DNA of 24,000 nt from positions 66,076 through 90,075 of the forward strand of contig CAZPHO010000001.1 in assembly GCA_964586855.1 (NCBI GenBank). Reading direction: 5' to 3'. Below the pieces are notes generated by a model, which made no database searches, was not told the DNA's origin, and saw only the letters and a program-made list of their open reading frames with translations. The DNA is from an uncultured Candidatus Saccharibacteria bacterium. Lineage in GTDB: Bacteria; Patescibacteriota; Saccharimonadia; Saccharimonadales; Saccharimonadaceae. How positions within the stretch are numbered: the first letter of the stretch is position 1; the number at the start of each line of letters is the position of its first letter. The translations under genes and the position numbers were made by a program. Shown here one piece after another: positions 1 to 24,000 of this stretch.

Positions 1-290
1 TGTTCACCCGGCATGGAGATCATCACAATACCACCTTCTTCGCCATCCATTGCTTGATCGCACAATTCTTCGGTTTCAGCTCGGACCACAATTATCATGT
101 CGCTAGTCGTAGTAGCCTCAATCCCAGGCGTCATCATGTCGGCGTTTTTGATTAATTCTTTGTTCATGTCGGTCGCCATGCCAATCATCGCTCGGTCGAC
201 AATTTCTAACTCGTTGACCTTGGTCGATAACGCCATTAGTGACATCGAATCGGTGTAGGAATTATGTTTAATGAGCGCTTTTGTGATCAC
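1..290 (-). CDS. FdrA-like acyl-CoA synthetase family protein, N-terminal part (gene runs off the left edge)
   Basis: This is my own minus-strand translation; the ORF is not in the ORF track. GGAGG lies at 299-295, followed by a 4-nt spacer and GTG at 290-288. It reads VITKALIKHNSYTDSMSLMALSTKVNELEIVDRAMIGMATDMNKELIKNADMMTPGIEATTTSDMIIVVRAE...IVMISMPGE and stays open to position 1. From memory this matches the E. coli FdrA N-terminus (IHAFIKKGCFQDSVSLM..VMMGTPANK..ICVAIRSE..LISVAGE). Confidence 0.6.
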   Translation of the reverse strand, partial: MITKALIKHNSYTDSMSLMALSTKVNELEIVDRAMIGMATDMNKELIKNADMMTPGIEATTTSDMIIVVRAETEELCDQAMDGEEGGIVMISMPGE

Positions 291-426
291 TTTACCTCCG
301 ATCTTTTTAACTTACGATTATACTATGACATGGTTATGGTTTTCGTGCATCTAGCTGTTTGCTAAAAAATAGATATTTTAATGACAAAAATACAACACCT
401 GGCAAATTAGAGAAATTTCGATCTGA

Positions 427-454
427 TTGACAGATATTTTTAGCGGTATACAAT
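427..454 (+). promoter_or_regulatory. Sigma70-type promoter for cassette unit 1
   Basis: TTGACA (427-432), 16-nt spacer, TACAAT (449-454). The AGAAAGGA Shine-Dalgarno and ATG at 478 follow. Equivalent TTGAGA/TTGACA ... TAAAAT elements sit at the unit 1/2 and 2/3 junctions (1241-1268, 2134-2160), but with a short ~15-nt spacer. Confidence 0.5.
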
Positions 455-477
455 AAGCTTTAAGAGAAAGGATTTTT

Positions 478-942
478 ATGACGGAAAGCAAGAAGAAATC
501 GGAAGCAAAACGAACAAAGCTCATAAAGGCTATAGGGTTAATATCTTTGAGCGCAATTCTTTTAGGGGCTCTAGCTTTTAGCACGGTGAGGTATAAAGAG
601 CATCAAGCAGAGCAGCAAACTTTAAATGATCTATATGACCCGATGATTGCTGAAGATGTAGCGGATTTGAATCTAGAAAGTCGCTACATAACACCGCGAG
701 GAGAGTTTATGGACAAGCTAATTTACCCCAGCGTTACTAGTTATTATTTAAAGCCTGGCGGTAGAACTGATAAACAGTTGTCACGCAATCTAGAATCTCT
801 GGCTAAGGAATTAGGATGGGAGATAAAAGGACATAATGATGAGTACGAATTAAATTTTTGGGCTGAAAAAGGCGATAATAATTTAGGGGTAACTCTGCAC
901 GCTGACTCAATAGCAATTTCAATTAGAAGCCATAAATGGTGA
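478..942 (+). CDS. Small N-terminally membrane-anchored protein, cassette paralog 1 (unknown family)
   Basis: The ORF has an SD. It has a Lys-rich N-terminus, one TM helix (AIGLISLSAILLGALAFS), the motif LNDLYDPMIAEDVADL shared with the paralogs at 1290 and 2183, and a C-terminal ~90-aa domain ending IAISI. Confidence 0.7.
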   Translation: MTESKKKSEAKRTKLIKAIGLISLSAILLGALAFSTVRYKEHQAEQQTLNDLYDPMIAEDVADLNLESRYITPRGEFMDKLIYPSVTSYYLKPGGRTDKQLSRNLESLAKELGWEIKGHNDEYELNFWAEKGDNNLGVTLHADSIAISIRSHKW

Positions 943-946
943 ACAA

Positions 947-1249
947 ATGAAAAGCAAGCGATTGATATTGTGCTTATTGGTGGTGCTGGCTTCGCACCTC
1001 ATTTTTACAATGGAAGCCAAGGCCCAGGTTTATATCCTTGACAAAAAGCTGAATGTAGCTTTACTTGGTGATTATTTCTCAGCTGGAAATGGTGCAAAAG
1101 ACTATGCAGACATAGATGGATGCTATCGCAGTCCTAATAACTGGGCAAGTAATTTTGTTAAATACCTACGACAACAAGGAGTAGCAGTAAATTATAACAA
1201 TGAAGCCTGTTCAGGCGCAGCTACAAAAAATTGTTTCATCTTGAGATAA
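947..1249 (+). pseudogene. Truncated SGNH/GDSL lipase 5' module (signal peptide + blocks I-II only); nucleophile Ser replaced (GDY)
   Basis: This 100-aa ORF has a signal peptide ending AKA|QV. Block I reads LLGDYFSAGNG (GDS in the other copies) and block II reads ACSGAATKN. The frame then leaves lipase sequence at the duplication junction and stops 6 codons later. Confidence 0.6.
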
Positions 1250-1289
1250 AAAAACAGGGTTTAAAATAAGCTTAAAGAGAAAGGATCTC

Positions 1290-1784
1290 ATGAGCAAGAG
1301 CAAGCAAGAAAACTCAGAAAAGAAAAAAGACACCACCAAAGCAAAAACTACTAAAGCGCCAAAAACAGCCCTGAAGAGAGTTGTGAAAGTGCTGCTAGTA
1401 ATGCTTTTTATTTTTACACTTGTTCAGTTGAGCAAGCACATGGAGGACAATCGAATCCTTAGAGACCTTGATGATCCGATGATAGGAAAAGAAGTCGCGG
1501 GACTCAGGCGCAGCAAAATACTAGCTGTTCCACCATCTTGCTTCGGATCAAGCAAGCCAACTATGGGGCGAGTGAGTGCAGAATACAAAGTCGCTGCTAT
1601 CTCAGAAGCGCAACTGCTAGAAAGCTTAAAAACACAATCAGAGAAGGGTGGCTGGCAAGATGTTCGCTACAGCAAAGAAAACAAGTCAATGTTATTTGCA
1701 GAAAAAAATGAAAAGGGCTTAGTTATCGAAGTTAGCTCGGATCTGGTAAAAATTTCAATAGATAAGCTTTATCGCTGTCCTTAG
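1290..1784 (+). CDS. Small N-terminally membrane-anchored protein, cassette paralog 2
   Basis: The SD is AGAAAGGA. It has a Lys-rich tail, the TM helix VLLVMLFIFTLVQL and the motif LRDLDDPMIGKEVAGL. By my ungapped hand alignment, 63/72 N-terminal residues match paralog 3 but only 46/92 in the C-terminal domain. Two Cys are conserved with paralog 3 (PPSCF, LYRCP). Confidence 0.75.
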   Translation: MSKSKQENSEKKKDTTKAKTTKAPKTALKRVVKVLLVMLFIFTLVQLSKHMEDNRILRDLDDPMIGKEVAGLRRSKILAVPPSCFGSSKPTMGRVSAEYKVAAISEAQLLESLKTQSEKGGWQDVRYSKENKSMLFAEKNEKGLVIEVSSDLVKISIDKLYRCP

Positions 1785-1791
1785 GTTTGAT

Positions 1792-2142
1792 ATGACCATT
1801 TTAATACTAACGAGGATTTTAGAAGTCTTGAAGCAAAAAGGAGTAAAAATATACCTGAGCGTCTTTTTTCTGTCCTTTCTGGTGTCTCCGTGCATTCTTA
1901 GCGATCAGGCTGGCGCGCAAGTGCTTCTGGCTGGCAAAAAAATAAATATAGTACTGCTTGGCGATTCATTTTCTGCAGGTAATGGAGCTGGGAGTTATAC
2001 TGGGATTGATGGGTGCTATCGCAGTCAGAAGAACTGGGCGAGTGGCTTAGTTCGACGCCTAAAAGAAGAAGGAGTGTCGGTAAGTTATCAGAATCGAGCT
2101 TGTTCAGGGGCAACTACAAAAAATTGTTTCATCTTGACATAA
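1792..2142 (+). pseudogene. Truncated SGNH/GDSL lipase 5' module (signal peptide + blocks I-II only)
   Basis: This 116-aa ORF has a signal peptide ending AGA|QV, LLGDSFSAGNG and ACSGATTKN. It then reaches the same junction sequence and a stop. In the mature part, 57/67 residues are identical to the full-length copy. Confidence 0.6.
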
Positions 2143-2182
2143 AGAAACAGGGTATAAAATAAGCTTAAGGAGAAAGGACTTT

Positions 2183-2689
2183 ATGAAAAAGAGCAAGCAA
2201 GAAAACTCAGAAAAGAAAAAAGACGCCACCAAAGCAAAAACTACTAAAGCGCCAAAAACAGCCCTGAAGAGAGTTGCTAAAGTGCTGCTAGTAATACTTT
2301 TTATTTTTACGCTTGTTCAGCTGAGTAAGCGCATGGAGGACAGTAAGATTTTGAGTGATCTTGATGACCCAATGATTGGTGAGGAAGTTGCGGGCTTGTA
2401 TCGTGTTAAGCGATCAGCCTCTCCTCCTTCTTGCTTCATGGCTAACAAACCAGGTTCTGGTTTTGTGGAAGCTACATATAGAAAAGGCGACGTTTCAGAA
2501 AAACAAGCACTAGAAAATATAAAAGTTTCAGCTGAGTATTTTGGCTGGCAGAATGTTCATAGTGATAAAACAGGCGAATTAATATTGCTCGCAGAAAAGA
2601 ATGAGATGAGTATGATTGCTGAGGTTGAGTCGGACCTTGTTAAAATTTTGATTTATAAGTTATATAACTGCCCACTTGACTTGCCGTGA
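2183..2689 (+). CDS. Small N-terminally membrane-anchored protein, cassette paralog 3 (translationally coupled to the full-length lipase gene)
   Basis: The SD is GGAGAAAGGA and the architecture matches paralog 2. Its TGA stop (2687-2689) overlaps the GTG start (2686) of the downstream gene as GTGA. Confidence 0.75.
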   Translation: MKKSKQENSEKKKDATKAKTTKAPKTALKRVAKVLLVILFIFTLVQLSKRMEDSKILSDLDDPMIGEEVAGLYRVKRSASPPSCFMANKPGSGFVEATYRKGDVSEKQALENIKVSAEYFGWQNVHSDKTGELILLAEKNEMSMIAEVESDLVKILIYKLYNCPLDLP

Positions 2690-5157
2690 TTACTATTCTA
2701 GTACGAGTGAGATCTTTACAAACTTTGAGGCATATAGAAGCAGGTGCGTGTCTTTTTGTTATTCTGCCTATACTGTTGTCCTGTTTTGTATTTTATGACC
2801 AAGCTAGCGCGCAAGTGCTTCTACCTGGCAAAAGAATGAATGTCGTGTTGCTTGGCGACTCATTCTCTGCAGGTAATGGGGCTGGTAATTATACTGGAAT
2901 CGATGGATGTTATCGCAGTCAGAACAATTGGGCTAATAGTTTTGTTCAGCGCCTAAAAGAAGAAGGAGTGTCGGTAAGTTATCAGAATCGAGCTTGTTCA
3001 GGTGCAACTACACAAAATCTCTATAAGGATACACAGGCTCTGGTTGATCATAAGACCGCCTCTCTTCATGGAAATGTAACTAGTAAAGACGAAGCAAAAA
3101 GACGAATAGCGGCCATGGATCCTTGCAGGTCACAAAATTCAGACGAGCACTCATACTCAAGATACGTAGTTGATAGTTTAAAATATCAAAATAGCCGTTC
3201 TCAGACACTGGTTTCTTATCGATGTGAACGGATGTTGCGTCTGCAGTCAGACTTTATCGGCCCTGAGACTGATTTTATTCTCCTGACGATTGGTGGTAAT
3301 AATTTTGGATTCAGAAGAATTATAGAAGAATGTTTTTTTTGGAGAAATAGCACTATTTGTAAAGAGGTTATTGGTGGAGCTAGAGCGGAGGCGGAAAGAG
3401 AGTATGGTAGAGAGTTAGAAAGACTGCTTGCATTTATTAAGTCCCGTGGGCTGCGTAGTGATGCAAAAATTGTCCTGCTTGGCTATCCTTTACTGTCGTT
3501 GGATAACAATATTAGCATAGGCGTCGGTTTAAATAGAATTAATACGTCGCAAGCCGTTAGAGAGTTAGGGCAGTATAGTAATGAGATAGCCAAGCGGAGT
3601 ATTAGTGAATTTAATAAAAAACACCCTAATCAGGCTTTGTTTGTTGACGCACAGTCTTGGTTTGCTGGTCACGAACCCGACAATCGCTTCCTTACACGAA
3701 ACCCTAAACGCTGGTTGAATGATTTTTTTGAGCCATTGACTAATATGAATGAATGGTATCACCCAAATAAAACTGGTCACCAGCAATACGCTAACTTACT
3801 GAAGCACAATAGTCTGCTAAAAAATTTTACTAATTCCTATCGTCGATCTCCATCGGATATCGACGTCGTCTTCAACATCGACACAACTGGTTCGATGTGG
3901 ACTTCGATTGAGGCTTTCAAGGCGAGTGCGCTTGCAACCGCTACGATGATTAGCAAGAGCAGCGCTAGTGTTCGTTATGCGCTGGTTGATTTTCGTGATT
4001 TTCCAGGTCGTAGCGGCACGCCCTATGATTATCCTGCCAAGCTGCGCCTAGATTTCACGTCAGATATTAACAAGCTGAAGGACGCCGTCAACAACCTGAG
4101 CACTGGCGATGGCGGTGATGGCCCAGAGTCGATGTATTCAGGTCTGATTACTGGCATCAATCTCAACTGGCGGCCGGCCGTGCATAAAATCATTATCACC
4201 TTGAGCGATAATGGGCCGCTTGATCCCGAGCCTGTGACTGGCTATACCAAAAAAGCAGTCATCGAAAAGGCCTTCAAGGTTGATCCAGCTTCACTCTATT
4301 TTATCCATGAATCACCAGTTCGTGATGAATATGTTGATTCGATGGCTGAGGAAAGTGGCGGTAGCGTGATTGTCAATGATAATGAATCGATCTCAATTGT
4401 GTCGGATGCGATAAGGAAAATCATCAACGAGACGCTCGATAGGCCATTCGCTTGGATTAACGGTCCATATCTGGCCAAAATAGGCGAGGCGATTACGATC
4501 GACGGTGGCGGTTCTTACGCCAAAGCTGGACAAATTGTTAAATATGAATGGGATTGGGAAAGCGACGGCATCTACGATAATACGACTACGACTTACAACA
4601 TCACTCGCTCATGGAATAAAGAGCTCGACGGGCTGATGACTCTACGGGTAACCGATTCAAATGGTCTGGTCAATACCGCTAACACCTGGCTGACGGTTTC
4701 GATTGATGGCGACACTGTCAATCAAGAGATCGATAATTGCCCACTAGTTGCCAATCAGTCGCAATCGGACCATGATGTTGATGGTATTGGTAATGAGTGC
4801 GATGAGGACTATATGCCGTATATTTTGGGTGAATTGCAAAAAGCTCAAGCCAAGCAAAATGAAATAGATCGCCAGGCTTTAATCCAGATGTTGCGCGGCC
4901 GGACCAAGGTCAGGTCGCTAAGAGACGTGGCTGAAGTGGCTTTGATATTGGCGGAGGTGTCGATTGTTGAGCAGCTAATCAAGGATAATCAGAGCTTGCC
5001 AGAAGATATGATGGCAGTTATAAATCAGCCAGCAGCAGTCGATTCCACTCCAGCTGAGCGAAAAAACAACTGCAGCCTCTATCTAAAAATAGTTGCTGGT
5101 GTCGGGGCGGCAGTCTTCATTGGTGCTGGCTTCTGGCGCTATCGCAAGCGAATTTAA
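2686..5157 (+). CDS. Multidomain surface protein: signal peptide, SGNH/GDSL lipase, vWA, PKD-like, thrombospondin type-3 repeat, helical stalk, C-terminal TM anchor
   Basis: The 823-aa protein has all four SGNH blocks: GDSFSAGNG (Ser59, nt 2860-2862), ACSGATT, LLTIGGNNFGF and WYHPNKTGH. KIVLLGYP and FAGHE also match, from memory, the Streptomyces rimosus-type secreted lipase family. The vWA domain is ~aa 391-580 (DVVFNIDTTGSM MIDAS-like, GDGGDGPES). The PKD-like fold is ~aa 590-673 (ITIDGGGS..YEWDW..DG...LRVTDSNG). The TSP3 Ca-binding repeat is DNCPLVANQSQSDHDVDGIGNECDED. The C-terminus is LYLKIVAGVGAAVFIGAGFW + RYRKRI. Confidence 0.85.
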   Translation: MITILVRVRSLQTLRHIEAGACLFVILPILLSCFVFYDQASAQVLLPGKRMNVVLLGDSFSAGNGAGNYTGIDGCYRSQNNWANSFVQRLKEEGVSVSYQNRACSGATTQNLYKDTQALVDHKTASLHGNVTSKDEAKRRIAAMDPCRSQNSDEHSYSRYVVDSLKYQNSRSQTLVSYRCERMLRLQSDFIGPETDFILLTIGGNNFGFRRIIEECFFWRNSTICKEVIGGARAEAEREYGRELERLLAFIKSRGLRSDAKIVLLGYPLLSLDNNISIGVGLNRINTSQAVRELGQYSNEIAKRSISEFNKKHPNQALFVDAQSWFAGHEPDNRFLTRNPKRWLNDFFEPLTNMNEWYHPNKTGHQQYANLLKHNSLLKNFTNSYRRSPSDIDVVFNIDTTGSMWTSIEAFKASALATATMISKSSASVRYALVDFRDFPGRSGTPYDYPAKLRLDFTSDINKLKDAVNNLSTGDGGDGPESMYSGLITGINLNWRPAVHKIIITLSDNGPLDPEPVTGYTKKAVIEKAFKVDPASLYFIHESPVRDEYVDSMAEESGGSVIVNDNESISIVSDAIRKIINETLDRPFAWINGPYLAKIGEAITIDGGGSYAKAGQIVKYEWDWESDGIYDNTTTTYNITRSWNKELDGLMTLRVTDSNGLVNTANTWLTVSIDGDTVNQEIDNCPLVANQSQSDHDVDGIGNECDEDYMPYILGELQKAQAKQNEIDRQALIQMLRGRTKVRSLRDVAEVALILAEVSIVEQLIKDNQSLPEDMMAVINQPAAVDSTPAERKNNCSLYLKIVAGVGAAVFIGAGFWRYRKRI

Positions 5158-5200
5158 CAACATCTTTTGCACAACGTTTGGGTTGATTTGGCTTATGGTT

Positions 5201-5209
5201 TGTTAAAAT
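5201..5209 (+). promoter_or_regulatory. Extended -10 element upstream of tdk
   Basis: TGtTAAAAT lies at 5201-5209, 33 nt upstream of the tdk ATG. AGGAGG at 5230-5235 is the SD. I found no convincing -35. Confidence 0.4.
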
Positions 5210-5242
5210 ATGAAGTAGCAAATCCAAACAGGAGGTGAAAAA

Positions 5243-5833
5243 ATGGCTAAGCTGTACTTTAAATATGGAGCGATGGGTAGTTCAAAAACGGCACAAGCTT
5301 TGATTGCCAAATTTAATTACGAAGAGGGTGGCAATAAAGTTTGGTTGATTAAGCCGAGTGTTGATGTTCGTGATGGCAGCAATAAGCTACGTTCGCGAGT
5401 TGGCCTAGAGGCGGACGTTCAGGCAGTGCCACCGACCGCTGACTTGTTAAAAATATTTCAAAAAAATAAGCCAAAGCCTGACGTAGTGATTGTCGACGAA
5501 GCTCAGTTTTTGACTGAACAACAAGTCGAGCAGCTAAGACAAATCGTCGATTGCGAACGGACGTCGGTGATGTGCTACGGTCTGAAAACTGATTTTCAGA
5601 ATAAGCTTTTTCCAGGCAGCAAGCGACTGTTTGAATTGAGTGAATCAATCAGCGAAATCAAAAGCGTCTGCGCTTGCGGCACCAAGGCTTCGGTCAACGC
5701 TCGCCTTGACGGAAAAGGTAATGTTTTGACTGAAGGCGAGCAGGTGGTGATTGGCGGCAACGAAGCCTACCAAGCGATGTGTTATCAGTGCTATGATGCT
5801 GCTGTTCGTCGTCTCCACATCAAGGGCCGCTGA
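5243..5833 (+). CDS. tdk: Thymidine kinase
   Basis: The P-loop is GAMGSSKT. VDEAQFL, CYGLKTDF and the zinc-ribbon cysteines (CACG ... CYQCY) are present. At 196 aa the length is typical. Confidence 0.95.
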   Translation: MAKLYFKYGAMGSSKTAQALIAKFNYEEGGNKVWLIKPSVDVRDGSNKLRSRVGLEADVQAVPPTADLLKIFQKNKPKPDVVIVDEAQFLTEQQVEQLRQIVDCERTSVMCYGLKTDFQNKLFPGSKRLFELSESISEIKSVCACGTKASVNARLDGKGNVLTEGEQVVIGGNEAYQAMCYQCYDAAVRRLHIKGR

Positions 5834-5845
5834 AGCGGCTCTTTT
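5823..5845 (+). terminator. Rho-independent terminator of tdk (hairpin spans the stop codon)
   Basis: AGGGCCGC-tgaa-GCGGCTCT forms an 8-bp stem with one G-U pair, followed by TTTT (5842-5845). Confidence 0.55.
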
Positions 5846-5870
5846 AGCACTTGATTGCTTCGACTGCTAA
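5844..5870 (+). promoter_or_regulatory. CIRCE operator (HrcA binding site)
   Basis: TTAGCACTT-N9-GACTGCTAA compared with the consensus TTAGCACTC-N9-GAGTGCTAA. It matches 8/9 in each arm and overlaps the hrcA promoter. Confidence 0.85.
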
Positions 5871-5883
5871 AAAATGCTATAAT
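5855..5883 (+). promoter_or_regulatory. hrcA-grpE promoter
   Basis: TTGCTT (5855-5860), 17-nt spacer, TGcTATAAT (5875-5883). The -10 ends 6 nt before the ATG at 5890. Confidence 0.6.
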
Positions 5884-5889
5884 CGGAGC

Positions 5890-6621
5890 ATGAAATTAAG
5901 TGATCGTCAGCTTGAAATTTTGGTAGCTATTGTTGAGCAATATTCAGAGGTGGCAGCTCCTGTTGGCAGTGTGATGCTGGCTAAATTATTTAATGTTTCA
6001 AGCGCGACTATTAGACTAGATATGGCTAAATTAGAAAACCTTGGCTTAGTTGAACAACCGCACACTTCGGCTGGTCGGATTCCGACTGATAGAGGCTATC
6101 GAGCTTATGTTAATTATCTTAATCAAAAGCGCCAATCAGAAATCCATCCAGTGGTCGTCCAGCATCGAGCCAATCGAGCTCTTGAGCGTAAACTGAGTGC
6201 AACTTCTGGTAAAACTAGTGCTATGATCCGAGTGGCAGTGCGGATGCTCTCAGAGTTGACTGATAATTTGGGCTTTGCGACGATTGGTGATCAAATTTAC
6301 ACTTGTGGTTTGACTAATTTGCTCGATCGGCCCGAACTTGATGATCGTCAAAGCGTGTTGGCTTTATCTAATCTAATTGACAATCTCGAGCCCTGGCTGT
6401 TAGAAGCCAAGCCGGTTGAGCGGGTGAGTGTATTCATTGGCTCGGAAAATCCAATCGGCAAGGCTTCTGGTGCGACATTGGTTATCAGCCGCTTTCGCTC
6501 GCCCTATAGCGATAAAAGCTACATTGGCGTGTTGGGGCCAACTCGTCAGAGTTACGCTCAGGTGATGCAATTGGTTGAACAGACGGGCATGACTTTAGAA
6601 GAAGTGTTGAGCGAGGCTTGA
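5890..6621 (+). CDS. hrcA: Heat-inducible transcription repressor HrcA
   Basis: MKLSDRQLEILVAIVEQY...PVGS...SSATIRLDMAKLENLGLVEQPHTSAGRIPTDRGYR is the canonical HrcA winged-helix N-terminus. I prefer ATG 5890 to the ORF-track TTG 5851, which lies inside CIRCE and the promoter. Confidence 0.9.
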   Translation: MKLSDRQLEILVAIVEQYSEVAAPVGSVMLAKLFNVSSATIRLDMAKLENLGLVEQPHTSAGRIPTDRGYRAYVNYLNQKRQSEIHPVVVQHRANRALERKLSATSGKTSAMIRVAVRMLSELTDNLGFATIGDQIYTCGLTNLLDRPELDDRQSVLALSNLIDNLEPWLLEAKPVERVSVFIGSENPIGKASGATLVISRFRSPYSDKSYIGVLGPTRQSYAQVMQLVEQTGMTLEEVLSEA

Positions 6622-6628
6622 GTGGCAA

Positions 6629-6814
6629 ATGACCAACAAATTAAAATCGCTGATCGCACTGGTTCTGACTATTTTTTCGATGACTCGTTTGATGCGAGCT
6701 GCTAACTTTATGATTATGGGCGGCGAAGGCGAGCTGTTGCGAGTGATTTTTTATGGTATATTGTTTGTTGGCTCGCTGATTACTTTTGCCTATTATTTTA
6801 AAGCTAAGGATTGA
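6629..6814 (+). CDS. Small hypothetical membrane protein (two predicted TM helices) between hrcA and grpE
   Basis: This 61-aa ORF fills the hrcA-grpE gap exactly. It has two hydrophobic stretches (LIALVLTIFSM, VIFYGILFVGSLITFAYYF). I recognise no homology. Confidence 0.4.
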   Translation: MTNKLKSLIALVLTIFSMTRLMRAANFMIMGGEGELLRVIFYGILFVGSLITFAYYFKAKD

Positions 6815-6822
6815 AGGAAATT

Positions 6823-7299
6823 ATGAAAAAAGATTCTAAAATTAATAAACAATTAGAAAAATTGCAAACTGAGAATGCAGAGCTGCTGGCAGATTTGCAG
6901 CGGACTCGGGCTGATTTTGAGAATTTTCGTAAAAATGTTGATGCTGAAAAAGATCGCTTAAGTTTGGCAACCAAACAAGCTATGATTTTGAAATTATTGC
7001 CAGTAATTGACGGGATTGACCAAGCTACTAATCATCTGCCAGCTGAGCTTGAGGATAATTCGTGGGCAACTGGAGTTTTGAAACTAAATCAAAAACTAGT
7101 TGATGACTTGTCGCGTATCGGTGTACGAAAAATCAAGGCTGAAATTGGCCAAGAATTCAACCCTGATCAGCACTCAGCACTGTTGATAGACGAAGAGACT
7201 GAGGGCGAAGCGGAGGTGATTGCCGAAGTGTTGCAGCCGGGCTATTGGTATGATGATCAAGTCATGCGTCCGGCATCGGTCAAAGTTGCTCGTCAATAA
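6823..7299 (+). CDS. grpE: Nucleotide exchange factor GrpE
   Basis: It has an N-terminal coiled-coil, RTRADFENFRK, LLPVIDGIDQA and FNPDQHSA. I prefer ATG 6823, preceded by AAGGA (6814-6818). The ORF-track TTG at 6811 is the alternative. Confidence 0.9.
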   Translation: MKKDSKINKQLEKLQTENAELLADLQRTRADFENFRKNVDAEKDRLSLATKQAMILKLLPVIDGIDQATNHLPAELEDNSWATGVLKLNQKLVDDLSRIGVRKIKAEIGQEFNPDQHSALLIDEETEGEAEVIAEVLQPGYWYDDQVMRPASVKVARQ

Positions 7300-7345
7300 G
7301 ATCCTTGACTTTTGCACCCAAACAGCGTAAAATTTGTCTAGATTT

Positions 7346-7422
7346 GGGACCATAGCTCAGCTGGTTAGAGCACCTGCCTTTTAAGCAGGGTGTCCCGGGT
7401 TCAAGTCCCGGTGGTCCCTCCA
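7346..7422 (+). tRNA. tRNA-Lys (anticodon UUU, 7380-7382), CCA encoded
   Basis: I folded the cloverleaf by hand. The acceptor is GGGACCA/TGGTCCC, the D arm GCTC..GAGC, the anticodon stem CCTGC/GCAGG with loop CTTTTAA, and the T arm CCGGG-TTCAAGT-CCCGG. The 3' end is a T discriminator plus CCA. Confidence 0.95.
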
Positions 7423-7441
7423 ATTTTATAAAATAATTAGA

Positions 7442-7471
7442 AACGGTTACTTTTCCAAGTAGCCGTTTTTT
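7442..7471 (+). terminator. Rho-independent terminator after tRNA-Lys
   Basis: AACGGTTAC-ttttccaa-GTAGCCGTT forms a 9-bp stem with one G-U pair, running into TTTTTT. Confidence 0.7.
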
Positions 7472-7630
7472 CATTGCCCAAACGAGGCTGTAAATACAGT
7501 TTAACAATTAGAATAAACGGCAGAGCTTGCCACAACGCTGGGCAAAGCGATTGGCAGCAGTTTTTTCACTGATCGTGGCGGTGCAAATCCGCTCCTGGTT
7601 GCAATCAGAAGAACCCAGCCAGAGATTATT

Positions 7631-7666
7631 AAAAGCAGCTAGGCTTAGAACCTAGCTGCTTTTTTC
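7631..7666. terminator. Bidirectional rho-independent terminator
   Basis: AAAAGCAGCTAGG-cttagaa-CCTAGCTGCTTTT is a perfect 10-bp GC-containing stem. It is flanked by an A-run on one side and a T-run on the other. It lies 29 nt past the stop of the minus-strand gene ending at 7695. Confidence 0.8.
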
Positions 7667-7694
7667 TTACACGAAGTGTCTTGAGGATCAAGTG

Positions 7695-8147
7695 TTATCG
7701 TTTCTTTTTGCGGCGAGTCGAGTCTGATCGGCCAATCTTAGGTCGCAAAGTCTTCTTTTTCTTGCTAATCACAACAGCAACAGCTCCCGCAATCAGTGCT
7801 AGTCCGAGCCCGACCCCGACTCTAACCAGCAAAGCAGTAAGAGGCGACTGTTTGTTGACGGTTTTATCTAAGTTGAACCGATTGGTGCTTTTGATTTGCT
7901 CAAAGTTGACCTCATAGTTAATCTCAGCGATTTTTTCCGGTGAGTGGTCAAAATTTTCCGTGCCAATCTCACCATATTCAATTTCAATTGGAATCACTCC
8001 TTCAGAATATACAATCTCTCCGTTAGCTTTTTCAATTCGGAGATGTAGTTGGTTGAAATCAACTTTTTGTGGTTGAATTGTGATTGATGCTTGATTGTTC
8101 TTGAAGCTGACTTCGCTAGCTTCAGTTACGATAGCGTATTTTTGCAA
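7695..8147 (-). CDS. C-terminal portion of a surface-anchored protein (no signal peptide of its own; C-terminal TM + poly-basic tail)
   Basis: The ORF-track start is TTG with no SD. The C-terminus is SPLTALLVRVGVGLGLALIAGAVAVVISKKKK...RRKKKR. The frame stays open upstream through 8243 and matches the frame of the 8244-8633 ORF (see findings). Confidence 0.55.
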   Translation of the reverse strand: MQKYAIVTEASEVSFKNNQASITIQPQKVDFNQLHLRIEKANGEIVYSEGVIPIEIEYGEIGTENFDHSPEKIAEINYEVNFEQIKSTNRFNLDKTVNKQSPLTALLVRVGVGLGLALIAGAVAVVISKKKKTLRPKIGRSDSTRRKKKR

Positions 8148-8243
8148 ATCACTTACTCTGTAGTCAACAATCGAAGATCGTACAGGATCTTCCCAGTAGC
8201 CAGGCCTTAAATCCTTATTTTTTTCAGATAAGAGACTTATTCT

Positions 8244-8633
8244 TTAGCAGTCACTAATTTGGTCAATCTCTATCTCTGATAATTTAGGGATGATCTTACT
8301 GTCTGGAATTTTAGCATATTGTTTGCCAAAGGTCGTGCAGCTAATCCATGGCCTATCGGCAAGAGCATATGGTTTTCGTCCGTAAGTTTCATTTTCGTTG
8401 TAAAAAATATAAGCTTGAAGCGAGCTTAACAGCTCTATTTTCTTGACATCAGGTGGTTTAACGTTTTTGATAGTAAAAGTAGCTTTTTCTGGAGTGACGG
8501 CTCGTCTAGCCTGTGGTATCGACACACTGATCATTAACGCTTGCTCTACTCGCAATGATTGATTGGCAAAAAACAAGCCAGTAATGAGCGCTGTCACGAC
8601 GACTACTTTTCTAAAATATTTTTTCCGGGTCAT
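8244..8633 (-). CDS. N-terminal portion of a secreted/surface protein (signal anchor), ending at an in-frame TAA
   Basis: ATG at 8633 is preceded by AAGGAG. The N-terminus MTRKKYFRKVVVVTALITGLFFANQS is signal-peptide-like. The region is AT-rich. Confidence 0.6.
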   Translation of the reverse strand: MTRKKYFRKVVVVTALITGLFFANQSLRVEQALMISVSIPQARRAVTPEKATFTIKNVKPPDVKKIELLSSLQAYIFYNENETYGRKPYALADRPWISCTTFGKQYAKIPDSKIIPKLSEIEIDQISDC

Positions 8634-8792
8634 GTTTCTCCTTCTAGGGCTTTAGTGTTATTTTGATATAATAGCTTTATTTTTTCATCTGCTTCCTTTG
8701 TTTAGTCTGGCTCGTATAAGTAAACTTTAGCATAGATGCAGTCATTTAAAAAGTCTGAGCCCGAACAGTTATGTCTCGCTAAAACTATCGTG

Positions 8793-8798
8793 TATAAT
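8793..8798 (+). promoter_or_regulatory. -10 box of xfp (leaderless-type spacing)
   Basis: TATAAT at 8793-8798 ends 7 nt before ATG 8806. There is no SD in between. Confidence 0.5.
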
Positions 8799-8805
8799 AA
8801 AGCTT

Positions 8806-11151
8806 ATGTTAGATCAGAAAACCAAAGACAATTTGCAGAAATTTGTGCGGGCGGCTAACTATTTAGCGGTGGCGCAGATGTTTTTAAAAGATAATTATTT
8901 ATTAAAGCAGCCACTAGAATTTGAACATATCAAGCCAAGAATTCTTGGGCACTGGGGGTCATGTCCAGGGATTAGTGTGGCTTATGCTCATTTTTTGCGA
9001 CTGTTGAAAGATCATCCCGAACAGCAAAATAATATTTTTATTTTGGGGCCAGGGCATGGTTTTCCAGGGTTGCAAGCGGACTTGTTTCTTGAGGGAGCGC
9101 TGGCGGAGGTTGATTCTCAAGCGACTCGTGATGAGGCGGGGATTGGATATATTTGTAAGCAGTTTTCTTGGCCGTATGGCTTCCCATCGCATGCTAGTCC
9201 GTATTCTCCCGGCGTGATTTCTGAAGGCGGCGAGCTCGGTTATAGTTTGGCGACGGCGTTTGGGGCGGTGCTCGATCAGCCAGATATGCTGGTGGCGTGT
9301 TTGGTTGGCGATGGCGAGGCCGAGACTGGCGCCTTGTCGGGTGCGTGGCACCTCAATAAGCTAGTTGCTAGTCCAGAAAATGGTTTTGTTTTGCCAATTT
9401 TGCACCTCAATGGCTATAAAATCACTGGCCCAACAGTTTTTGGTCGGATGAGTGACAAAGAATTGTTTGATTATTTTAGTGGCTTGCGCTATGAGCCGCA
9501 TATTGTTGATTATAATTCGCCAAACGACGACGCTAAATTAGCGGCTGTTTTTGATCAGGTTTACGCCAAAATTGAGCAAATTAAAGCCGGTGAAGCCAAA
9601 GACCAGCGGCTGCCGATGATTGTCTTGAAGTCACCGAAAGGTATGACTGGACCCGAAAAGTTCAAAGGCAAGAAGTTAGTTGGTAATAATTTATCTCACC
9701 AAGTGATTTTTGATCATGCGATGGATGATCAGCAGCATTTGCAAGAATTAGAAAAATGGTTGCGTAGTTATCGGCTGGAAGAATTAATGGCTGGCGATAA
9801 ATTTGGGGATTGGTTGGAAGAATTTCTTCCGCCAACTAGGTCTCGACCGGGCAATAACCAGATGGCTTTGACTAAAAAACTTGATGGCAGCTCGATTGAT
9901 AAATTAAGCTTACCGAAAGTGGCTGACTTTGAGCAGCGACTGAACCGAGTCGGTGAGGTTAAATCATTGCCACTGCATTTAATGGGTGATTATTTAGAGC
10001 AGGTTTTTAAATTAAATCATGAAAAGCATAATTTTCGATTTTTCTCACCTGATGAAACGACTTCAAATAAGCTGGGCGCAATTTACAATCAAACCACTAA
10101 AGCTTGGGCGGCCGAAATCAAGTCTTGGGACGGGCCGAGTGGGCGAGATGGCAAATCAATGGAGATTTTGAGCGAGCAAAGCCTGCAGGGAATGATGCAG
10201 GGCTACCAGATTACTGGTCGACACGGTGTGTTGACCAGCTATGAGGCATTTGCGGCGGTGATCAATTCGATGCTGATTCAATATGCGAAGTTTATCCAGC
10301 AGAGTCGAGATGTGACATGGCGCGATCCGATTCCGGCACCAGTTTATCTTTTGACTTCGACTGGCTGGCGACAAGATCATAACGGTTTTTCGCACCAAAC
10401 CTCGAGTTTTGTTGATGAAGTTTTGCGTCGCCAAAATAATTTAGGCACAGTGCTGTTTCCAGCGGACGATAATTTAGGAGTGGTGGCGCTTGACTGGGGT
10501 TTGCGACAAAAAGATCAGATTGTGGCAATTGTTTCGGGCAAAACCGAAGAGCCACGCTGGCGTTCGTTGCTTGAGGCCCAGGTTGACTTTGAGCAAGCCG
10601 CTAGTATTTGGGAATTTGCTAGCGACGATCAGCCAGATTTGGTTTTCGCAGCAGTGGGCGATTATATGGCTCGCGAGAGTTTGTATGCGATGCAACTACT
10701 GCGTCAGGTTATCCCAAAGATTAAAATGCGATTCGTTTATGTGTCAGCCTTGACCAGCGGAGCGATTGGCACGACCGATAATCAATTATCGATTGAGAAA
10801 TTTGACCAAATTTTTACTCCGAATCAGCCAATTATTTTCAATTTTCATGGCTATCCAGAGAGCTTGAAGGCGATTTTGTTTAACTATTTGACAACCGATC
10901 GGGCGAGTGTCCATGGCTACATCGAGCAGGGTTCGACTACGACACCGTTTGATATGATGGTCCGTAACCAAGCTTCTCGTTATCACCTGATGTTTGATGC
11001 ATTGGCTAAATTGGCAGAAAAAGGCAAAATAACCGCACAACAACAAATTAGTTTAACCGCTAAAATCCAGCAAAAACTTGACGCTAACACTAAGCATATC
11101 CAGAAATACGGTAAGGATTTGTCAGAAATTACTGACCAAGTTTGGCAGTAG
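8806..11151 (+). CDS. xfp: Xylulose-5-phosphate/fructose-6-phosphate phosphoketolase
   Basis: The 781-aa protein carries the motifs RAANYL, LGHWGSCPG, GPGHG, EGGELGYS and GDGEAETG, plus the C-terminal PFDM region. Confidence 0.97.
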   Translation: MLDQKTKDNLQKFVRAANYLAVAQMFLKDNYLLKQPLEFEHIKPRILGHWGSCPGISVAYAHFLRLLKDHPEQQNNIFILGPGHGFPGLQADLFLEGALAEVDSQATRDEAGIGYICKQFSWPYGFPSHASPYSPGVISEGGELGYSLATAFGAVLDQPDMLVACLVGDGEAETGALSGAWHLNKLVASPENGFVLPILHLNGYKITGPTVFGRMSDKELFDYFSGLRYEPHIVDYNSPNDDAKLAAVFDQVYAKIEQIKAGEAKDQRLPMIVLKSPKGMTGPEKFKGKKLVGNNLSHQVIFDHAMDDQQHLQELEKWLRSYRLEELMAGDKFGDWLEEFLPPTRSRPGNNQMALTKKLDGSSIDKLSLPKVADFEQRLNRVGEVKSLPLHLMGDYLEQVFKLNHEKHNFRFFSPDETTSNKLGAIYNQTTKAWAAEIKSWDGPSGRDGKSMEILSEQSLQGMMQGYQITGRHGVLTSYEAFAAVINSMLIQYAKFIQQSRDVTWRDPIPAPVYLLTSTGWRQDHNGFSHQTSSFVDEVLRRQNNLGTVLFPADDNLGVVALDWGLRQKDQIVAIVSGKTEEPRWRSLLEAQVDFEQAASIWEFASDDQPDLVFAAVGDYMARESLYAMQLLRQVIPKIKMRFVYVSALTSGAIGTTDNQLSIEKFDQIFTPNQPIIFNFHGYPESLKAILFNYLTTDRASVHGYIEQGSTTTPFDMMVRNQASRYHLMFDALAKLAEKGKITAQQQISLTAKIQQKLDANTKHIQKYGKDLSEITDQVWQ

Positions 11152-11203
11152 AGAATTTTGCTTAATTTTGGTTTTATATCAAGCGGGTTGGTAGGTTTGT
11201 GCG

Positions 11204-11212
11204 TGCTATAAT
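11204..11212 (+). promoter_or_regulatory. Extended -10 element upstream of ackA
   Basis: TGcTATAAT lies at 11204-11212. It is followed by a 31-nt leader with AGGAG (11233-11237), 6 nt before ATG 11244. Confidence 0.5.
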
Positions 11213-11243
11213 TAATCTGTAATTAAAGAAGTAGGAGTAATTA

Positions 11244-12428
11244 ATGGATAGAATTGTTTTGGCAACCAATCCTGGTTCGGCCAGTCGAAAATATGCTTTG
11301 TATCGAGGCGAAAAATGCTTAGCGACGCTTCATTTTGAATATGTTAATGATCGGGCTTATTGTGAAATTTCAGTTGCTGGTGGTGAAAAAAAACCAGTTG
11401 AACTGCAGATTGATAATATCGCCGAAGCGGCTAGTGAGTGTGAACGAATTTTGCGTGAGCAGGGCGTGTTAAGCGACGACCAGCAAATTGATGCAGTGGC
11501 GGCACGGTTGGTGGCACCGAGTCGAGATTTTCAAAAAGATCAATTAATAACGGATGAAATCATTGTTAAGTTGGAGAAAATTCAGTCCAAAGCCCCACTC
11601 CACACAGGTGTAAATTTAGCAGAAATCAAATACTTCAAGCAAGTTTATCCTGACTTGCCAGTGATTGCAGTCTCGGATTCGTCGTTTCATGCTACCAAGC
11701 CGATGAAAGCTTTTCGCTATGCGATTAGTGCTGACCTGCAGGACAAACTAGATATTGGACGGTTTGGTTATCACGGAATTTCAGTCAGTTCAATTGTTGA
11801 AACCATGAAGCGTGAAGGGATTTTGCCTGAAAAACTGATTGTCTGTCATTTGGGTGGTGGTGCTAGCATTACCGCGGTTCAAAATGGCGAAAGCATCGAT
11901 AATTCGATGGGCTATTCGCCACTTGAGGGCTTGATGATGGCGACTCGCTCGGGTGATATTGACGTTTCGGTGGCATTGATGGTCAAGGAAGAGCTGGGTT
12001 TGTCGGATGATGAATTAGAGCAATATCTGAACAAGCAAGCTGGTTTTTTGGGTTTGTCGGAATTATCAGATGATATGCGGTTGGTTTTGGAAGCTGAACA
12101 AAAAGGCGACGAGAAGGCTAAGGTCGCCAATCAAACCTATATTTATCGCCTAGCAAAAACTTTAGGCGGACTGGTTACTGGAATGAACGGTGTCGATGCG
12201 GTTGTCTTCACAGCGACGGTTGGAGAGCGAGGAGCAGATGTGCGCGAGAATATTTGCCAATATTTAGCTTATCTTGGATTTGAGCTTGACTTAGATAAAA
12301 ATAATAATGTCGCTAAGGTCGATAATGTTGTAAATATTGCTACAGAAAATTCAAAACCACTTTACATGATCCGAACTGATGAGCAGACCGAAATGGCACG
12401 TCGCGCCAATGTTGTTCTAGCTGCCTAA
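11244..12428 (+). CDS. ackA: Acetate kinase
   Basis: NPGSASRKYALY, GYHGIS, HLGGGASIT, SMGYSPLEGLMMATRSGDID and VFTATVGERG match the ASKHA acetate/propionate kinase signatures. Confidence 0.95.
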   Translation: MDRIVLATNPGSASRKYALYRGEKCLATLHFEYVNDRAYCEISVAGGEKKPVELQIDNIAEAASECERILREQGVLSDDQQIDAVAARLVAPSRDFQKDQLITDEIIVKLEKIQSKAPLHTGVNLAEIKYFKQVYPDLPVIAVSDSSFHATKPMKAFRYAISADLQDKLDIGRFGYHGISVSSIVETMKREGILPEKLIVCHLGGGASITAVQNGESIDNSMGYSPLEGLMMATRSGDIDVSVALMVKEELGLSDDELEQYLNKQAGFLGLSELSDDMRLVLEAEQKGDEKAKVANQTYIYRLAKTLGGLVTGMNGVDAVVFTATVGERGADVRENICQYLAYLGFELDLDKNNNVAKVDNVVNIATENSKPLYMIRTDEQTEMARRANVVLAA

Positions 12429-13192
12429 AGACGCGGTGTTTTAATACCAGTTGATTCGTAGCCTGGTGAATTTTCAGGTATACCAAACTCAGGGCAGACA
12501 TTAACTAGTGAAAGTTTGCTTAAGATTTGTGGTTCGCTGACAAATTTATTGCTGGTGTCCCAGGCATAAACGATGCTTTTTTGCTTATCCACTTGCAGAT
12601 ATAGTGCCTTGGAGTCGTTGCGGCAGTAGAGTTGATGCTGAGTGGCGCCAGCGTCGCTCGGTGAAATGACCAAACCGATGCTTTCGATCTCATTTACTCT
12701 TGGGTAGGCGCCCGTAGTGTTACGGAAAGCTTCTAGTCGTCGACCGATCTCAGCCACTGTCAAGTAGGTGTCGCTTTTAGGCTTGGTCGGTGGTGGGTTG
12801 ATTAATTCTTGGCGCAACGCTTCGCAATCAGCTGTCTTGTATTTTTTAACATAAGCTGTCTGCAGGTCTTTGTATTTTGACTTCGGGTTAACGCCAAAGA
12901 CACAGTAGCCGTTGGCGGCTAGCTTAACATAGACTTTATTTTCAGTGCTAAACTCAAAAAAGAGCACATCAAGCGGCGCTCCGCTTGGATCATAAGCAAT
13001 AGCTGGTAGGCTAGTCTCAGATATATATACTTTTTGGGCTTTGTCCATCTGGGCAACATCTGCTTCTACGCTGGCGTTATGCGATTTAAGTCGGGCCCGA
13101 TTGGAGCCGACCATGATCACAAGCGTCAATATGCTAATGACCACAATCACAATTATTAATTCAACGATAGTAAACGCTTGATATTTTTTAAT
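12425..13192 (-). CDS. Type IV pilin-like protein (prepilin-type N-terminus); start codon uncertain
   Basis: The ORF track starts at GTG 13150, inside the hydrophobic helix. The frame is open up to 13216 and reads IKKYQA|FTIVELIIVIVVISILTLV. That is a short basic leader, then F at +1 and E at +5, the class III signal. The only start-like codon in the right place is ATT at 13192-13190. Confidence 0.7.
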   Translation of the reverse strand: MKKYQAFTIVELIIVIVVISILTLVIMVGSNRARLKSHNASVEADVAQMDKAQKVYISETSLPAIAYDPSGAPLDVLFFEFSTENKVYVKLAANGYCVFGVNPKSKYKDLQTAYVKKYKTADCEALRQELINPPPTKPKSDTYLTVAEIGRRLEAFRNTTGAYPRVNEIESIGLVISPSDAGATQHQLYCRNDSKALYLQVDKQKSIVYAWDTSNKFVSEPQILSKLSLVNVCPEFGIPENSPGYESTGIKTPRL

Positions 13193-13199
13193 ACTAAAG

Positions 13200-13228
13200 A
13201 TTATAAAGTAGACGATTCAGTTTAGCAA
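13200..13228 (-). promoter_or_regulatory. Promoter of the pilin gene
   Basis: On the minus strand: TTGCTA (13228-13223), 17-nt spacer, TATAAT (13205-13200). The -10 ends 7 nt before the ATT at 13192. Confidence 0.55.
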
Positions 13229-13286
13229 ATCGGTCATGTTTTTGTCACACTGGGCCAGTTCTTGCGCTGCTTTCAGGAGTAATTTA

Positions 13287-13295
13287 TGATATAAT
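13287..13295 (+). promoter_or_regulatory. Extended -10 element of alaS (leaderless-type spacing)
   Basis: TGaTATAAT at 13287-13295 ends 7 nt before ATG 13303. There is no SD. Confidence 0.55.
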
Positions 13296-13302
13296 CTCAA
13301 AC

Positions 13303-15207
13303 ATGAATGCACAACAAATTCGTCAGAAATATTTAAAATTCTTTGAAGATCGTGGACACGCTGTTATTGAACGCGCACCGTTAATCCTCAAAGACGATCC
13401 AACAACTTTATTTACCGGCTCAGGCATGCAGCCACTGTTGCCTTTTTTGCTTGGCCAGGCTCACCCCAAGGGCAAGCGCTTGACTGATAGCCAGACTTGT
13501 TTGCGATCGCAGGATATCGATGATGTCGGCGATAATCGCCACACGACTTTTTTCGAAATGTTGGGCAATTGGAGTCTGGGTGATTACACTAAGCGTGATC
13601 AAATTAACTGGTTTTTTGAGTTTTTAACCGAGGAGATTGGTCTGGATCCGCATAAGATTTATGCAACTTGTTTTATTGGTAGTGAAGAATATGGGATCCC
13701 AGCTGATACGGAAGCGGTGGAAATCTGGAAAGAAGTATTTGCTAAGCACGGTATTGACGCTAAGGTGGTCGAGCTAGACACAGCTGAAGCTGGTGATCAG
13801 CTTGGCTTGCAGGGCGGCCGAATTTTCCTTTACGGCGATAAAGAAAACTGGTGGAGTCGCGGTGGTAGTATCGAGAACACTCCGATTGGTGATCCATGTG
13901 GACCTGACAGCGAAGTTTTCTATGATTTTGGCGAGGACAACCAAGACCCAAGTTTTGGCAAATCTCATCCTGCCAGCGATGGTGGGCGGTTTATGGAAAT
14001 TGGCAACCAAGTATTTATGGAATATCGGCGCCTTGAGGATGGCAGCTTTGAGCCGCTTAAGCAGAAAAATATTGATTTTGGGGCTGGTCTCGAGCGAATT
14101 GCGGCCTCTTCAATCGGCAATCCAGATGTGTTTGCGGTTAGTTTACTCAAGCCAATTGTTGATAAGCTGGAAGAGCTGAGCGGCAAAGCTTACGCTGATA
14201 ATTTAGTCAGTATGCGAATTATCGCTGATCATGTTCGTTCAGCCGCTTTTCTGGCAGTCGATGGTTGCGTGCCGAGCAATAAGGAGCATGGCTATGTGAT
14301 GCGCAAATTCATTCGTCGAGCGATGGTTCAGGCTTATGAGCTTGGAATTGAGAAGGATTTCTTTGAGCAAATTGGGCCAGTGGTGATTGATTTATATAAA
14401 GATGATTTTCCAGAAGTTAAAGAATACGGCGAGATGGTGGTTCAGATCTTGGCGCAAGAAGAAAGAACGTTTCGCAAGACTCTGAGCAAAGGCGTCAAAG
14501 AGTTTTTACGCTTGAGCTCACTGGTGGCGGCTGGCAAGCTCGAGGCTGTCGGCGGGCAAGAGCTGTTTCGGCTGTATGACACCTACGGCTTTCCGCTTGA
14601 GTTATCAACTGAAGAAGCGTCTAGGCGAGGTATTAAGTTGACTACTGACTGGCAAGCTGAGTTCGAGACTGAAATGGACCAGCAGCGTGAGCGGTCCAAA
14701 ACCGCCTCCAAAGGCATGTTTAAAGGCGGTCTTGAGGGTGAAACTGACAAGCAGTTGCGCCTGCATACTTCGGCTCATCTGATGTTGGCAGCGATGAAAA
14801 AAGTCTTGGGCGACGACGTTAACCAAAAAGGCTCAAATATTAACGACGAGCGGCTGCGGTTCGATTTTAATTATCCAGAAAAAGTCTCTCGGGACAAGCT
14901 GGATGAAATTGAAAAGTTGGTCAATCAAGCAATTGCGGACAAATTGCCTGTGACCATGACTGAAATGTCCAAAGATGAAGCTTATGCAGCTGGGGCGCAT
15001 GGTGATTTTGATGAGCGCTACGGTGATAAGGTCAAAGTTTATCAAGTTGGCGAAGGTGACCAGCTATTTAGCAAAGAGATTTGCGGCGGGCCACATGTTG
15101 CCAATACTGGCGATATTGCCCCAAATGATGAGCAGTTCAAAATTATCAAAGAAGAGTCATCTTCAGCGGGTGTTCGTCGAGTCAAAGCAGTTTTGCAGGC
15201 CAAATAA
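13303..15207 (+). CDS. alaS: Alanine--tRNA ligase, compact form (no C-Ala domain, abbreviated editing domain)
   Basis: The N-terminus IRQKYLKFFEDRGH, TLFTGSGMQ, HTTFFEMLGNWSLGDY, GLERI and RLYDTYGFP are present. So are the editing motifs HTSAHLM and CGGPHV and the C-terminal GVRRVKAV. It is only 634 aa. Confidence 0.9.
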   Translation: MNAQQIRQKYLKFFEDRGHAVIERAPLILKDDPTTLFTGSGMQPLLPFLLGQAHPKGKRLTDSQTCLRSQDIDDVGDNRHTTFFEMLGNWSLGDYTKRDQINWFFEFLTEEIGLDPHKIYATCFIGSEEYGIPADTEAVEIWKEVFAKHGIDAKVVELDTAEAGDQLGLQGGRIFLYGDKENWWSRGGSIENTPIGDPCGPDSEVFYDFGEDNQDPSFGKSHPASDGGRFMEIGNQVFMEYRRLEDGSFEPLKQKNIDFGAGLERIAASSIGNPDVFAVSLLKPIVDKLEELSGKAYADNLVSMRIIADHVRSAAFLAVDGCVPSNKEHGYVMRKFIRRAMVQAYELGIEKDFFEQIGPVVIDLYKDDFPEVKEYGEMVVQILAQEERTFRKTLSKGVKEFLRLSSLVAAGKLEAVGGQELFRLYDTYGFPLELSTEEASRRGIKLTTDWQAEFETEMDQQRERSKTASKGMFKGGLEGETDKQLRLHTSAHLMLAAMKKVLGDDVNQKGSNINDERLRFDFNYPEKVSRDKLDEIEKLVNQAIADKLPVTMTEMSKDEAYAAGAHGDFDERYGDKVKVYQVGEGDQLFSKEICGGPHVANTGDIAPNDEQFKIIKEESSSAGVRRVKAVLQAK

Positions 15208-15247
15208 TTTTAAAATTAGCTTAAGTAGTATATAATAAAGGCCATAT

Positions 15248-16516
15248 ATGGTTTTTGCTAAACTCAAAAAAACTAAGCAGCCGACTGAGGGCGACAATTC
15301 AATTGTCGCGATTGATGTTGGGACTGAATACATCAAGGCTATTATCGCCAAGGTTGAAGGCGAAAAGTTACGGGTAGTTGGTGTTGGTCGGTCACGGCAA
15401 GGCGCTAGCGATATGCACGCTGGAGCGATTGCTGACATTGCTGGCGTGGTTCGCAATTGCGAACAGGCGCTCAGTCAGGCTGAAGAGCAGGCTGGTTTTC
15501 AGGTCAAGCGAGCAATTATGGGTATCGCTGGCGAACTAGTCAAGGGCAATACTGACACCATCCGCTACCGTCGACCACAGCCTGATCGAGTGTTGGACGA
15601 AAACGAGATGCAATTTATCATTGAAAAAGTCCAGGATCGAGCTTTGGCCAGGGCGCAGCGTGAAATTGGCCTGGAGACTGGCAATGAAAATGTTGAGATT
15701 AAACTAGTCAATTCAGCTTTGGTCAGCCTGCATATCGATGGCTACAAAGTATCCAACCCAATCGGTTTTCAAGGCAAAGACGTAGCGATTCAGATTTACA
15801 ATGCATTTGCGCCAATGGTCCACATCGGGGCACTCGAAAGTGTGGCTAATGAGCTTGAGTTGGAGTTGATTGCAGTTTCGGCTGAGCCGTTTGCGGTTAG
15901 TCGGTCGGTGATTGGTACTGATTCAGCGAGTGATTTTACAGCAATCTTAGCTGATGTTGGTGGCGGGACAACTGATATTGCGGTGGTCAATGATGGTGGC
16001 GTCGAGGGGACGAAGATGTTTGGCATTGGCGGTCGTAGTTTCACTAAAACTATCGCCAACGATTTGCACTTAGCTTTTGAAGAAGCGGAAAAAGTCAAGC
16101 TCAACCTTGGTAATGACAAACTGAAGCCCGAAATTCGAGCCGATGCCGAGGCAGCAATTCAAAAAACTTTAGCTGTCTGGCTGTCGGGTATCGAGCTGTC
16201 ATTATCTGAATTTACCAATGTCGATCAGCTGCCGAGTCAGATTTTACTCTGTGGTGGCGGTGCTAGCTTGGAACTACTGGTTGAAGCGCTGGCTGGTTAT
16301 GACTGGGATCGGTCACTGCCGTTTAGTCGCCGTCCAGTTGTGAAACACATTTCGCCGAAGGATGCGATGGGCGTGATTGACGATACCGGTTTGATCACCG
16401 ATCATACTTTGATTACTGGCCTTGGTTTGTTGCGAGTCGGTTATGACACTGTCCAGGACGACCAAGAAGTTGATTTTAATTTTAAAGAGAAGTTAAATAA
16501 AATATTGAGAATTTAA
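15248..16516 (+). CDS. ftsA: FtsA-like actin-family ATPase
   Basis: IAIDVGTEYIKA (phosphate 1), ADVGGGTTDIAV (phosphate 2), GGRSFTKTIANDL..FEEAEKVK and LCGGGASL are present. The C-terminal amphipathic tail is FKEKLNKILRI. PilM-like is a less likely alternative. Confidence 0.75.
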   Translation: MVFAKLKKTKQPTEGDNSIVAIDVGTEYIKAIIAKVEGEKLRVVGVGRSRQGASDMHAGAIADIAGVVRNCEQALSQAEEQAGFQVKRAIMGIAGELVKGNTDTIRYRRPQPDRVLDENEMQFIIEKVQDRALARAQREIGLETGNENVEIKLVNSALVSLHIDGYKVSNPIGFQGKDVAIQIYNAFAPMVHIGALESVANELELELIAVSAEPFAVSRSVIGTDSASDFTAILADVGGGTTDIAVVNDGGVEGTKMFGIGGRSFTKTIANDLHLAFEEAEKVKLNLGNDKLKPEIRADAEAAIQKTLAVWLSGIELSLSEFTNVDQLPSQILLCGGGASLELLVEALAGYDWDRSLPFSRRPVVKHISPKDAMGVIDDTGLITDHTLITGLGLLRVGYDTVQDDQEVDFNFKEKLNKILRI

Positions 16517-18094
16517 ATGAGCAAAGAAGTTATTTATATTGACACCAACGATGATATAACTAGTTTGATTAGTAAAATCAAGGCTAGCCCCGAGAAAATT
16601 ATTGCTTTGGTGCCGTCCAAGCAAATCAGTTTACTACAGAGTTCGGTTAATCTGAAGTTGCTGGCTAAAACCACCAAGGCTAATGATAAATATTTAGTCG
16701 TCATCACCAACAATCAGGCCCTCAAAAAATTGGCGGCTCTGGCTCGAGTGCCGATTGCGGCTACTCTCCAAAGCAAACCAGAACTGCCCGAAATCGATGC
16801 GCTGAAAGTTGATGGCGAGAGTGATATTATTACCAGTGATGCGCCCGAGCCTGAGTTAGGCGCCAAAGCTGCGGCAGCTCCGATTGCAGGCAAAAAATTA
16901 GCTGACTCAGCCGCACCCAAAAAGCCAGTCAAAGTCCCAAACCACAAAAAATTCCAAAAGAAAGTTTTGTTGATTGCTGGTGGAATTGTTGCTCTTGTCC
17001 TGTTTCTTATCTGGGCAATTGTCCTAGCTCCAAATGCTCAAATTACTATTGCCTCAACCAAAAAGACCGAAAATGTGACCGCTAATCTAAAATTGTCAGA
17101 GGACTCAACTGCTACCAATGTCGACAATGGGATTTTGCATTTTCAAACTCAGCGCCTGACAAAGCAGCGCTCAATCGAGTTTAATGCGACTGGCGACAAA
17201 GAAATTGGCTCCAAGGCGACCGGCACGATCACACTAGAGAAATATCAGGGGAGCAATCCGGCTACAATTCCAGCTGGTACCGCTTTTTCGAGCAACAGTC
17301 TTAACTTCATCACCGTTAGTGACGTGACTGTCCCTGGCACGGGCGAAACCGAAGATGGTAATAACGTTCCTGGCCGAGCCTCAGTTAAGGTTCAAGCTCA
17401 AGATATTGGTGACCAATACAATCTAAGCGCACGAGAATATTTGTCATCAATTAGAAATGTAAAGGCGACTGGCACGGACATGGCAGGCGGCAGCAAGCGC
17501 CAAGTCAAGGTCGTGACTCAAAAAGATTTAGACACTGCCAAGCAGGCTCTTGAAAAGCAATCATCTGACGAGGCTAAAACCGAGCTGACCAACAAATTTG
17601 ACTCGAGTGTGGTTGTTATCCAAGAGAGTCTTCAGACTAAAGCTGGTGACATCAAAGCCAGCAACGAAGTCGATAGTGAGGCCAAGGATGGCAAGGCCCG
17701 ACTTGAACAAGAAGTTGAATATTCAATTTCGGCTGTTAGTCGTGATTTACTCAAGCAGTTTATTGAGGCGGCGGCTAAAAGTCAAGAGGTAGAGGCCAAG
17801 CTTGGTGATAATCAGCGGATTTTTGATCATGGTTTAGATACAATTCAATTCAACAAATACCAAGCCACGAGCAACCCAGCTTCAGCTGAAGTCGTTGTTC
17901 AAATTCAGATCGGGCCCAATATCGATGAAGCCAGTGTCCGTGAGTTTGCTGGCGGGAAAGCCGTCGGTGAAATTCAATCACATTACCAATCAATCGAAGG
18001 CGTCAGTAGCGTCAATGTCCAGGTCAAGCCGTTTTGGGTCAGTCGGGTGCCAAAGAATCCATCGAAAATCAACGTTAAAATTGAGCTTAAATAA
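16517..18094 (+). CDS. Hypothetical bitopic membrane protein coupled to ftsA
   Basis: Its ATG abuts the ftsA stop (TAAATG, 16514-16519). It has a ~150-aa cytoplasmic part with an Ala/Pro/Lys linker, one TM helix (VLLIAGGIVALVLFLIWAIVLAP) and a ~350-aa external domain. I cannot assign a family from sequence alone. Confidence 0.7.
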   Translation: MSKEVIYIDTNDDITSLISKIKASPEKIIALVPSKQISLLQSSVNLKLLAKTTKANDKYLVVITNNQALKKLAALARVPIAATLQSKPELPEIDALKVDGESDIITSDAPEPELGAKAAAAPIAGKKLADSAAPKKPVKVPNHKKFQKKVLLIAGGIVALVLFLIWAIVLAPNAQITIASTKKTENVTANLKLSEDSTATNVDNGILHFQTQRLTKQRSIEFNATGDKEIGSKATGTITLEKYQGSNPATIPAGTAFSSNSLNFITVSDVTVPGTGETEDGNNVPGRASVKVQAQDIGDQYNLSAREYLSSIRNVKATGTDMAGGSKRQVKVVTQKDLDTAKQALEKQSSDEAKTELTNKFDSSVVVIQESLQTKAGDIKASNEVDSEAKDGKARLEQEVEYSISAVSRDLLKQFIEAAAKSQEVEAKLGDNQRIFDHGLDTIQFNKYQATSNPASAEVVVQIQIGPNIDEASVREFAGGKAVGEIQSHYQSIEGVSSVNVQVKPFWVSRVPKNPSKINVKIELK

Positions 18095-18510
18095 TGGTTT
18101 TTGGTCGGTCAGTTAAAAACTATCTCGGTCTTGATTATGGCGCCAAACGAATTGGCGTAGCAACTGCTGATTCGGAGGTGAAAATCGCTATTCCTTATGG
18201 CGTGATTGACAATGATGAACATAAAATTGACCAGATCACTGAGCTAATTGATGAGCAAAAAATTGATTTAGTGGTCGTCGGTTATCCGCGTAATCAAGCG
18301 GGAGAGCCGACCGCACAGACGGCTGAAGTCGAGCAATTTGTTGAGCAGCTTCAGCAATCATTTCCAAAAATCATGTTCCAGGATGAATCGTTAACTAGCG
18401 TTTTGGCCGAAGAGCGGCTCAAGGCTTATCATAAAAATTATTCAAAGGAAGATATTGATGCCAGCGCTGCTGCAATAATTTTAGAAGATTATTTGGAGGA
18501 TAATTTATGA
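18094..18510 (+). CDS. ruvX: Putative pre-16S rRNA nuclease / Holliday junction resolvase-like YqgF
   Basis: LGLDYGAKRIGVATAD, VVGYPRNQAGEPT and DESLTS match the YqgF/RuvX signature. Its start overlaps the upstream stop (TAATG). Confidence 0.9.
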   Translation: MVFGRSVKNYLGLDYGAKRIGVATADSEVKIAIPYGVIDNDEHKIDQITELIDEQKIDLVVVGYPRNQAGEPTAQTAEVEQFVEQLQQSFPKIMFQDESLTSVLAEERLKAYHKNYSKEDIDASAAAIILEDYLEDNL

Positions 18511-19631
18511 ACGAACCTCAATTAACTCAGGATTTTTCGACTGTCAGCCAGCCAGCCTCACCGATGACGCTGCCTAAAAAACGACGCAAGTGGCCGTGGG
18601 TGCTCTTGGCGCTGCTTTTGTTGGTTGCGGCTGCTGGCGGAGTTGGTTTTTGGTATTACAACGATAATTTGACGGCTGTTCACCCTGGACAAGATCAGCC
18701 ACAAGCGTTCGTAATCGAACAGGGGGCAATGGTTAGTCAAATTGCGGCTGAGCTCGAATCTGATGGCTTGATCAAAAATCAGCAAGTTTTTTCGCTGTAT
18801 GCGCGGTTGAACTCGTTGGGCGATAAGTTTCAGGCGGGGACTTTTTTACTACGGCCTAGTATGTCAACTCCCGAGATTATCAACGACATCATCACTGGTA
18901 AAACCAAACAAATGTTAGTCACTCTCTATCCTGGCGTGCCGCTCAATTTTCGCAATACTCTGAACGCGCCAACCCTTTCACATCGTGAATCGCTTAAAAA
19001 AGCTGGCTACACCGATCAAGAAATCACTCAGGCTTTTGCCAAAAAATACGATCATCCGCTGTTAAAACATTTTCCGGAAGCTAAATCTCTTGAGGGATTG
19101 ATCTTAGGCGAGACTTATATTTTTGCTCTTGGCACGCCAATTGATCAAGTTTTGCTGACGACTTTTGATCACTATCAACAGATTTTAGACAAAAACCAGA
19201 TTTTAGAGGGCTTTAAAAATCAAAAACTAACCTCGTATCAGGGAATAATCTTAGCGTCGATTGTCGAGCGCGAGTCGGCTAATATTGACTTTGAGACTAA
19301 GCGCAAAGTAGCTCAGGTTTTCTTGCGGCGCTTTAGAGAGGGAATGCAGCTTGGCTCGGATGTGACTTATCAATATGCCAGCCGCTTGGCGGGGGTTGAG
19401 AACGATTTGTATATCGATTCGCCCTATAACACGCGCAAATATCCAGGTCTGCCACCTGGGCCAATTAGCTCGCCTGGAGTTGATGCCTTGAGGGCGGTTG
19501 CTAACCCAGCCGAAACTAACTACCTCTATTTTGTTGATGGTGATGATGATTTGACTTATTTTGCAAACACCAATGCCGAACACGAAGCCAACGTTCGTCA
19601 ACACTGCAAAGTCAAGTGTTTAGCGATGTAA
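18507..19631 (+). CDS. mltG: Endolytic murein transglycosylase MltG (YceG family)
   Basis: It has an N-terminal TM helix, ILASIVERES, SPYNTRKYPGLPPGPISSPG and YLYFV...F..T..EH. It overlaps ruvX as ATGA. Confidence 0.9.
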   Translation: MNEPQLTQDFSTVSQPASPMTLPKKRRKWPWVLLALLLLVAAAGGVGFWYYNDNLTAVHPGQDQPQAFVIEQGAMVSQIAAELESDGLIKNQQVFSLYARLNSLGDKFQAGTFLLRPSMSTPEIINDIITGKTKQMLVTLYPGVPLNFRNTLNAPTLSHRESLKKAGYTDQEITQAFAKKYDHPLLKHFPEAKSLEGLILGETYIFALGTPIDQVLLTTFDHYQQILDKNQILEGFKNQKLTSYQGIILASIVERESANIDFETKRKVAQVFLRRFREGMQLGSDVTYQYASRLAGVENDLYIDSPYNTRKYPGLPPGPISSPGVDALRAVANPAETNYLYFVDGDDDLTYFANTNAEHEANVRQHCKVKCLAM

Positions 19632-19633
19632 AC

Positions 19634-19662
19634 TTGACATCATAACGCTTATTTGCTAAAAT
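19634..19662 (+). promoter_or_regulatory. Near-consensus sigma70 promoter (strongest in the window)
   Basis: TTGACA (19634-19639), 17-nt spacer, TGcTAAAAT (19654-19662). It starts 3 nt after the mltG stop. Confidence 0.7.
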
Positions 19663-19940
19663 AGTCGGCGTATCTTTGAGTTCTGACTACAGGTGGAGTT
19701 TGTGTAATTAGTCCCCAAGGGTATTTACCAGATAAGTCGCAAGACACAGCTTAATTCAACAATATAATAACAATAAGTGGTCGAGTTACGTGTGATGTTT
19801 TCCGTCTGGAAAAGTAAGTCTGTCTGGTAAGCGTCAAAAAGTGATTTTTGACACGGAGTATTCTCATAAAACGAATTTTATCTAATCAAATCAATCGTGC
19901 CAAGAAAACTTGGTGTGATTATAATTGTCAAAAGAAAATT
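19663..19940 (+). other. Long structured untranslated region (5' leader or independent small RNA) between the strong promoter and the LysM/CHAP gene
   Basis: This ~280-nt stretch has no credible ORF. It contains the hairpins TTTTCC-gtct-GGAAAA (19798-19813) and GTCAAAAA-gtga-TTTTTGAC (19833-19852). A second TATAAT lies at 19920-19925. Confidence 0.4.
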
Positions 19941-21101
19941 ATGCGCCAGCTGGTTCAGGCTGGTGAAGCTAAAAACAAGAAATCCAGCTTATTTTACAGT
20001 TTTGGATTTTTGGTGGTTTTAGGTATTGCAGTTCAAAGCTATTTACCACAGTTCAATCTATCGACCAAGCCAAATCCAGAAGTTCAATTAGTTTCAGCTC
20101 AAGTCGAAACCGCCCAAACTCAAGCTACTACCAGTTCGCTGATCGCGACCAAAGTCAACGATGTGGCGATGACGGCCACCATTGCCGAAACCGCCGCTTT
20201 ACCGGTAGCAACTGAGGCTGCGATTGCCTCAACCGTGGCTGCCGCTGAAGAAGAAATTGCTCAAACCACTCAAGCCGTGGTTGATAAACCAGCCATCGTC
20301 AGTATTGATCAGGTGGTAACTGGAATTCAGCTGCACAAAGTCAAATCTGGCGACAAAATTGCTGACTTGGCCAATCAGTATGGTGTAAGCGAGCAAACGA
20401 TTCGCTGGGCCAATGACTTGGAGTCGAGCAAAGAGCCAACGGCTGACACGACCATGAAGATTCCACCGGTCGATGGCTTGATTTACAAGGTGAGGGCGGA
20501 CGATTCAGTTGATCGACTAGCCACTAAATACAAAGCCTCAGCTCAACGACTAATTACTTACAACAACCTTGAAGCAGTCAGTTCATTGCCTAGCGGCCAA
20601 GAAATTATCATTCCTGGGGGAGTGTTGCCAGAAAACGAACGACCTGGCTATCAGGCGCCAGCAATCGTGACGGCGGCTCCAGTTCGAGCTCCAGCCTATT
20701 CATCATATAATTATTCAGCCAATGGCGGCGGCGGGCGCTTTGGCTTGTCAACCATCGGTTACGGTGGCGCTACTTCTGGCGGTAATCGCTATGCTTACGG
20801 TAACTGCACCTGGTATTCTTATGAGCGCCGGCTCAAGCTTGGTCGACCGATTGGTGGTCTATGGGGCAATGCCACTTCTTGGGCTTCGTCGGCTCGAGCT
20901 AACGGCTTTACTGTCAATAAGACTCCAGCTCCTGGTGCAATTTTCCAGAATCACGGTGGCTATGGTCACGTTGGGGTTGTTGAAAAGGTTTATCCAAATG
21001 GCGATATCTATGTGACTGAGATGAACTATCAAGGCTATAACGTCATTTCGGGCGCCACCATCAAAGCTGCCTACGTCAGTAATTACAATTACATTCACTA
21101 A
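19941..21101 (+). CDS. Peptidoglycan hydrolase with N-terminal anchor, Ala/Thr-rich linker, two LysM domains and a C-terminal CHAP domain
   Basis: The LysM repeats are HKVKSGDKIADLANQYGVSEQTIRWAN and YKVRADDSVDRLATKYKASAQRLITYNN. The CHAP domain is YGNCTWYSY...GAIFQNHGGYGHVGVVEKV. I prefer ATG 19941 (MRQLVQAG..., followed by a TM helix) to TTG 19848, which lies inside a hairpin arm. Confidence 0.85.
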   Translation: MRQLVQAGEAKNKKSSLFYSFGFLVVLGIAVQSYLPQFNLSTKPNPEVQLVSAQVETAQTQATTSSLIATKVNDVAMTATIAETAALPVATEAAIASTVAAAEEEIAQTTQAVVDKPAIVSIDQVVTGIQLHKVKSGDKIADLANQYGVSEQTIRWANDLESSKEPTADTTMKIPPVDGLIYKVRADDSVDRLATKYKASAQRLITYNNLEAVSSLPSGQEIIIPGGVLPENERPGYQAPAIVTAAPVRAPAYSSYNYSANGGGGRFGLSTIGYGGATSGGNRYAYGNCTWYSYERRLKLGRPIGGLWGNATSWASSARANGFTVNKTPAPGAIFQNHGGYGHVGVVEKVYPNGDIYVTEMNYQGYNVISGATIKAAYVSNYNYIH

Positions 21102-21117
21102 AAGTTAACAACTCAAA

Positions 21118-21155
21118 TTAAACCCCGCTGGTAGTTACTGGTGGGGTTTAATGTT
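21118..21155 (+). terminator. Probable terminator hairpin after the LysM/CHAP gene
   Basis: TTAAACCCCGCTGGT-agtt-ACTGGTGGGGTTTAA forms a long stem with three G-U pairs. The U-tract is weak (TTTAATGTT). Confidence 0.5.
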
Positions 21156-21160
21156 ATAAT
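21152..21160 (+). promoter_or_regulatory. Extended -10 element of obg (leaderless-type spacing)
   Basis: TGtTATAAT at 21152-21160 ends 8 nt before ATG 21169. There is no SD. Confidence 0.55.
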
Positions 21161-21168
21161 TAGAGTCA

Positions 21169-22461
21169 ATGTTCGTTGATTTAGTCAAAATTAATCTCAA
21201 GGCTGGCCGCGGAGGGGATGGGCGAGTTAATTTTCGCAAGGAAAAATATGTTGATCGAGGCGGGCCAGATGGCGGCGATGGCGGCAGGGGTGGCGATATC
21301 GTTTTTGAAGTCAGTGATGATTTGAATAATTTAGTTGACCTGCGCTATCAGCCGATTCTTGAAGCTGAAAACGGCCAAAATGGCGATAAATCAAATCGTC
21401 GAGGCAAGAGCGGTCAGGATTTGGTGGTTAAAGTTCCAATTGGGACGTTGGTCAGCCGTGATGGCGAAATCTTGGCGGATTTGGTTGAAAAAGGTCAGAC
21501 GGCAGTGATTGCTCGGGGTGGTGATGGCGGTTTTGGCAATGCTCATTTCAAATCAGCCACTCGCCGATCGCCAAAATTTGGTGAGCTAGGCGAAAAGGGC
21601 GAGGAGTTTGAGGCTCAAGTTGAACTCAAGATCGTGGCTGATGTTGGCTTGGTTGGTTTGCCAAATGCTGGCAAATCGACTTTTTTGAGCGTGGTCACCA
21701 ACGCTAAGCCCGAAATTGCTGACTATGAATTTACCACGCTAGTTCCGAATTTAGGTGTAGCTGATATTGACAGTGCTAGTTTGTTGCTGGCGGACATTCC
21801 TGGGTTGATTGCTGGAGCTAGTGAGGGCAAAGGACTGGGCTTGGATTTCTTGCGACATATTGAGCGAACGTCGGTGATTCTACATTTGATTGATGTTTAT
21901 AGCGATGACATTGCTCAGGATTACACTACAGTTCGGACTGAACTCGAAAAATACGCGGCTGGTTTAGACCAGCGGCCAGAAATTATTGCTTTGACCAAAA
22001 CTGAAGGCTTTGATCAAGAATTGTTGGATATGCAAATTAATCAACTCAAGCAAGTCACGAAGAGCCCAATTTTTGCAGTCTCGTCGCAAGCAGGAACTAA
22101 TCTTAAGCCAGTTTTGCGTGAATTAGTGAAGGTGGTGGCAGCCGAAAAACAGCGCCGCGCCGAAGAAGCAGTAGAAACTGCCAGTCAAGATGATATGCCA
22201 ACCATCACTCTGTCGGATCAACAGTTGTTTGAGGCTTGGCGAGTTGACAAGCAAAAAGATGGTGTATTTTTGGTTACGGGTGCTAAAATTGAAAAGTTTG
22301 CCGCCCGAACTGATTTTAGCAATTATCAAGCGGTTGAGCGGTTGCGGGATATTATGCGCAAGCTTGAAATTAGTCGAGAGCTAACCCATCAAGGTGCAAC
22401 TAGTGAATCGTTAGTTCAAATTGGCGAAACGGAGCCATTTACTTTTGAGGAGCAAGATTAG
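21169..22461 (+). CDS. obg: GTPase Obg/CgtA
   Basis: It has the Gly-rich Obg fold (KAGRGGDGRVNFRKEKYVDRGGPDGGDGGRGGDI) and G1 GLPNAGKST. It also has DIPGLI, TKTE and a C-terminal OCT-type domain. Confidence 0.97.
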   Translation: MFVDLVKINLKAGRGGDGRVNFRKEKYVDRGGPDGGDGGRGGDIVFEVSDDLNNLVDLRYQPILEAENGQNGDKSNRRGKSGQDLVVKVPIGTLVSRDGEILADLVEKGQTAVIARGGDGGFGNAHFKSATRRSPKFGELGEKGEEFEAQVELKIVADVGLVGLPNAGKSTFLSVVTNAKPEIADYEFTTLVPNLGVADIDSASLLLADIPGLIAGASEGKGLGLDFLRHIERTSVILHLIDVYSDDIAQDYTTVRTELEKYAAGLDQRPEIIALTKTEGFDQELLDMQINQLKQVTKSPIFAVSSQAGTNLKPVLRELVKVVAAEKQRRAEEAVETASQDDMPTITLSDQQLFEAWRVDKQKDGVFLVTGAKIEKFAARTDFSNYQAVERLRDIMRKLEISRELTHQGATSESLVQIGETEPFTFEEQD

Positions 22462-23918
22462 TGAAGCCAACATTTTTCTTTTATGATTTAGAAACTAGTG
22501 GCTTGTCGCCCAAAAACGATCGGATTATGCAATTTGCTGGCCAGCGGACCGATCTGAAGCTTCGACCGATTGCTGAGCCCGAAAACTTTTTAATAAAAAT
22601 GGCGACTGATATCTTGCCTAGCCCAGAGGCGATTATGGTGACTAAAATCACGCCGCTGAAGACTTTAAGTGACGGCTTGACTGAAGATGAGGCCGTCAAG
22701 CATTTGTTAAACAATGTCTTCACGCCTGGCACAATTGCGGTTGGTTTCAATAATATTCGGTTTGACGATGAGTTTTTGCGCTATTTGTTTTGGCGTAACT
22801 ATCAGGATCCATATGCTTGGGCGTCGTTTGATGAGCGTGGGCGGTGGGATTTATTAGACATTATTCGGTTAGTACGAGCGATTCGACAAGAGGGAATTAA
22901 TTGGCCAGTGGATGAAGACGGTCAGCCCGTCAACAAGCTTGAGCTGTTAACCAAAGCCAATAATCTTGAGCACACCAAAGCTCACGACGCTTTGAGTGAT
23001 GTCGAGGGCCTGATCGCTATCGCTCGAATGATTCAGCAAAAACAGCCCAAAATGTGGGATTATTTGTTAAGCATGCGTCAGAAAAAGGCAGTTGAGCAAT
23101 TGGTGAATCTGCAAAATCCGCAGCCGTTTGTTTATGCTAGCGGTCGCTACAGCAAAGATCACAACGCTACGACCGTGGCTTTCCCAATTGCCGTTAGCGA
23201 GCGAGATTTGCTGGTTTATGATTTGCGCTATGATCCGATAGCTTTGTTAAAAAAATCGGCTGAAGAATTGCTAGCGGAGATGACGCCAGATTATGATTTG
23301 CCAGTTGAGGATCGACCACCGACCAGGCTTTACGTCAAAACTCTCCGCACTAACCGCTGTCCAGCGGTGGCGCCACTGGGCGTGGTTAATAGTGATCAGG
23401 TTTGGCAAAATATCGATTTAGACTTAGCGACTGTCAAGCAGAATTTAGCTAAATTGAAACAACATCCAGAGCTGGTTAATAAATTTGAACAGGCGATGGA
23501 ATTGAAGCGAGAGCAGCTAAAAAGCCATCTAGAAGAGCAAGCCAAATCCACTCTCCTGCCTGAGTTGGCGGAAACCAAACTGTATGATGGTTTTGTCAAT
23601 CATCTTGGCGATAAATCGATGATGCAAGAAATTCGCGACGCTTCTCCTGCTCGCTTGGCTACGCTCAATCCTGAATTCAAAGATCAGCGGCTAAATGATC
23701 TCTGGCTTGGTTACAAGGCGAGGTCATTTGAAAAGCAGCTCACCGACAGCGAGCATCAAGCCTGGGACGAACGACGCTTGGCGACTTTGCAGGCAATTGG
23801 GCCTGATTATTTATTCAAAGTCGAGCAAATGCTTCAGTCTGGCGACGAAGACCAACAGTTTTATGGTCAAGAATTGCGACTGTGGCTGGAGAGTATTATG
23901 CCAGCCAGCGATTTTTAG
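22461..23918 (+). CDS. sbcB: Exodeoxyribonuclease I
   Basis: The DEDDh exonuclease motifs are FFFYDLETSG, GFNNIRFDDEF and AHDALSDV. The length and C-terminal region are ExoI-like. Its GTG start overlaps the obg stop by 1 nt. Confidence 0.85.
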   Translation: MKPTFFFYDLETSGLSPKNDRIMQFAGQRTDLKLRPIAEPENFLIKMATDILPSPEAIMVTKITPLKTLSDGLTEDEAVKHLLNNVFTPGTIAVGFNNIRFDDEFLRYLFWRNYQDPYAWASFDERGRWDLLDIIRLVRAIRQEGINWPVDEDGQPVNKLELLTKANNLEHTKAHDALSDVEGLIAIARMIQQKQPKMWDYLLSMRQKKAVEQLVNLQNPQPFVYASGRYSKDHNATTVAFPIAVSERDLLVYDLRYDPIALLKKSAEELLAEMTPDYDLPVEDRPPTRLYVKTLRTNRCPAVAPLGVVNSDQVWQNIDLDLATVKQNLAKLKQHPELVNKFEQAMELKREQLKSHLEEQAKSTLLPELAETKLYDGFVNHLGDKSMMQEIRDASPARLATLNPEFKDQRLNDLWLGYKARSFEKQLTDSEHQAWDERRLATLQAIGPDYLFKVEQMLQSGDEDQQFYGQELRLWLESIMPASDF

Positions 23919-24000
23919 CGGCCAGTTTGTAGCATATGGTGAAGCCATGACGGTCAGCTTGACTGGTTTTAATTTTGGTTATGATCAAACTAACTTAAAG

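Follow-up and report, generated by a model that had tools for sequence, protein, structure and literature searches.

A probable partial tandem duplication of a conserved partner–lipase gene pair, reshaped by recombination, in a Candidatus Saccharibacteria bacterium

In operons for a lipase and its lipase-specific foldase (Lif), and in Tle-Tli lipase effector-immunity pairs, a lipase or phospholipase gene lies beside a partner gene in one operon. Lif is helical, ~340 aa long and encoded downstream of its lipase, an alpha/beta-hydrolase, and Tli proteins are periplasmic proteins or lipoproteins that partner T6SS effectors. CdiA-CT and Rhs-CT orphans generally have no translation initiation signals of their own, and their immunity genes come after them. 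Such orphan toxin-immunity modules are reported to sit downstream of the main gene (Poole et al., 2011; PMC3150448). Non-identical immunity paralogues also form arrays beside T7SS toxins, such as esaG and tipC, which recombine through conserved blocks (Garrett et al., 2022; PMC9484751).

Here, we describe an array of partner and lipase genes in a window of 24,000 nt, the whole stretch of Candidatus Saccharibacteria DNA analysed (Table 1). Positions 412-3018 of the window consist of three head-to-tail units of ~893 nt each, every one made up of an upstream region with a ribosome-binding site, the gene of a small membrane-anchored partner protein, S, and the coupled 5′ end of an SGNH-lipase gene. 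Only in the third unit does the lipase (L3) read on to a full 823-aa SGNH-VWA-PKD-TSP3 surface protein; the lipase relics of units 1 and 2 are L1′ and L2′. This three-unit layout, proposed in an earlier note on the same DNA, is borne out by two families detected in a repeat search, one of 222 nt (1010-1231, 1903-2124 and 2797-3018; spacing 893/894 nt) and one of 32 nt (445-476, 1258-1289 and 2151-2182) spanning a −10-like hexamer, AAGCTT and the ribosome-binding site GAGAAAGGA, as well as by a three-way alignment in which the units are colinear over ~900 nt.

Table 1. Features of the array and of the complete lipase gene (window coordinates)
Feature	Position	Strand	Evidence
Left end of repeat unit, unit-1 upstream region	412..477	+	Alignment: junction homology begins ~412
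Unit-1 promoter-like site	TTGACA 427-432, 16 nt, TACAAT 449-454	+	Promoter scan 11/12
Unit-1 ribosome-binding site GAGAAAGGA	464-472	+	
S1, 154-aa partner protein	478-942	+	ORF; S-family HMM E = 6.6e-42
L1′, 100-aa lipase 5′ relic	947-1249	+	ORF
Junction 1/2, copy of unit upstream region and ribosome-binding site	1223..1289	+	Alignment, contigs
S2, 164-aa partner paralogue	1290-1784	+	ORF; S-family HMM E = 1.9e-41
Conserved block, S N-terminus; crossover site of L028 and L033	1296..1383	+	
Variable core of unit 2 (unit 3: 2336-2784), S ectodomain and lipase signal peptide	1443..1890	+	Sliding identity
L2′, 116-aa lipase 5′ relic	1792-2142	+	ORF; weak Pfam Lipase_GDSL_2 match, E = 8.8e-6
53-nt block identical to 2950-3002, mature lipase N-terminus; crossover site of L004/L005	2056..2108	+	
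Junction 2/3, with ribosome-binding site	2116..2182	+	Alignment, contigs
S3, 168-aa partner paralogue	2183-2689	+	ORF
L3, complete 823-aa surface protein	2686-5157	+	ORF; Pfam

L1′ and L2′ depart from lipase sequence after ACSGA(A/T)TKN and run on as ACAAAAAATTGTTTCATCTTGA(G/C)ATAA where L3 has ACACAAAATCTCTATAAGGAT. This added stretch can be matched to the region preceding unit 1, beginning at ~412, weakly over 412-444 and at 84-88% over 445-476. Both truncations join a copy of this upstream region at one breakpoint, which upholds the previous reading of the break as a head-to-tail duplication junction. The further idea that a −35 element is regenerated there does not hold, because the duplicated segment begins upstream of the −35 and the element is just carried along. 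A promoter-like element for every unit had also been claimed; this stands for unit 1, which passes the promoter scan, but the candidate promoters of units 2 and 3 are weak and were not called, with spacers of 15 nt between TTGAGA (at 1241) and TAAAAT (1262) at junction 1/2, and between TTGACA (2134) and TAAAAT (2155) at junction 2/3. The promoter-like sites in the region (15) are not clearly in excess of shuffles (10.2 ± 3.3). No terminator-like site was found by the scan at either junction, and one long operon is therefore as likely as three promoters.

L3 comprises a signal peptide, an SGNH lipase domain (~aa 53-371), VWA (~394-508) and PKD (~586-667) domains, a TSP3 repeat (~673-693), and a C-terminal transmembrane anchor followed by RYRKRI, an architecture common to 468 homologues. 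The nearest solved structures belong to extracellular SGNH lipases and phospholipases of Streptomyces, the catalytic domain matching the S. rimosus lipase 5MAL (E = 1e-11), the S. albidoflavus phospholipase A1 4HYQ (E = 2e-9) and the S. scabies esterase 1ESC (E = 1e-4). Compared with these enzymes, L3 has an ~80-aa insertion between blocks II and III, the additional VWA, PKD and TSP3 domains and membrane anchor, and an S partner gene.

S is a real protein family, with 23 members in an HMM search of 1.84 billion representatives, pN < pS in all S comparisons and a confidently modelled ectodomain. S1 begins with a Lys-rich tail, spans the membrane by a single helix and exposes a domain of ~105 aa on the outside. 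S2 and S3 share 90% amino-acid identity in tail and helix and 56% in the ectodomain, and the stop codon of S3 overlaps the GTG start of the lipase gene (GTGA). The AlphaFold2 model of S3 has a pLDDT of 81 over its full length and 92 in the ectodomain; a Foldseek search of the S model against the PDB gave no significant match (best E = 5e-3 and 2.5e-2, TM ≤ 0.43). As in Lif and Tle-Tli systems, the partner would be exposed on the outside of the membrane, and its gene adjoins that of a lipase or phospholipase in one operon; S differs in its predicted beta-rich domain of ~110 aa, which has no significant sequence or fold match to Lif or Tli. The ectodomain of S1 is 51% identical to S0 of a paralogous operon and only 26-29% to S2 and S3, so that unit 1 is more than just an older version of the other two units. 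GDY does replace the expected GDS at the nucleophile of L1′, as had been noticed.

The earlier view of units 2 and 3 as either recent or undergoing homogenisation oversimplifies matters. Sliding identity reveals a mosaic, highly similar in part (88-98% at 1203-1440, 83-92% at 1919-2115) and strongly diverged in part (50-60% at 1443-1890). Between units 2 and 3, synonymous differences are saturated in the variable core (pS = 0.77), the adjoining S N-terminus has a dS of 0.13, and four successive segments give dS values of 0.13, saturation, about 1.05 and 0.47. Synonymous divergence that passes from 0.13 to saturation inside 900 nt implies recombination or gene conversion, and the footprints of recombination that the earlier note expected are clear from this mosaic. 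Two stretches of the conserved S N-terminal block recur unchanged in unit 3, one of 36 nt (1296-1331, again at 2189-2224) and one of 51 nt (1333-1383, again at 2226-2276). Four low-coverage contigs could be one-unit deletion recombinants or assembly chimeras. In two (L004, L005), the partner gene, signal peptide and 5′ lipase segment of unit 2 seem to have been joined to the one lipase body, so that contigs with the appearance of the fusion once predicted do exist; the other two (L028, L033) resemble a fusion of unit 1/junction to S3. Graph chimeras are possible because assemblies of ~1x coverage here cross 36 or 53 identical bases. Allelic patch replacement occurs in the population in contig L039 (window 3231-3436).

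All 11 distinct related loci examined carry exactly one S directly upstream of one lipase. One S and one lipase were found in L008, L009/L010 and L034-L037, in nine metagenome loci (L048-L056; HMM scan for S and the lipase N-module) and in the paralogous S0 + LB pair (L024) that lies 6.4 kb upstream in the same genome; in the actinobacterium Marmoricola, an S-like gene lies upstream of a lipase (hhalign probability 92.8%). Neither array nor stubs were present among the 11 distinct loci and the in-genome pair. With one S and one lipase everywhere else, the array is a lineage-specific partial tandem duplication; conserved cassette logic is contradicted by the same single pairs, and the three complete lipase genes that close relatives might have carried were not seen.

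We consider it likely that the front end of a conserved S + lipase pair was partially duplicated, head-to-tail, and then altered by recombination. The ancestor would have carried a type-II S (N-terminus inside, one helix, beta-rich ~110-aa domain outside) followed immediately by an SGNH lipase/phospholipase-VWA-PKD-TSP3 protein that is secreted by Sec and anchored at its C-terminus; with ~7 nt or less between them, or an overlap, the two genes look translationally coupled. A segment from ~65 nt upstream of S to about lipase codon 110 would have been duplicated head-to-tail at the observed breakpoint. The join falls at an AAAT microhomology, which may have mediated it. Growth to three units probably involved unequal homologous crossing-over, because the breakpoint is shared and identity is highest near the junctions. 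The mosaic observed in units 2 and 3 would have come about afterwards, patch by patch, through recombination or gene conversion, and unequal crossing-over through the conserved blocks may still delete units in the population. The outcome would be three intact, diverged S paralogues and one complete lipase, with the two lipase stubs as by-products.

The locus shares with ordinary partial tandem gene duplication its head-to-tail units with a single common breakpoint, the joining of a gene interior to an upstream region, the identity peak around junctions, deletion-type recombinants and restriction to one lineage. Nothing essential sets it apart; unusual are the age and divergence of the copies and the persistently open stub frames. 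Like the esaG and tipC arrays, it presents a string of non-identical small partner genes beside a secreted enzyme gene, with high-identity blocks on either side of a variable core, and paralogue recombination explains mosaicism as well as copy gain and loss. In contrast to those arrays, the copies number only three and lie upstream, and each was duplicated together with a 5′ piece of the enzyme gene; the product of that gene, an SGNH-VWA-PKD protein of Sec type anchored in the membrane, is no T7SS or T6SS substrate; lipase toxicity and its neutralisation by S are putative; and S has no sequence similarity to EsaG, TipC or Tli-type proteins. The CdiA-CT and Rhs-CT orphans likewise stack main-gene fragments and small partner genes beside the full gene, with a shared stretch of homology permitting recombination with it. 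However, those fragments are 3′ C-terminal toxin ends, whereas here they are 5′ ends that bring their own start codon and signal peptide, the partner gene comes before the fragment, and the variable part is the partner ectodomain and signal peptide and includes no catalytic domain.

A programmed or selected system, in which upstream donor cassettes switch partner, signal peptide and 5′ lipase by homologous recombination, appears unlikely. It would draw on the conserved blocks on both sides of the variable core, the still open stub frames, the L004/L005 contigs, in which unit 2 is joined to the lipase body just as predicted, and the L028/L033 fusions, as well as on the natural competence and integration of DNA by homologous recombination described for Patescibacteria (PMC11665869). 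These contigs may nevertheless be chimeras at ~1x coverage, and recombination between direct repeats only deletes or expands, deletion being irreversible. The array is confined to one lineage, the repeat search found no inverted repeats linking the units, and a scan of the ORFs within the array revealed no recognisable recombinase gene. Moreover, a separate start codon and ribosome-binding site serve each S, so that none of the copies is silent. The mature 5′ lipase modules of units 2 and 3 are alike (84% amino-acid identity), and the main difference between the modules that would be swapped is the signal peptide, which is presumably cleaved off; the unit-1 module has no catalytic Ser, and its fusion to the body would therefore kill the enzyme. 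What survives of the proposed recombinational switching is thus the fusion-like contigs and the recombination footprints; evidence for programmed switching was not found.

The stubs themselves could be functional, with L1′ and L2′ secreted as peptides of ~70 aa, for instance as decoys or ligands for S or a host receptor, under purifying selection. L1′ consists of a signal peptide, SGNH blocks I and II, five junction-encoded residues and a stop; L2′ has a signal peptide, block I with GDS intact and block II, and ends at the same breakpoint. They end at ~aa 110, whereas in L3 the Pfam GDSL match covers aa 53-371 and block V (WYHPN) is placed near residue 360 by alignment with 5MAL; without blocks III and V, the stubs cannot be hydrolases. 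Both frames nevertheless remain open; in a simple substitution simulation, L1′ escaped a stop codon with a probability of 0.06 to 0.009 and L2′ with one of 0.12 to 0.02. Against L3, dN/dS is 0.16-0.24 for the stubs (L1′ 0.18, dS 1.37; L2′ 0.16, dS 0.47), the signal peptides with their AxA|QV cleavage site are kept despite saturated synonymous divergence, and the family motifs DGCYRS, NWA and ACSGA persist. The low dN/dS, kept signal peptides and improbably open frames suggest that the stubs are unlike freely decaying pseudogenes and that their products or their translation may be selected. At family-conserved columns L2′ matches L3 in conservation, but L1′ mismatches at 4 of 20 columns at least 90% conserved, and the three mismatches unique to it include the nucleophile Ser. 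One third of an SGNH alpha/beta fold is also unlikely to fold by itself, no relative examined has such stubs, and recombination from functional alleles could import low-dN/dS divergence, as in the L039 patch. Open frames could also reflect avoidance of operon polarity, as ribosomes would have to traverse the stubs to express the downstream genes of one long operon, or sequence exchange with functional alleles. Functional peptides are thus an improbable account, on a par with programmed switching.

Simple decay, in which three complete tandem S + lipase operons lost two 3′ parts independently, is very improbable: a complete paralogous operon does exist upstream and S1 is related to its S0, but L1′ and L2′ break off at exactly the same nucleotide and run into one shared sequence, a homologue of the unit upstream region, an outcome that independent deletions would not give. 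An assembly artefact, with the repeat collapsed or expanded, might be suspected from short-read contigs that end at the repeat (window 1325, 2973 and 3437) and from differing unit numbers among some contigs, but can practically be dismissed, because the junctions were recovered in four independent assemblies (junction 1/2 in other-sample contigs L003, L004, L005 and L006, junction 2/3 in L001, L002 and L006), both junctions and all three variable cores occur in contigs from different samples and assemblers at 99.7-99.9% identity, and divergence between the units (50-66% identity in parts) is far too great for collapsed copies; the array is real, as the earlier note assumed.

The array is thus probably an ordinary partial gene duplication reshaped by recombination, and no new kind of cassette-switching system. 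Its module is conserved in single copy across the relatives examined and is so far uncharacterised. The real payload is probably the three S paralogues, and a reservoir of partner variants, offered previously as an alternative, fits best, since all three are intact and strongly diverged. Tentatively, the location, coupling, rapid divergence and paralogue expansion of S point to a protein that might bind the lipase domain just outside the membrane. There it would inhibit the lipase or, in the manner of an immunity protein, protect the membrane of the producing cell, or else it would take part in lipase maturation.

Three units lie head-to-tail in the window with a period of 893-894 nt (~412-3018), as delineated by repeat search and alignment. 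At the start of every unit lies an upstream region whose last bases are AAGCTT(T)AARGAGAAAGGA; the unit then contains the gene of a small membrane-anchored partner protein (S1, S2 or S3) and a lipase reading frame. The lipase frame is complete only in unit 3 (L3), and is present as truncated 5′ copies, or stubs, in units 1 and 2 (L1' and L2'). Both stubs depart from the lipase at the identical nucleotide, after ACSGA(A/T)TKN, and past this breakpoint they read ...AAAAATTGTTTCATCTTGA(G/C)ATAA, which aligns with the region upstream of unit 1 from ~412. The three-unit layout with truncated lipase copies proposed in the earlier note is thus borne out by repeat search, ORFs and alignment, as well as by contigs from other samples. 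Independent assemblies of such samples (ENA ERZ4258480 and ERZ25038560; Logan SRR8925745 and SRR27197529) are 99.7-99.9% identical to the window and take in the two junctions as well as the three variable cores. Many further short-read contigs end at window 1325, 2973 or 3437, which is the expected effect of repeats and co-existing variants on de Bruijn graphs. All contigs anchored in tdk, a gene of the same locus, end within the repeat at 2973 or 3437, so that the S gene preceding the full lipase in other samples is not visible there. An atypical base composition of the array was rejected, as its GC content is 0.37-0.43 against 0.38-0.47 in the surroundings.

Coordinates of the array, its mosaic segments and other features. 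Positions refer to the window unless a contig is named; identity and synonymous divergence compare unit 2 with unit 3
Feature	Position	Size	Identity	Synonymous divergence	Remark
Promoter-like site, unit 1	427-454				11/12 in consensus scan
S1	478-942				small ORF of unit 1
L1'	947-1249	100 aa			starts 4 nt after S1
S2	1290-1784				small ORF of unit 2
L2'	1792-2142	116 aa			starts 7 nt after S2
S3	2183-2689				small ORF of unit 3
L3	2686-5157	823 aa			overlaps S3 by 4 nt
Junction and S tail/transmembrane helix	1203-1440		88-98%	dS 0.13 (S N-terminus)	
S ectodomain	1443 to ~1784		50-60%	saturated, pS 0.77	
Lipase signal peptide	~1792-1890		50-60%	dS ~1.05	
Mature lipase module	1919-2115		83-92%	dS 0.47	
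Divergent patch	3231-3436 = L039:259-464	~205 nt			within SGNH domain, just after block III
Hydrophobic ORF	6629-6814	61 aa			between ORFs matching Pfam HrcA and GrpE
tRNA-Lys	7346-7422				
Two small ORFs	7695-8633 (-)	150 aa, 129 aa			one hydrophobic segment each; beside tRNA-Lys
Phosphoketolase and adjoining putative acetate kinase ORF	8806-12428	781 aa (phosphoketolase)			
S0 + LB	L024:1685-4162	155 aa + 654 aa			same genome, ~6.4 kb upstream of window position 1
Marmoricola sp. ORF	L038:2558-2968	136 aa			33 nt upstream of homologous lipase-VWA-PKD gene

The earlier note also gave each unit a promoter-like element. The site in unit 1 passes a consensus scan; the promoter-like sites of units 2 and 3, with a 15-nt spacer, fail it. 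A scan for terminator-like sites found none at either junction, and three separate promoters are no more likely than a single long operon.

From its N-terminus, the complete lipase L3 carries a signal peptide, then SGNH/GDSL lipase, VWA and PKD domains and a TSP3 repeat, and it ends in a transmembrane anchor. The PF00657 match of L3 (aa 53-371) covers profile positions 1-207 of 208, and the closest structures to the catalytic domain are the secreted Streptomyces rimosus lipase 5MAL, the Streptomyces phospholipase A1 4HYQ and the S. scabies esterase 1ESC. TIGGNN (block III, ~residue 200) and WYHPN (the His-containing block V, ~residue 360) align with 5MAL. Exact look-ups of the 823-aa protein and of the paralogue P0028 returned no record, probably because gene callers had chosen other start codons. 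In a contig matching window 3562-6618 (L046, sample DRR832011), with three mismatches to the window, the lipase is called as two ORFs of 74 aa and 420 aa, which may reflect a nonsense variant or a sequencing error.

Both stubs retain the signal peptide with its cleavage motif, AxA/QV (slash marking the cleavage site), plus SGNH blocks I and II. Block I, LLGDSFSAGNG with the nucleophile Ser, is present in L3 and L2', and reads GDY in L1'; against 108 homologues, L1' has lost this Ser and two other residues conserved at 90% or more. Among the three lipase frames, blocks III (GGND-type) and V (acid-x-x-His) occur in one polypeptide only in L3. The stubs stop at ~aa 100-116, short of both blocks, and therefore cannot be hydrolases. 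As judged from their substitution pattern, they nevertheless do not look like freely decaying pseudogenes. Relative to L3, dN/dS is 0.16 for L2' and 0.18 for L1'. Differences fall in 16/27 variable and 10/41 conserved columns in L1', and in 9/27 and 2/41, respectively, in L2'. In substitution-only simulations, the probability of an open frame was 0.06 to 0.009 for L1' and 0.12 to 0.02 for L2'. Translation through the stubs may have been selected, carrying expression to the downstream genes in one operon; their divergence may have been imported from functional alleles; or the stub peptides may matter in themselves.

Read from its sequence, the array is the product of a partial tandem duplication, because the stubs share a breakpoint beyond which the upstream region of the unit itself recurs. 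This confirms the head-to-tail duplication junction suggested earlier; independent truncation of three complete operons was rejected, as it would yield neither the common breakpoint nor the copied upstream region. At the join, lipase (ACACAAAAT/CTC) and upstream region (GAGAAAT/TTCG; slashes marking the join) share a short AAAT-type microhomology, which after so much divergence is weak evidence.

Divergence between the units is far from clock-like. Adjacent segments of units 2 and 3 are too unequal in synonymous divergence to be explained without recombination, and the resulting mosaic could stem from gene conversion between units or from the import of divergent alleles. Such imports do occur at this locus: L039, a contig retrieved for comparison, and five similar places carry an in-frame patch that is only ~50-60% identical to the window. 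In the flanks of the L039 patch, a single base differs over 2973-3230, and identity over 3437-7391 is 99.97%. Several contigs begin at 3437-3445, which is what a graph branch would produce. Unit 1 is far more diverged, its S ectodomain being 26-28% and its lipase module 62% identical at the amino-acid level, and S1 is nearer to S0, the partner protein of a paralogous operon in the same genome (51% identical in the ectodomain), than to S2 or S3. The early history of the array therefore includes more than one old lineage. The lipase of that operon, LB, contains SGNH, PKD-like and TSP3 domains and is devoid of VWA. It was rejected both as the source of the L039 patch (no BLAST match) and, at the nucleotide level, as the origin of L1', which at 67% identity is no nearer to LB than L2' (80%) or L3 (70%). 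Between this operon and the window lie an ABC transporter, a DUF1097 gene and AllG/AllF-like genes.

Four contigs join parts of the array that are separate in the window. In L004 (Logan ERR14129420) and L005 (a SPAdes-style NODE contig, ENA ERZ25038384), unit 2 is joined to the full lipase body, with the crossover in a 53-nt block (2056-2108) identical to 2950-3002. In L028 (Logan SRR8925824) and L033 (SRR8925789), unit 1 and junction 1/2 are joined to S3 through a 36-nt block (1296-1331) identical to 2189-2224. Each of the four would represent a two-unit array. Canonical junctions are found in the same studies: the contig L006 shares a strain SNP with L004 and L005, and L002 belongs to the SRR89257xx/89258xx accession series, as do L028 and L033. 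With coverage of ~1x and identical blocks longer than k = 31, copy-number variants and graph chimeras are inseparable in these data, and we put real copy-number heterogeneity at the array at about even chances.

The S proteins were related by alignments and HMM comparison. All three show a basic N-terminal tail, a single transmembrane helix, the motifs DPM...LLGM, GW and A-x-K, and a gene position immediately upstream of the lipase. No Pfam or NCBIfam entry matches S, and only 23 members were recovered when 1.84 billion cluster representatives were searched exhaustively by HMM. The predicted model places the helix at residues 25-59, and a C-terminal domain of ~110 aa with seven secondary-structure elements (beta-beta-alpha-beta-beta-beta-beta) is predicted at pLDDT 92. 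By the positive-inside rule this domain faces outward, on the same side as the anchored lipase. Foldseek searches of the PDB gave no significant match; the weak matches that recur are Mog1/PsbP/DUF1795-like proteins (LppA, EagT6, SciW, DcrB, MTC28 and TM1622), at E 5e-3 or worse and TM ≤0.43. We take these as a hint and make no assignment.

The lipase architecture is widespread, with 468 matches including the Actinobacteria Marmoricola, Kineococcus and Cellulomonas. A genome-contig search with the full lipase returned only PKD-domain matches in unrelated phyla, a first metagenome search with the S alignment gave no match, and the literature search on this lipase family in Saccharibacteria yielded nothing specific. 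Each related locus that could be read carries one S-family gene immediately upstream of one lipase gene. This applies to L008, to L009/L010, to L034-L037 (hhalign 99.8% to the S profile), to nine metagenome loci, L048-L056, scanned using S and lipase N-module HMMs, and to the S0 + LB operon of the same genome (L024). Most of the relatives derive from metagenome assemblies of human-associated or environmental origin. The Marmoricola ORF matches the S profile with an hhalign probability of 92.8% (E = 4e-7), DPM, GW and A-x-K motifs included, which extends the S-lipase pairing across phyla. Given this match and the pairing in every readable related locus, S and lipase form an old, conserved and undescribed module, and among the loci examined the three-unit array is confined to this lineage. 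S is the gene raised in copy number in this array; its sequence changes rapidly (16-30% identity between species), and in different phyla it sits upstream of the lipase in tight coupling. In these respects it would resemble the partners or immunity proteins of membrane-active enzymes.

The array is most simply labelled a partial tandem gene duplication on which unequal crossing-over and gene conversion then acted. By analogy, the nearest described behaviour is that of the tandem immunity-gene paralogues esaG and tipC, which recombine via conserved blocks and gain, lose and reshuffle copies (PMC9484751). The array likewise holds tandem non-identical paralogues (the three S genes) with conserved blocks, mosaic identity and heterogeneous dS, although the recombinant contigs are no more than suggestive of recombination between S paralogues. 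The earlier note had seen a mirror image of polymorphic-toxin loci. Orphan arrays of the CDI/Rhs type consist of variable C-terminal toxin fragments, whereas the fragments here are conserved N-terminal ends with a signal peptide, at 62-84% amino-acid identity to L3; the CDI/Rhs immunity gene lies directly downstream of the toxin fragment, whereas the small gene lies upstream, coupled into the lipase ORF, in the window and in every related locus examined. The two have in common a stretch of homology to the main gene (1919-2115 versus 2813-3009, 83-92% identity, including a 53-nt identical block), through which L004 and L005 are putative recombinants. The analogy thus fails in three of four defining features and holds only for this stretch. 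Of the earlier interpretation, the duplication junction, the recombination substrate and the reservoir of partner variants are retained, and a dedicated cassette system is not.

We consider it improbable that the array has been selected for generating diversity in an epibiotic bacterium that scavenges lipids. On that reading, the S ectodomains would determine specificity or immunity with respect to a membrane-attacking surface phospholipase; the stub frames would be deliberately kept open and their products secreted, or at the least translated; and recombination via the conserved blocks, together with imported patches (such as 3231-3436), would keep reshuffling the pairings of S variant and lipase allele. 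The array would then parallel toxin/immunity orphan arrays at the N-terminal, upstream end of the gene. Silent-cassette antigenic variation of the pilS/vls type, in which donors without promoter and start codon serve one expression site, is excluded, since no unit is silent: each has an ATG, a ribosome-binding site and a promoter-like sequence.

Other features of the window include the 61-aa hydrophobic ORF, which has no Pfam match and is called as a gene in 8/8 other-sample contigs spanning the interval, and two small ORFs beside tRNA-Lys. The adjacency of phosphoketolase and acetate kinase genes has been described for a soil saccharibacterium (PMC6031116), and the corresponding arrangement in the window makes a patescibacterial or saccharibacterial origin plausible.

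The array provides a clean natural case of a small paralogue repertoire generated by partial tandem duplication, unequal crossing-over and patchwise recombination, a mechanism that is not new. The main value of the locus lies in the undescribed S-lipase module and in its recombination-rich, polymorphic character. What is exposed is a conserved two-gene module of a membrane-anchored S protein and an SGNH lipase-VWA-PKD surface protein, common to the relatives of a small-genome organism and to at least one actinobacterium. Saccharibacteria cannot make lipids, and how they acquire them is an open question (PMC11665869). If the organism is saccharibacterial, a surface-anchored lipase/phospholipase-adhesin whose duplicated partner diversifies rapidly would be a concrete candidate for host-membrane attack and self-membrane protection.

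Follow-up and report, generated by a model that had tools for sequence, protein, structure and literature searches.

The described systems closest to the locus analysed here each share some traits with it. The Lif foldases of Pseudomonas and Burkholderia (LipH, LipB, LimA) have in common with it an N-terminally anchored accessory protein that belongs to the operon of a lipase and is specific to that lipase; a Lif is a ~300-aa all-alpha domain that wraps its client, a family I.1/I.2 alpha/beta-hydrolase lipase, and its gene lies 3' of the lipase gene. The Tle-Tli pairs of type VI secretion systems (T6SS) likewise set a lipase gene beside that of a small envelope-facing cognate protein, often with orphan or multiple immunity copies, and with a fast-evolving specificity, and there the lipase is an injected effector carrying GXSXG or HxKxxxxD. 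In the type VII system (T7SS) of Staphylococcus aureus, the lipase toxin TslA is accompanied by tandem immunity genes for membrane-bound DUF576 lipoproteins (TilA), and the likeness to our locus lies in the monoderm cell, the outward, membrane-attached immunity proteins and the tandem copies beside one lipase. CDI and Rhs loci carry arrays of orphan toxin/immunity modules, in which, as here, partner genes and truncated enzyme fragments hold a block homologous to the main gene that permits recombination. On the enzyme side, a Streptomyces SGNH lipase and a phospholipase A1 (5mal, 4hyq) share SGNH blocks I, II, III and V with the lipase of our locus, and these enzymes are not known to have a partner protein.

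The locus lies in a stretch of 24,000 nucleotides from an uncultured Candidatus Saccharibacteria bacterium (contig CAZPHO010000001.1), the whole of which is called the window below. Three small paralogs of 154, 164 and 168 aa, all on the + strand, each stand directly 5' of the 5' module of an SGNH lipase gene, and they are arranged as a tandem array of ~893-bp units, each made up of a promoter region, a small gene and the first ~100 lipase codons. An earlier sequence-only reading of this DNA had missed the unit array, which holds all three copies of the small gene. The features of the array, by position in the window, were as follows:

427 to 454, + strand: promoter-like site, TTGACA-16 nt-TACAAT, 5' of copy 1 (11/12 matches)
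478 to 942, + strand: partner paralog 1, open reading frame of 154 aa, without the Cys pair
947 to 1249, + strand: truncated lipase 5' module 1, 100 aa, with signal peptide and SGNH blocks I-II
1190 to 1440, + strand: homogenised junction block, copy 1, 92-98% identical to 2083-2333 in a sliding window
1290 to 1784, + strand: partner paralog 2, open reading frame of 164 aa, with the Cys pair
1792 to 2142, + strand: truncated lipase 5' module 2, 116 aa, with all invariant residues kept
2083 to 2333, + strand: homogenised junction block, copy 2, from sliding-window identity
2183 to 2689, + strand: partner paralog 3, the copy that goes with the intact lipase, open reading frame of 168 aa, with the Cys pair
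2567 to 2653, + strand: residues ~129-157 of partner paralog 3, matching the co-varying C-terminal island of the P0005 clade
2686 to 5157, + strand: full-length surface lipase, 823 aa, from Pfam and PDB matches
3364 to 3405, + strand: residues 227-240 of the 823-aa lipase, matching the co-varying helix patch

The site at 427..454 was the only near-consensus promoter in the array; at both unit junctions its copies, with a spacer of 15 nt, were not called as promoters, and no terminator-like sites were found between the units. The small genes run into the lipase modules with a 4-nt gap at copy 1, a 7-nt gap at copy 2 and a GTGA overlap at copy 3, spacings already claimed for this DNA and confirmed by the coordinates of the open reading frames, with their starts predicted. 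Later in-frame TTG codons, at 1828 in module 2 and 2725 in the 823-aa gene, would give more canonical signal peptides, and because the exact starts of the lipase modules are predictions the GTGA overlap is only predicted as well. An origin of the array in misassembly was rejected, since several independent assemblies show the same arrangement, at 99.8-100% identity. An identical paralog 1 was present on 18 contigs. Chimeric copy-2/copy-3 proteins with differing crossover points were also seen, and some contigs carry two units only, which together speak for unequal crossing-over that is still under way or for chimeras made in assembly. Tandem amplification and recombination of whole units (promoter, partner gene and lipase 5' end) gave rise to the array in the window and left two orphan partners beside dead lipase stubs.

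The 823-aa lipase comprises a signal peptide, an SGNH/GDSL domain, a VWA domain, a PKD domain, a TSP3 repeat, an acidic linker and a C-terminal TM anchor. It matched PF13472 (49.3 bits against a cutoff of 32.9) and PF00657 in Pfam, and its PDB matches were the Streptomyces rimosus lipase 5mal (1.7e-10) and the S. albidoflavus phospholipase A1 4hyq; compared with these enzymes, the Saccharibacteria lipase adds a ~70-residue insertion in the SGNH domain along with its VWA, PKD, TSP3 and anchor regions. S59, G106, N205 and H359, representing blocks I (GDS), II (G), III (GxN) and V (H), were invariant in five orthologs, and the SGNH domain has six invariant Cys, and therefore probably three disulfides. 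Unlike a Tle, the protein is an SGNH enzyme with a Sec signal peptide and a membrane anchor of its own, and the window lacks T6SS genes. In the 100-aa and 116-aa modules the reading frame stops at the repeat junction, past block II, which leaves the catalytic domain incomplete, and the two modules share a junction-derived tail (ending TKNCFILR-stop in module 1 and TKNCFILT-stop in module 2). Module 1 reads GDY for GDS, so that the 1/20 lipase-invariant columns in which it deviates is the catalytic Ser. Whereas the fragments of CDI/Rhs loci are C-terminal toxin tips located downstream, those of the window are N-terminal (5') modules that precede the full gene, and direct-repeat recombination here would remove units and not exchange toxin tips. 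In contrast to TslA-TilA, no T7SS components lie nearby, and the tandem copies bring lipase 5' stubs along with them.

In each copy of the small protein a tail of net charge +4 to +7 is followed by a single hydrophobic segment (Kyte-Doolittle 19-residue mean >2.1), and 3/3 window copies carry the motif L-x-D-L-x-D-P-M-I-(A/G)-x-(D/E)-V-A-(D/G)-L; hydropathy, charge and motif thus bore out, in every copy, the shared design of Lys-rich tail, single TM helix and juxtamembrane motif that had been put forward from the sequence. The Cys pair (PPSCF ... LY(R/N)CP) was found, as previously stated, in copies 2 and 3 only. The homology of the copies is not a matter of chance, because even copy 1 against copy 3 gave a BLASTP E of 2e-12. 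From its sequence, the partner is a type II membrane protein, its short cytoplasmic tail rich in Lys and followed by a single TM helix, a conserved acidic motif beside the membrane and a ~95-aa ectodomain. Both proteins face outward, the partner according to the positive-inside rule and the lipase according to its signal peptide and C-terminal TM anchor. A thiol-oxidoreductase role for the Cys pair was rejected because most family members lack the Cys.

An AF2 model of paralog 1 (pLDDT 88.8) gave the ectodomain as an alpha+beta domain of ~95 aa with seven beta-strands and one helix; a run with 3 sequences was poor (pLDDT 68) and was superseded by the 11-sequence model. A Foldseek search with the ectodomain model, a check that the sequence-only reading had proposed, found no significant structural relative in PDB (best E 0.045) or BFVD (best E 0.0076), and the fold gave no hint of function. 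The non-significant neighbours included the BamC N-terminal domain, RseB and Ups1-Mdm35, which are lipid-handling or helix-grip-like. Scanned against Pfam and NCBIfam, the small proteins gave sub-threshold noise only (e.g., CrgA, LANC_like and holin BhlA), and, in distinction to TilA, the partner matched neither DUF576 nor any other Pfam family and carries a TM anchor in place of a lipid. The suggestion of a Lif-type foldase did not survive these comparisons: PF03280 (Lipase_chap) had no match at E <= 1 among the 3 window proteins or at E <= 5 among 11 family members, the small alpha+beta ectodomain has a different fold from the all-alpha Lif domain, the client is an SGNH hydrolase and not a family I lipase, the partner gene lies 5' of its lipase and not 3', and the partner, as against Lif, occurs in orphan copies and in allelic forms. 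The known Tli families, named earlier as a precedent, fared no better, and membership in them was rejected for want of a sequence or fold match, given that the PDB sequence-profile search with the partner found nothing better than E = 0.31, that Foldseek against PDB had no match at E <= 0.001 and no Tli among the best 50, and that there was no homology to any solved Tli.

A positive tail, one TM segment, the motif, a Trp after the helix and a position directly 5' of an SGNH lipase gene define the partner family, and all of these were found in the 3 window paralogs and 12 other sequences. Family-wide the motif reads (D/E)-(L/F)-x-x-P-(M/I)-(I/L/M) and then (L/V)-x-G-(L/M)-x-L, the Trp after the single helix is invariant, and P55 and W114 are kept in 15/15 sequences. 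The family is tiny, with 6 representatives among 1.84 billion proteins, and a last word-indexed search with a 15-sequence profile, swamped by low-complexity Lys/TM words, gained just two sequences; this rarity (about 20 distinct sequences in billions), and a function that we infer, set the limits of the account. It is a previously undescribed family of narrow distribution, found in Saccharibacteria and a few other lineages, it goes under the label hypothetical wherever it is found because no library searched here annotates it, and in the literature we found no account of it or of any Saccharibacteria lipase partner.

Every homolog with readable downstream DNA preceded an SGNH lipase gene, in 11 locus types with distant ones included (the window, three times; L004, L013, L014/L015, L029, L030, L033 and L034; and L010-L012/L016-L018/L035/L036), at spacings between a 4-nt overlap and a 10-nt gap. 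Searches that started from the lipases yielded further upstream partners (HMM scores of 59, 59 and 40 bits, and one marginal case at hhalign E = 6.8e-5), and the high-GC lipase homologs L031 and L032 had no recognisable partner upstream. The apparent partners without a lipase at L005, L006 and L008 were rejected as lipase-free homologs: 85 nt of the lipase 5' end remain, and a Cas9 locus recently replaced the lipase in that strain, leaving the partner P0004 intact beside the stub. This conserved pairing upheld the view that each small protein is a partner dedicated to the SGNH lipase, a link that gene order across the family strongly supports. Within the same gene pairs, the partner diverges faster (25-29% identity) than the lipase (44-49%).

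The uneven divergence of paralogs 2 and 3 had been taken as the mark of a conserved membrane anchor and a diversifying ectodomain, and although the counts behind it (63/72 identical residues through anchor and motif, 46/92 in the ectodomain) were reproduced exactly, both interpretations had to be given up. Over codons 1-47, pS between copies 2 and 3 was 0.095, against 0.94 and 0.73 further on, and a homogenised block of ~250 nt crosses the junction between units, its copy 1 running from the last part of the lipase module across the unit junction, where a promoter/RBS remnant lies, into the first ~47 codons of paralog 2. Because pS is so low there, the anchor identity of these copies is the result of recent homogenisation at the DNA level and not of selection on the anchor, which was rejected also on the ground that the anchor varies family-wide, tail and TM being the least conserved part of the family. 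The 5/5 amino-acid polymorphisms in copies 1 and 2 fell in the tail or the TM helix, and none were seen in the ectodomains. Between copies 2 and 3 the ectodomain had a pN of 0.35, a pS of 0.73 and an omega of ~0.17 (dS saturated). It is under purifying selection; diversifying selection was thereby rejected, and the argument built on it falls, a uniformly low dN/dS having been named beforehand as the outcome that would count against it. The juxtamembrane motif was 20/25 identical in copies 2 and 3 despite a pS of 0.94.

Evidence on where partner and lipase might meet came from two loci, L016 and L018, whose sequences agree at 98-100% identity across 2 kb outside two islands. The first is the last ~45 codons of the partner; the second is a 14-residue patch of the lipase, NNILLANNSLNKNL versus ENIEQTKESILTSL, which corresponds to a helix next to catalytic block III, and ~570 nt of identical, background-specific DNA lie between the two. 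The two C-terminal forms of the partner co-occur with the two forms of the lipase patch, and a second background (L011 vs L036) has the same association, the whole being based on one clade (P0005), two backgrounds and two forms, with both islands in generally variable regions. Co-varying islands of this kind fit a protein-protein interface, lean towards an inhibitor or immunity protein, and predict the site of contact.

The small protein probably binds the lipase, and the reading we favour, with a probability of about 0.42, is that of a cognate lipase partner that binds the SGNH domain and, anchored in the membrane, most likely acts as an inhibitor or in the manner of an immunity protein. Co-transcribed with a surface-tethered SGNH lipase or phospholipase-A1-like protein, the partner would bind its SGNH domain through the C-terminal beta-strands and loop, touching the lipase helix that follows catalytic block III. 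An inhibitor anchored in the membrane of the producer itself would neutralise the lipase at that site, and the lipase domain, at the far end of its long tether, would be free to act at a distance (e.g., on the host cell envelope); physical binding, inhibition and this spatial logic are what we infer. Orphan partners remain intact beside truncated lipases in window copies 1 and 2 and in P0004, and intact orphans beside truncated enzymes are the typical pattern of immunity genes. Of the earlier proposal that the proteins either inhibit or chaperone the lipase, then, the dedicated partnership stood and the co-varying islands lean to the inhibitor, and its appeal to a diversifying ectodomain was lost at an omega of ~0.17.

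The most serious competitor, which we regard as unlikely though still worth weighing, is that the anchored ectodomain acts on the SGNH domain emerging from the Sec translocon, folding or positioning it in the manner of a steric chaperone or an escort, a role analogous and not homologous to that of Lif foldases. The conserved adjacency and tight spacing of the two genes, the Lif-like N-terminal anchor, the purifying selection on the ectodomain and the six invariant Cys of the SGNH domain would all suit it, and a co-varying interface would suit a chaperone and its client equally well. Orphan partners beside dead stubs, however, would be useless as chaperones, foldases rarely show sharply distinct allelic forms, and the partner is a small alpha+beta fold that PF03280 does not match. 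The closest characterised relatives of the lipase, the Streptomyces SGNH lipases, are not known to depend on a foldase. At L014/L015 codon 7 of the partner gene is a TAA stop, which costs the protein its tail and most of its TM segment while the lipase is intact; not every strain, then, strictly needs an anchored partner, a point that weighs against the inhibitor reading too. An intact 164-aa allele (P0027) exists elsewhere.

It is doubtful that copies 1 and 2 and the stubs are merely the decaying leftovers of duplication, with the copy 3-lipase pair alone of consequence and the uneven divergence devoid of functional meaning. The single junction common to the tandem units, the homogenised block that accounts for anchor identity, the lost nucleophile Ser of module 1, the chimeras and the two-unit contigs all speak for this reading; yet 4/4 extra open reading frames are intact, copies 1 and 2 retain every family-invariant residue and module 1 retains 19/20 lipase-invariant ones, ectodomain polymorphism was not seen, and the explanation addresses the extra copies only, leaving the family-wide gene pairing unexplained. 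Least probable is a lipid shuttle that docks on the lipase, takes up fatty acid or lysolipid freed by the enzyme and carries it to the Saccharibacteria membrane, which would turn the pair into a means of gaining host lipids. Although Patescibacteria are without lipid synthesis and with no uptake mechanism identified (PMC11665869), the ectodomain adjoins the membrane, docking would account for the co-variation and the weak Foldseek neighbours named above, none of them significant, would be in keeping with it, no lipid-binding fold came up as a significant Foldseek match, there is scant room for a cavity in ~95 aa with one helix, and orphans and allelic diversification are unexpected of a generic shuttle.

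Whichever way the partner acts, the acquisition and processing of host lipids is an acknowledged gap for Patescibacteria, which are unable to make lipids (PMC11665869), and a surface-tethered SGNH lipase or phospholipase A1 with a dedicated, co-evolving membrane partner offers that question a concrete gene pair. Going beyond the anchored-inhibitor reading, we consider it improbable that the locus is a polymorphic lipase-immunity system without a secretion apparatus, in which the tethered lipase would attack the membranes it touches (those of hosts or rival epibionts), the anchored inhibitor would protect the producer, and strains would trade matched specificity islands and build up orphan inhibitors through cassette-like recombination at the homogenised junction block. 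If true, Patescibacteria would here have their first described effector-immunity system, and one tied directly to host-lipid acquisition by lipid-auxotrophic bacteria. Neither a delivery system nor any sign of antagonism between bacteria was present in the window, and its open reading frames include no VgrG, Hcp or PAAR; the neighbours of the array there are housekeeping genes, among them those for TK, HrcA, GrpE and phosphoketolase.

Three tandem units of ~893 bp near the 5' end of the window span positions 415-3030, each consisting of a promoter/RBS region, a small ORF encoding a single-pass membrane protein (the partner, p1 to p3) and the initial 100-116 codons of a lipase gene of SGNH type:

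427-454, near-consensus promoter, the array's only one
478-942, p1, small ORF, 154 aa
947-1249, truncated lipase module 1
1290-1784, p2, small ORF, 164 aa
1792-2142, truncated lipase module 2
2183-2689, p3, small ORF, 168 aa
2686-5157, full lipase gene, 823 aa, the sole one of the three lipase copies to run on to full length

No terminator-like sites were found within the array. Everything that the sequence-only reading had described was found in its place: a single hydrophobic segment per partner, preceded by a tail of net charge +4 to +7; a juxtamembrane motif in p1, p2 and p3, with a Cys pair restricted to p2 and p3; partner-to-lipase spacings of 4 nt, 7 nt and a GTGA overlap; and p2/p3 identities of 63/72 through anchor and motif and 46/92 in the ectodomain, which were recomputed with exact agreement. 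The homology of p1 to p3 was evident by BLASTP (E = 2e-12). An assembly artefact was ruled out as the source of the array, since contigs from other samples have the same junctions at 99.8-100% identity. The GTG start of the 823-aa lipase (2686) lies 13 residues before an in-frame TTG at 2725, and the ATG of module 2 (1792) lies 12 residues before one at 1828; starts at these TTG codons would give canonical signal peptides (MRH..., MKQKGVK...), so the GTGA overlap may not be the real lipase start.

Wherever the DNA downstream of a homologous partner could be read, an SGNH-type lipase followed directly: one of 654 aa after P0004 (155 aa; contigs L004, L007, L009), of 720 aa after P0006/P0027 (L014, L015), of at least 642 aa after P0008 (L013), and of 807-814 aa, with a 4-nt overlap, after members of the P0005 clade (L010-L012, L016-L018, L035, L036). 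The window array is flanked by genes for thymidine kinase (TK), HrcA, GrpE, phosphoketolase (XFP), acetate kinase, a short AlaRS, FtsA, Obg and others, and the downstream order TK, HrcA, GrpE, XFP is common to L014, L015 and the window, which shows that the locus ancestrally carried just one gene pair. L004 matches window positions 1-1325 at 100% identity, and thus the same genome also encodes, ~6.5 kb upstream, another full-length lipase, its second, together with a fourth partner. A metagenome search with the lipase as query produced more distant lipases (33-52% identity); the small TM proteins upstream of those in L029, L030 and L034 reached 59, 40 and 59 bits with the family HMM, and that in L033 (58% GC) was alike in architecture and marginally similar in sequence (18 bits; hhalign E = 6.8e-5). 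There was no partner within the 321 nt available upstream of the L031 lipase, and in L032 an unrelated secreted protein, not a partner, was upstream.

P0004 followed by Cas9-Cas1-Cas2 (L005, L006, L008) was rejected as a lipase-free homolog, since 85 nt of the lipase 5' end remain; the arrangement arose by recent replacement in a variant strain. In that strain (L005 2152-7478 and L023 1-739, versus L004 2198-8069), a type II CRISPR-Cas locus with Cas9, Cas1, Cas2 and a second thymidine-kinase-like fragment has taken the place of the 654-aa lipase (bar its first 85 nt), an ABC transporter, DUF1097 and AllG, with P0004 intact upstream.

A word-indexed search of 5.8 billion clusters returned nothing but the window's own partners, while six family members emerged from an exhaustive HMM search over 1.84 billion representatives. 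With profile iteration and searches by genomic context the tally rose to ~20 distinct sequences, none named in any source. The family had no match in Pfam, NCBIfam or PDB sequences. An AF2 model built from 11 sequences (pLDDT 88.8, pTM 0.75) predicts a long N-terminal helix, comprising the TM segment and an extension, followed by a compact domain of order beta-beta-beta-beta-alpha-beta-beta-beta-beta; Foldseek found nothing significant for it in the PDB (best E = 0.045, PA4090) or BFVD. The majority of members have no Cys; the distant L029 (1683-2234) and L030 (2448-2981) partners have a C-x4-C pair (PNCSLGKCS / PGCSMGKCS) that aligns with the first Cys (PPSCF) of p2/p3. The partner resembles those of the Lif-lipase, Tle-Tli and TslA-TilA systems, all of these being accessory proteins of the envelope with specificity for a neighbouring lipase. 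However, adjacency and the anchor were the only testable traits of Lif and Tli that it displayed, and we treat it as a family in its own right that varies the known pattern of a lipase with a cognate partner, a pattern of which literature searches found no description in this phylum.

The uneven divergence of p2 and p3 had been read as a conserved anchor bearing a diversifying ectodomain, and neither half of that reading survived codon analysis. Codons 1-47 (tail and TM helix; 43/47 residues identical) had a pS of just 0.095, versus pS 0.94 and pN 0.12 in codons 48-72 (juxtamembrane motif; 20/25 identical) and pS 0.73 and pN 0.35 in codons 73-164 (ectodomain), where omega was ~0.17 with dS saturated. 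By these counts, the motif and ectodomain are both under purifying selection. A block of ~250 nt (1190-1440 vs 2083-2333), covering the lipase stub end, the unit junction and the first 47 partner codons, is 92-98% identical in a sliding window, whereas unit interiors are just 47-65% identical, so the "conserved anchor" is a recent gene-conversion or unequal-crossover tract. Family-wide, conservation is lowest in the tail and TM helix, and all five p1/p2 amino-acid polymorphisms across samples fall there.

Modules 1 and 2 stem from one truncation event, as they finish in a shared junction-derived tail, TKNCFIL(R/T)*. Module 2 retains 20/20 residues invariant among ten full-length lipases and module 1 retains 19/20, the sole loss being the nucleophile Ser (GDY at 1076-1084 where all full-length relatives have the catalytic GDS); its signal peptide is ordinary. 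Lacking blocks III and V, neither stub can be catalytic. Their good preservation and the young junction block suggest that the units diverged when each was still a complete pair of genes, with truncation and assembly following fairly recently. Unit 1 is joined straight to unit 3 within an identical 40-nt stretch in L023 (2096-2458) and L028 (1387-1735), and P0021 and P0022 are p2/p3 chimeras with differing crossover points (at least two, inside the homogenised block). These may reflect copy-number change by unequal crossing-over, or chimeric short-read assembly; L023 overlaps L005, of the Cas9-replacement strain, at 100% identity, so at least some of this is probably real strain variation. The extra window copies may in part be recombination leftovers.

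A physical interface is indicated most directly by the P0005 clade, a small sample of two sequence backgrounds, in each of which the C-terminal ~45 residues of the partner occur in two allelic forms. Form A (...VSLYATKSSLNLFVNVRLENPKLSSRSGAVHLTIQ) is found where the lipase patch reads CK-NNILLANNSLNKNL, form B (...RTSLYAEKNLLKLFVRVAEQSTSSVSDSGSNSKTNSLRLAIQ) where it reads CK-ENI(E/D)Q(T/A)KESI(L/H)TSL, and this is so in both backgrounds. L016 (A1) and L018 (B1) are 98-100% identical in DNA over 2 kb outside these two islands, and the ~570 nt between them are identical within a background and ~80% identical between backgrounds; a single conversion tract is thus insufficient, and two tracts, or selection matching the islands, are required. 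The patch starts the helix after a Cys-Cys loop, itself after block III (GGNN), which from general SGNH topology would place it beside the active-site cleft. In the window these segments correspond to residues ~129-157 of p3 and 227-240 of the lipase.

That the partner binds the lipase is well supported (probability about 0.75); its role we infer. We lean, tentatively, towards a membrane-anchored inhibitor or immunity-like protein, because orphan partners have stayed intact next to dead lipases, the partner changes faster than the enzyme (25-29% identity versus 44-49%), the allelic forms come matched and the geometry fits. The 823-aa lipase has a signal peptide, GDSL/SGNH domain, VWA, PKD, TSP3 repeat, acidic linker and C-terminal TM anchor, and a short-stalked partner would lie at the producer's own membrane with the lipase domain far out on a long tether. 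A role as chaperone or escort, with which gene adjacency and the interface also fit, is unlikely, since orphan partners and allelic forms do not. A lipid acceptor, attractive in view of these bacteria's lipid auxotrophy (PMC11665869), has zero structural support and is improbable. In L014 (370-480) and L015 (635-745) codon 7 of the orthologous partner is an in-frame TAA (MTNTKH*) and the lipase is intact; the gene as called starts within the TM helix, at a TTG, and encodes 128 aa, and P0027, from another sample, is an intact 164-aa allele with Gln at the stop position. Either a nonsense polymorphism or translation re-initiation would account for this, and it counts against an obligatory partner, as do high-GC lipase homologs without a recognisable one.

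Elsewhere in the window, a tRNA-Lys (UUU; 7346-7422) has grpE on one side and, on the other, two small ORFs on the minus strand (7695-8147, 8244-8633). One of their products has a TM anchor at the C-terminus, with a tail rich in Lys/Arg, and the other has a hydrophobic segment at the N-terminus. A 241-aa protein (12425-13150, minus strand) has a hydrophobic, prepilin-like N-terminus, and the alanyl-tRNA synthetase (13303-15207) is unusually short at 634 aa, typical of reduced CPR genomes.
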